64,000 bases of DNA from a virus (Duplodnaviria; Caudoviricetes), in IMG/VR virus record IMGVR_UViG_3300027754_000041, positions 1 through 64,000 of that record. The stretch is one strand, 5' to 3'. The notes beneath the pieces are model-generated. The model searched no databases. It saw nothing but the letters and a program-made list of their open reading frames with translations, and was not told where the DNA came from. This document shows positions 1 through 64,000 of the stretch, in pieces. The first letter of the stretch is position 1. The number at the start of each line of letters is the position of its first letter. The position numbers and the translations under genes are program-made.

Positions 1-93
1 ATCTTATTGCGACCAAAGAAGGTCTAATAAAAATTAGCCAATTGACCTTGCTGGAAACAGTTAAAGAAATGAACTACCGTACAGACGCATTGC

Positions 94-1806
94 TTGAAAT
101 CTGCGAATCACACCAATTGCTTATCGAGCAGTTGGCAGACAAGATCGTTGAATTGCAAGATAAACTTGATAATGTGTCAAGTCACCAAATTATTAGTCTC
201 AACTGAAAGGATTGTTATGACATCAGAAGATACCGTATGGCAAATCTCAAGTGCCATCATCGCTGCAATGTTTCCACCTAAATCATGGTGCGAAGAAGCA
301 ACCAACAATGACCTTGACAAAGCATTGTTCAGGGTCCTCAACAGTGAAGGGGAATCAAAAATCTCTCACATCAAAGGATTGAACAAATTGGATGAAGTGC
401 TGGCTACTCTTGCTAAAGAAGCAGGAATAAAATAATGGAGAACATTATGCCTCTCCTCATTTCAGCAATCTTCGTTATTTCAGCAATCTTCGTTCGCGGG
501 ATTACTCGTTATGTCGCCAGCATGCCAGGACGATACAGTCCCCGCAAGCATAAATGTGATAATCATCAACTTTACTTTGAAGATGAACTTTCACGCGGAA
601 CATTTTGTTCTGTATGCAACAAAACAATTGATGAAGAAATATTTAAACCTAAGGAATAAGTCGGAAAGGACTTAAACCATGAACATTCAAGTAATTAATG
701 ATGTACCACGCAAAGGACTATGTGGCATATGTCACAAAGCCAAATTAACATTAACAGTATCCATTACACCCAAGGGAAGTCCTATAGTCACCACTGAAGA
801 TTGGTGTCTAGAAGATTACCACACTCTACTCAACAAAACATTAACCTCAACAGAAAGATAACACCATGCAAATCAAAAGATATACACAAACAACACCAGG
901 AATAAACAAATACGGATTCAATGTGTTCAACGCAGACGGTACATCATTGCCCAAAGGTATGTTCAACTACTTTATGGCAACCGAAACACCAAAAAATGGT
1001 AAAGCTGAGTTGTCCCCATACCCGCAAGACAACCATGTAGAAATAGAATTCAGTGTGCAATCACCTACAGGTGACTCATCTGATCATCACAACTATGGTT
1101 ACCCATGCAAAACAATGATACAAGCACAATTCATTATTGATATGTATCACAACATGGCTCATGATTACATTTATGCTTTGGATAATGTATTATGAGAACA
1201 TTTGGCTTAGTCTTTACATCTTTTCTTGCGGGCGTATTCACAATGATAATGTGTGTTCGCAAAATGTTTAAAACAATGGGAGAACAGTTATGAAAAAACT
1301 TACAATCATCACCACAACAATAGCATTTGTTATTGCTGGCTTAGCAATATACATCAAGAAAATGAAACTATTCAAAAAGGATAAATCATGAACTATAAAA
1401 AACTATTCTTCGGATATCTAGCATTTAACTTCATATGTGGAGCAATTTTAGGTGTGCTCAATTCTAAAGCAAGTAAGCCAACACTTAAAGTAAGAACTAA
1501 GAATGGCTTCCAAACTGAAGAAATGCAAGAAATATATAACCACTACATTGAGCAAGCCCGAAACAAATATGGGCACGAACATGAAAAGGAAGTAGCATGA
1601 ACGGTTGGATCGCATTAGCAATTTATGTAAGCATAGATCTCACTCTAACAATTGGATTGTTTATTTACAAAAACAATCTAAAGAAGAAGCGTGTTCAAGA
1701 AATCATTCAAGCATTAGATTTCCCTGAATGGGTAAACAATGACATTGATGACAAATTCAACAGCATTGTAGGACGCTTGAACCACCCAACATACAAACAA
1801 AAATAG
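94..1806 (+). CDS. Run of small hypothetical early phage ORFs (partial ORF ending 435, 435-659, 679-861, 866-1195, 1388-1600, 1597-1806)
   Basis: Tightly packed co-oriented ORFs with AGGA-type RBSs and overlapping stop/start codons; several have one N-terminal TM helix or CxxC pairs. Confidence 0.65.
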
Positions 1807-1913
1807 GAATAAGTCGGGTCTCATCTTGAAAGGGGGTGACCGTTTGTTTGATTGGCTATTTGATATTATTCATGAAATTATAAATTCACTATTCAACTAA
1901 GGAGAAAAACACT

Positions 1914-2081
1914 ATGTTAGGCAAAATTATTGGAAAAGTCACAGGAAAAAGCGTTGAAGTAATCACTTCTACGCCAACATTTGTGACAAACACAACAAAG
2001 TCAACAATGGAAGCACTCAAAAACGCTAAAGAGAACTTCGTAACAGAATTCAAAACTGAAATTGACAAGTCTGAGCAATAA
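1914..2081 (+). CDS. 55-aa hypothetical protein (MLGKIIGKVTG...), below the ORF-track cutoff
   Basis: AAGGAG RBS, ATG at 1914, TAA at 2079-2081. Confidence 0.6.
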   Translation: MLGKIIGKVTGKSVEVITSTPTFVTNTTKSTMEALKNAKENFVTEFKTEIDKSEQ

Positions 2082-2169
2082 CTCTTAGACTAAAACAAAA
2101 ATTTGGGCTAGTCCCGAAATAAATAAAGCAATATCATATCCATATAATACAACTCAAAGGAATAAATAC

Positions 2170-3213
2170 ATGTCATTACTCGAAAAATTCGGATACAAGA
2201 AAGACGAGTTTGCAATTGTTCTGGAAAAACCAGAATTGTTTGCATCAAACTCAAAAACCACCAAGATTAAAGTTGGTGAAGTAACACCTATTGCTGGATC
2301 CATCAATGGAGTCTCAGTACCAACCACAATCTTGGTTAAAAACGCGAATTGGAGCAGACTTACCGTCCGTGACCACATGATTCGTCGTCAAAACGAAGAA
2401 CCACGCCTAAGCCAAGTATTTGGTGGTGTATTCAACAACTTTCAAGCAGAAGTAACACTTGAAGTTGACGGAACATCAATGAGCCTGTACGATTTGCTTC
2501 GTCAGTTCTGTGTTGAGAGTTTCGGCACAGGCTTGTCAGAAGATAAAATCAACGAAATGCTCAAGTCAAACTTGTCATTGAATGGTTTGCGCAATGGTGG
2601 ACCACTGATGTTCCAACAAATGGGTGCTAGCGTCGCTGGTATTTCCCATGCTGTTGAAACATTCCGTGCTGCTGGAGCAATTGACGATATGAAGTCAGTA
2701 GCAAACAGCCCATCGTTCAACACAGCATACAAGATGACTGGCGATAACGCTGGTCTTGAAGTTGTATCCTTTGAACTCAGTTCATCCAATCGTGCGTTGT
2801 CAAAGACAGAGCAAGGCTTTGTTGACATCGTAAGTGCAGTAACTGAGAACTTTGAGCGTATCAAGAACCATAAGGCAGTTGCTTCTGCTTTGTCCGACAC
2901 AATGAATGCCAATTTGGCAACAATGTCACAGGATCAAATTAAGAAAGCACAGTCTGAGATTGACATTGAGTTGAACTTGGCTAAAGATTACGGTAACTGC
3001 TGGTCAGGTGCTGCGCGTCAAACCAAGATTGACAATGGTCGCAAGATCGTTGAGAACAAGTACAATGCTGTTAATGCCCCTTGTGGTCGTTGGTCAGCAC
3101 TTGTTAATGGCGAAGTTGTGGACTTTGATGTATGGTCAAACTCAACAAAAGCACCATCACAGACAACAGAACAACTTGTTACAGCGATTTCTTCGCTTGA
3201 AGAGCCGTTCTAA
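2170..3213 (+). CDS. Hypothetical protein, 347 aa, acidic EEPF C-terminus
   Basis: Long ORF with AAGGA RBS; codon choice looks biased, as in highly expressed genes. Confidence 0.85.
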   Translation: MSLLEKFGYKKDEFAIVLEKPELFASNSKTTKIKVGEVTPIAGSINGVSVPTTILVKNANWSRLTVRDHMIRRQNEEPRLSQVFGGVFNNFQAEVTLEVDGTSMSLYDLLRQFCVESFGTGLSEDKINEMLKSNLSLNGLRNGGPLMFQQMGASVAGISHAVETFRAAGAIDDMKSVANSPSFNTAYKMTGDNAGLEVVSFELSSSNRALSKTEQGFVDIVSAVTENFERIKNHKAVASALSDTMNANLATMSQDQIKKAQSEIDIELNLAKDYGNCWSGAARQTKIDNGRKIVENKYNAVNAPCGRWSALVNGEVVDFDVWSNSTKAPSQTTEQLVTAISSLEEPF

Positions 3214-3321
3214 TACTGTAGACAAATGTTATGGGTGGTGTGGGTTGACCTACCTCATGGTGATATGCGCACCACCCATACTTAAGTAATAAGAATAAAG
3301 AAACAAACGAAGGGAACAAAC

Positions 3322-3612
3322 ATGTACACAATCGCACTTGTGGTAATGCTTGGTCTTATCGCTGGAGTGGTGCTTGAGTTGTTAGTGGAAAAACTTCCAT
3401 TTATCAACAAAATCCCAGTCATTGGCGATAACGCTGTGCTATACATTGTTGTATCCGTACTTATCGTTTGGCTTACAGACACTTCGGTGCTTGGAGCCTT
3501 CGGTATCGGAGCAACAGACAAATGGATTGATGTAGTGGGCTCAGGATTCGCAGTTGCCGTAGTAAATACGACAGTTGTCCATTCTTTGGTCAACTACCTC
3601 GACAAAAAGTAA
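3322..3612 (+). CDS. Small membrane protein (about 3 TM)
   Basis: Three hydrophobic segments, RBS AAGGG. Confidence 0.75.
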   Translation: MYTIALVVMLGLIAGVVLELLVEKLPFINKIPVIGDNAVLYIVVSVLIVWLTDTSVLGAFGIGATDKWIDVVGSGFAVAVVNTTVVHSLVNYLDKK

Positions 3613-3739
3613 ATTTAGATTTATAGTGGGTAGTAGATGTCAACATATCCCGTTGATATGTGTGAACCAACCGTTTACTACCCACTATTCTAAATAGTAT
3701 TATAAAAAAAATTTTAGCTAATACAAAAAGGAACAATAC

Positions 3740-4003
3740 ATGAACATAGACGAATTCAACAGAAGAAATGGGCGAGAATGGATGATAAACGCCGCATGTG
3801 CTAAAAGGCCAGATGTTAATTTCTTTCCCGAACAAAGTGGTGGAGCATACTATCCCGCCAAAGAAGTATGTGAAACATGTGTAGTCAAAGCAGAATGCCT
3901 AGAGTATGCTCTAAAATATGTAGAAAAATATGGTGTATGGGGTGGAGTAGGAGCCCGCGCAAGAGTAAAAATGAGACAAAAACGAAGGGAACAGGCACAA
4001 TGA
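3740..4003 (+). CDS. whiB: WhiB-family Fe-S transcription factor
   Basis: W..AAC, FFP, CETC..KAEC..YAL and GVWGG turn, basic C-terminal tail. Confidence 0.92.
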   Translation: MNIDEFNRRNGREWMINAACAKRPDVNFFPEQSGGAYYPAKEVCETCVVKAECLEYALKYVEKYGVWGGVGARARVKMRQKRREQAQ

Positions 4004-4377
4004 GTGAATATCCAACAGATTATCCTCGTCGCGGTTTTCACATCTGTCATGGGTGTGGAAATATGGCTCCGCATCATACTCAAAAAGACATTTCAGACAA
4101 TGGTTGGGCATTCGATCTTAATAGTTTCGGATCCTACGGTGGATTCACAGACCCAATAGGAGAACAGCCAGAATGGGTAAGATTATGTCACGACTGTGTA
4201 CTCAAATTCTTAAATACCTTTCCATTAATTGGACTGCTCGTAAAAGCAGGAAACCATAGCCAATTCGGCCCCAACGAAAAACCATGCTGCAAATATGCAT
4301 GGAAAGCCGAATGGATAGGAGAAAGCAGCATAACCTATATAGCTTCAGAAGATGGCCAACAATGGATAGCCAGATAA
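4000..4377 (+). CDS. Hypothetical Cys-rich (Zn-binding) protein
   Basis: ATG at 4000 overlaps the whiB stop (ATGA); CHGC and CHDC motifs. Confidence 0.7.
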   Translation: MSEYPTDYPRRGFHICHGCGNMAPHHTQKDISDNGWAFDLNSFGSYGGFTDPIGEQPEWVRLCHDCVLKFLNTFPLIGLLVKAGNHSQFGPNEKPCCKYAWKAEWIGESSITYIASEDGQQWIAR

Positions 4378-4532
4378 GATCTATACTTCCCTATATGATA
4401 ATACTAATCCCCAAACCTTTTTTCTTGGGGCGAGCGAAGCGAGCCCCTATATTAACACATAGCCCCCGATAAGGGGCTTCTAAAAAAATTTCGAGTAGAT
4501 CTCAGATCGCCGAAAAAAAAAGATATATTAAG

Positions 4533-4561
4533 TTGTCAAACATATTATATAATGCTATACT
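4533..4561 (+). promoter_or_regulatory. Sigma70/SigA-type promoter
   Basis: TTGTCA-17 nt-TATACT with extended -10 TG, upstream of ORF 4601. Confidence 0.7.
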
Positions 4562-4600
4562 TACCAATGTAAGTAAAACACCAATATAAGGAGACATGTT

Positions 4601-4810
4601 ATGCCTCGGCAACATCAATCTAAAGCAGTTCGGAAAATCCTCCAAGAATTAACCCGATTAGGATTCAAAGTCGATCAAAACCGTTCAGGAGTATATCGGA
4701 TCATCCCCCCAAAAGGGGTAGGAGGACCCACATATACTACACACGGCACAGAATCAGCGTTGCATCCAATGCGCCGAGATTTCAAAAAATATTATAACAT
4801 AACCTTATAA
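4601..4810 (+). CDS. HicA-like small protein
   Basis: 69 aa, L.rLGF, beta-hairpin, conserved His (TTHGT); strong AAGGAG RBS. Confidence 0.55.
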   Translation: MPRQHQSKAVRKILQELTRLGFKVDQNRSGVYRIIPPKGVGGPTYTTHGTESALHPMRRDFKKYYNITL

Positions 4811-5149
4811 AAACTGTTTTGCTTACAAGGGGGAGTTCACTCTTGTATAGCTACTAGGTGTGGTGGTAAACTATATCATATGTCGTGGGCTCCCCCACTT
4901 TACCCCACAACAACCCACAAAATGTTAGACAAATAAGAATAAGGATACCTCTCGGGCCACTGCCCATTATAACCTATATAAATCTGTATATGATACACAT
5001 ACCTGTGTACACACAGATACAGTACACAAGTGTACACATATAGGAATAAGACGGGGTATCAATGCCTAGTCCGTTAAGGACAATATTAGAATAAGATTAG
5101 AATACAATTAGTATTACACACCTACAAGTATCACGAAAGGATACATACC

Positions 5150-5596
5150 ATGTTATTCAGTATGATGATTGCATTAGCTATAGCTTCTACTGTAGTTGAG
5201 ATGATGTTTGCGGCGAGATTTCCAATCTGGCGTAAAAACGCTCACAAATACAAATGGGTTAATATGACCCTATCAATACTCTTATCATTCATCCTAGGCG
5301 TAATGTTCGGTGCAGCCGGACTTATCACCCTTGGAGCAGCAATGATATCTACAGTATTATCTATCCCTGGATACCAATTCCTACATTGGGCATATGACTC
5401 TCCCCAAGCATTAAAACATAATGGCAATATGATAGTTCATTTGCGGGCGAAATGGGGACAAGTATTCAAAGACTTGGCCAAAATGATTTACGGATTACTC
5501 CGTATCATCACAGCCCCAATATGGGTAACAGTCAAAATCATCCAGAAGATAAACAAACTAAACAATAAAATTCAATCCAGAAGAGCACACGCATGA
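5150..5596 (+). CDS. Membrane protein
   Basis: Several hydrophobic helices, RBS AAGGA. Confidence 0.75.
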   Translation: MLFSMMIALAIASTVVEMMFAARFPIWRKNAHKYKWVNMTLSILLSFILGVMFGAAGLITLGAAMISTVLSIPGYQFLHWAYDSPQALKHNGNMIVHLRAKWGQVFKDLAKMIYGLLRIITAPIWVTVKIIQKINKLNNKIQSRRAHA

Positions 5597-5838
5597 TATC
5601 TATACTCTATAGAATATTAAGATCAATCTTTATTGGACTAACGAAAAGAAAATGAACACTTTAAACAGAAAATGTACATCCTCAACAAGTAACAATACAC
5701 CATGTAAACGCAGAGCCACATCATTCAGTGTATACTGTACAGTACACATACAACCACACAAAAGAACCAAACCCCTACTAACACCAAAGGCTACAACATA
5801 AAAGGTCAAAAAATTACAAAAAATTTTGCGCCGAACTG

Positions 5839-5911
5839 GCCTTGGTAGCTCAGGGGATAGAGCAACGGACTTCTAATCCGCAGGTCGTAGGTTCAATTCC
5901 TACCCAAGGCG
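5839..5911 (+). tRNA. tRNA-Arg(TCT)
   Basis: GCCTTGG/CCAAGGC acceptor stem, loop CTTCTAA, GTTCAATT T-loop. Confidence 0.93.
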
Positions 5912-5958
5912 CTCCAGTACAAACACAAAACAATGACTAACTAAGCATTGGAAGTACC

Positions 5959-6321
5959 ATGACTAAACACTCAATAAACTGGGATGAACACTACTTTATA
6001 CTCTATAAAGTAAACCCAGACAGAACCATTACTTCAGTATCTAAACCTAAACCTATTACACTATGTGATAACAAAAATGGTCAAAAATTCTACGGCGTTC
6101 GAGCCGGCAAATACGGCATGTACGTACCTTCAGACGCACAACGCTGGGGTATCTTTAGCTTTAAAGATAACATTTGGAAAGCACATTTCTCAGAATTAAT
6201 GCCCGAATCATATCAGCGGCAAGTCATCACACTTGGTGACGGACGTATAGCATACTGTCGCCGCGGCAAAACAAATCTCAACTTCTCTATTACCATAAAG
6301 AAAGATAAGGAAATATCATGA
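5959..6321 (+). CDS. Hypothetical protein
   Basis: 120-aa ORF with ATGA coupling to the next gene. Confidence 0.7.
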   Translation: MTKHSINWDEHYFILYKVNPDRTITSVSKPKPITLCDNKNGQKFYGVRAGKYGMYVPSDAQRWGIFSFKDNIWKAHFSELMPESYQRQVITLGDGRIAYCRRGKTNLNFSITIKKDKEIS

Positions 6322-6932
6322 CCACCATACGAATTACACTTCCAAACAACATCATTGTAGAAACAGACTTTACATCTGCAATGGCTATCATCAACGGATA
6401 CAGCTCAAATACAGCAACACCTAAGCAGGATAGAGCAGAACAAATCAAGGCAAACAATGCTTTAATTGCTCCTAAATTAGCCCTTGAAGCTAAAAAAGTT
6501 CAAGCTAAAATCAATCAAAATAATTTGTATAGTCCTCAAGTTATTGAGTACAATCCAATGGAATTGCTCACAGCACAACAGCGCAAGATTCTATCTGCGT
6601 CATTCCATTATGCCCCATCTAAAGATAAGTCTAAAGGACGAGCAGCCTATGTAGCTGCTATACTTATGGACTTTCAAATCCATACTATCAAAGAAATTGC
6701 TACCCTTTCAGGTGCCAATTTATCAACTATAGGATTCGCTATTGACCGCTTGCGAGAAATCGGATCACAAATAGATACTACTTCTGAAAGATTAGGATCT
6801 AAAACTATGGTCCAACTTAACATATTAGTTAAGCCAAATCCTAGAAGAATTTATGCTAAGGCCCACAGCGTAAAAACAGCTACAAAATCTCAAGCCAGCA
6901 CATCTGATGGCTTCAACAATCTAACGGTTTAA
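6318..6932 (+). CDS. Hypothetical protein with probable HTH
   Basis: TIKEIATLSGANLSTIGFAIDRLREIG resembles a winged HTH. Confidence 0.6.
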   Translation: MTTIRITLPNNIIVETDFTSAMAIINGYSSNTATPKQDRAEQIKANNALIAPKLALEAKKVQAKINQNNLYSPQVIEYNPMELLTAQQRKILSASFHYAPSKDKSKGRAAYVAAILMDFQIHTIKEIATLSGANLSTIGFAIDRLREIGSQIDTTSERLGSKTMVQLNILVKPNPRRIYAKAHSVKTATKSQASTSDGFNNLTV

Positions 6933-7043
6933 CCGTTAAACAGAAGTAAGTTGTGGGTTATGCATCTCAGCCAGTTCATGGACTGATTGTATAAGGACCC
7001 TTTCGACTAAACTCCCCAGTTTAGTTCCGCTCCGTTCCCCAAC

Positions 7044-7523
7044 GTGAGCCCCACACTTGCTATATTCTATATAGAAAGTAGTTATATGTTTATACCAGAA
7101 CTACCTGACAACGTCAACCAAATATTAGTGGTACACCACTCACTATGGAACCATGCACCAACTATTAAATATGGTGGTATTTCATACTCAACATATACTC
7201 CATCCCATGAAGGATATACGTCTGTCATTCTTCCAAATGACAACGCTAAAAACTTTTTGTGGATCACACAAAATCTTAACAAGTCATCCTATGCTACTTC
7301 AGAAATAACCAAAGCTCAAACTCTTGGTCATGTCAAACGTATCACCTGGATAGTTGACAACAACGATAATAAATTTAATTATTGCGGCATGGTAAAAACA
7401 TGCGCATACTTTGATTCTACTCAAGATATTTTTATCGAAAAATACATTGGAGATACTACCAAGGTGATCTATTCTTCAGATCCAACTTACGCTAGTTATG
7501 TCTCTCCACAATCAAGATACTAA
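7044..7523 (+). CDS. Hypothetical protein (true start probably ATG at 7086)
   Basis: Open frame of normal composition. Confidence 0.65.
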   Translation: MSPTLAIFYIESSYMFIPELPDNVNQILVVHHSLWNHAPTIKYGGISYSTYTPSHEGYTSVILPNDNAKNFLWITQNLNKSSYATSEITKAQTLGHVKRITWIVDNNDNKFNYCGMVKTCAYFDSTQDIFIEKYIGDTTKVIYSSDPTYASYVSPQSRY

Positions 7524-7703
7524 CTCAAAAATGTTAGATATCAAATTTTATATACCTTTTATGCAATCGCATACATTATATATATATTTCTTGTAATCTT
7601 ATATTTCATAAAATTAACTATTACATACAAAATTCTCATATTATATTATATATTCTATACACCCTTATACACCTTTCATTACACAAATAAAGGAATCATT
7701 ATC

Positions 7704-7913
7704 ATGGCAAAACCATCAAAAACTCCAATCATCCAAGAATTCATTGCTAAAAATTCTGGCAATACATTCTCAACAAAAGATATGTGTAAGGAAATTGGCG
7801 TTAGCCTTCCTACACTTCTTTCATACATTAAAACCAATCCTTCAATGTTTACACTCACCAGCTATGGTGTCTACAAAATTGAATCATCGATCACAGCATC
7901 GGAAACATACTAA
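7704..7913 (+). CDS. Small winged-HTH protein
   Basis: FSTKDMCKEIGVSLPTL...YGVYKI; AAGGA RBS. Confidence 0.65.
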   Translation: MAKPSKTPIIQEFIAKNSGNTFSTKDMCKEIGVSLPTLLSYIKTNPSMFTLTSYGVYKIESSITASETY

Positions 7914-8051
7914 TACATATGCACAAATAAAGAATGAAACTTAACTTTTATTCTTTATACAGGTACTATTCATCTATCGTTAATATAACGGTAGCGCAGG
8001 TAAGTCTAGGCTTACCATCCTTCAATAAAGGATAATGTACTGAATACACAC

Positions 8052-8080
8052 TTGTTACACCACCATATATGTGCTAGAAT
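8052..8080 (+). promoter_or_regulatory. Sigma70-type promoter upstream of the structured leader and transglycosylase
   Basis: TTGTTA-17 nt-TAGAAT with extended -10 TG. Confidence 0.6.
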
Positions 8081-8088
8081 AATACCAA

Positions 8089-8222
8089 TGCCCGTAACCA
8101 GCGGGCAGGGGAATAATCCCTAACGTAACAGAGAAATACTGTGAAGTCGGAGATGGCTAACCTTGCCACTGTGACGGGCATGTTCGTATATGTCCGCACA
8201 TCTTCGGTTTCGCAACCTGCGC
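8089..8222 (+). ncRNA. Structured 5' leader (candidate cis-regulatory RNA)
   Basis: Hairpins TGCCCG/CGGGCA and GGGA/TCCC; long stem 8140-8155 with 8199-8214 enclosing two further hairpins. Confidence 0.45.
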
Positions 8223-8280
8223 CGTACTAATGGTTTTCACTTCGAAAATCAGACAAAGACGAAAAGGAGCGAACACGGAA

Positions 8281-8883
8281 ATGCAGAATACTAAATACAA
8301 AATACAGATATCAATATTTGCAGCTTTCCTTGCTATGGCAAGTGGAGCTCAAGCAATGATGTCTGAATCCATCCAGGAGCCTCCTAGTACAAGCACTGCA
8401 ATAGTGCTTACTAGTAACATCTTAGATGAATCTCTAGTGATAGAGAAACAAACTGAACCTATCCAATTTAGACACGGTGACGTGTCATGGCTACCCGAAC
8501 TTGCCTCGCAAGCAGGATGGCCTAAAAACACTTGGAAACGCTTAGGACAGATTATCTTACGAGAATCAGGCGGTTGTCCAAACCGCATTGGTAGTTCTAT
8601 CGTAGATGAGAACTGCAATATCACTGGATACACTAGAGCAACTAATAGGTCAGATTCTGGCTTACTCCAAATCAATGGAGTTAACTGGGATCCTAAACGA
8701 TCTGGTACACAACTTCTTTGTGCAGAATACAAAATCTGTACACAAGAACAGTTACTAGACGCTTTAACCAACCTTAAAGCTGGATACATCTTGTACCAGC
8801 GTGCTGGTTGGGGACCTTGGGATCCTTGCCAATGGGGACCAGCATTTGCTTCCCGATGCGTAAAATCTGCATCAATGCCTTAA
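8281..8883 (+). CDS. Secreted lytic transglycosylase (SLT/lysozyme-like)
   Basis: Signal peptide; catalytic RESGG, DSGLLQIN, GWGPW motifs; AAGGAG RBS. Confidence 0.85.
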   Translation: MQNTKYKIQISIFAAFLAMASGAQAMMSESIQEPPSTSTAIVLTSNILDESLVIEKQTEPIQFRHGDVSWLPELASQAGWPKNTWKRLGQIILRESGGCPNRIGSSIVDENCNITGYTRATNRSDSGLLQINGVNWDPKRSGTQLLCAEYKICTQEQLLDALTNLKAGYILYQRAGWGPWDPCQWGPAFASRCVKSASMP

Positions 8884-8915
8884 TATTTAATTCAAAGGCA
8901 TAGATCTATAGGAAT

Positions 8916-8945
8916 AAGGGGGGCCGCAAGGCCCCCTTTATATTT
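8916..8945 (+). terminator. Intrinsic terminator
   Basis: GGGGGGCC-GCAA-GGCCCCCTTT hairpin after the SLT gene. Confidence 0.75.
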
Positions 8946-9006
8946 AACCCAAAAAATGTTTTTTTTATACTAAATCAAAATAAAAACAACACCCTACGAA
9001 AGGTAC

Positions 9007-11640
9007 ATGAACATGCCCTCTTATCAACCAGCCGTTCGTTTGCAATCCATGCACAACGGACCATTACGCAGTATTAATGATTATCAATTCGGTTTCTATG
9101 ATGTAGGCTTTAGCCGTAGAGCATTGCGATATCTATCCGAAGTTGAAAATGTAGAAAATCCAATATTCAGAATGGCTACACTGCCTATTCCTTCCAATAA
9201 AATTGAAGCTAAAATTGCAGAAGCATACATACGGAATCCTAAAATCTGCTATTCAGTAGTAGATAAGAATAAGATCGTTCTCGTTTCCATTAAAGGAAGC
9301 GATGGATGGCTTGATGTATATACTAAAATGGGTTTTGAAGTCCGTAGTGGCGACAAAACCGCTAAAAGACTTAAGACTTTTCACCGCGCCGCATTGCTAA
9401 ATGCTCACTTTGAAAAAGATGAACTTGGAGTTATGGTCGTCGACTCAGACGCCTACTCCTCATGGTCATATGACGATCCATCAGTTTCTGAATGGATTAA
9501 ATCAGAATACCCGAATATAGATACAGATGACCCTAAAGTTATCGACCGCCTTCTCGATGGCGGTTTTGTTATTTCACGTCGTATTATTGAACGTGCTACA
9601 CAAAATCTTCCAGTATATGAACCACACAAAACTCTTGACACTAAAGAATATTATTATGATTGGCGTGTACGAAAGAATTTCGTTAACGACATGATGGAAT
9701 GCTCTGTATTCAATGCCCGCATAGTATGCAGCCTTGGCTTCATTAAGGGCAATGCTATTGTTTCTGACAATATGCCCGAAGGTATTGATATCATTACATC
9801 TAAAGCTAATATCAAGTCTGAAATCATATATCACAACGGTTTTGACTTCTTGGCAGAACCTGTTGGATCGTATGAATCAGTACTTACCGACACTCAAACT
9901 GTAATTAATCTTCCCAAACTGTTTCCTATCGCCGATATGGAATACTGGCTTGACGAAGAGTATAAGAAGATCTTTGATCTTGCTATCACAGATAGGTTAC
10001 TAACTAACTGGCGTGCAGTTTACAAACGCCAATTCCGCAAGATTCACGAAGCGGAAGACGAAGAAGCATATGCCCGCATGAACTATGTGGGCTACCGTTG
10101 GCGTAAGCTCGGTATGAAGATAACTGATTCTCCATGGTTGTTTGAAACCTTGGCTATCAGTCATGCTCGACCATTCGCTGATTCATCTAAACCAAGAATA
10201 CCAATCCCTTGCACAGTAAGCGAGCAGGTTATTCCTGAATCATTAGCCCAAATGGCTGGCCATGATATCGAAGTTGAACAAGGCAAGATACGACGTATCG
10301 ACTCACTCGGTATACATGTCGTTAGTGACCTTGACTGGCTCGAGATGTACGAGAGCCATGGCGGTCACGACGAGGATGATTACTTCAAGCTATTCTATCG
10401 CACCATGCGTGGTGGCGAATATGATGGCAAACGAGTAGTTATAATTTGCCGTTCTCCTAATGATCACGGTGAGTACTCCATCTTCGAACACACCGAAGGT
10501 GACTGGTATCCTATATGGAAGGATTCTTCTGGAACTTCTTTTGAATTTCCTGAAGTTAACGGACGCGACTGGCCTAAGCGTCTAAGTAAAGCCATCCATG
10601 ATGGCGATATAACTTACTCTGGTCTTCCTTCTAAACTACTTAATAAACCAAAAAGAGAACCTAAACCATATTCCGCTGATGATGTCATCCAAGACATGCA
10701 TATTTCCATGGCTGGTGGACAAATTGGCGGATATGTTAACGCATGTATGATGCACTCATCAGTTATACATCGTCATCGCCCCAATCAGCTATGTACCCTA
10801 GAAACAGCTCTAGACAAATGCATTAACCCTGATTCTATTGAAGATGTTATTGCAATTGATCAAGAAGCTAACAATATCATGCGCCAAATCTTAGATAGCA
10901 AAACTCCTATTGATAGATTTGTTTGGGAAACTCGTGGTTCTGCACGCTTATTGGAAGTTGATGATGAACTCATTTTAGACGACAATGGCAAACTAAGCAT
11001 TATGTCTAAACTTTGCTATGATAAGTTTAATGAACATTGTCAACGCATTAAGCAGTGGTCGCAGGAAAATGCTAGACCACAAAATCCTCAACTACCACAA
11101 TTGGGTAACAGTCAAATGCAAATGTATTATCACGCTTTACCTATTGTCAATCAATTCCGTTCAGGAATTTGGTCAATCAACTCATCTGAAAGCACAGCTG
11201 AAAATGGTTCTATTGTTCGTAATTCATGGGAATATCTTTACTCTAAACAAGTAGATATTATCAATTCTCTTACAGTAGAATCTGATCGCCATGACTTCGT
11301 TCTTGCCCTTTATTCTGTATGTCTTAACGTACCGACTAAAGCTGGCAAGATTACAGATCATTACATGATGAATAGATTTGTATACCCTCACCTTGAAGCA
11401 GCTTTACAGTATTATGGAATTGGCAATGTTGTCAATTTCTTTATGCAACCAGACGGTGAAGTGCAAATTCTAGAAACTCGTGTTACTGAATGGAAATTTA
11501 CTGACCCAGATAACAATATCCACATCTTTACAGATCCAATTGAGTTTCAACAAGCACAATCGGTTTACTCTGAAATAGATTTCTCAATCAATTCCAGTGC
11601 TTTACCATCACAGGAATCTCGTACTACATCAAAATATTAA
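9007..11640 (+). CDS. 877-aa protein, possible divergent two-barrel (RdRP/YonO-like) polymerase
   Basis: R..SLGFIKG, KPRIPIP, GGHDEDD and IICRSP motifs; the function is inference only. Confidence 0.4.
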   Translation: MNMPSYQPAVRLQSMHNGPLRSINDYQFGFYDVGFSRRALRYLSEVENVENPIFRMATLPIPSNKIEAKIAEAYIRNPKICYSVVDKNKIVLVSIKGSDGWLDVYTKMGFEVRSGDKTAKRLKTFHRAALLNAHFEKDELGVMVVDSDAYSSWSYDDPSVSEWIKSEYPNIDTDDPKVIDRLLDGGFVISRRIIERATQNLPVYEPHKTLDTKEYYYDWRVRKNFVNDMMECSVFNARIVCSLGFIKGNAIVSDNMPEGIDIITSKANIKSEIIYHNGFDFLAEPVGSYESVLTDTQTVINLPKLFPIADMEYWLDEEYKKIFDLAITDRLLTNWRAVYKRQFRKIHEAEDEEAYARMNYVGYRWRKLGMKITDSPWLFETLAISHARPFADSSKPRIPIPCTVSEQVIPESLAQMAGHDIEVEQGKIRRIDSLGIHVVSDLDWLEMYESHGGHDEDDYFKLFYRTMRGGEYDGKRVVIICRSPNDHGEYSIFEHTEGDWYPIWKDSSGTSFEFPEVNGRDWPKRLSKAIHDGDITYSGLPSKLLNKPKREPKPYSADDVIQDMHISMAGGQIGGYVNACMMHSSVIHRHRPNQLCTLETALDKCINPDSIEDVIAIDQEANNIMRQILDSKTPIDRFVWETRGSARLLEVDDELILDDNGKLSIMSKLCYDKFNEHCQRIKQWSQENARPQNPQLPQLGNSQMQMYYHALPIVNQFRSGIWSINSSESTAENGSIVRNSWEYLYSKQVDIINSLTVESDRHDFVLALYSVCLNVPTKAGKITDHYMMNRFVYPHLEAALQYYGIGNVVNFFMQPDGEVQILETRVTEWKFTDPDNNIHIFTDPIEFQQAQSVYSEIDFSINSSALPSQESRTTSKY

Positions 11641-11649
11641 GGATACAAC

Positions 11650-11883
11650 ATGAAAATATCATCTAAGCTTGGCAAGTACACAGGTAAATTCTGTGGTTTT
11701 ATGAAACAAAAAGAAACACGCGCAGCGTGGTTGACCGCAGAATGGGCCGTAAGTACTGTAGCATTTGCTACAACAGCTTATGCATTGCTTTTAATTGGTT
11801 CACCATTATTAGCATTGCTTTTTGCAGCCATTTACACTTACGGCAGTTACGCATTGTTTTCAATAATGCTACCTAATTCATAA
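11650..11883 (+). CDS. Small membrane protein
   Basis: Two TM helices, AAGGA RBS. Confidence 0.7.
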   Translation: MKISSKLGKYTGKFCGFMKQKETRAAWLTAEWAVSTVAFATTAYALLLIGSPLLALLFAAIYTYGSYALFSIMLPNS

Positions 11884-11894
11884 AGGAAACTATA

Positions 11895-12500
11895 ATGAAC
11901 TCAATTAATTATACTGATCTTGTCGTTTACTGTCAGGAACCTAAAGACGAAATTGCTAACATAAGAAATTCTTTTTCTGAACATCTGCTTCTGGCAGACA
12001 AGCAAACCTTTAGACCTAAAGCTGTTTTCTTCGACTATCTTGGAAACAAAAAATTTGGTTTGTCCTCAAGACCATATAACGATATAAATGACCTTTATAC
12101 CGTAGTATCTGAAATGATGTATGCATATTCTGGCTTTAATGCCGGTTCATCCATACTAGTTTTAGATTCTAATTTAAATGACGATGGCCAAGATTCTTCT
12201 GGCGCCCTTGTCATATACTTTGTTTCATCTGACTCTGCGTGTTGCGTAAAGTTGTATTATAAACATTCTTCAGAAAATATTATTGAATGGATTGAATCAA
12301 AGGATAGTCATGAACTTATAGACACTAAATCTCAAGATTCTACAAATAGAATAATTGAAATATTATTTGTTCACAGCCACTTAGATAAAGCTCCATTTAC
12401 CAAAACAGAATTACTTTCCTATTACTCAATGAAAGGCTATAACTTTAGATCATTTAAAGATTTAAAAACATCTTACTTAGACTACAGTTTCAAGGCATAA
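11895..12500 (+). CDS. Hypothetical protein
   Basis: 201-aa ORF with RBS. Confidence 0.75.
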   Translation: MNSINYTDLVVYCQEPKDEIANIRNSFSEHLLLADKQTFRPKAVFFDYLGNKKFGLSSRPYNDINDLYTVVSEMMYAYSGFNAGSSILVLDSNLNDDGQDSSGALVIYFVSSDSACCVKLYYKHSSENIIEWIESKDSHELIDTKSQDSTNRIIEILFVHSHLDKAPFTKTELLSYYSMKGYNFRSFKDLKTSYLDYSFKA

Positions 12501-12684
12501 TATGAATATTAAACCATATGACAACAAAAAAATAATTAAAAAAGATTCAGATAAGTTTTGTTCTATAAACGAACATTCTGTATTAGTTTATACTATAATT
12601 GATAAAACATCAGAATATAAAACAGATCAAGTAGATGAACTAATGAACACCCAAAAATCTTTTTATTGGACGGAGTAATATTTA

Positions 12685-14364
12685 ATGAATATAAAATTAC
12701 GCCCATATCAAACAGAAGCTCTTGAATCTATACAGCTACATTTAGATAAAGGCGTAAAAAAGCAGCTTGTTGTTCTACCAACAGGTTCTGGTAAAACTGT
12801 TATCTTTAGCAATATACCACAAACTATAAAAGATAGTTTACCTATGCTCGTTCTCGCACATCGTGGAGAATTGCTTACTCAAGCTAAAGAAAAGATTCTT
12901 TGGTCAAATCCTCATTTGGATGTTCAAATAGAAAAAGCAGAAGATACAGCTGAGCTCTGCGATGTTGTTGTTGCGTCTGTACCAACATTGGGTAGAGCAG
13001 ATTCTGAAAGAATTAAAAAATACCCTAAAGATTACTTTAAAACTATTATAGTAGATGAAGCTCATCACGCAGCTGCTGAAACATATCGTAGAATACTTGA
13101 TTATTTTCAACCTACATTTCTTTTAGGAGTTACAGCTACTCCTCAAAGATCTGATTCAGTAAGACTAACTGATGTATTCGATGAAATTACTTACTATAAA
13201 ACAATCCAAGATTTGATTAAAGAAGGATATCTTTGTCGTCTCATTGGATACAGGATTCAAACAGACACAGACATATCTGAAGTGGAGACATCTCATGGCG
13301 ATTACATTGCTTCCCAGTTGGAAGAAACTATTAATACTCCTTTGCGCAACGCTACTGTTGTTAAAGCTTATCTCGAATTTGCGCCGCAGCAAAAAGCAGT
13401 CGTTTTCGCAAGCGGAATACAACATGCCGCCGACTTGGCCACATCCTTTGCGCAAAAGCAAATACCTGTACGAGTAGTAATTGGTTCTACTCCAGATGAA
13501 GAACGTGCTCAAACGTTAGCAGACTTTTCTTCTGGAAAAGTTAAAGTTATTGTTAATGTTGGAGTTCTTACTGAAGGCTTTGATGAACCATCTATTGGGG
13601 CTATCATATTAGCAAGACCTACTCGATCTACTTTGCTTTATACGCAAATTGTTGGTCGTGGCACAAGAATCTTTGAAGGCAAAGAACACTGTGTAATTAT
13701 AGATATAGCAGATACCACTAAAGGCAAGAAGCCTTTGGGCCTGCCAACTCTATTGGGCATGCCTCCTGAATTTGATTTGAAGGGCAATGATCTAATTGAC
13801 GTTGCCGAAAAATATAAAGAACTTGAAGATTACTGCCCCGGTGAAGCCGTCCGCGTATTATCCCCTGATGATATAACATTAGCATATAAGAGAATAGATC
13901 TCTTTATGCCACCACCACCTAACGAAATTGTTAAAACTTATTCTCGTTTTGTTTGGGCGGAAGTAGCAGATTCTGATTTCCATTTAGGTATCAACGAAAA
14001 TGAATCCATCAGAATACACATAGACCCACTTGGCAGATGGACAACCACTCTTAAGCAGCGTTCAAAAGGTGTTTCTGTTGATACTATACTTGGTCATCCT
14101 GAAGATATGCGCGAAGCATTCGTCCGCACTGATAGATGGATTACCAGCAATAGATCATACAGTCTTAACTTACTTGATAATAACGCTGCTTGGCGTTCTG
14201 ATTCACCTACTGATAAGCAAGCTAAAATGCTTAAAAGAATGGGTGTTCCGATTACTGCCGACATGACTAAGGGCACTGCTAGTCAAATCATAACTAAATA
14301 CTATGAAGCTAACCCTAAACCAAAATGGTTACAGAATAAAATAGCTTCAAAAAAATGGAATTAA
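12685..14364 (+). CDS. SF2 DEAH-box helicase (ResIII/Irc3-like)
   Basis: LRPYQ Q-motif, PTGSGKT, DEAHH, TAT, TEGFD, QIVGRGTR. Confidence 0.95.
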   Translation: MNIKLRPYQTEALESIQLHLDKGVKKQLVVLPTGSGKTVIFSNIPQTIKDSLPMLVLAHRGELLTQAKEKILWSNPHLDVQIEKAEDTAELCDVVVASVPTLGRADSERIKKYPKDYFKTIIVDEAHHAAAETYRRILDYFQPTFLLGVTATPQRSDSVRLTDVFDEITYYKTIQDLIKEGYLCRLIGYRIQTDTDISEVETSHGDYIASQLEETINTPLRNATVVKAYLEFAPQQKAVVFASGIQHAADLATSFAQKQIPVRVVIGSTPDEERAQTLADFSSGKVKVIVNVGVLTEGFDEPSIGAIILARPTRSTLLYTQIVGRGTRIFEGKEHCVIIDIADTTKGKKPLGLPTLLGMPPEFDLKGNDLIDVAEKYKELEDYCPGEAVRVLSPDDITLAYKRIDLFMPPPPNEIVKTYSRFVWAEVADSDFHLGINENESIRIHIDPLGRWTTTLKQRSKGVSVDTILGHPEDMREAFVRTDRWITSNRSYSLNLLDNNAAWRSDSPTDKQAKMLKRMGVPITADMTKGTASQIITKYYEANPKPKWLQNKIASKKWN

Positions 14365-14365
14365 C

Positions 14366-15116
14366 ATGAAAAGATATTCCATTGTACACCCTTCTGTAAC
14401 TCCAGAAGCTTACATTTTAGATAAAAGAGATAAAAGAAAAAACTATATAAAAGGTCTATATATACCTTCTAATCCTTCTGAGTTGATTAGAATTATATAT
14501 GCTCAAGCTGATTATGCTATTGAAGAATACATTGCTAGAAAAAATAAAGTAGAACGCATACCTATACATGATTCTTATCATATGTATGTTGACTTACATG
14601 CTTATGTTGACCCTTATGCAATTAATTTAGTTGCAACTCGTTTATTTAGACAATGCTTTTTAACTAATATTGGTTTACCTTCAAGCGAAATTGTTTATGG
14701 TCCTGCTCTTATATACGGTTCTTTACCAACTTCTTCATACACTTCTTATCTAGATAATTATTCAGTCCCATATGAACTTGTAGAACAAGTCTTTAGACTG
14801 TATGAAAATTATTGTTATGAAATGTAAAATCAAAAAAACGGGGAATACAAAATAACCCTATAATAAACAAGGAATAATTATGAGCTTAAATGTAATAATC
14901 GGTAATGATTTACTAGACGTTAAAAGAATAAATACTGCTATTGATAGATTGCGGGAATCCATTAAAACTGAAGAGGGCAAAATGATCTCTCATAAAGATC
15001 TTTTGACCGAAGACGCTATTTATTGGCTAGAAGGTATTTTAAATATTCTTACTAATAAAGATTTTGGTCAAGAAATGTATGACCCATCTGAATTAGTAGG
15101 AGAACTGACACCTTAA
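14366..15116 (+). CDS. Two hypothetical proteins (14366-14827, 14880-15116)
   Basis: Co-oriented ORFs with plausible starts. Confidence 0.65.
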
Positions 15117-15124
15117 TATACAAT

Positions 15125-15210
15125 GCCTAGGTGGCGGAATAGGTAGACGCAAGGGGCTTAAACCCCCTCGGCTAGAAATGGCCGTACGGGTTCGACCCCC
15201 GTCTTGGGCA
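15125..15210 (+). tRNA. tRNA-Leu(TAA)
   Basis: Class II cloverleaf with long variable arm; anticodon loop CTTAAAC. Confidence 0.92.
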
Positions 15211-15255
15211 CTATATAAATCATTGTAAACTACATAAACTACTAAAGGATCTGAA

Positions 15256-16698
15256 ATGCGGATTAAAGATCGTTGTATTAAAATAATTCTAACGTTAACT
15301 CTTATATTACCAGTATTTGTTAACTCAAAAATCAATGCTGTTTCAGCAGGAGATGTTGCTCCAGCTACTACTGGAGTTAAATTTTATCCTAGCTTATCTA
15401 ATGCAATCCCTACAATGGGTGCAAATATTGCTTTTGACAGCAACTATCAAGGCCAAGGATCATATATCGTGATCATTGATACTGGCATTGAAGCTGTTCA
15501 CTCCTTTGTGGGTGGTAGAGTTGCTCTCCAAGCATGCTTCTCTGTAAAGTGTCCTAACGGCCAAAATTCTATGGTAGGCTCCGGAGCAGCTGTACCCGTA
15601 CATTGGCACGGCACACACGTTGCAGGCATTGCTGGTGGCTATTTAAATGCTACCATGCATGGTGTTGCTCCTAAAGTTGGCATCATTGCTGTAAACGTTT
15701 TCGGCTATGACGGTTCTGCAAGCGATTCAGATATTGTTCGCGCCCTTCAATGGGTTGATTCTATATCTGGTCAATATAATATTGCAGCCGTCAACATGTC
15801 ACTTGGTTCTTCTGGTATATTTAGAACTTCATGCAATTCTTATTTACCTGAACTTACATCTATCATTGCTACATTAAAGTCTAAAAATATTGCTACTGTA
15901 GTTTCTGCCGGCAATGACGGACAGCAAGGCATGAACTCTCCTGCCTGTATCACTGATACTGTAAGTGTTGCTGCAACCTATACTAATTCTTCTGGTCAAG
16001 AAAAAATAACAGACTTCAGTAATGTTTTAGATATTACAGACCTTTCTGCTCCAGGCTTAAACATTAACTCCTCTAAGCTAATGGGAGCATACGGTGCTGC
16101 TTCTGGCACATCTATGTCTGCGCCCATGGTTACTGGTGCTTTTGCAGTTTATCGATCCAAGTATGGTGTTCAATCTGTAGACAAAGTAGTTTCTGATTTT
16201 CAGAACACTGGTGTCAACGTCACCGATGACTATACTAAGATAGTTACCAAAAGAATTGATTTTAGGACACTGTTTGCCAATGGCTCTACACTTCCTCCAA
16301 CAACAACTATTCCCTCACCTACAACTACCCTTCCTAATTCACCAACAACTACAACCGTTCCTTCTCCAACAACTACTGTTCTTGAAGATGATGATCAACC
16401 AGAAAACTTTTTAAATATTCCGTACATATCACAAATAAAGAAATATTCTTCTAGAGTAAATTATATCTATTTAGACTTTACCTACAGGTATACTGATATA
16501 CGTGTTTCAAATTATATTTTGACATGCCGATATACAGACGGTACTACCATAGATAAAGTTATTCCCAATAGAAATATGATGCACTCAGTTTATGTTATTC
16601 CTATGAATACTACTTCAATTAGATCTTGTAGAATGTTAGCTGTTTCTGCAGTTGACGCTTCTAAGGGTCAATACACTCCATACGTAAAGGTAAAGTAA
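15256..16698 (+). CDS. Secreted subtilisin-like S8 serine protease with Pro/Thr linker and C-terminal beta domain
   Basis: IIDTG, HGTHVAG, SAGN and SGTSMSAP motifs; signal peptide; PxTTT repeats. Confidence 0.93.
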   Translation: MRIKDRCIKIILTLTLILPVFVNSKINAVSAGDVAPATTGVKFYPSLSNAIPTMGANIAFDSNYQGQGSYIVIIDTGIEAVHSFVGGRVALQACFSVKCPNGQNSMVGSGAAVPVHWHGTHVAGIAGGYLNATMHGVAPKVGIIAVNVFGYDGSASDSDIVRALQWVDSISGQYNIAAVNMSLGSSGIFRTSCNSYLPELTSIIATLKSKNIATVVSAGNDGQQGMNSPACITDTVSVAATYTNSSGQEKITDFSNVLDITDLSAPGLNINSSKLMGAYGAASGTSMSAPMVTGAFAVYRSKYGVQSVDKVVSDFQNTGVNVTDDYTKIVTKRIDFRTLFANGSTLPPTTTIPSPTTTLPNSPTTTTVPSPTTTVLEDDDQPENFLNIPYISQIKKYSSRVNYIYLDFTYRYTDIRVSNYILTCRYTDGTTIDKVIPNRNMMHSVYVIPMNTTSIRSCRMLAVSAVDASKGQYTPYVKVK

Positions 16699-16790
16699 CA
16701 TGCTTAAATTTATAATATTCTCTTTGACAGCATTAGTTTTTATTTTGTTAATTCTTATCGATAAAAATAAAATTAATAAATAAAGACTAT

Positions 16791-16863
16791 TCCCAGATAG
16801 CTCAGATGGCAGAGCAGCGGACTGTTAATCCGCTTGTCGTAGGTTCGAGCCCTACTCTGGGAG
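16791..16863 (+). tRNA. tRNA-Asn(GTT)
   Basis: TCCCAGA/TCTGGGA acceptor; loop CTGTTAA. Confidence 0.93.
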
Positions 16864-17028
16864 CTATGATAAATCAAATTAAACACATAATCTTTCCCAA
16901 TGATTGGGACTATGATATCAGACCTATTATAATTTTTATGTCTGCTATTTTTTTAAATATAGTTTTTTATACTAGAAGTCAATGGAAATTCATAAAAAAA
17001 GATATCGATAGTGATTGGGAGTTATAAT

Positions 17029-17568
17029 ATGTCTGAACAAAAAAATAACATAGTAAATCTTTTAGATTACGCTGAAAAAGTTAAAAATAAAAAACAAAAT
17101 AAAAACCCTGTTTCTTCATCCGATTATGAAAAAATTGCTAAACAGTTTTTATTAGCTATACACGAAATGACTGATCCTGAATTTGCTACTATGTATGCAT
17201 TTCATGTAGGACCTGATCTTCGTGTAGATTTTATAGCACACGTAACAACATCAAAAGATATTTATCAAATGATTTTGACACAAGATGCACAAGATGCAGC
17301 TTTAAATTTTGATTATATCGCTCTTTTAACATATGGTTGGTCTGCTCCTATCCGAGTTGAAGCCGATATAGAAGATGAAATTCTCCCACCATCTGAACAT
17401 CCTGAAAGACGTAGAGTCAAGATGGTAATTTTCTCTGATAAGTTTGGTCAACAAATGTCTGCTATATCATTTAGAAGCGAAGATGATGAATATGTTTTAG
17501 AAGATTACTTGTTTGATGATTCTGGCACTGGTAGTTTATCCAACGCAATAAAAGCATTATACATTTAA
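17029..17568 (+). CDS. Hypothetical protein
   Basis: ORF with GGGAG RBS; PSEHPERRRV motif. Confidence 0.7.
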   Translation: MSEQKNNIVNLLDYAEKVKNKKQNKNPVSSSDYEKIAKQFLLAIHEMTDPEFATMYAFHVGPDLRVDFIAHVTTSKDIYQMILTQDAQDAALNFDYIALLTYGWSAPIRVEADIEDEILPPSEHPERRRVKMVIFSDKFGQQMSAISFRSEDDEYVLEDYLFDDSGTGSLSNAIKALYI

Positions 17569-17571
17569 TTT

Positions 17572-17644
17572 GCGCTTTTAGCTCAGCCGGTAGAGCACCG
17601 GACTTTTAATCCGTTGGTCCTGGGTTCGAACCCCAGAGAGCGCA
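17572..17644 (+). tRNA. tRNA-Lys(TTT)
   Basis: GCGCTTT/AGAGCGC acceptor; loop CTTTTAA. Confidence 0.92.
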
Positions 17645-17727
17645 CAAAGTGTTTGAAATAAAAACATACAGTGATATGTATTTTGGCACAAGAACTAAAA
17701 ATAAAAAAACAATTAGAAAGAAAACAC

Positions 17728-19577
17728 ATGCCACCACTAAAAAAGCAGAACAAAATAACCGCTAAAGATACTCGTACTCCAAACGAAATTGCTATTCAAT
17801 CAGCAATGACATCTCGTTACAATATTCTTACACCTATGTATAAAGCTCAGAATATTCGCATTAACAATCCTTTAACCGCTAAGGATCATTTGTTTAATGT
17901 AAAGGATTCTGCTTTCTTTGAAATGTTTTACGAACTTGCCGAATTGGGTCTTAAAGAAAAACTTTTTGATGAGCTCGAATCATTTATTGCAAACATTGAT
18001 CCTGATTGGCAAAGCGTTTACGCAGATATCGTTCAGTATTTTGAGGGCATGGAGGCTTCTTCTCATGCCTCTTAATGTAAAAGAAATTGTTAAAAAAAAT
18101 ATGGAAAACGCATACGAACGCAAAGAGGTGGCTATGGCTCATTCCAGTCTTGATTATAAATACTGGGATGGTTACATAGATGCCTTACAGTCTGTTTATA
18201 TTTGTCTTCCTGATTAGAGGATTTTATGCCAAGAATAAGAAAATCAACACCTGCAAGTAAAGCCCAAAATATTGCTAGTTCACGAGCTCATAGAGCACGC
18301 GAAAAAGCAAAGCGGGATGCATTTTTAAACCATATGGCTTCTAAAGATCCTTCTTGCTGCACGTATAGAGATTGTACAGTTATCTTAAACCGTTACAATA
18401 CTTCTAAAGTTTGCTATGCTCATCAAAGAGCTGCATTCAGAGAAATGCCTAGATCTAAATTTACTTTGCAGGATCTTTAATATGCTACATCCGCCGATAG
18501 AAGCTCGAAGCAAACTTCTTTACAGGTATTATGATGATACACGCAACATGGATACTATTACGTCTTTAATAAGATATAAACAGGCTATGCATTATTTGTA
18601 CAGAGAATATAATCCTTGGATGAAACCAGTCAAAATTACTCTTGATAACTGGCAGCACAATTAATTATTTTAGTTTAATGTTATCCCAATATAGCATGCG
18701 CGAAATATTGTTATATTCTTTATAATTATGTTCGTACTCGTAGGATTCTACGGCTTTCATTAAGCCTTTATGTACAGCTATTATTGCTAGTATTATTGTT
18801 AAAATTATAAGTGTTGTTATCATGCTTACATAGTATCATACTATCGCGTTATGCGAACCTACTAACTGGTAGTATCTCTAAAATAGATAGGAGCCATCTT
18901 TATGTCAGAACCTAAAAATGTTAATGTTACCATATCTAATGTAATATCTTGGTTTGAAGAATCTGAACAATGCATGTTGCATAACCACGCTGAGGTTATA
19001 CCTAACTCTCTTGATGATCCTATAAAAAAAGTAATTAAACTTTTAACTCAAAAAGCTAATGAGGCTGAACAACTTAGAGAATCAGCAGAAGCCGATGGTA
19101 ACAGCAATTATGATTACTGGGATGGATATCTAACAGCATTAGATTTTGCTATTGATTCATTCCCTGAAGGAGATTATCATGAATGAGCTACAACTTCAAG
19201 TTGGAAAGCTGATAGATAAGTTTTTGCCAAACTATTATAAGTCAGTAGATGTTGATGAAGGTTGGTATCAGATAGTTGTTGATTGCGACAATTTATTAAC
19301 TAAGATTGATCCTGATTATAAAATCGCGCAAATCAAACAAAAGTTTGGTGAACTACGTTATTACTTTCAACCATCAGATACTAACAATGGTGAACTATAT
19401 GTAAAAATGAATGCAGTTGTTTTGGCATACGAAAAAATTGCTTCAATTACTTGTGAAGCTACTGGTAATCCTGGTGTATTGATGAAATCTACAGGTGGAT
19501 GGTTTAAAACCCTTGACCCAGAATATGCTAAGTCAACGTTATTCTTTAAAAACTTTACTGTAGTTGAAAAGAATTAA
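17728..19577 (+). CDS. Run of small hypothetical ORFs (17728-18075, 18065-18217, 18226-18480, ~18482-18664, 18902-19186, 19179-19577)
   Basis: Packed co-oriented ORFs; the last has a QIKQKFGELRYY motif of a kind common in phage proteins. Confidence 0.65.
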
Positions 19578-19650
<73 letters not shown>

Positions 19651-19679
19651 CTATAACTATTATTAACAAAGGATATAAT

Positions 19680-21219
19680 ATGAGTAAAATAAATGCCAAT
19701 AAATTACGTAAAAAACTGCAGAAACTTATTCCTAATTCTTCTTTTGATAAAGATAATGAAGGTCAAGTTATTATCTATACAGGTTTAAAAGAAACAAAAG
19801 ACGGAAACTATAAGGAGTTAAAATGAACTTTAAAAAAGTTATTTCTTTCTATAAGATGAATCGTTTATGGGGTGACACTATCTGGCAAGCAGCATACTAT
19901 GCCTTGCGCGGCAAAGCATTTCTCGTTTCATATGAAGGCCGTCCCTTAACTGAACAAATACTTACTGAACTAAACCAAAATCCTGATACTGAAGATAAAT
20001 GGTGGCAGGCAATAAAATGAAAGTTTATGATTTATCTGAAAAACAACCATACATTAAACAAATGCCTAAAGGCGAATGCACTTATTGTGACCTAGAGTAT
20101 GATAAGCCTACTGGCTTGTTTCCACCTCACACAGCGTCTCCTAGGTGCCAATCAGGGCATTATAACCACTGTACCTGTGATACTTGTTTTTAATAATAAC
20201 AATTGGAGAGTACTTAATTATGAATCAAGCAAAAGTTTTTCAAATTACTGTAAAGAAATCAGATGACATAGATCAGTCAGCTGCAAATTATACTTTAGAA
20301 AATCTTTTAAAAAATTTACTTGAGCGCGGTCATTTCCTTAAAGTTATAGAAATAAAAGACATTGGAAAATCAAATGAAAGCTAATCATACAGATCATTAT
20401 ATTATTATTCTTATTTGTTCTTTCTTTATTTTCTTTTGTCCAGCTATTATTCTTCCCATAATATTTTATTTTGGTTTTAGAAGTATATATATAATAAATA
20501 AAAACAATCTTAAAGGAAAACAATGAACACTATCGAAATGCCTTTGCAGCCTTCAAACTATTATGGAAGTTCAAGAGCTTTAAATAATCTACAAATTGGC
20601 GATGTTCTTTATGTTGGGGATAGACTTACTGTAGTAGAAATGACAGTTCTTTCTATAGAAAAATCTAATAAAGATTCTACCTACTCTAAGGTTACTACCG
20701 ATAAAGCATTGCTCATAGTGTCAGAAAATTCACGTATTAATGTAGCCAGTAAGGACTAATGTTATGGGCATGGACGTTTACGGCACTGAGCCAAAAAATG
20801 AAAAAGGCGAATACTTTCGCAATAACGTTTGGTGGTGGCACCCTCTTTGGAGTTACTGCCAAGAAAATCATCCTAGTATAACAGCTTCTGTTCAAAACGG
20901 TCACGACAATAGTGGTGATGGATTAGGTGATGAAGATTCCATTAAACTTGGAATAGCTTTAAAGAAAGATATTGCCAGTGGAAAAACACTTGCTTATGAA
21001 GAAAAAAGAATAGCTTATCTTGCTGGTCTTCCGCTTGAACCATGCATATATTGTAAATCTACCGGTATCAGAAAAGATGCATATGTTGACGGTTTATGCA
21101 ATTCTTGTTCTGGTTCCGGTTCAGTTAAATCTTTTGAAACAAACTACCCTTTTAGTTCAGAAAATCTTCAAGAATTTGCTGAATTTCTAGTTAACTGTGG
21201 TGGTTTCTCTATTTGCTGA
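19680..21219 (+). CDS. Run of small hypothetical ORFs; 20764-21219 has CxxCxxxG Zn-finger repeats
   Basis: Packed ORFs with RBSs; CIYCKSTG and CNSCSGSG. Confidence 0.65.
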
Positions 21220-21273
21220 TATAATAGGAGTTATGAATATGACTATAGGAATCTTTGATCGAATATAAAGCTC

Positions 21274-21347
21274 ACTGCACGGGTGAGCTGGTCGAACACA
21301 GATGTCTTATAAACATCCATTGCGGGGTTCAAATCCCCGGTGCAGTA
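21274..21347 (+). tRNA. tRNA-Ile(TAT), non-canonical D-arm
   Basis: ACTGCAC/GTGCAGT acceptor, GATGT-CTTATAA-ACATC anticodon arm, CGGGG-TTCAAAT-CCCCG T-arm. Confidence 0.8.
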
Positions 21348-21366
21348 CTAATATTAAGGACCTCAC

Positions 21367-21699
21367 ATGCTTATTAGCAGACAACCTTGGATGAACCAGT
21401 CTTCATGTCGTAACGAAAATTTAGAGATATTTTTTCCTAATAGATACACTGAAAATAATGTAGCTAAACCTTTTTCAGTGTGTAAAAATTGTCCTGTAAA
21501 AGTTCAATGTCTTCAATATTCTTATGCTACTGATTCCATAGGCATATGGGGTGGCACCACCGAATATCAACGTAATGTAATTCTTGTAAATTATTTTAAG
21601 AAAAAACCCAAAAAACTTACCTTGTCTGATGCTAGACAGATTATAGATAATGACTATTATTCTGTTTCTATTAATTCAAAAAGTTTAGATTCATACTAA
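21367..21699 (+). CDS. whiB: Second WhiB-family transcription factor
   Basis: W...SSC, FFP, CKNCPVKVQC, GIWGGTT. Confidence 0.9.
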   Translation: MLISRQPWMNQSSCRNENLEIFFPNRYTENNVAKPFSVCKNCPVKVQCLQYSYATDSIGIWGGTTEYQRNVILVNYFKKKPKKLTLSDARQIIDNDYYSVSINSKSLDSY

Positions 21700-21738
21700 T
21701 TCTAAAAAAACACATCCTTCTAAAAGATAGGCTACAAC

Positions 21739-22485
21739 ATGACCAGCGAATCTTTTGCCAGCGATGATGATCTCTTTGGTTACGACCCATCTCAAGAATC
21801 ATCTTCGTTACCAATCAACCCTATCAACTCTAGTTCCGATTATTCTAATTCTGATATATTTCAAGACATTAGTAAACGGATAGATAGCTCTAAAGATAAT
21901 GATCTTATAGGATCGTTTACATTAAAGATACGCTTTGCTCAATCTTTACTTGAAGCGTACACAGAATTTGTTCAACCAACTACTATATCCTTTCATAAAG
22001 CCGTACATCAAACATTAGATAAATTGACTAATGGTAATTTTTCTCTTATATATATGTACAATTATTTAGAGCAGAATATTATTAGAAGACTACATATAAA
22101 ATATCTTATAGAAAGTTCTTTTCTTTCCGAAAATAACTCTTCTATAAGTTCAGATTTTAAGTCTTTTTTATCTAAAATAGGATTGGACATTGATTCTACT
22201 TTTATAAAAATTCACATCAAAACCAATATAGATATCAATAATCATATTCTAAATAATGAGCGATCTTTATATATGGATTTAGTAGAAAAATTATCTTATA
22301 CTCCACATCCTTTAATAGATAATCCAGAACCTAGCAATAATGACATCCATGAATCTATACCTAATAGTATTCAAGGGTATCATCAGGACATGTATGAATC
22401 TATTTTCATGGCTCTTGCAGATTCCAGCTATACAGATAAATTATCACAATTATATCTTAGCCCAGTAAAGGTGTCTCAATTATGA
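21739..22485 (+). CDS. Hypothetical protein
   Basis: 248-aa ORF. Confidence 0.7.
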   Translation: MTSESFASDDDLFGYDPSQESSSLPINPINSSSDYSNSDIFQDISKRIDSSKDNDLIGSFTLKIRFAQSLLEAYTEFVQPTTISFHKAVHQTLDKLTNGNFSLIYMYNYLEQNIIRRLHIKYLIESSFLSENNSSISSDFKSFLSKIGLDIDSTFIKIHIKTNIDINNHILNNERSLYMDLVEKLSYTPHPLIDNPEPSNNDIHESIPNSIQGYHQDMYESIFMALADSSYTDKLSQLYLSPVKVSQL

Positions 22486-22940
22486 AAAAGATAAAATTAA
22501 AAAGATTCTTTATAATGATTGCTTCAGCTTCTGCAGTCGCTGCAATAAATTATACAATTTTTCATACTAGCTTTGTATACTTTGCTTTACTGGTATTATT
22601 CTGTCATGAGTTAGGTCATTACTTTGCCGCTCGGATAAATAACATTTATTCAGATCTTCCTTATTTTATACCATTTCCAGTTATATCGTTGGGTATTACA
22701 CACATTCCTAATATGCGTAATCTATCAAATTCTTTGAAGAAAAAGATATTAGCTTACGGACCTATTACCGGATTTATGGTATCTATGTATTTTCTTTTCC
22801 TTTCCTTTATCTTTCCTTCCATCCCAACTTCCACTTTTTTGCTTCTTTCTATATCTGAATTTGTATTTAATTATTTTGGTTCTGACGGTAAAAAATACCG
22901 CTCAATAAACGAACAGGAAAATACATTATGTATTTTATAA
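22482..22940 (+). CDS. M50/site-2-like intramembrane metalloprotease, short form
   Basis: HELGH inside a TM helix, AYGP, GSDG. Confidence 0.7.
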   Translation: MKKIKLKRFFIMIASASAVAAINYTIFHTSFVYFALLVLFCHELGHYFAARINNIYSDLPYFIPFPVISLGITHIPNMRNLSNSLKKKILAYGPITGFMVSMYFLFLSFIFPSIPTSTFLLLSISEFVFNYFGSDGKKYRSINEQENTLCIL

Positions 22941-23722
22941 TTGCTCCTTTTATATTAACAGGTTTAGTTTTAAAACTGATTAATAATAAAAAAGAAAAAG
23001 ACAAACTTAATAATCAGTTTTCTTTTCTTATTGAAGAAAAAGATTCGTTAAACCTTATATTAAACAAGTTCAAAAACAAAATAACAGAAGAGGCAGATAC
23101 CAATGGAACCGACAGATACAAATACGAGCACTTTAACAAATAAATTTCCTAAATCATTACAGTCATATTTAGAAGATTGCTGTTTTGATATTCAAGCTAA
23201 TCCAAATTTACTTTCTGGATCAGAAACCTATTTAATAAAAATACTATCAAAGATAGCTGTTGGCTCGGCTACTGTATGGTGGTCAATCTTAGAATTAAAG
23301 CAATTCATTAAAAACCGCCAATCTATCTAGGAGTACTAATGAGCTCAGAAGATTATAAAAAGATAGAAAAGATTAATAAATTTAACTTTTCATTTGATAT
23401 GGTTACAAAAAGTAAAGACGACATCCAAAAGCAGCGCGATGCCGTAAAAGAAAGAATAGACAAAATAGTAAATCATTTTACAATAGATGATGTACCTATT
23501 CTCTCTTATATACTTCATGTTACCAGCTCTAGGCCTGAACTAAAAAAATTATCTAAAGCCTTAGATCGACTTGCTGACTTAGCAGAAGTTAATGCATCTT
23601 TGAATAATAAACTTAAAGTTATTGAAGCAGCCGAATCAGATCCTAATTGGTTTGCTTTAGCTTTTGGCGATTTTGATCAAGAAATAGATAATGATCTAGA
23701 AAAGTTCTTTACTCAAGATTAA
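22928..23722 (+). CDS. Three small hypothetical ORFs (22928-23143, 23103-23330, 23339-23722)
   Basis: Overlapping co-oriented ORFs. Confidence 0.65.
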
Positions 23723-23748
23723 TTTTTATACTTAAGGATATTTATATT

Positions 23749-25389
23749 ATGGACAAAGTTTCTTACGCATTCGTTAAAGAAAAGGATAACTTGATTTTTA
23801 GATCTAAAGTTAATTCTTTTAATCTAGATCATGTTACCGATAAAGATATAGCTTCTTTTTATGCATCGTTTTCTGAATACGCTTATTTCGATACAGGACT
23901 GTTGCCACTTGATGGTACTGGCTTGTTAGGAATTAGGAAAGCTGGAAACCATACTCAGGTTATATATCAATATAAACCTGGTATGTATTATGTTAATTGG
24001 GGTGCTTCAGAGCGGGACCCCCATGCCAAGAAGTATTATCTAGCTCAACCATATCGTATTGTTATTATTGACTTCTTAGATAATAACCTACTAGGCGCTA
24101 GAACATTTTACTCTGTTGAGCCCGCAAATCATGGAGGCATACAGTTATACCATGTTAATCTTCCCAACATAAACTGTAAAGGTTATCGCGGCAATGGTGT
24201 TGGTTGGATATGCTTGTACCATAATGAAGATTGGTCTGCTTTGTCTTTCAACGATAGATTGAACAGGGCTCTTGAGCGTTGTTCGGGCGTTGAAGTTTAC
24301 AATGATGCCAACATGAGCGAAACCGATGGTCCAAGATTCTATGCTGAAAATGAAATGCCTGGATACACTTCTGTCCCTGAGCGATGGGAAAGAAAATCTG
24401 AATCAGAAGGCTATGAATGGACATTAGATGCCTCTGAATGGTTACCTATTTTAATCAAAGATAAAGATAATCAAGAAAAACATTATAACGATGGTTCCCC
24501 TCTTACTCTCGTCGATGCAATCACTGGTAATTACAGTGCATATTATGGTGACACATTTTTGCCAAAACCAATCAATGCTATAACCCGTCCCGATTTAAGT
24601 TTAGAGACCAGCCAGATTACAAATTGGTTTGTAAAATCTTACAACTCTTCTCTAACTACATTCTCTGGCATAGACCCATATTCTTCAAGCGCTGCGTATA
24701 AAGAAACTATTTCCATCACACCTGTCAATCCTCCTTCGTTATTTGACGAAGATGAAGACAATGAAGACGAAGAATCAGAAGAACAAGATAATGATATCTT
24801 TTGCCCAATGAGCGAAACTTGGATAAACTCTAGTGATTGTGGCCCACATATTGAACTTATTGTTCAAGAAAACGGAAACGAAACTAATGTTTGCATGAAC
24901 TGTGTTAATAATCATGGCATGGATTATGTTTATGTTAAAAATGCAATGAAGTTTTATGATTCAGATAGTAAAGATCTTGTTTATGATACGCTTTTAAATG
25001 AATATTATTTAATATCAGCAATTAAAAATCCTTGGGCAGTATGCACAAACTGTGAGTCTGTACATATAAGCATAGACAAAGATAAATTAGTAGTCAATGT
25101 TTGGGATAAAATTGGTGGAATTGATTTAGACGATTCTCAACCAAATCAAGTTTGCGAAAATTGTTACCCTAAATATACTTCAGATATTTCTGGTATAGGA
25201 AACGAAACCCATCTCGATTGCTGTGATCAGTGCTCTTGCTTTATGCCTTCTCAAGATTCTATATTTTGTGTAGATACAATTATTTCGGGATTTCAGGGAG
25301 TTCATTCCCAAAAGACCTGTACAACTTGTTCACATGTTATTTATAATCAAGCTGAAGTAAAGCCGTCTGATGACGAAGAACCATTCTAA
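23749..25389 (+). CDS. Prokaryotic E2-like protein (family D/PRTRC-B-like) with Cys-rich C-terminal region
   Basis: QPYRIV...LYHVNLPN...GWICL...N pattern; multiple CxxC; adjacent to JAB/E1/Ubl. Confidence 0.7.
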   Translation: MDKVSYAFVKEKDNLIFRSKVNSFNLDHVTDKDIASFYASFSEYAYFDTGLLPLDGTGLLGIRKAGNHTQVIYQYKPGMYYVNWGASERDPHAKKYYLAQPYRIVIIDFLDNNLLGARTFYSVEPANHGGIQLYHVNLPNINCKGYRGNGVGWICLYHNEDWSALSFNDRLNRALERCSGVEVYNDANMSETDGPRFYAENEMPGYTSVPERWERKSESEGYEWTLDASEWLPILIKDKDNQEKHYNDGSPLTLVDAITGNYSAYYGDTFLPKPINAITRPDLSLETSQITNWFVKSYNSSLTTFSGIDPYSSSAAYKETISITPVNPPSLFDEDEDNEDEESEEQDNDIFCPMSETWINSSDCGPHIELIVQENGNETNVCMNCVNNHGMDYVYVKNAMKFYDSDSKDLVYDTLLNEYYLISAIKNPWAVCTNCESVHISIDKDKLVVNVWDKIGGIDLDDSQPNQVCENCYPKYTSDISGIGNETHLDCCDQCSCFMPSQDSIFCVDTIISGFQGVHSQKTCTTCSHVIYNQAEVKPSDDEEPF

Positions 25390-25429
25390 CTAAAAATAAC
25401 GATCAATAAATTCCCATTAAGGAGATTAT

Positions 25430-27148
25430 ATGTCTGACAAAAAAGAAATATCACTTGAAGATCTACAATATTTTTGGATGCCTTCAGGAGTCCCATGCTT
25501 TATCGCTGACAATGACAATATATGCGATATAGTTGAAAACATGGGTTTTAATATTTATTATTTACTTTCTAATAAAAAAATTATTAAAGCACCAGTTGTC
25601 ACTACGCCAAAAAATACTACTGTAGTTTCTGGCACAGCATACAACTCCTACACGTTAGGTGCTCCAACTGCACCCCCACAGCCAACAGTAACATACGAAT
25701 CTTGTTTATTTAAGGTTGTAAACAATTTTGTTGGAAGAGTAGTTGAAGCTTCAACCGATGAACTTCCCGATACTTTCCTTTCTCTTGAGGAAGCATGTGA
25801 ATATACAATGCCACCTATACCTCATGTATTGGTAGAGAAAATGGATCAATTCTTTAGACTTGTCCATTCTCAGCACGGCACTGAATCAATAGTTCTTCTT
25901 ACTTTTGATATGAATAAAACTGGTTCTGATGGTTGGGGCATTCTAGTTCCTGAACAAACAAATACTTCCGTTCATTGCAAGTATGATGCTGACAGCATTG
26001 CTGAGATTAAACCAGAACATGTTATGATAGTTGGTTCTGTTCATTCACATCCAGAAATGTCTGCTTATGCATCTGGCACTGATCATGAAGATCAATCAGA
26101 TTTTGACGGCTTGCACATAACTTATGGTTGGCAGAAAACTATGAATCATGGAGCCACCCAATATCATATGGAACTTCAGATGTCAGGTACAGCTTATTCT
26201 CTCAAAGTTCAGGATGTTTTTGAGGAGTACATTGTAGAAAAAATACCTGATCCCGAAGTTGTAGAATGGTCCGGTAAAGTAAAAAAAGCGCTCCCCCCTT
26301 TAGCGGGGGGTACAACACCGCTGGCTTCGGCGCAGGCCCAATATCAACAACAGACAAAAACAATTTACTCAGCAACTGGGACAACTCATACAACGGCTGG
26401 GGTGGCTACAACTAAATCTTATTCTAATAGAAATAAATCTTGGGCTGATATGATCAATACATTAGAAGTTAATTCTATTGTAATAGGTGAAGTAGAAGCA
26501 AGAAACAGTAATTTTTCTGTTTGTCCAAGTTGCGATTTTGATTTAGATATGCCAGATTACACTTCTGGCTCATGTGGTGTTTGTGATATTCCAATTGTTT
26601 TGGAATCTGATGGCATACATGACATATCTTCAAAGTTCGAAAAATATTGTCAAGTTAGAAAAATTAATAAAAATTCTCTTATTGTTTATTTGTTTGGGTC
26701 AAATGATAAAGCTGAACAGTACTTAATGAAGATGAATTTTTCTGATGACGTCTTTCCTCATGCTACAGCTACAGATTATGCTTACGAAAAAGATTCAGAT
26801 TATGTTCATTTAGCTTCTGATCTATATGATGATGATGGCACTCGCACAATATGCTGCAACATACCAATGGAGGACTATTTGAGTGCTTGCTTTTGCCAAC
26901 CATCTGTGTTGCTAGAAGATTTAGTACTTTTTGAAAAATACACTGAGCATGTAGATTTGTATGCGCCAAACACTGTTTGCGGTGAATGTGTTCATTACCA
27001 TACATCATTGTGCCCAGACTATAGAAATCTTTTAATTGATTTTACTAAAAGCAATTTATTAGATTTATTTGAAGTTTCAAATTCTATTTCTCCATGTCCA
27101 AGTTACGAAAGTCTTTATATTACACTTGAAGCAGAATCAGAAAGATAA
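25430..27148 (+). CDS. JAB/JAMM metallopeptidase with Cys-rich C-terminal extension
   Basis: Upstream Glu (GTES) plus HSHPEMSAYASGTD = HxH-x7-S-x2-D; DGLHIT. Confidence 0.9.
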   Translation: MSDKKEISLEDLQYFWMPSGVPCFIADNDNICDIVENMGFNIYYLLSNKKIIKAPVVTTPKNTTVVSGTAYNSYTLGAPTAPPQPTVTYESCLFKVVNNFVGRVVEASTDELPDTFLSLEEACEYTMPPIPHVLVEKMDQFFRLVHSQHGTESIVLLTFDMNKTGSDGWGILVPEQTNTSVHCKYDADSIAEIKPEHVMIVGSVHSHPEMSAYASGTDHEDQSDFDGLHITYGWQKTMNHGATQYHMELQMSGTAYSLKVQDVFEEYIVEKIPDPEVVEWSGKVKKALPPLAGGTTPLASAQAQYQQQTKTIYSATGTTHTTAGVATTKSYSNRNKSWADMINTLEVNSIVIGEVEARNSNFSVCPSCDFDLDMPDYTSGSCGVCDIPIVLESDGIHDISSKFEKYCQVRKINKNSLIVYLFGSNDKAEQYLMKMNFSDDVFPHATATDYAYEKDSDYVHLASDLYDDDGTRTICCNIPMEDYLSACFCQPSVLLEDLVLFEKYTEHVDLYAPNTVCGECVHYHTSLCPDYRNLLIDFTKSNLLDLFEVSNSISPCPSYESLYITLEAESER

Positions 27149-27154
27149 AATATT

Positions 27155-27907
27155 ATGACAACTAAAAGATTTATAGTTATTGGTGCTGGCGGTATAGGTA
27201 CTTGGCTTACCGCTGGATTAGTTAGACTCTTGGAATGGAAATTTCCTGGATCCGCTCTTATTATTGTAGATGGAGATAATTATGAACAGAAGAATAAAGA
27301 ACGTCAAGAATTTACTAAAATTGGCAACAAAGCAGTCGTTAAAGCGCACGAACTCACACCGCAGTTCCCAAATACTACCATCATTCCGATTCCTAAATGG
27401 GTTGTATCCGAAGACTTTGGTGGAGTCACCACTGAAGAAGACGCTCCGAAAATTAAAGCTTCAGATCTTATTAATGAAGGAGATATTGTTTTTGCGGTTG
27501 TCGATAATTTTGCAGCTCGTAAAATAATATTTGATTCGGCTTCTCGGTTAAACAACGTAGATGTTTTTACTGGCGGAAATGATGATGCATTATTCGGTTC
27601 TGTTTATCACTATCAAAAAAGAGATGGTAAGCAGATAACTGAACATCCAGTTGCATTTCATCCAGAATACGAGAACCCACCAGACAAAAACCCTGGTGAG
27701 CTATCTTGTCAACAGCGTTCGGAGATAGAAGGTGGCACTCAATTACTTGCCACTAATATGGCCGTAGCTGCATTAATACTTGGTCGAGTACAGAAAACAA
27801 TTGTATTAGATCAAAGTCCTGAAGAAACAGAAATCTATTTTGATTTAGGTCTTGGAAAATCTGAACCATATAATAGATTGTTTACTTCTATTCCAGTAAC
27901 AGTTTAA
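27155..27907 (+). CDS. ThiF/E1-like ubiquitin-like protein-activating enzyme
   Basis: IGAGGIG, DGD, RQ, NKA, VDN..AR, candidate catalytic LSC. Confidence 0.92.
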   Translation: MTTKRFIVIGAGGIGTWLTAGLVRLLEWKFPGSALIIVDGDNYEQKNKERQEFTKIGNKAVVKAHELTPQFPNTTIIPIPKWVVSEDFGGVTTEEDAPKIKASDLINEGDIVFAVVDNFAARKIIFDSASRLNNVDVFTGGNDDALFGSVYHYQKRDGKQITEHPVAFHPEYENPPDKNPGELSCQQRSEIEGGTQLLATNMAVAALILGRVQKTIVLDQSPEETEIYFDLGLGKSEPYNRLFTSIPVTV

Positions 27908-27941
27908 CAACAAAAACAACAATAAAATCAAGGAGACAATC

Positions 27942-28193
27942 ATGGAAAATCAATCAACTGGTCCTTCTGCAGCTCGTCCTGCAGGTATGGCTAATCTAAG
28001 ATTCGGTGTTTACAATCAGCCTACAAACGTAGCTGGCAAATCAGTTCAAGAAGCTCGTGAACAGTTTTCGAAAATTTGGGGCATCCCAACTGATTCCGTT
28101 GCATATAAGGGCAAGGATAAGCTCGATGAGAATTATGTTATCCAACCAGGTGACAACGTAGAGTTCCACCGTCGTGCTGGAGAAAAGGGCTGA
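27942..28193 (+). CDS. Ubiquitin-like beta-grasp protein
   Basis: 83 aa, YVIQPGDNVEF followed by a free tail ending AGEKG; strong RBS; follows E1. Confidence 0.85.
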   Translation: MENQSTGPSAARPAGMANLRFGVYNQPTNVAGKSVQEAREQFSKIWGIPTDSVAYKGKDKLDENYVIQPGDNVEFHRRAGEKG

Positions 28194-28211
28194 TACATTC
28201 AGCTTTAGGTT

Positions 28212-28257
28212 TGTGGGAAGATATTCTAATCCGCTGAATATCTTCCCACATTTTTTT
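28212..28257 (+). terminator. Intrinsic terminator after Ubl
   Basis: 15-bp perfect stem TGTGGGAAGATATTC/GAATATCTTCCCACA plus T7. Confidence 0.85.
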
Positions 28258-28290
28258 GCAAAGGGTTAAGTCTATCCAATAGGGGACAAA

Positions 28291-29895
28291 ATGTTATTTA
28301 ATGAAATAAAATTAGGTTATCCATCTTTGTGGCTTAAAACCACTGAATCAACAAGGGCAATCCAAAGTTTAACTACATATGATTTTAGAACTTTTTTTAC
28401 TATAGATTTTGAATTAGGTTTTTGCCAATATATTCAAGGTGCTTGGAAAACTATTCTAATTGATATTTTAAATCCAGAAACAGAACAAATAGTTCCAACA
28501 GCTACTTTTAATTCTGCTGTTGCTATGGATTACTTAATGAAGACAAAATTTGAAAAGCCTATAACCTTCATCTCTAATCTGCTAGGTAAGCCAGACGAAG
28601 CATTAGCTCCTTACATTCCTTTTATTTCTTTTCTAAATTCTAACTATCGTACAAATTTTTGGTTAGATGATGTCTCTGCTTCCAATAATCAAATCCTTTT
28701 TATTTCTTCTATTGACTGTCCAGAAGAATATACTCATATGTTTAAGAACATAGAGTTTTCTTATCCTACCCCTGAAGAACTATCTACTGTTGTTAATCAT
28801 ATAGATACATCTTCTGCTGGAAGGTTTGTCCAACAAGATTCTGTCAAAGAAATTGTTAGAGCTGGTTTAGGATTAACTGAAGATAAATTTGTTGATCTAT
28901 GTCTTCAATCTATTGTTCAAACAAATAAAGTTGATCCAAAATATATCTATGATCAAAAGATGCTTCAGATCAAACAGGCTGGAATATTGGAGATTATTAA
29001 ACCATCTATATCTTTTGCTAACATCGGTGGATTAGATAATATTAAAGATATTATTCAAAGAACCAAAGCATTGTGGTCTAACCGAGAACAAGCTAAGTCT
29101 TATGGTGTTGTTCCGATCAGAAGAGTATTAATGGTTGGCGTTCCAGGCACTGGTAAATCTGCTATCTGCCAAGCTACTGCGCATGAGCTAGGTCTTGATT
29201 TGGCCCGCACTGGTATCAGCCAAGTTATGAATTCTTTTGTCGGTCAATCAGAATCAAACATGAGAGCAGTCTTCAAGCAGATAAAGATGATGACTCCTTT
29301 ATGTGTTTGGATAGACGAGTTTGGCAGAGACCTATCAGGTGGTGCAAGTTCTTCTTCTGTAGATGCTGGCACTACTGACCGTGTTCATGGTGAGTTCTTA
29401 ACTGGATTGCAGGAACTTCCAGAAGATACATTCTTGATGTGTGCTGCTAACCAGATTGAAAACTTAAAACCAGAAATGTTAAGAGCTGATCGCTTTGACA
29501 AAATTGTTTTTGTTGGTCTTCCTTCTTTATCGGAAAGAAAAGATATACTTAAAATCTATCTTAAATCGATCAAGACTGACCATGAATTTGATTATGATAT
29601 TCTTTCTGAAAAGACTGAATTCTTTACTGGAGCCGAGTTATCAGCTTTAATTAAAGAAGTCAAGTTCTTTGTTGTTTCCTCTGAGTTGCGGGCTATCAAT
29701 ACAGCTGATATTATGAAGTATATTCCGTTAACAAAAAATATACTCTGGAATAAAAACAGAGATATGATTAAAGGCATGTACCAATATGCAATGGAACAAT
29801 GGGATTGGGCGTCGACAGAACAGCAAAACGATGCTAAACTGATTCTATCCGGAAGAAAGTCTGATTCTCAATTAGAGTCAGCTTGGAAAATATAG
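28291..29895 (+). CDS. AAA+ ATPase (Ycf46/CDC48-like; degenerate N-terminal plus active C-terminal module)
   Basis: IGGLD, GVPGTGKS, pore loop FVGQSE, WIDE, AAN, PEMLRADRFD. Confidence 0.92.
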   Translation: MLFNEIKLGYPSLWLKTTESTRAIQSLTTYDFRTFFTIDFELGFCQYIQGAWKTILIDILNPETEQIVPTATFNSAVAMDYLMKTKFEKPITFISNLLGKPDEALAPYIPFISFLNSNYRTNFWLDDVSASNNQILFISSIDCPEEYTHMFKNIEFSYPTPEELSTVVNHIDTSSAGRFVQQDSVKEIVRAGLGLTEDKFVDLCLQSIVQTNKVDPKYIYDQKMLQIKQAGILEIIKPSISFANIGGLDNIKDIIQRTKALWSNREQAKSYGVVPIRRVLMVGVPGTGKSAICQATAHELGLDLARTGISQVMNSFVGQSESNMRAVFKQIKMMTPLCVWIDEFGRDLSGGASSSSVDAGTTDRVHGEFLTGLQELPEDTFLMCAANQIENLKPEMLRADRFDKIVFVGLPSLSERKDILKIYLKSIKTDHEFDYDILSEKTEFFTGAELSALIKEVKFFVVSSELRAINTADIMKYIPLTKNILWNKNRDMIKGMYQYAMEQWDWASTEQQNDAKLILSGRKSDSQLESAWKI

Positions 29896-29904
29896 GAGAT
29901 TAAA

Positions 29905-32691
29905 ATGTCAGACCAAATAGATTTTGCCAATATAGAAGAAATACTTGAAAACATCAAAATAGATAAAGATACTCCTTCCAACCAATCAATTTCTGATGTT
30001 AAGCAGTATGATCAAGACCTCTATAAGAAGTGGTTCCGCTCAAAAACTCAAAGTGGATTCCTTTCTATTAAGCCATGGTATCAGGGTTTAAAATTTAAGA
30101 TTGATATTGGTAAGACTTCTCCTGATGGCAAGCTTCTCGGTAGCACAATGATTTTTGTTGATGCCATAGATTTTGCTGCTTATTTAGATTCTATTATTAA
30201 TGGTACTGCAAAAACGAATTTTCCTCAGAATGATAAAGGTGGCATTCCTACTGAAGAAGGATTTGTTTCTTATGGTGGTGGCATAATTGATTCTAAGCCA
30301 ATATCTAGAATATTTAAATCACATTATTGGCAGAACTCTGATAAGACTTATGACCAAAATTCTTTTGCTTGGAAGTGTGGTCATTTTCAAGCTCGCAAAA
30401 CAGAAAGTGGTGCCTTCATACCTAATATGAGTTCGCCCGTTTCTGTTGATAGCATAAAGGTTTCTAGGCAGGATGTAGTTAGTATAGCTTTTATACTTAA
30501 ACTTTCTTTAACTTCTCACGTAACTAATAACCCAGATTGGTACAACATATAATATGGAAGACTTAAATCAACAAGAAGATTTTACTGCGGTCAAAGATCT
30601 TTTGCATATTCTAGTAGAAGATATCTACAAGAAAATCAATAGTGAAATTGAAAGTCAGTTCAATGGTATATTTAAAAAGATAGATTCTTATGAACAGCAA
30701 ATAGCAACCATAGTTCTTGCATACGGTGAACAAGCTGTTATGATGGAAGCACTTATGGCACAAATTGCTTTTGCTTCTCCAGAAGCCCAAAAAGCTTTTT
30801 ATGATCAGTTAGCTATAAGCCGCCAACAAATGTTAGAGGTGATGAATGACGCATCCACAGGATTTGTGGGCAGCCAAGATCCAGGACTTGGAAAAGCCCT
30901 TGGGAATTTGGTTAAGGAAAAGCTACCTAGCACAGAGCAATAAAAACGATTGCGTTTTATTTGTAGATAAACAAAATTACTTGTTGCTACAAAATTTTTT
31001 ATATATTTCTAAAATATATTCTATAATCAAAACTATATATCCAGATTTTAGGTCTTTACATATTGCTGAAAGCTCTCTTCTAGTATTTCTTAGACAATCA
31101 AAAATTGAACTTTATTCTATTGAGGTATAAATATGCTTATTACTAATTTTTCTACTAAAGAATCTTTTAACTCTTTTTGGAATAATCAATTATCTACATT
31201 ACATGGAGCTACTCGGTTAACCGCTCCTCTTTATGTATTGTGGAAATTTAAAAAAATAGATTTAATTAAAGCTCATATAGAAAATGATATTAGTATTTTA
31301 AATTATGTAGAACAGATTTCCTGCTCTGATAAAGAACAATATGTTGAAGTAGTTAATGAATACAACTCAACCTATTCAGGGCGGGTTTTATATATATATC
31401 CTTATACTTCTACTAAATTTTTCAATAATTTATTTAAAGATATTTTACCTTCTGCTAAGGATACTTTAATTTCTACTCTATTTTCTCATTCTGATTACAA
31501 GCCTAATATTGTTGTAGATCTTTATGATTCTTCTTCTGTTAGTAGTTTTAAAGCTTGTATTCTGTCTGAATATAACCCAGAACAGCCAGATTTAGATAAA
31601 CTAAATTCTCTTTGTTTCCCCGAAAAATCTGTTCAATCTGACACAAATATTGCACTTAAAGATATATTAACTTATATGGATTTTCTCATTAAAGATAATA
31701 TTGCTTATTCATCATATATTAAAGAACTTGAAGCTGCGGTCAGTACCTTAAGTTTAACAATAGATAAAGACCAAAAAGAAGGATTAAACGGCTACCTTTT
31801 AAGCTGGCATTAATATAACTATATAATATTAGGAGTTTTATGTATAAAATAAAAACAACAGAATTAGGAAATAATTTTTTTACTGTTAAACACGGTGATA
31901 AATACACTGTTAATTTCTACATTAACAAAAATTACGATCAAATACCTAGCGATAAAGTTGTTTATGACTTCTTTAATAGTGGGGAATTGTTTCACAATTT
32001 GCCACAAAATTCAAAGATAATGAGTGCGGCTGAATCATTAGGCACAATATATAACGCATACGTTATGGGTGAAGACAATGTTAATTTCATAAAGAACCCT
32101 AATCCTGATATCAGTACTTTACCTCATTGGGTTAAAAGGTATGTTGACGACCGTTTAAATGGATGGATTTTTGACGTTTCTCTTATATTCCACATCGAAG
32201 AAACTTTAATTGATTATCCTATATGTAAACATTTTACTGGACAAGGTGTTGTTTCTCCCAATTACCACTTTGCTAATATACCATTAAATTCTAATATATG
32301 CTCAAATTCTAAAGTTTATACTTCTAAGACTGTTCCTCATTCATGCAGATATTCTTCTAATACTTCAAGTAGTAATTTTTCTAAGTGCCCATTTTATGAA
32401 TATAATTATGATGTCATAAAATCTATTTCTTTAAATTTTGATACAGAAAAACAATTAGACTTAGAACTTAGATACTCTAAACTCGCAAATAACATTGCAA
32501 TATATCAAGTGTATGATTTAACTCATAACCAAATAAATTATACCATTAAGTCTGATGATACTCCTGAATTTTCTGAAAATGCTCTTTTAGTTCTTAACGA
32601 AATAGTATCTTCATATGAAACTTGCAAAGACATATCCCCTAGCAATGTAGCTATTAGTAAAAATAAAAGTTACATTCTTTCTTTAGTCTGA
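29905..32691 (+). CDS. Five hypothetical proteins (29905-30552, 30554-30943, ~30846-31130, 31133-31813, 31840-32691)
   Basis: Contiguous co-oriented ORFs. Confidence 0.7.
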
Positions 32692-32699
32692 GGTTCACT

Positions 32700-34199
32700 A
32701 TGGTTTCTATGAAAAATTTGATTACAATCGATGCAGATACGACTTCTTTATACTCTGTACAGTTTGAGAAGAACGCGGCATTCCATGATCTTTGTAGGAG
32801 TTTTACTTCTCTTAATCTTGAAGATAAAGAATTAGATATTCATGCATTGTTTGAAATGACTTATATCCATGAATCTGATATTTCTACTGATTCTTTTTAT
32901 TCTCTTAAAAATAAAAGATCTAAAGATACTTATAAAGATTTTGTTTACCCTATGGCAGTAAGATATATTTCTAAGGAAAACACATATGTTATTGAAAGAC
33001 CTCCATTTCAATTTGAGGTCGATTTTCGTTTAGGTACAGCTAGTTCTGGTAGCGCTAAAATGCATCCAGTAACTATGTGGGCACCTTGGACAGTTATGGT
33101 TTTTAATGCTAATAGTTTAGCTTTTGGTGATTTTTCTGGAGTAAAACTATATTTTAATGATGGTCCGATTAATTCTTTGGATGATATTCTTGTACCTTGT
33201 TTTTATCCTAATAGTTATAGTGATGCTAGAATTTGTTTTTCTGGTTCGCTTAATGACTTTAATGATGTTCTAGATATTTCATTATTTGACAATGGAAATA
33301 TTGGTTATATATATAATTATATATTCAACAATTATATGATGGGTGGTTGGAATACTGACCTTGATGCTCAAATGCTATCACTGTTAGATAATGTTAGCAT
33401 TTTAAGCTCAGAAGTAGAAGCCTGCAAAGAATATCCTACAATTAGCTTATTTAGGAATCCTATACAGGATACTAATTTTTATAAATCTATTTTTGCTAAA
33501 TACCCCAGATCTTTTACTGGTAAATATAAAAGATATTTTGAAAATACTTTTTCATTTTCAAGAACTAACCTAAGTAAAGAGAAAATGTTTGCTAGAAACT
33601 TTATAATTTATTCTATGTTTACTTTAGAAAAGAAACTTTCTTTAATCTCTGAAATGAAAAAAATAAGAGAGCTATATATACTTAAAGGATCTTCTCACGT
33701 ACATCTACCTCAAAAAAGTATTAATACTATTATTAATTCTTTTTCTGAAGAATCAAAATCTAAGTCAACTTCTAATTTTTCTATCAAATCACTTTATAGA
33801 AATAAAGATATAAATTTTGATTATAAATATAAATCTTCTAAATTTCATATTTACATAACAAATTTGTCTCCTGGATTTATTTCATCATACTCTCGACATC
33901 ATGTTTTAGATCAAATAATTTCTTTAGAAAATTTTCAAAAGATAAATAAAATTATTTTGGACAACATAAATAGTCAAGATTCTCAAATAGCTTTTATCTA
34001 TAATTTTAAAGATCATACTTTTGATGTTATTGTAAATTATAATGCAAAAAGTTTTATAACTCCTATTTACGAATCTTTAATAGAAAGATCTTCTGCTGAT
34101 CCAAAAATTGTCACTAGATACTTTAGTCACATTACACAGTATCCTCTTACAACATATTTGCAGGGTATATATAATTTTCAGGAACCCTCTTTAACTTAA
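32700..34199 (+). CDS. Second E2-like (family D-like) protein
   Basis: IERPP, APWTVMVF, FYPNSYSDARICF, WNTDL. Confidence 0.65.
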   Translation: MVSMKNLITIDADTTSLYSVQFEKNAAFHDLCRSFTSLNLEDKELDIHALFEMTYIHESDISTDSFYSLKNKRSKDTYKDFVYPMAVRYISKENTYVIERPPFQFEVDFRLGTASSGSAKMHPVTMWAPWTVMVFNANSLAFGDFSGVKLYFNDGPINSLDDILVPCFYPNSYSDARICFSGSLNDFNDVLDISLFDNGNIGYIYNYIFNNYMMGGWNTDLDAQMLSLLDNVSILSSEVEACKEYPTISLFRNPIQDTNFYKSIFAKYPRSFTGKYKRYFENTFSFSRTNLSKEKMFARNFIIYSMFTLEKKLSLISEMKKIRELYILKGSSHVHLPQKSINTIINSFSEESKSKSTSNFSIKSLYRNKDINFDYKYKSSKFHIYITNLSPGFISSYSRHHVLDQIISLENFQKINKIILDNINSQDSQIAFIYNFKDHTFDVIVNYNAKSFITPIYESLIERSSADPKIVTRYFSHITQYPLTTYLQGIYNFQEPSLT

Positions 34200-34208
34200 G
34201 GAGTAGAA

Positions 34209-35366
34209 ATGGCTCTTATTATACTAGAAGATCCAAGCCCACATTATAATGTTATTTCACATAAATCACCTGAAAATACTGTTGATAGTATGTGCTATGT
34301 TTCTTCCGATGATAGATATCATATGCACACTACAACAATTTCGGAATTAGCTAAGGTTTATACCGATAATTTTTTCTCTGAATTTAATACAGTAAAGACT
34401 AAAAAAATTCATTCCGGATTGCTTCAACCAGGTGTAAAAATGATTGGTGACAATTATTTAATTTTTGAACGTCCTCCAACTTTTAAGAATGTTTTTTATA
34501 TTGGCACAGATAAGGCCAATGTCCCTGACGAGTTTTTGGGTATCGAAGATGCACAGAATGTTTTTCGCATTCCTATACCTTGGCAATTATATTTTGTTAA
34601 ATTTAATAATGAAATGTATACATATGAAGTAAGAATGTATTTCATGAATAACAGCTTAGTTTCTCTTGACCAAGTATTGTCTTTGCCACCACTTCCAAAC
34701 TTTTTTACCAATGCCCTTCTTTGCTCTCCTTCAATGGATAATATGGATGATGTTGATAGATATTCTAAGGATGCATCGGGCGTTATGGCATGCGCTTATG
34801 ACTGGGTTTGGAATTCTGGCACTAATCATGATTTAACCGAATCCTGCTTAAGCGCCTCTAGCCAAATTGAACATTCTTCTGGCCTGTTTAAGAATAGGGA
34901 CAAATCTGAAGTAGATGCAAAATTTATTTCTAAAAATTTTAACTCTTATGCTGCTACAGTTTCTCAGGTTAATTATCTACTTTCTTGCTGGGAAGGATTT
35001 TCCCTTCATGACGTATGCAATATGACTTGGCCAAATATTTCTGGTGATTCTAAAAACTTTAATAGAATTAATCCTGCTGATCATCATAGCTATTATGATT
35101 ACCTTAATGAATATTTAATTGATTATTTAAACATAGAACAAGAAGATGTTGAAGATATTGTTGAGAATGAAGGATATGATTCTAATGATTATTTTATGTG
35201 GCTTACTCATAACAATAAAATAGATTTTTCTTCAATCAATAGATATCCCGAATACTGCTACCCTGAAGTAATGCCTGGTTTAATAGATGGAATATACAGA
35301 GAACTTAAAGCTCCTTTACACAATCTTTTGCGCGATGTTGCTGCTCATCAATCTTTAACACTTTAA
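34209..35366 (+). CDS. Third E2-like (family D-like) protein
   Basis: FERPP, IPWQLYFV, PPLPNFFTNALLC, WNSGTNHDL. Confidence 0.65.
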   Translation: MALIILEDPSPHYNVISHKSPENTVDSMCYVSSDDRYHMHTTTISELAKVYTDNFFSEFNTVKTKKIHSGLLQPGVKMIGDNYLIFERPPTFKNVFYIGTDKANVPDEFLGIEDAQNVFRIPIPWQLYFVKFNNEMYTYEVRMYFMNNSLVSLDQVLSLPPLPNFFTNALLCSPSMDNMDDVDRYSKDASGVMACAYDWVWNSGTNHDLTESCLSASSQIEHSSGLFKNRDKSEVDAKFISKNFNSYAATVSQVNYLLSCWEGFSLHDVCNMTWPNISGDSKNFNRINPADHHSYYDYLNEYLIDYLNIEQEDVEDIVENEGYDSNDYFMWLTHNNKIDFSSINRYPEYCYPEVMPGLIDGIYRELKAPLHNLLRDVAAHQSLTL

Positions 35367-35369
35367 AAC

Positions 35370-35398
35370 TTGACATCTTTTTTGTCTGGTGCTATTAT
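35370..35398 (+). promoter_or_regulatory. Near-consensus sigma70 promoter
   Basis: TTGACA-17 nt-TATTAT with extended -10 TG. Confidence 0.8.
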
Positions 35399-35434
35399 TA
35401 TCTTCTTATATAAACTTAAGTAAAGGTAGATAAA

Positions 35435-35728
35435 ATGTCTAAAAGTTCTGTGACTGAACCCATTTTCAATAGATCAGAGATTGCACAAATATTAAATGTT
35501 TCTACACTAACAATCTCTAATAGAGAAAAAAATACTAAGTATCCTGTTCCTAAAAGAGATCTAAACAATTATAGGGTGTATACTTTAAATGATGTATTTA
35601 ATCTTCAATTAATAACATATAACCATATTGATCCTAAACCAATCATTTCTATTATGTATGATAAAGGTTTTGAAGATGTACGTCAACTAGGAAAAATGAT
35701 TGACGCTGCGTTATCTAGGAGAACTTAA
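35435..35728 (+). CDS. MerR-type HTH DNA-binding protein
   Basis: EIAQILNVSTLTI..RE...P..RDLNNYRVY. Confidence 0.8.
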   Translation: MSKSSVTEPIFNRSEIAQILNVSTLTISNREKNTKYPVPKRDLNNYRVYTLNDVFNLQLITYNHIDPKPIISIMYDKGFEDVRQLGKMIDAALSRRT

Positions 35729-35729
35729 A

Positions 35730-35975
35730 ATGGAAAATCTTAATGAAGACACAAAAATCGACAGCCTCGTCGCGCAAGTAAACGAGCAGGTATCCACTGA
35801 TACTGTACTTGATTTAAAATCTGGAATATATAACTTATTTATTTCCCTTTTTAATGACTACACCATAGAATATGGCCCCATGGAAGCGGTAAGATTATCT
35901 ACTGAATTTTTAGATGAAATATCTTTAAACTTTAAATCAATTCTCAATAACAATACAGAAAGTAAGGACAAATAA
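35730..35975 (+). CDS. Hypothetical protein
   Basis: AGGAG RBS before ATG 35730. Confidence 0.65.
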   Translation: MENLNEDTKIDSLVAQVNEQVSTDTVLDLKSGIYNLFISLFNDYTIEYGPMEAVRLSTEFLDEISLNFKSILNNNTESKDK

Positions 35976-35976
35976 T

Positions 35977-36411
35977 ATGATAGATCCACGCAACTTAATA
36001 AATCTTACCGGCGGAGTTGTAACCGACGTTGAGTTAATAAATGATAAAATTGCAAAGTTTAGACTTGCAGTAGATTATGCTGGTTCTGAAAAAGGTTCAG
36101 ATAATACTTCTGGATATTTTGATATTGTTTATTATCTTAAGGACAACACTGGATTCTCCAGCAAGAATGCTACCTTCATTCATGGTCAGATTAAAGCTGA
36201 TAAGATTAAAAAAGGTGGCAAACTTCAAATAGTTGGTCGCCTTATTCAAGAAAGATGGAAGCAGGACGATCAGAATAAGAATCGTGTTGTAATTGTAGCT
36301 GAGCATATCTCGTATGCCTTGTCTGCTGGCACAGCTGGTGCAAAAACTGCAACTGCTGGAGCTACAACATCTGATGCGTCAAGCCAAAACTCTGTTCCAG
36401 ATAGCTTTTAA
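35977..36411 (+). CDS. ssb: Single-stranded DNA-binding protein
   Basis: N.I.LTG, FRLAV, KKG..LQIVGRL..ERW OB-fold; flexible tail ending PDSF. Confidence 0.9.
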   Translation: MIDPRNLINLTGGVVTDVELINDKIAKFRLAVDYAGSEKGSDNTSGYFDIVYYLKDNTGFSSKNATFIHGQIKADKIKKGGKLQIVGRLIQERWKQDDQNKNRVVIVAEHISYALSAGTAGAKTATAGATTSDASSQNSVPDSF

Positions 36412-37160
36412 TGGAAGAGTTTAGCGAAGAATCGCTGAACTCTCTCATACAAGAAGCTCTCAACGACAAAGGCGATAGTCTATTAAGACCGTCTTCTGGG
36501 ATGTATCTATCTTTTACTGAAACTAGTTTACTTCAAACTGTATATGATTATCTTGGTAAACATTTACCTGAATCTGAAGTTAATACCATTTTTCAGGATT
36601 TTCGTTCTGAGCTTACTTCGAGAAAAGTTGGCATTACAGTAAAAGAATTACATACTGTTACACGTAACTGCAAAAAGTGTGATATCCCAGCACAAGCAGA
36701 ATTGCCCAAATGGAATGTTTCCAATCCAGATGTAGTTATAGTTGCTGATTCTCCCTCTATAGAATCTGAAGCCATAACTTTAATGGTAGAATCTATAAAA
36801 CTTGCCGGATTTAAATCTTCTGATTTATGTTTAACTTATGTAAATCGTTGCCCTAAATTTGGCAAGTACGATAATAAACAGATTATTAATTGTTCTCCTT
36901 ATTTACATACTGAATTGCAAGTATTGAACCCTAAACTTATAATTACAATGGGCGGTTTACCATCTTCTGTTTTATTTGGAACAGAAATAAAAATTAAAGA
37001 ATATAGGGGTAATATATCTTGGCTTGGCTATTGGCCTATTCTACCAACGTATTCACCTGGATACGTTTTAAAATCTGGAGCAACTGCCATAGAACAATTC
37101 CGCTCTGATATAGTTCAAGCTTATCAATTTATACACCCCGCTAAGAAAGAGGTTATCTGA
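36411..37160 (+). CDS. Uracil-DNA glycosylase family 4-like protein
   Basis: CKKC, IVADSP, VNRCP, CSPYL..EL..LNPKLII.MG, PTYSP (His replaced by Ser). Confidence 0.8.
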   Translation: MEEFSEESLNSLIQEALNDKGDSLLRPSSGMYLSFTETSLLQTVYDYLGKHLPESEVNTIFQDFRSELTSRKVGITVKELHTVTRNCKKCDIPAQAELPKWNVSNPDVVIVADSPSIESEAITLMVESIKLAGFKSSDLCLTYVNRCPKFGKYDNKQIINCSPYLHTELQVLNPKLIITMGGLPSSVLFGTEIKIKEYRGNISWLGYWPILPTYSPGYVLKSGATAIEQFRSDIVQAYQFIHPAKKEVI

Positions 37161-38020
37161 TGAAGGAAACAATATTTTCTCAATCTCTTATCGCTGATTT
37201 AAGTTCCCAAGAGTTAACTCAATTTGAAGATTATGTAACTAAAGATGTTAAAAATTCTACATCCCCAGAAGAAGTTAACATTCTTAAGTCTAATCTAGAA
37301 CTATGGTTATACTGCCTTTCTTCTATCAGAAGAAGTGTTGAGTATCATCTAGCTTCTAGAAGTGCTACTAAAAAATCTAAATTACTAGACATGGTTAACA
37401 ATGGAACCGATAAAGAGTCTATGAATTCTTTTAGAACTTCTGAGTCTGAATGGCGTGTTAATGCTATAAAGTTTCTTTCTACGATAGAGAAAAAAACATT
37501 GTATGTTAAGATGCTTACTCGTGAACAAAAACAACTTTCTAACATTCAATATTAGGTTACTCTAATGCAGCCTGTAATACACTGTCCTGAATTGTTGCAT
37601 GCTATAGATTCTACTTTAATTGAGTCTGAGTCTTTTAAATTAGTAGAAAATTTTTCTAGTATATTTCCACTTTATTATCATTATTCATCTAATGAATATG
37701 GTTTAAAAAAAGTTTTAGATCTTTCTACAACATTTTCACTTTTACATGCTAGGGTGCAGATTTCCATTAACAAAGGTTTTAATCAGACAATAAATTCTAG
37801 TATTCCACTAGATGTATTAAGATATAAAATGCTTTCTGATGGATCATGTTACAATCTAAGTAGGATACCTTCTGTGTATAAGCCTGGTTATATTGTTGAA
37901 GGAGTTCTCTGGACAAATGGTTTTTATTATTTGACTAGACAAGAAGGATCTAAAGATATATTAGATATACATTTTTATGTCGACCAATACACAAGGGATT
38001 TGCACAACTATGAGTCTTAA
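37160..38020 (+). CDS. Two hypothetical proteins (37160-37555, 37565-38020)
   Basis: Coupled ORFs. Confidence 0.7.
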
Positions 38021-38285
38021 AACTTATTTTTACCGTGATAGTTCTTTTATCATAAACGCTAGTTGGGATGAAGATTCCGAATGCTTATATATACAATTTA
38101 ATTCTGGCACAACATGGATATATTATGAAGTAGCTCAAGATGTATATAATAGATTAATTAAGTCTATTTCTGTTGGTGAGTATTTTAATAAAAATATCCG
38201 CAACAAATATGTTTCTGAAAGAATAAATTATCCTATTAAAGGAATTCATACTGATGTCGAAGAAAAGAAACAAGAACAAGTTTAG
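38010..38285 (+). CDS. KTSC-domain protein
   Basis: SSFI...L.IQF.SG..Y.EV...Y..L....SVGEYFNKNIR. Confidence 0.85.
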   Translation: MSLKTYFYRDSSFIINASWDEDSECLYIQFNSGTTWIYYEVAQDVYNRLIKSISVGEYFNKNIRNKYVSERINYPIKGIHTDVEEKKQEQV

Positions 38286-38420
38286 GAATAATAACCATAA
38301 ATCTTATCCGCAAAAATCATTGCCTACTGCTTCCCCCAAGGATATAAACCATATAGCCATTGAAGTTTTTGGATCTTTTTATTATGAGCAACAAGACAGT
38401 AAAGATGATATACTGTTAGC

Positions 38421-39032
38421 ATGACTACCATAATCGGCATACAAACCGATACTTTTGCTATGATCTGTGTGGATTCTCGCATATCTTCAATGGATTCATC
38501 CGGTTTTGCCTCTCATGTGTCAACCCTAAAAGAGGGATCTGGCAAGGTTGCTATAAATGGTAAATACCTACTCGGTGCTGCTGGAGATGTTAGAGCTATT
38601 AATATTCTCCACCATGTTTTTCAACCACCAGTTCCCGCAGTTAATCTTAAGGGTAAGAAGTTAGACCAATTTTTTACTGCTAAGTTTATACCAGCTCTTA
38701 GAGAATGTTTTGAACATGAAGGATATGCTATACCGGATAAAGAAGATAAAGAACATATGGCAGAACAGGCTTCTGAGATTCTAGTTGTTATACATGGATC
38801 GATATATGTTGTAGATGGCGATTACTCTTGGGCTTCAGATGCTTCGGGCCTGTATGCTCTTGGCAGCGGGTCATCTTATGCTTTAGGTGCCCTTCAAGCT
38901 TTAACTACTACTAAGAAATTAACTGTTCCTCAAGCTAAAAAAAATGCTTTAAAGTCTTTGACTATAGCTGCTAAATTTGATCCATATACAGGTTTTCCAT
39001 TTCACTGTTATGTGCAGGAACAGGTCAAATAG
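38421..39032 (+). CDS. Proteasome beta-subunit/HslV-like Ntn protease
   Basis: N-terminal M-TT nucleophile, DSR, K, GAAGD, ALGSGSSYA, D.YTG. Confidence 0.85.
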   Translation: MTTIIGIQTDTFAMICVDSRISSMDSSGFASHVSTLKEGSGKVAINGKYLLGAAGDVRAINILHHVFQPPVPAVNLKGKKLDQFFTAKFIPALRECFEHEGYAIPDKEDKEHMAEQASEILVVIHGSIYVVDGDYSWASDASGLYALGSGSSYALGALQALTTTKKLTVPQAKKNALKSLTIAAKFDPYTGFPFHCYVQEQVK

Positions 39033-39108
39033 TTACTTTTTGCTTTTTGCTTCTTACCTATATATAATATCCAAAGCATACTATTTGGCAATTACTTAAG
39101 GATTAATA

Positions 39109-40670
39109 ATGTCTAAAGAAACTTTAACTTGCGAAACATGTGCTTGTTCTTGGCAGCGTGAACAGGCTCGAGGACGTAAACCTCGCCTTTGCCCTAACTG
39201 CCTGGCAGCCCCTGAGACAGCTCCTAAGGCCTCTAGAATCGTTATAGAAGATCCTTCCCTAAGAAGACCAACCCTTAAAGCAATTGACACCACTGTGAGG
39301 CAATCAAAATACACTGGCAAGAACAGTTGGCATTGCCCCTTATGCAAAGAGAAGCTTAAAACTTTTGTTGGTTTAATAGAAGCACCTACTCATCAATGTA
39401 GGCTTCAAAGAAATACTTGTATTCCACTTTTATTGGTTCGGGAACAAGAAGTATAATATATAATACTTACAATATCCTGCTATACTTCCATAACTCCTTC
39501 CATTACATAAAGGATTCAATATGAGCATGATTACTGAGTTTATAAATGATATTTTTAGCAAAGAAAATTTTAAGAAAATACTTTCCAAAGTTAAAGATCT
39601 TAGATTTTTTCTTACTTTAATTCAGGAAGTATTATATTTATTGTTTAATTTAATATATGGCAACAAGCCTTTATTGACCATGTAATTATGGAACAGAACA
39701 AAGAGGAAATCGTGAAACTTAAAGAAACCCTTTCAGAACTTCAAGTAAAGTACGAGGGAATGAAAATGCAAAAGTCAGCAGAAACTTTCTTAAGAAGTAA
39801 AGATTCTTATCTGATGGAGGACATGATGCAACTTATAGATCAGTTTGCTACAGGCAACGTAGACCTTAAGTTTTACCAAAGAACCCGTGATGCATACCAG
39901 CGATCAATTAAAGACAGATAGAATGGACTTTGACGAATGGATCAAGATTGGCCTTGAAAGCAATTGGTGTGGACCAGCAGTCTGCTATACACATGATGGA
40001 CTTCCAGCCTCTTTGAGTGAAGAAGAAGAAATGTACGAAGGCGACCCATGCCTGCATATCGTTAGACTATACCAAGACAAAGAACACAAAGAATCAATAG
40101 AAGATAACCATTCCCCCTCGCAATGGAGAAAACCGCTTTAAATTAAAAAAAAATATGTTAACTCAAAAATTATTACAGTTTTTTTAACTTAGTGCCTTAA
40201 ATCGCAACAATACATGATATACTGTTGATACGAAGTCAGATGCTCTCCATGGGTGGAGTCAATAAATGTTGGTTCCACCCATAGGGTTAAGGTGTGTTAT
40301 GGGAATGTTTGATTATGTAGACATAGAATATGATCTACCAATGCCGGAAAATGCGACCGAAGAACAAATACCGTTCATCAAACAAGGTATAAAAGCAAAT
40401 CATTTTCAAACTAAAGACTTAGAATGTATACTGTTCCATTACCTAATAGATGAACATGGTGAAGTATTTGTTAAAGATCATTTATCCTTGGATAAAACAG
40501 GATACAAAAAAGAATATATTCATCAACATGTTTTTTGCTATATTGACATAGAAATGCCATTAGAAGAAAAGTATTGGTGGTTAGAGTATGATATTCGTTT
40601 TACTGACGGTATAATAGATAAAGTCAGTATATCCGATTGGGCTATGCTGGATAGACCATACGGACACTAA
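39109..40670 (+). CDS. Hypothetical ORFs (Zn-ribbon 39109-39456, 39688-39921, 39923-40141, 40299-40670)
   Basis: Co-oriented ORFs; CxxC pairs in the first. Confidence 0.65.
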
Positions 40671-40677
40671 AAGTTTT

Positions 40678-40753
40678 GCGGTTGTAGCTTAATGACAAAG
40701 CGAGTATGTTTCCGACCTACGAAATGAGGGTTTGATTCCCTCCAACCGCTCCA
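40678..40753 (+). tRNA. Atypical tRNA-Gly (TCC, anticodon loop TTTCCGA, enlarged anticodon arm)
   Basis: GCGGTTG/CAACCGC acceptor with U73 and encoded CCA (Gly identity); D-loop lacks GG; T-loop TTTGATT; 76 nt. Confidence 0.75.
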
Positions 40754-40769
40754 TGTAAAGAAGGAAAAT

Positions 40770-41120
40770 ATGAGACAAGTATTAATATCATTAAAAGAAG
40801 AAAAATTAAACAAAATTGATTACAAAAAAAAGTATCAGAGAACCTGGCTGCAGCTACGCAGAAACGAGTGGCTGAAGAAAAATGGTCCATGTAAAGTTTG
40901 TGGCACTTGGGAAAATCTAGAAATAGACCACATAGACCCAAGTAAAAACAAAATTAGAATAGCAACAATTTGGAGCCGCAGAAAAGAAGTAAGACAAAAA
41001 GAATTAGCCAAATGCCAAGTCTTATGTAAAGCCCATCACCAAGATAAGAGCTCAGAGGAATCTAGAGTTCGTAACAAAAAAAATAGCAAAAAGAAAGCTA
41101 AAGCTAAAGCTGCTTCTTAG
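40770..41120 (+). CDS. HNH endonuclease
   Basis: CKVCG...LEIDHIDP...CQVLCKAHH. Confidence 0.85.
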   Translation: MRQVLISLKEEKLNKIDYKKKYQRTWLQLRRNEWLKKNGPCKVCGTWENLEIDHIDPSKNKIRIATIWSRRKEVRQKELAKCQVLCKAHHQDKSSEESRVRNKKNSKKKAKAKAAS

Positions 41121-42133
41121 AATTCTTTCTATTTCTTGCTCCTAGTCCCAGCACTAACGCACCAGCACCCGCAGCAACTGCTGCATAACCAAGCCTATTA
41201 CTTTGGACAACTTCTATTGCATTAAGTGTATCTTCAGCTAATCTAGCTTTTGTTGAAATAGAAGTAGAAGTAGATTTTACTGCGCGTACTACATCTTCGC
41301 TTACTTCTGTAGCATTAACTACAGGGTCAGAATGTATTGCCGCTGTTAGTTGGTTCTTTAATTCTTGCGATCTAGCTGTTAAACCTTCTGGTGTTACATC
41401 TTGCGGTGAAGGAAATTGATGAGTTCCACTTCCATATTCGAACGGAATTCCAGCAGGTTCTGGTGGATAAGGATTTATTGGGACAATTTTGCCAGTATCG
41501 TCTCTCATGTATCCGAACGGTCCCTTTTTGGGTTCAACTCTTTTACTAATTGTATCTACTCTTTTACCAACCGGCCTTCTTCTACTTGCATATTTATTTA
41601 GTTCTTCGTTTCTTGCTTCGATTACATTAGATCTTAATCTAGATAAAGATGATTCGACTCCATTTGCACTTATACCAGATGGTGAATACCCATAATTGCG
41701 TAAAGTTAAATCGTCTACATACCCCTGGTACATGGCAAATCTTTCATCACTCATAGACGCAAGCTTTGCGGATAAAGAATTAGTGGACGTGATTCCACTA
41801 TGAGCAATGTTTATCGTTTCTTCACTAAAATTTACAGGATTTCCGCACCCTTATAGAGTCAGTAAGTTTTTGTAAATCTAAAAATTCATCAATTGTTTGC
41901 GTTTCAGGAAAAGCTGCTTTTGCACTTTTACCTTGCCTCCTAGTTACTCTAGGTCTAGGCTGATTAGCTTGAGCTTTAGCGGCCCTTTGCGCTTCAATTC
42001 TAGCCCTAATTGGTAGGTCGTTTTTGTCGGCTTTGTTTGCAACGGCTGCTGCGTTTTTTTCCCTGGCTTGTTCTTGCTTTCTGATTTTTTTTTGGTTCGC
42101 CTCTGCCATACCGGCGCCTAATGCTTTAGCCAT
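41104..42133 (-). CDS. Hypothetical protein, ~342 aa, split by a +1 shift at CGGA (41842-41845)
   Basis: MAKALGAG frame joins the 41104-41754 frame if one base at CGGA is skipped; hydrophobic C-terminal anchor. Confidence 0.6.
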
Positions 42134-42191
42134 GAGAATCCTTACAGGGTTACTACTATACGTTAATAGTAACACATCCAGGAGGTGTATC

Positions 42192-42407
42192 GTGGCCGGC
42201 AAAAAACCAGCAAAAGTTAATTCAAGTAATAAAGTTAAACAAGACGATAGACCAGGTAAAGCTACACTATATATAGCAACTGGAAGAGATACGTTTAATA
42301 ACTGCCCTACATGTAACAAAAAAACGGGCAAGGGTATTGTTTATGAAGACCAAAATATTCTTTACTGTAGCCGCGGATGCATAGCTAAGGCTAGTGTGGT
42401 ACTATAG
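42192..42407 (+). CDS. Small basic Zn-finger protein
   Basis: AGGAGG RBS before GTG 42192; CPTC and YCSRGC. Confidence 0.7.
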   Translation: MAGKKPAKVNSSNKVKQDDRPGKATLYIATGRDTFNNCPTCNKKTGKGIVYEDQNILYCSRGCIAKASVVL

Positions 42408-42795
42408 CATTATGCGAAATTACTGGCTTTCAGATATTGACTATCAAAAGAATCTAAACAAGGCTATTCAAGAAGCCGTTAAAAAATCTGTTCCCGAAGA
42501 TGGTGAGGATGACGCTGCCGAACCACCTTATTATCATCCAGCCGAAAAAGAATTTATATCAGCGATGGACCGCATTGCTCGTAAATACGGAAAATTGGAA
42601 GACTACGATAATAAAGGGATATGGGTTGGTTACAAATCTGAAGCCGAAAACGAGAATTACTCAATAGGTATCAAATGCGAAAATTGCGCTCATTACGAAT
42701 CCGAGAAAGTATGCATGATAGTGAAAAAAGCAATTGAACCAGGAGGCTACTGTCGCTTTGCTGCTATCCCTTCAGAAAAAGTAAATGTTGAATGA
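42394..42795 (+). CDS. Protein with HiPIP-like four-Cys C-terminal domain
   Basis: CENCAHY...C..V...IEPGGYC. Confidence 0.6.
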   Translation: MWYYSIMRNYWLSDIDYQKNLNKAIQEAVKKSVPEDGEDDAAEPPYYHPAEKEFISAMDRIARKYGKLEDYDNKGIWVGYKSEAENENYSIGIKCENCAHYESEKVCMIVKKAIEPGGYCRFAAIPSEKVNVE

Positions 42796-43037
42796 GAGTT
42801 TGGATTGACCAAGACCTATGCACTGGAGATGGACTATGCGCAGAAATAGCACCCGATGTATTTACGATGATGCCCGATGGTTTAGCTTATGTACGAGAAG
42901 GCGAAAAGATATTTGCCTCATCTGTGGGAAACCCAGAAGGCGCAGCTGGTTTAGCATCCTTTTCGGACGATAGGCTTGATGATGTAATTGAGTCCGCCGA
43001 GGAATGCCCTGGTGAGTGCATTTTTATAGAACCATAA
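42792..43037 (+). CDS. Actinobacterial-type single-cluster ferredoxin
   Basis: IDQDLCTGDGLC...APDVF...AEECPGECI. Confidence 0.92.
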   Translation: MRVWIDQDLCTGDGLCAEIAPDVFTMMPDGLAYVREGEKIFASSVGNPEGAAGLASFSDDRLDDVIESAEECPGECIFIEP

Positions 43038-43252
43038 GGAATATGGTATGAATGAAGAAAATTTTTACGACCCTGAAAAACCAGAAGAATATGTTTATGA
43101 CCCTGAACTGCTTGATTATAATCAATTCTTTAAAAACTTATGGGAAAAAGAAAATGAGTTTTTAAAATCTGTTGGCGTTGAACCTAGCCCCAATTAATAT
43201 TAGCCTTTAAGACTAAACCTATTACTATAGGTAATATTATATTGGAGGAATT

Positions 43253-43495
43253 ATGAACAAAATAAAGAATATCTTAAATAGAATTATTGCAACCTTTGCC
43301 GCATCGGGTCTCGGCATAATAGGTGCTGGAGCAGTTGCTGGAGTACCTGTTTGGAAAGCCTGCTTTATGGCTGGAATTGCTGGTGTAGCAGTTGTGATAG
43401 AGGGATTATCAAGGGAATTTCTTGACGATGGTATTCTTTCTGACGCAGAAATAAATGAAGTTTTTGATATAGTCGATAAAAAAAGTAAAAAATAA
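43253..43495 (+). CDS. Holin-like membrane protein
   Basis: Two TM helices, charged C-terminus, GGAGG RBS. Confidence 0.55.
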   Translation: MNKIKNILNRIIATFAASGLGIIGAGAVAGVPVWKACFMAGIAGVAVVIEGLSREFLDDGILSDAEINEVFDIVDKKSKK

Positions 43496-43498
43496 TTA

Positions 43499-43765
43499 AT
43501 GAAAAAACTACTATTAGCCACCGTACTAATTATGGGTACGATGTCCTGTGGTGATTCCTATCGATACAAATGTCAAAACCCCGACAATTTTGGAAAACCT
43601 GAATGTGTTCCACCCGGATGCCTGGCCGACAATTCATGCACCTCGACCCTTCTTGGTTTTGACCCACTACTTCCAGAACAAACAAGTGAAACAGAATTAG
43701 TTTCAGACCCAACGCAGGAGACTATCCCGTGTCCCTGCCCAACACAGGAGACCACAGCACCATGA
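43499..43765 (+). CDS. Cys-rich lipoprotein
   Basis: MKK-hydrophobic-MSC lipobox-like signal. Confidence 0.6.
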   Translation: MKKLLLATVLIMGTMSCGDSYRYKCQNPDNFGKPECVPPGCLADNSCTSTLLGFDPLLPEQTSETELVSDPTQETIPCPCPTQETTAP

Positions 43766-44043
43766 GTAAGCGTTTGACCCCGGTAGAACTTGATGCCCGC
43801 CTAAAGTTTATTATTGGATGTCTATTGGGAGTTGTTCTCCTAATGACAACTGGAGCAATACTCTACGCTCTTGTATTTGTTACACAACCGATTGGAGCAC
43901 AGGCCGAGAACGACAAGATGTTCTTTGGTGTTCTTTCAAGCGTCGCCACATTCATTACCGGCACACTTGCTGGATTGATGATCGCTACTGGCAAAGGCGG
44001 AAAAGATACTGATAACAACGGTATTCCTGACGATCAGGAATAA
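43762..44043 (+). CDS. Two-TM membrane protein
   Basis: ATGA overlap with the lipoprotein; two TM helices; DTDNNGIPD tail. Confidence 0.7.
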   Translation: MSKRLTPVELDARLKFIIGCLLGVVLLMTTGAILYALVFVTQPIGAQAENDKMFFGVLSSVATFITGTLAGLMIATGKGGKDTDNNGIPDDQE

Positions 44044-44104
44044 ATTTCTATAATAGGTAAAATTGGGAAAAAAATTTTTAGGCCCAAAATGGTTTTATCG
44101 ATTT

Positions 44105-44266
44105 TTAGCAACTAGCTAAATTGTATATGTCCAACAATATATTTTCTATTTCTTGGTGAGTAAATAGCTCTCGCTCTTGTTTAGATATATCAATCAGAAA
44201 ATTTTCTACAGATAATTTAATATTATTAACTCTTTCATCTTTGCTAGCCGATAATATTTTACTCAA
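44105..44266 (-). CDS. 53-aa hypothetical protein not in the track
   Basis: GAGGA RBS, TTG start 44266, TAA 44105-44107. Confidence 0.5.
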   Translation of the reverse strand: MSKILSASKDERVNNIKLSVENFLIDISKQERELFTHQEIENILLDIYNLASC

Positions 44267-47200
44267 TTAATCCTCATCTTTTTTAAGTATCTGATGTGTG
44301 TAGTGTACCACACAAGCAGTTACGGTTGAGGCTAAGGCAATCATTTGGGTTGTTCCAGAAAGTGTATAGTAAACAATTACGCTACCTGCAAATGTGAATG
44401 CAAGACCAGCAGTTATATCCCATAATTTCTTAGCAAAACCTAACCAATTAAATTCCTTCATCTCTATACCCTCCTTGATATAATATTTAAATATACTATT
44501 TTTTGTAAAATTACTATCTTCATCATCTTCTGGGCCAGCAATTTCACCGGCCATTTCTTCCTCTTCGTTCTTTTTAGCTACGTTATTATTAGTACCGCTA
44601 GGACCGTTAGAGTTACCTCCTCCAGAAGAGCCTCCAGAGCCTCCAGGACCGCCTGTAGCAGCCCCAGCTGCCGTTATTGCTGCAACAGCTGTAGTGGCAG
44701 CTATAAGTGTTCTACGAGCTCCTACGTCAACCTGGGAACCAACGGCAACATAGTCATCAAAGCCTTCTCCATAGATGTCAACCTCTTCTTCAAGGGCTTC
44801 TTTAATATCGTTTGGTGCATTAGTAAGAGCTTCTGCCAATTGGGCTTCTTGTTCTGGCGTTACGTTTGTCACGTCTAAAGCAGCAAACACTGCAGTAGCT
44901 TGCTCTGGGGTTATGCTTTCTAGAACTTTAGGACTTGCAGATAGCTCAGCTGATTGACCTGGATCAATGCCACCTTCTTGACCCGTGATCAAGTCAACGA
45001 CTTGTGATACTTGGTCATTTGTAATTGAGTCTGACTCCAACACATCTACGATGACACCAACAGACTCGGCGTCCAATTCATTACCCAAAACGGCGGTAAA
45101 GGTTTCAATCAAAACTTCTGTGCTTACTGCTTCGTCAAAGACTGCACCGAGAACAGAGCCCAACAACTCTGCTGTTAGACCGTCTTTCAATACATCAACG
45201 ATGAGGTCAATAGTTTCTGCATCCGAGAGGTCGCTGTCAAACACATTATCAAATACTGCTTCTGCTTCCGACTTGCTCAGAGTTGTTTCAAGCAAGTCTC
45301 CAAGTACAGCCTTGGTATCCTCAACGGAAATGTCTTCGTCAAATACTGCACCCATTATTTTTGAAATATCCGCACCACTTGTTGGACCGTCAAAGATTGA
45401 ACTGAGTGCAGAAACCATGGCTTCAGGAGATGTTGTTTCCGAGAATGCAGCATCAAGAACTTTGTCCAACTCTTTGTCGCTAAGGTCGGCACCAAGCATT
45501 GTTGTTAGTGCTTCTGTGAAAACTTCATCAGATACATCTTCGGAGAACACGGCATCAAGAACCTTTGTGAATTCCTTATCGCTCAGGTCGGCTTCTAGGA
45601 ATGAATTAACAACAGCACCAACATCCGCACCGGGTTCTTCAAGCGAGCCAAGGGTTGCGTCTACTACTGCGTCAAACTGTTTTGGTGTTAAGTCGGCATC
45701 AAGGAGTCCATCAAGTACGGCAGTCACTTCTTCCGATGATGCATCTGGGGTGAAGGCATTATCCAAAATACCTGCAAGGTCACCTGTGGATATTGCTTCT
45801 CCTGCTTCTGGGAGGGTAACCTCATCTGATGGAATTATTACTACTACCGTTTCGGGTTCTGTTCCAACTGGTGGAATTACTGTTCCTGGCAGTGCGGTTT
45901 CTGGTTCTGTTCCTACGGGAAGCGTCACCGTTGTGGATTCTGTTTCAGGCTCTGGCAATTGCGGCAGTGGCACTGTTGTATCGTCTGGGGGAGTTACAAC
46001 GACAGGAGAGACGCTCGTACTGGTCGTCGCAGTATCAACAGGTGGAATAACAACAACTGGCGGTACATAAACGGTAGTTGTAGTTGTAGTTGGAACAGTC
46101 GTAGTTGTAGTACTGGTAGTACTGGTAGTACTGGTAGTAGTAGAAGAAGTAGTTGTAGTAGGAGCCACAGTAGTAGTTGTAGTAGTGGAAGAAGTAGTTG
46201 TGGTAGTTGTGGTAATTGTGTTACCAGACTCCACATACCCAGAGCCCGAGAAATTGTTTGTGTTGGCAGAAGTATTACCAAATGTGTTTCCAGATATTGT
46301 TGCGAACGAGTTCGCGCTCACACCGTTATATGTGCGTGAGCCATTGCTCCATGAATTGTCAAATTCAATAGCAATTTTGTTGCCATTAAACGTATTTCCC
46401 GACACAGTTTGGTTGCCTGCACCCATAGCCCAACCCATAGGAATCCAAGCCGCAAAATATATTGCGGCGCCTTCAGTCGCACTTGTAGTTCCATTTGATG
46501 TAAACACCGAGTTGGTTACCTGTTGACGATTAAGACCAGCAAGAACTGCACCATATGTGTTGTTGGAAAATTGACTGTTATCTATTTTTGTAAATCTCTG
46601 CGAATAAACAGCGTAGTAGTTGTCGGAAAATACTGAGTCATAGATGTATGTACGGTTTGTGTAATCGGAATCCGTCAGGCTCAAAGCAGAAGGAGTTGAG
46701 CCGTAGTCTCCGTGAATACCGTAATTGAGGTGGTCAAAAGTTGTATTTGTAAAAGTAGATACAGAACCACTACCGCCGTTATATGTAGCGGCGCCACCAG
46801 TCATGGCAGTGAAACGCATATTTGTAGCAGACAGGGTTCCAGCACCATTGTAAATAAGACCACCGTTGGTGATTTGCCCCCTCTTGAGTGTCATGTCCGA
46901 AATTGTCAACGACTTGCCAGACGAGATATTGAATGGGCGATATAAATTGTTGCCGTCAATAATGGTGGAAGTTAAACCAGCACCAGTGATTGTCAAGTTG
47001 TCTGAAATTGCAGGCAGGGCAGAAGTAAGAGTAATTGTTCCAGTGTTTCCTGAAGCAAAGGTAATCGTGTTAATAGTGGCTGAAGCGTTCGCCGTAGTTA
47101 TAGCCCAACGCAAAGAGCCCGAGCCGGAAGTATCTGAAAGATTTGTAACAATGACAGATGTTGGGGCAGGAACCGTGATGGACGCAGCCGAGTTTGCCGT

Positions 47201-48544
47201 TAGTGACCCAATTGAGTTTGTTTTAGTTACGCGGACTCGTATTTGTTTCGCAACATCATCTGAACCAACCGCATATGTTGAAGATGTTGCGCCAGATATA
47301 TTTGTCCAGGTACACGAAGAAGGAGTACAGGATTGCCACTGATAGGTTGTCGCAGTTACAGCAGACCCACCGTCACCCCAAGTTCCATCAACTGCGGTCA
47401 GAGTTTCCCCATAAGCAACAGTTCCAGACATTGATGTTCCACCAGATGTTGTTGGAGCCGTAGACCCTGCAAGGAGGGTAAACGACTGGCTCACTGTGGC
47501 TGCTGCTACATATGAGTTATTGGCAGAACTATTCGTGGAGATGGTACAGGTTCCTGTTTGACTAGCCAGCACAGTCACTGTCGCAGTTGAAGTTCCGCCG
47601 CCATCAGTTGACGAACCAACGGTGCACTTGCCCGTAGTGCTGGATGTAAAAGTAACCGACAACCCAGAAGTAGCAGTGGCTGAGACAGTAAATGTTTGGT
47701 TTGATGAAGATGTAACTATGTCGGCAGGCTGAGCAAAAGTAATACTGTTTGCGCTGGCTACAGATATTGCTGAGTCAATATACATTGACGCACCAAGGGC
47801 TTGACCGCCAGTTGCATCATAAGAACCATTCACAAACCTGAATCTGTAATAACCAGTAGATGAAACTATGCCCGTAGATGTAACCCATGATTGGTTTTGC
47901 CCACGTCCGTATGAAACCAAAGTCGAAGTAGCACTAGAACCGTAGTCGTACGTGTTTCCGCTTGCCGAAACTTTAACCAAGTATCCGTATGCTTCGTAGT
48001 CGTCGTAACCACCAGCGGCAGCCCAGTCAAAAGAAATTGATTGATTCGCTGTGGCGGGAAACGGCTCTGACCATATCTCTGGTCCAAACGCCGAACCGTA
48101 TGTTGAATGGTTATTACAGGTATTGCTGTAAGAAATATAACCCTGAGAAACAAGTTGAATTACTCCATTACGCCCAGAATATGTTTGTCCTGTAGATGTG
48201 GTGTAAGACAGGCTCTGGTTGGGTGATTCCTGACCTTCGTACAACTGCGCTGTTTGCGTGTAGTTCTTGTCGGTTACATAGGAATATGAACTATTGGAGG
48301 TGGCATCGGTGCCAGTCATTGTGTATGGCCCAATCCCTTGCTTGCCTAGAACCGCACATTGGGTTCGGCTTGCCAATGAACCTAGGGTTACCTTTGCTGC
48401 CGCAGTTGACTCAAAAACAGGCGACAATGCTTGGGCTGGGGTAGCCATAGGCATAAACATTGATATTAAAAAAGCTGGAGCTAATACCCAAGCGCCCTTA
48501 CGTATGCGCATAGATCTAATACGTCTTGTACTAAAAAAGCTCAT
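44267..48544 (-). CDS. 1425-aa secreted, membrane-anchored surface protein (Ig-like and beta-helix domains, Thr/Pro linker, acidic helical repeats)
   Basis: Signal peptide, YQWQSC..W..ISGAT Ig motif, GSLRWAI, poly-Thr, ~29-aa VLDAVF repeats, C-terminal TM pair. Confidence 0.8.
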   Translation of the reverse strand: MSFFSTRRIRSMRIRKGAWVLAPAFLISMFMPMATPAQALSPVFESTAAAKVTLGSLASRTQCAVLGKQGIGPYTMTGTDATSNSSYSYVTDKNYTQTAQLYEGQESPNQSLSYTTSTGQTYSGRNGVIQLVSQGYISYSNTCNNHSTYGSAFGPEIWSEPFPATANQSISFDWAAAGGYDDYEAYGYLVKVSASGNTYDYGSSATSTLVSYGRGQNQSWVTSTGIVSSTGYYRFRFVNGSYDATGGQALGASMYIDSAISVASANSITFAQPADIVTSSSNQTFTVSATATSGLSVTFTSSTTGKCTVGSSTDGGGTSTATVTVLASQTGTCTISTNSSANNSYVAAATVSQSFTLLAGSTAPTTSGGTSMSGTVAYGETLTAVDGTWGDGGSAVTATTYQWQSCTPSSCTWTNISGATSSTYAVGSDDVAKQIRVRVTKTNSIGSLTANSAASITVPAPTSVIVTNLSDTSGSGSLRWAITTANASATINTITFASGNTGTITLTSALPAISDNLTITGAGLTSTIIDGNNLYRPFNISSGKSLTISDMTLKRGQITNGGLIYNGAGTLSATNMRFTAMTGGAATYNGGSGSVSTFTNTTFDHLNYGIHGDYGSTPSALSLTDSDYTNRTYIYDSVFSDNYYAVYSQRFTKIDNSQFSNNTYGAVLAGLNRQQVTNSVFTSNGTTSATEGAAIYFAAWIPMGWAMGAGNQTVSGNTFNGNKIAIEFDNSWSNGSRTYNGVSANSFATISGNTFGNTSANTNNFSGSGYVESGNTITTTTTTTSSTTTTTTVAPTTTTSSTTTSTTSTTSTTTTTVPTTTTTTVYVPPVVVIPPVDTATTSTSVSPVVVTPPDDTTVPLPQLPEPETESTTVTLPVGTEPETALPGTVIPPVGTEPETVVVIIPSDEVTLPEAGEAISTGDLAGILDNAFTPDASSEEVTAVLDGLLDADLTPKQFDAVVDATLGSLEEPGADVGAVVNSFLEADLSDKEFTKVLDAVFSEDVSDEVFTEALTTMLGADLSDKELDKVLDAAFSETTSPEAMVSALSSIFDGPTSGADISKIMGAVFDEDISVEDTKAVLGDLLETTLSKSEAEAVFDNVFDSDLSDAETIDLIVDVLKDGLTAELLGSVLGAVFDEAVSTEVLIETFTAVLGNELDAESVGVIVDVLESDSITNDQVSQVVDLITGQEGGIDPGQSAELSASPKVLESITPEQATAVFAALDVTNVTPEQEAQLAEALTNAPNDIKEALEEEVDIYGEGFDDYVAVGSQVDVGARRTLIAATTAVAAITAAGAATGGPGGSGGSSGGGNSNGPSGTNNNVAKKNEEEEMAGEIAGPEDDEDSNFTKNSIFKYYIKEGIEMKEFNWLGFAKKLWDITAGLAFTFAGSVIVYYTLSGTTQMIALASTVTACVVHYTHQILKKDED

Positions 48545-48603
48545 TCACCCTCCAAGGTTATGAGCTATATAGTAACTAGAGTTAAACGAAATTATTTAAG
48601 ATT

Positions 48604-51586
48604 TTATTCCAACCATTCAATATAATCTTGTTTACGAGAACCACTTAAGCATGATGTAAAGTTGGATAACGTTCTCTTAGCTAGACTAAGAGCTTGATCA
48701 TCAGATAAAACATTAATCGGATCTATTTTACCAGCGTTCCTTGTCAAAACATCCCTAGCGATAGAATATAGTGCACCAGATGTCCACGGGTTGTTTGTGT
48801 CTTTATCCCAATGATTAAATAAATATCTACTAGGAGGCATTTTTGCAGCCATCTGTAAAGTCATTGGTATGATTGCATCTTGTGATGTATATGGAAATTC
48901 TATGGTATTTAATTGATTGCTAAAGAAATTTGGTCCTAAACCAAACTTAGATTTCATCATTAATATTTGATTAGCTGGGATTCTAGCCCAATCAGATATA
49001 AATTGAGATGATTCTGTTATTTTGCTAGGGGTAGGAGATTGTTCTACGCCATTAATAAAATCTGGACTTGGCATGTTGTTTGATAAAATTGATCTAACTT
49101 TTTTTTGTACCGCATCGTTGGGCATCGAAAACTTTGAAGAATCTAATTTTAATAATGATTTTATATCTAAAATAGTTTTTTTATTTTGGATGAATGCTTC
49201 CCAAGAATATTTTTTAGATGTTGGAAACGTTGTGGCGCCCACTTGACCAGAATCAATATACGGGGCTACCCAATTCAAAGAAGGTGAAACCCATCCGTTT
49301 TTTTGGTCAAAAGCTTTTAAATTTTGAGGGCGACATCTAATCTGTAGAAAACCCAAATGACAAGAACCATTTGCCACGCCAATACCGATTTTATTATCCC
49401 CTAAATTTCCTTCTCTTTGAGCTATGGCCGTAAAAATAGCAGCTATAGCTGGGCTAAAATTACCAAGCCTAGGATGGATAAGCATCATAAAAAATTCATC
49501 TTGCGTTAAAAATCCTCCAGGGCTATTTGACCCTCTGTAAGGTTCTGCTACTTGAAAAATTTTAGGAGAAAGACCATCTAGATTTTTTATAGTTGGGATT
49601 GAACGAACTGTTTGTGATTTAAAACTAGGTAACTTGACCATTACTTTTGAACCACCACCTACTCCATCAATTGGCACTGTAACTGGTGCAGTTATACTTG
49701 GATCTGGAGTATAATGTTTTTTTAAATCTTTTATAAAAGTTACGTTCAATGGCCAACCTGTAGTGACGCCTATGCCAAAGTCAGTGAGAAATTTAAATAC
49801 TGTGGTACCAACCTTTGATGCCTTTTTAAGTAAATCTATTTGTATATCTATAGCTGTTTGAGAAATGTCTGAAGACACATAATTGTTTAATGCGTCTAAA
49901 GCAAGATCTGGTGATGATTCAATTAATATTTGCAAATGTTGAAGAAAATTATTTGATTTACTATCCGTAACTATTGCAGGTATATATGTACTAATAATTG
50001 AGTAATTTGGTGTAGCGCCAGGAGGAATTACTTCGGTTGGAGGAAAAGAACGTATAGGACGGACATGGTTCTTGTTAATTTTATTATTTATATTTGCAAC
50101 ACCATTCAAAAAATCTCTACTTGAAGCGTAGTCTGCATTACCTTCTGTAGAACTCCAATAAACTTCATTATAAAAACCGCCAATAGTTGTCCTGCTTATG
50201 TATAGTTGGTTTAATTCATTCTTTGATGGCAAAAACCAATCTGTTTTTCCACCACCACGATATGAACGGCAATATGCTGCAGCACTTACTGCGTGCCTGG
50301 CTGCTATAGCTAATGTATTTTGGTATCCTCTGCCAATTTCTACTGCGGTAGTTCCAACACCAACAGCCCATTTTACGGTAGGACCATCATTACGCCAAGC
50401 TGCTTTTAAGTATGGAGATTTACTTCCATCATACCAATTTTTTGGCGCAACCTCAAAATATCTTCCAGTAGTATTACCTGGAGTTGATGGAGTAATAAAA
50501 ATTCTTCCACCACCAGGACCAGTTTGACCAATATTATATGCAACTGGAAGAGAAATAATTGCATCTGTAGTTTTTACTAGACGTATAGAATTTCCTGGAC
50601 CTGTAGGAACAACTTTAGGGGTAACAGGAAACGGTAAAAGCGGTTGAAGGGGAATGTATGTATTTGTATTTGTTTTTGGTTTAGGGGCAACAGTTTTACT
50701 TGTTGTTACCGTAGCGGGTTTTAAATTAACGCTTGCAGCTTTTGCCTTACCTAAACCAAAGTAAATAATATGATATTTATCATTCGCAGTAGGGTTGTCC
50801 GTTACCCCCTTTTCCCCGCTCCAACCATAATCTTCGATATGGTCTATGAGCCACTGCATTGAATCCTGATTAGCTACCACTGTAGCAATTTTACCTGAGT
50901 GAATATCTAAAGCCAATCCCCAACCATGCTTACTGTTACCCGGTGTTGACTTTACCGTTCCGTACAGATTTACTATAATACCATTTATTAGATTCTATAC
51001 TCCCATCTTCAAAATAAAATTTTATATAACTGTTAGTTAAAAAATTATGTCCAGAAAGAGATTTATCGTGTTCTGCTTTTACTAGTGCATAAACAGCGGG
51101 ATCTAATTTTTCATAAGGGGGTACTCCTCTAAATTCTCCATCCACAATCAACGGTTCATTAAGACCTGTGTTTTGTAATTTGGTTCGAGAATATATAGAG
51201 CTTGCTGGAAGAGCATAAAAGTTATTCCTAAAAGTATCAGAATTTTCTCTAAAAAATATACTTTTATCATTTTGTTTATTTACACTTGCAAGAAACGCTG
51301 CTGGGTTGGTAGAGTAAGCCTGTAAAAATGAAGCTTTTCTTACCTGGCCGTCTGCATAACCTCCGCCAAATGACGCAACTAGATTGATAGCGAATAGGTT
51401 TTGAAAGTCTTTCTGCAGCTTTAGAAATTGGTCTCCAGCTTCTTTATTTAACTTTATTGCTGGTTCTCCTTCTAATGCAATTTTTTTATAAGAAACAAGA
51501 CTTTTGTCGTTTGGATAACCATTTTTACCCATATTTGTTGGAGGTGCAAAACTATTAGCAGGAAGATTTAAAAAAGACTTAGTCAT
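48604..51586 (-). CDS. ~993-aa M15-type peptidase + DUF1566/Lcl-like domain protein, split by a +1 shift at CGGA (50959-50962)
   Basis: The joined frame restores TPGNSKHGWGLALD...WL..H...YGW...HI; DWFLPSKNEL, YWSSTE, VRPIRSF. Confidence 0.75.
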
Positions 51587-54500
51587 TTTGCTTTATACAC
51601 TCCTTTTATGCCATCTAAACTAAAACCTATTGGAGAAATAAAATTAGCAGAAGCTTTTCTTTCAGCAACATTTGATTTTTCTGATTCTGGACCAGAATAT
51701 TTAACGAAGTTTTTTACAGCATCAATGTTGGTATAGTCAGTCGGAACAAATATATTCCCTAAAGGATATGTCCTTCTTAAAGTTTTATTCCAAACTAAAC
51801 CAGACCACCAAATTCCATTTATTATAAAAGTATTAATATTGTCAAAAGTTCTTGCCTGGATTATGTTTAAAGTTGCGCTAGCAATTAAAAACCATTCTAA
51901 ACCATTCCACATATAAATTCTATCTGTATCAGTTTCATATATAGTATCTGAAAAAGCTGGACTTATAGGACGTGAAGTAGACAAACATTGAGAAGTAACC
52001 ACATACTCTTGTTGCTGCAAAAGTGATAAAGATACCCTAAATTGAAAAAGATCTCCAGGTCTCCATATTAAATTATTTCTTAACGACATGCCAGGACCGT
52101 GATCTGTAACCCTAGCCTCGCATGGAGCTTGCCTATATCTATCTACTGCTGAATCTGGTAATGTTTTTATCCCACCATAAATTGAGAAAAAGCATATCGA
52201 TGGCGACTCTGGATCACCAATACATTTGGATGCGTTTCTTTCTAAACCAATCCTACCTATATTCTTTATGACACCAGCATCATCAAGCATGTTGAACTGT
52301 AATGCCCAAGATGTATTCGGAGCAAATCTGGTTACTGTCATACTTTGATTAATTGCATTAAATTTAGTTCCAGAAAAAACATCTTCCCTTCTCCAAATAC
52401 CATCATTAGATTGTAGGGTTTTTTCATTTTCTACTGGATCAACTATAATAATATCCCCATTGCCGGGATCTATAACTGTTTCATTTGGTGGAGTAACAAC
52501 TGGCACCTCAGGCACTACTGGTTTTATTGGTGAAATTGGAGTGCCCGGTTTTGGTTTGGGTTTAGGTTTTACTGGAGGGACAACAGGTACGACCACTGGG
52601 GGCACAACAGGTGGGGCCACTGTAGGTGGGACTACTGGAATAACAATAGTCGGATCTGTAATTGTAATAAACAATATTTGATTTGCATTATTACCAAAAT
52701 TACCAGGCCAAGATTTTCCTAACTTTGTCTTTAATATATTTGCTGCAATTATAACACTTATCTCAGTATCATAAGGCATAACGTTTTTGGGGGCAATAGA
52801 TATTGTATTAACATCAGGGAAAGATACCTCAGAACTTGTGACATCAATTCTAGCTAAAGCTTTTGTAGTATTCTTTTTGAAAAAATTAATTGTCCCCCTA
52901 TTTACTTGCATGGGTTGATCAAATTTTAACGTTACTCTAACATCAATGTTCACTTTATTCGGATCAGAATCTGCGCTGAAAGAAGTCACTTCATAGGATA
53001 AAAGTTTTGGTTCAGGTATAGATGGAACTGGAGGAGCAAATTGAGGTCCATCTCTTTGATCTGGATAAGTAATCTTTGGTGTTGGTGCAACCTTAACCGG
53101 AATTGTCGTAGAAGGAGAAACAGTTGTCGTCGTCGTAGGTATTCGGGGTGGAGAAATTGTAGTGGAAGTTGTAGTGCCATTAGATAGAACTGTTGTAGTA
53201 GTCACAGCTGAGTTAGGAAGTGTTGTGGTGGTAGTGGTAACTACTGTCGATGGAGGAGCATATTTTGGAGCATCCCTTTGATCTGGAGATCTTATATATG
53301 GTGGGTTGTAGCTTGTGATGGTAGTGCTAGTCGAACCGTTAGGCAGTACAGTTGTGCTGGTAGTGGATGTGGTAGAACCGTTTGGTAATACTGTTGTAGC
53401 AGTAGTGGTTGTACTTGGTATTGTTGTTGTCGGAGCTGGTATAGTGGTAGTTGGCGGAACATATACTGTACCACTCGGAATTGCCCCGATTAGAGCATCA
53501 ACGATATTGTTGTAATTAGAAGGGTGCACGTCATCTCCAGGAGCGTCAAAACCACCCATATATGTATAGCCATACTCTTGGCATTTATCTGATATTTGTT
53601 TATTAATTTTCTTATTTGGATACTTAGCGTCAAGTTGATTAGACATTCCATAAACAAATACTGTTGAATTATATTTTTTTAATATATCGAATTGCCCTTT
53701 AATATAATTCATTATAAGTGAAACACTATTATCAGCTGAATTAGATGCTCCAGTTGACAACCAAACTATTCTATTTTTAGCCAAATTTTTCTTATCTAAA
53801 TAATCCATGCAACCAGCTATTCTCGTGGATACACGTAGCGTACTTTCTCCCAATAACTGGAATAACCCATCCCAACCTTTATCTGATTCTTTTACCGAAT
53901 ATGGATTTGGTACTATTTCTCCTGTATTTGTTCCTGGATTTAAAACATCATATCTATCTGATATACCCAATGCTATGCTGTCTCCTATAATTAATGGAAT
54001 TTTATTTAGTAATGTTATAGTTGCTGCTGGTAATATCGTAGTTGTAGTTGGATCATAGCGATCTGCTGGTTTAAAATTAGATGGAATAACTTTAGGTTTA
54101 ACAATTGTAGTAGAAGATTTGGGGATGGTTGTTGTAGAAGTTTTGGGGATCGTAGTCGTAGAGGTTTTGGGAACGGTTGTCGGAGGGGTAGTTGTTGTAG
54201 AGGGTCTAGGGATAGTTACGGGAGGCATAGTTGTTGTAGAAGTTTTAGGAATGGTTGTAGTGGTAGTGGGAGCTCTAGGGACAGTACTAGGAGTTACAAC
54301 AGTAGATTTAGGTACCACCAAAGGCCTGGAACCAAAACGTCTATCTATTTCTTTTTTGCCAGCAAGGTCGTTAGATAATATCCTTCCGTTACCATCATAA
54401 GTTTTTGGTGTGCCTGTCACACCTGCTAAAGAATTTAAATAACCATTCTGTAATGGGCCTTCAATTGTGGCAAAAAAATCAGCTAACTTGTCAATCGCCG

Positions 54501-64000: not shown

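Follow-up and report, generated by a model that had tools for sequence, protein, structure and literature searches.

Probable programmed -1 frameshifting in the JAMM/JAB gene of a large freshwater phage

The genome of a large freshwater phage (171,522 bp) carries, at 25430..27148, a deubiquitinase-like gene that very probably undergoes a programmed -1 ribosomal frameshift of the dnaX type, as judged from its sequence and those of its relatives. The event would yield isoforms of 328 aa and 572 aa, and the enzyme most likely exists in two lengths, both specified by one gene. That ribosomes actually shift at this site, and with what efficiency, is what we infer from the signal. A 'set' ratio of isoforms and a detailed analogy with dnaX, both proposed in a first-pass annotation of this DNA, are presumptive, as are the roles of each isoform considered below. 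Positions refer to the stretch of 64,000 nucleotides that was analysed (the window).

The recoding signal and its predicted products

The first-pass annotation had placed within the JAB gene an A7 run at 26281-26287, a 5-nt spacer, a hairpin composed of C6, TTTAGC, and G6, and a -1 stop codon at 26413-26415. The sequence confirms all of these elements, and the isoform sizes given there are also correct: the ORF 25430..27148 encodes 572 aa, and the short isoform comprises 286 + 42 = 328 aa. The features of the gene are as follows.

25430..27148, + strand: 0-frame JAMM/JAB gene with C-terminal Cys-rich domain (ORF list; 572 aa, long isoform)
25430..26287, + strand: JAMM domain, residues 1-286, common to both isoforms (AF2 model)
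26281..26287, + strand: slippery heptamer A_AAA_AAA in X_XXY_YYZ phase (sequence)
26288..26292, + strand: spacer GCGCT, 5 nt (sequence)
26293..26310, + strand: predicted stimulatory hairpin with C6 arm, TTTAGC loop, and G6 arm (sequence and fold)
26287..26415, + strand: -1 frame ORF of 42 codons plus TAA, the Ser/Gly/Tyr/Trp tail of the 328-aa isoform
26279..26425, + strand: 0-frame disordered linker, residues 284-332, overprinted by the -1 ORF (AF2 pLDDT <50)
26426..27145, + strand: Cys-rich C-terminal domain, long isoform only (invariant Cys residues)

Positions 26279-26287 read GTA AAA AAA in the 0 frame, and the hairpin that follows the spacer is made of CCCCCC (26293-26298), the loop TTTAGC (26299-26304), and GGGGGG (26305-26310). 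After the slip, the -1 frame reads SAPPFSGGYNTAGFGAGPISTTDKNNLLSNWDNSYNGWGGYN up to the stop codon TAA at 26413-26415. The GC content at 26250-26400 is 0.51-0.54, versus about 0.36 around it. Within the 64-kb window, the pattern A7-N3-8-C5-N3-14-G5 has a single occurrence, and none of 100 dinucleotide-preserving shuffles contains it. Across the whole 171,522-bp genome, no other slippery heptamer followed by a hairpin has both a long ORF on either side and a -1 frame that stays open for long.

During translation of the JAMM/JAB gene, ribosomes would arrive at GTA AAA AAA and meet, 5 nt farther on, the C6/G6 hairpin, which would resist unwinding. On some passages, both tRNA-Lys would slip back one base on A_AAA_AAA. 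The shifted ribosomes would then read 42 further -1-frame codons before terminating at 26413-26415, giving a 328-aa protein composed of the JAMM domain and a tail that ends in a Y-x-x-W motif, and the unshifted ribosomes would continue through a disordered linker into the 240-aa Cys-rich domain of the 572-aa form. The predicted outcome is a pair of deubiquitinase-like isoforms that have one catalytic domain and different C-terminal modules.

Conservation of the slippery site

Relatives of the gene form a close set of 98 sequences (the window and 97 loci, L001-L097) with 85 distinct overlap sequences. Clustering at 90% aa identity gives 69 clusters, whose representatives were used for counts; pairwise identity among these is 36-90%, with a median of 43%. 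A tblastn search of the phage GenBank collection found no relative. The first-pass annotation had named conservation in homologs as a check on its reading. This check was run: A7, hairpin, and open -1 frame occur together in 98/98 close sequences, the hairpin beginning 3-7 nt downstream and the -1 ORF spanning 27-48 codons, and loss of the signal was not seen. The A-run, exactly 7 in length, also lies in the identical codon phase (xxA AAA AAA) in all 98.

Among the representatives, the base directly 3' of the heptamer is G in 67/69, and the spacer between the heptamer and the C run is 5 nt in 50/69, with a range of 3-7 nt. The codon before the heptamer is GTA in 68/69, although in the rest of these genes GTA makes up 23% of Val codon usage; slightly farther upstream, the codons for Val are freely variable. 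Both Lys codons are AAA in all 69 (AAA usage elsewhere is 66%), the C run uses CCC (10% of Pro codons elsewhere), and the G run uses GGG (2.8% of Gly codons elsewhere). At positions flanking the runs, C or G is retained even when the 0-frame residue switches between A and Q or among L, H, and F. Synonymous variation is thus frozen at the signal. Upstream of the heptamer, a Shine-Dalgarno-like stimulator is not conserved, since an SD-like 4-mer is present 4-20 nt upstream in only 31/69 representatives, and no column in this interval is conserved beyond the coding signal.

The downstream hairpin

A hairpin is detected in 69/69 representatives, with a median dG of -13.9 kcal/mol when each sequence is folded separately; of the remaining 45-nt windows in these genes, just 0.4% are equally stable. 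In an arm-swap test, native arm pairs are more stable than chimeric arms in 50/69 (Wilcoxon p 6e-5). A compensatory pair change is present as well: L008 and L093 have GCUGC..GCAGGC, and L053, L056, L062, and L069 have GCAGC..GCUGGC. In the -1 frame the change is silent (STPPAAVAGGG in both L008 and L053), and in the 0 frame it interchanges L and Q.

The core C-G pairs are invariant and the informative pairs sit in stem extensions of variable length, so the evidence from covariation comes from the stem extensions only. The core stem itself is inseparable from coding constraint because, whichever of the two frames is read, the C run specifies Pro-Pro and the G run Gly-Gly. Taken alone, the 52-nt stretch of the window (-16.1 kcal/mol) is no more stable than its own dinucleotide shuffles (z -0.44). 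Thus, significance comes from the comparison of homologs and not from the window sequence by itself. A consensus fold of 69 ungapped 50-nt stretches gave no structure; the loops differ in length, and MAFFT misplaces the 3' arms. A search of Rfam yielded no family match at 26000-26700.

The same short isoform would arise by transcriptional slippage, in which the polymerase adds one A on A7 and the A8 transcripts are translated into an identical product. The A7 homopolymer that this process would use is present. However, the run is exactly 7 in 69/69 representatives and never longer, and known transcriptional slippage sites favour longer runs. In addition, slippage has no need for a stable hairpin 3-7 nt downstream with compensatory changes, whereas ribosomal frameshifting needs one. 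Two contigs span the site, one from DNA and one, the sole contig from an RNA library, from a metatranscriptome; both carry A7 unchanged. The metatranscriptome contig is a natural variant with a 15-nt deletion that keeps the 0 frame and has TAG at the same -1 stop position. This RNA evidence consists of contigs, in which a minor A8 species is invisible and with which a minor A8 population is therefore compatible, and DNA carry-over in RNA libraries is possible. On balance, slippage is an improbable source of the short isoform.

The -1 frame peptide

The -1 ORF is 27-48 codons long in 69/69 representatives, and at other positions of the same genes the -1 frame is open for an equal length in 0.5% of cases on average. 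The +1 frame is also open in this GC-rich stretch (GC 0.57 vs 0.36), with a median of 27 codons, so that openness alone is weak evidence. The encoded peptide is more informative. The 69 tails are rich in Ser, Gly, and Tyr and have a terminal Y-x-x-W motif; conservation reaches 90% or more at each of S1, P4, G8, Y35, and W38. A Trp lies within the last 6 residues in 61/69 sequences in the -1 frame, in 0/69 in the 0 frame, and in 7/69 in the +1 frame, and the -1 stop always falls within a few codons after the motif. Among 16 disjoint close pairs, substitutions in the overlap number 47, 20, and 56 by -1-frame codon position, and in the upstream JAMM control they number 42, 14, and 282 by 0-frame position. 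These counts show that, within the overlap, position 2 of the 0-frame codons varies most. As read from these sequence patterns, the -1 peptide is under protein-level selection.

The same tail was not found in another protein of the genome. In a sister clade, a similar Ser/Gly/Tyr-rich linker is encoded in the 0 frame, and in one database protein, P0001, the tail is fused in the 0 frame, which could reflect an assembly indel or a lineage without need for the shift. A second recoding event, back from the -1 to the 0 frame, was considered and rejected: neither the stop context nor the sense codon that precedes it is conserved, and the commonest of 40 listed contexts appears 3 times among the 69.

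It is conceivable that no recoding takes place at all, with A7, C6, and G6 arising as by-products of a K-K...P-P...G-G peptide and a GC-rich linker and with the -1 frame being incidental. KK, PP, and GG are indeed conserved in the 0 frame, and both the long +1 frame and the insignificant single-sequence fold fit such a reading. It does not account for the frozen synonymous positions (GTA in 68/69, AAA AAA in 69/69, and the rare CCC and GGG), for the variability of 0-frame position 2, for the regular placement of the -1 stop, or for the conservation of Y-x-x-W at 90% or above in the -1 frame, where the Trp codon fixes T at a 0-frame wobble site. We consider this explanation very improbable.

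The conservation of the -1 ORF at the protein level would equally be expected of a small overlapping gene that is initiated independently. Nevertheless, ATG, GTG, or TTG is found inside the -1 ORF in only 8/69 representatives and is absent from that of the window; immediately upstream, 51/69 have a stop in the -1 frame (TAA at 26275-26277 in the window). Together, these features make independent initiation unlikely. With the conserved heptamer and hairpin positioned exactly at the 5' end of the -1 ORF, such a gene is scarcely credible. Hardly more plausible is a minus-strand intrinsic terminator, hairpin plus T7, that blocks antisense transcription through the operon: a scan does call a terminator-like site on the minus strand at 26310-26293 (6 G-C pairs, then AGCGCTTTTT), but the scan gave 2 such sites versus 1.0 expected in shuffles, the T-run begins 5 nt past the stem and is poor for a terminator, all 26 ORFs of at least 150 aa before 39,100 are on the + strand with minus-strand ORFs starting at 41,104, and the conserved -1 peptide and the codon phase of the A-run would be left unexplained.

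The JAMM protein

The protein begins with an extension of approximately 140 residues that precedes the JAMM domain. Pfam Prok-JAB (PF14464) matches residues 144-234 with an E value of 7.7e-5 and 23 bits, below the 25-bit gathering cutoff, and precomputed Pfam annotation assigns PF14464 to 24/64 database homologs. The catalytic motif E ... H-x-H-x(7)-S-x-x-D is present, and its residues E152, H205, H207, S215, and D218 are invariant in 69 sequences. The AF2 model has a mean pLDDT of 79.6, and Foldseek matches it with a probability of 1.00 to Rpn11-like, CSN5, and AMSH chains (E 2.1e-6 for 6fnn_B, the best match; 7.3e-6 for 8tyx_B; 1.0e-5 for 5u4p_B). As modelled, the fold is MPN, with an Rpn11-like deubiquitinase match. 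No useful family assignment of the JAMM protein came out of PHROGs, PADLOC, or NCBIfam.

The model places the last helix of the JAMM domain at residues 275-283, and pLDDT is below 50 from residue 284 through 332. The overlap region coincides with the low-confidence linker 284-332, and the slip site lies exactly at the end of the JAMM domain. In the 0 frame, the linker varies in sequence and has a high content of T, P, A, and Q. The Cys-rich domain of 240 aa that follows contains invariant Cys residues and, modelled alone, has a mean pLDDT of 85.8. It has no clear fold match in the PDB (best Foldseek E 0.24, best VIA Z 4.1), and the ESM Atlas gave no usable match.

Neighbouring genes

The JAMM gene is flanked on the same strand by the following genes.

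23749..25389, + strand: 546-aa protein with a Cys-rich C-terminal part and a conserved E-x-P-F end (ORF list; C-termini)
27155..27907, + strand: ThiF/E1-like adenylyltransferase (Pfam ThiF, E 3.3e-11)
27942..28193, + strand: 83-aa putative ubiquitin-like protein (Ubl) ending ...FHRRAGEKG (ORF list)
28291..29895, + strand: CDC48/PAN-like AAA+ ATPase (Pfam AAA 2.1e-23; NCBIfam CDC48 5.5e-34, below the curated cutoff)

The 546-aa protein is encoded upstream on the same strand in 56/68 representative loci, the ThiF/E1 gene is directly downstream of the JAMM gene in 67/68, and the AAA+ ATPase is present in 54/68. Assignment of the 83-aa protein as a Ubl is putative and is based on its size, its position, and its terminal Gly; the C-terminus GEKG is found in 56/56 homologs. 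The ATPase ends in ...AWKI, a conserved W/F-containing end. The 546-aa protein had no family match in Pfam, NCBIfam, PHROGs, or PADLOC, and the Ubl had no useful family in PHROGs, PADLOC, or NCBIfam. The PADLOC models for anti-phage Ubl systems (CBASS Cap2/Cap3 and other E1-E2) gave nothing for the JAMM protein, the Ubl, or the upstream protein, and for the E1 they gave only a weak E1-E2 match (E 2.6e-4). Together, the upstream Cys-rich protein, JAMM protein, E1, Ubl, and AAA+ ATPase make up a conserved, previously undescribed phage module.

A possible role for the two isoforms

The frameshift may serve as a stoichiometry switch for a phage machine that resembles the proteasome lid or a Cdc48 adaptor. 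The Cys-rich domain of the long isoform would anchor the JAMM peptidase to one partner; in the short isoform, the trans-frame tail with its terminal Y-x-x-W would act as a C-terminal docking peptide. Since the aromatic end of this tail resembles the ...AWKI terminus of the AAA+ ATPase, both could compete for the same receptor pocket. The Ser/Gly/Tyr tail may also be the ancestral JAMM linker; if the 0-frame linker of the sister clade does represent the ancestor, an old coding frame survives only through recoding. As a whole, with switch, docking tail, and ancestral linker all in place, this scheme is speculative and rather unlikely to hold in full.

Significance and relation to known systems

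Comparative support for the frameshift is strong, extending over 69 lineages with identity down to 36%, and a conserved isoform would be overlooked in the way these large freshwater phages are annotated. The family also offers a natural model for studying frameshift efficiency, in which A_AAA_AAA and a simple G-C hairpin come with many stem and loop variants. Furthermore, it draws attention to a phage module of Ubl, E1, JAMM peptidase, Cys-rich protein, and CDC48/PAN-like ATPase. No literature on a JAB/JAMM frameshift or on this phage module was found among the titles and opening lines of abstracts searched. The site lies in a gene family for which these searches found no report of recoding.

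The E...HxH...S..D metal-site motif and the fold are shared with Rpn11, the Caldiarchaeum Rpn11 homolog, and the bacterial Ubl deubiquitinase 8tyx, and the location of the phage gene next to genes for E1-like, Ubl-like, and AAA+ ATPase proteins is a further likeness to JAMM/MPN+ deubiquitinases. Unlike these enzymes, to which its sequence similarity is very low, the phage protein has an N-terminal extension and a unique Cys-rich C-terminal domain. The best NCBIfam matches are PRTRC_A for the JAMM protein (E 6.5e-5, 22.6 bits vs a curated cutoff of 101.8) and PRTRC_ThiF for the E1 (E 1.5e-6, 27.7 bits vs 144.75). Membership in the PRTRC system was rejected on these scores, and gene content differs.

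To our knowledge, few -1 sites are well supported in bacteria and phages beyond those of insertion sequences, dnaX, and tail chaperones. In E. coli dnaX, a programmed -1 frameshift gives tau and gamma; the signal includes an upstream Shine-Dalgarno-like stimulator, and the shifted frame stops almost at once, after a single extra residue. The likeness to dnaX drawn in the first-pass annotation extends to an A-rich X_XXY_YYZ heptamer read by tRNA-Lys, a short spacer, and a downstream stem-loop, as well as to a shifted product that is shorter, lacks the C-terminal domains, and keeps the common N-terminal part. It does not extend to the upstream stimulator, for which the JAMM gene has no conserved SD-like element, or to the extent of the shifted frame, which in the JAMM gene encodes a conserved tail of 27-48 residues with its own motif. 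Moreover, the dnaX heptamer is A_AAA_AAG in phase and that of the JAMM gene is A_AAA_AAA followed by G, and the JAMM gene belongs to another gene family and is located in a phage.

The bacterial genes copA(Z) and csoS2A/B also use -1 frameshifts to release a truncated form. As predicted for the JAMM gene, the shift takes place at a domain boundary and provides a stand-alone N-terminal part beside the full-length protein; the heptamers, stimulators, and protein families differ, and the JAMM short form would gain a conserved trans-frame peptide. Among phages, the G/GT genes for the tail assembly chaperone have a conserved -1 frameshift whose position is kept across very diverged phages. The predicted frameshift of the JAMM gene is likewise conserved, and kept in position, among diverged phage sequences, but the shifted product of G/GT is the longer fusion and its genes are those of structural assembly chaperones, whereas the shifted product predicted for the JAMM gene is the shorter one and the gene is that of a JAMM peptidase belonging to a Ubl module.

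The JAMM/JAB gene and its probable frameshift signal

The JAMM/JAB gene encodes a protein of 572 aa whose first 283 residues make up the JAMM/JAB domain. Pfam Prok-JAB matches residues 144-234 below its cutoff (23 bits against 25; E 7.7e-5), and the catalytic residues E152, H205, H207, S215, and D218 show no variation across 69 homologs. The AlphaFold model (mean pLDDT 79.6) resembles Rpn11-type deubiquitinases: a structure search returned 6fnn_B (E 2.1e-6) and the bacterial Ubl deubiquitinase 8tyx_B (E 7.3e-6), followed by Rpn11, CSN5, and AMSH. The final helix of the domain spans residues 275-283, and pLDDT falls below 50 over 284-332 before becoming high again from 333. Thus, the slip site lies exactly at the domain boundary. 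Modelled alone, the C-terminal 240 residues, whose Cys pairs are invariant, give a confident fold (pLDDT 85.8) with no clear match among solved folds (best Foldseek E 0.24, best VIA Z 4.1).

25430..27148, + strand: JAMM/JAB gene, 572 aa (ORF list)
26279-26287, + strand: codons 284-286, GTA AAA AAA (sequence)
26281-26287, + strand: slippery heptamer A_AAA_AAA in X_XXY_YYZ phase (sequence)
17572-17645, 5839-5912, 15125-15211, 16791-16864, 19578-19651, 21274-21348, 40678-40753: the seven phage tRNAs

The heptamer is followed by GCGCT and then by CCCCCC, TTTAGC, and GGGGGG, ending at 26310. A -1 slip leads into 42 codons, SAPPFSGGYN...SYNGWGGYN, and then TAA at 26413-26415. The first-pass annotation described this signal (heptamer, 5-nt spacer, hairpin, and -1 stop) correctly and gave the right product sizes, 328 and 572 aa. 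The sequence comparisons make a -1 programmed ribosomal frameshift, yielding a short JAMM and a long Cys-rich isoform, the highly probable reading. The -1 shift would produce the short isoform, JAMM plus a Gly/Tyr/Trp tail, and continued reading of the 0 frame would produce the long isoform carrying the Cys-rich domain. In the model, the 0-frame linker that the -1 ORF overlaps is disordered; it is also poorly conserved. One of the seven phage tRNAs, a tRNA-Lys(UUU), reads the AAA AAA codons on which the ribosome would slip.

The window contains the combined pattern a single time, and 0 of 100 shuffles have it; across the 171,522-bp virus record, no other such site lies inside a long ORF. However, the single sequence proves little, since the RNA at the site, folded alone, is no more stable than its own dinucleotide shuffles (z -0.44). 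At 62405-62440, a second A7 precedes a hairpin that is also strong (about -19 kcal/mol; ACCCCCACC TTTAA GGGTGGGGGT) and has TTT after it; with short frames only and no long ORF, this place resembles a terminator between genes more than a site of recoding.

Conservation among relatives

No relative turned up in the GenBank phage collection. Homologous loci came from viral contigs (16 loci, several contigs being 170-268 kb), metagenome contigs (80 kept out of 167 relatives), and binned genomes (7). The close homologs, 97 loci with 37-60% identity to the query, bring the set to 98 sequences when the window is included; 85 of the overlap sequences are distinct, and grouping at 90% amino-acid identity gives 69 clusters, whose representatives are 36-90% identical in pairs (median 43%). 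The phage itself occurs in freshwater and lake metagenomes. The cassette (A7 heptamer, spacer, C-run/G-run hairpin, and open -1 frame) is present in 98 of 98 close sequences, so that the conservation of A7 and hairpin among JAB homologs, proposed earlier as a check on the signal, was found throughout. GTAAAAAAAG occurs in the window and 93 of the 97 loci, GTAAAAAAAT in 3, and TCAAAAAAAG in 1. The cassette is absent from six more distant JAMM proteins (L098-L103).

L098 has neither A7 nor hairpin at the K-K junction. It belongs with a sister clade of JAMM proteins (P0016-P0061, 396-432 aa; 35-48% identity; contigs up to 245 kb) in which a 0-frame Ser/Gly/Tyr/Thr-rich linker, e.g. ...KKTYNTTTTTSSGYMGVGSGSQGYAGG..., extends past the same junction and is followed by a smaller CPFC...RRC..CH domain. 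The linker's composition is similar to that of the -1 tail in the clade with the cassette.

A 324-aa database protein (P0001, 62% identical, from a 10,285-bp contig) has its tail encoded by the 0 frame (...KVKKAFPLSGG...DWDAGWGI), the outcome expected if the C-run and loop region were 2 nt shorter. It is either a natural allele making the short form only or a homopolymer assembly indel. Three others (P0003, P0004, P0007) end, or run on into unrelated sequence, a few residues from the KVKK site at most, which suggests that A7, C-run, and G-run are frequent break points in assemblies.

Constraint on the RNA

Among the 69 cluster representatives, the A-run is exactly 7 long in all, with G following in 67. 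Both Lys codons are always AAA AAA (66% AAA elsewhere), and GTA directly precedes the heptamer in 68, although 23% of the Val codons in the rest of these genes are GTA; there is free variation at the Val codons six and seven positions upstream. CCC fills the C-run and GGG the G-run, codons used elsewhere for 10% of Pro and 2.8% of Gly, and the run-completing bases remain C or G despite 0-frame changes (L/H/F before Pro-Pro, A/Q before Gly-Gly).

All 69 representatives have the hairpin (between -6.0 and -21.1 kcal/mol, median -13.9), and 0.4% of the remaining 45-nt windows in these genes equal it in stability; its C-run starts 3-7 nt after the heptamer (5 nt in 50/69). Its core C-G pairs are uninformative on structure because they are invariant and encode Pro-Pro/Gly-Gly in either frame. 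Many lineages extend the stem by extra pairs (GU..AC, GC..GC, UGCC..GGCG, AG..CU), and swapping 3' arms between sequences destabilises it in 50/69 (mean 1.09 kcal/mol, Wilcoxon p 6e-5). One compensatory change is clear: GCUGC...GCAGGC in L008 and L093 against GCAGC...GCUGGC in L053, L056, L062, and L069. The change is silent in the -1 frame, where L008 and L053 both read STPPAAVAGGG, and swaps Leu/Gln in the 0 frame.

A metatranscriptome-library contig of 1,076 nt covers 25547-26637 with A7 unchanged, and a DNA contig also bridges the slip site unchanged; these contigs attest presence only and are still compatible with a small share of A8 molecules or with carried-over DNA. The former is a strain variant with a 15-nt deletion at 26413-26427 that preserves the 0 frame (the long isoform) and recreates a -1 stop, TAG, in the original place.

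Slippage of the RNA polymerase rather than the ribosome is unlikely as the source of the two products, given a run length fixed at 7 and a conserved hairpin at frameshift spacing.

Constraint on the -1 protein

The -1 ORF runs for 27-48 codons (median 36), and the frame is equally open at, on average, 0.5% of other positions in the same genes. Openness alone is nevertheless weak evidence, because the stretch is GC-rich (0.57 vs 0.36) and its +1 frame, too, stays open over a median of 27 codons. Sixteen disjoint close pairs show 47/20/56 substitutions at -1-frame codon positions 1/2/3; therefore, 0-frame position 2 is the most variable. The control, the JAMM domain just upstream, gives 42/14/282 by 0-frame position.

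The -1 peptides have a high content of Ser, Gly, Tyr, Thr, Pro, and Asn and contain 1.74 [GSN][YFW][GSN] motifs each (none in the other frames). They finish with Y-x-x-W and then one or a few more residues; the alignment of 69 tails shows conservation of 90% or more at both Y35 and W38. Trp lies among the last 6 residues in 61/69 for the -1 frame, 0/69 for the 0 frame, and 7/69 for the +1 frame. Codon periodicity, [GSN][YFW][GSN] motifs, Y-x-x-W end, and terminal Trp together argue decisively, at the level of sequence, for protein constraint on the -1 frame. The sole nearly invariant 0-frame linker residue, G324, would be a shadow of the -1 Trp, whose TGG forces 0-frame GGN and fixes T at a 0-frame wobble site.

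That the heptamer is read without any recoding is more improbable still, as this would explain neither why the synonymous sites are frozen nor the codon periodicity nor the Y-x-x-W motif. There is very little chance that the hairpin and T7 act instead as a minus-strand terminator. A scan did make such a call, but the 5-nt gap between stem and T-run makes a poor terminator, the site lies within a long + strand gene block, and termination accounts for none of the -1-frame evidence. A separately initiated overlapping gene is just as improbable for want of start codons: only 8/69 have one within the -1 ORF and 51/69 have a -1 stop directly upstream, so the tail is reachable solely from the 0 frame. 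The comparative evidence supports the ribosomal frameshift that the first-pass annotation had put forward.

Genomic neighbourhood

Gene order around the JAMM gene is conserved. The counts among 68 representative loci, restricted mainly by locus length, are: an upstream 546-aa Cys-rich protein in 56, an E1/ThiF-like gene in 67, an 83-aa Ubl-like gene in 58, and a CDC48/PAN-like AAA+ ATPase in 54. The module was considered as a PRTRC system and as a PADLOC defence system and is a member of neither.

12685-14364: ResIII/helicase, upstream of the 152-aa protein
15256-16698: subtilase (Peptidase_S8), upstream of the 152-aa protein
22482-22940: 152-aa hydrophobic protein, HELGH in translation
23749-25389: upstream 546-aa protein, conserved E-x-P-F end in most of 56 homologs
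27942-28193: 83-aa Ubl-like protein, C-terminal ...GEKG in 56/56 homologs
28291-29895: CDC48/PAN-like AAA+ ATPase, conserved aromatic, mostly Trp, near the extreme C-terminus

The 546-aa protein matches no family in Pfam, NCBIfam, PHROGs, or PADLOC. The HELGH of the 152-aa protein looks like the HExxH of membrane metalloproteases. The ATPase ends in ...AWKI, ...SWKI, ...TWK, or ...WTTK, with a C-terminal aromatic in about 46/51 homologs, and in this is similar to the -1 tail, whose end also contains W. Possibly, the ATPase end and the putative tail share a docking site.

Elsewhere in the virus record (G000:C1), outside the window, two minus-strand open frames at about 150043-151047 and 152764-153690 have near-identical C-terminal ends (...YTFTGGTGTVSW and ...YTFTAGTGTVSW) and look like paralogous structural or fibre-type proteins.

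Comparison with known frameshifts

No report of such a signal was found in the literature searched at title and abstract level. In dnaX, copA, and csoS2, a -1 shift yields a truncated isoform. The JAMM signal would work in the same way, its -1 shift giving the truncated product, but it differs in having no conserved upstream SD-like element and in adding a conserved trans-frame tail.
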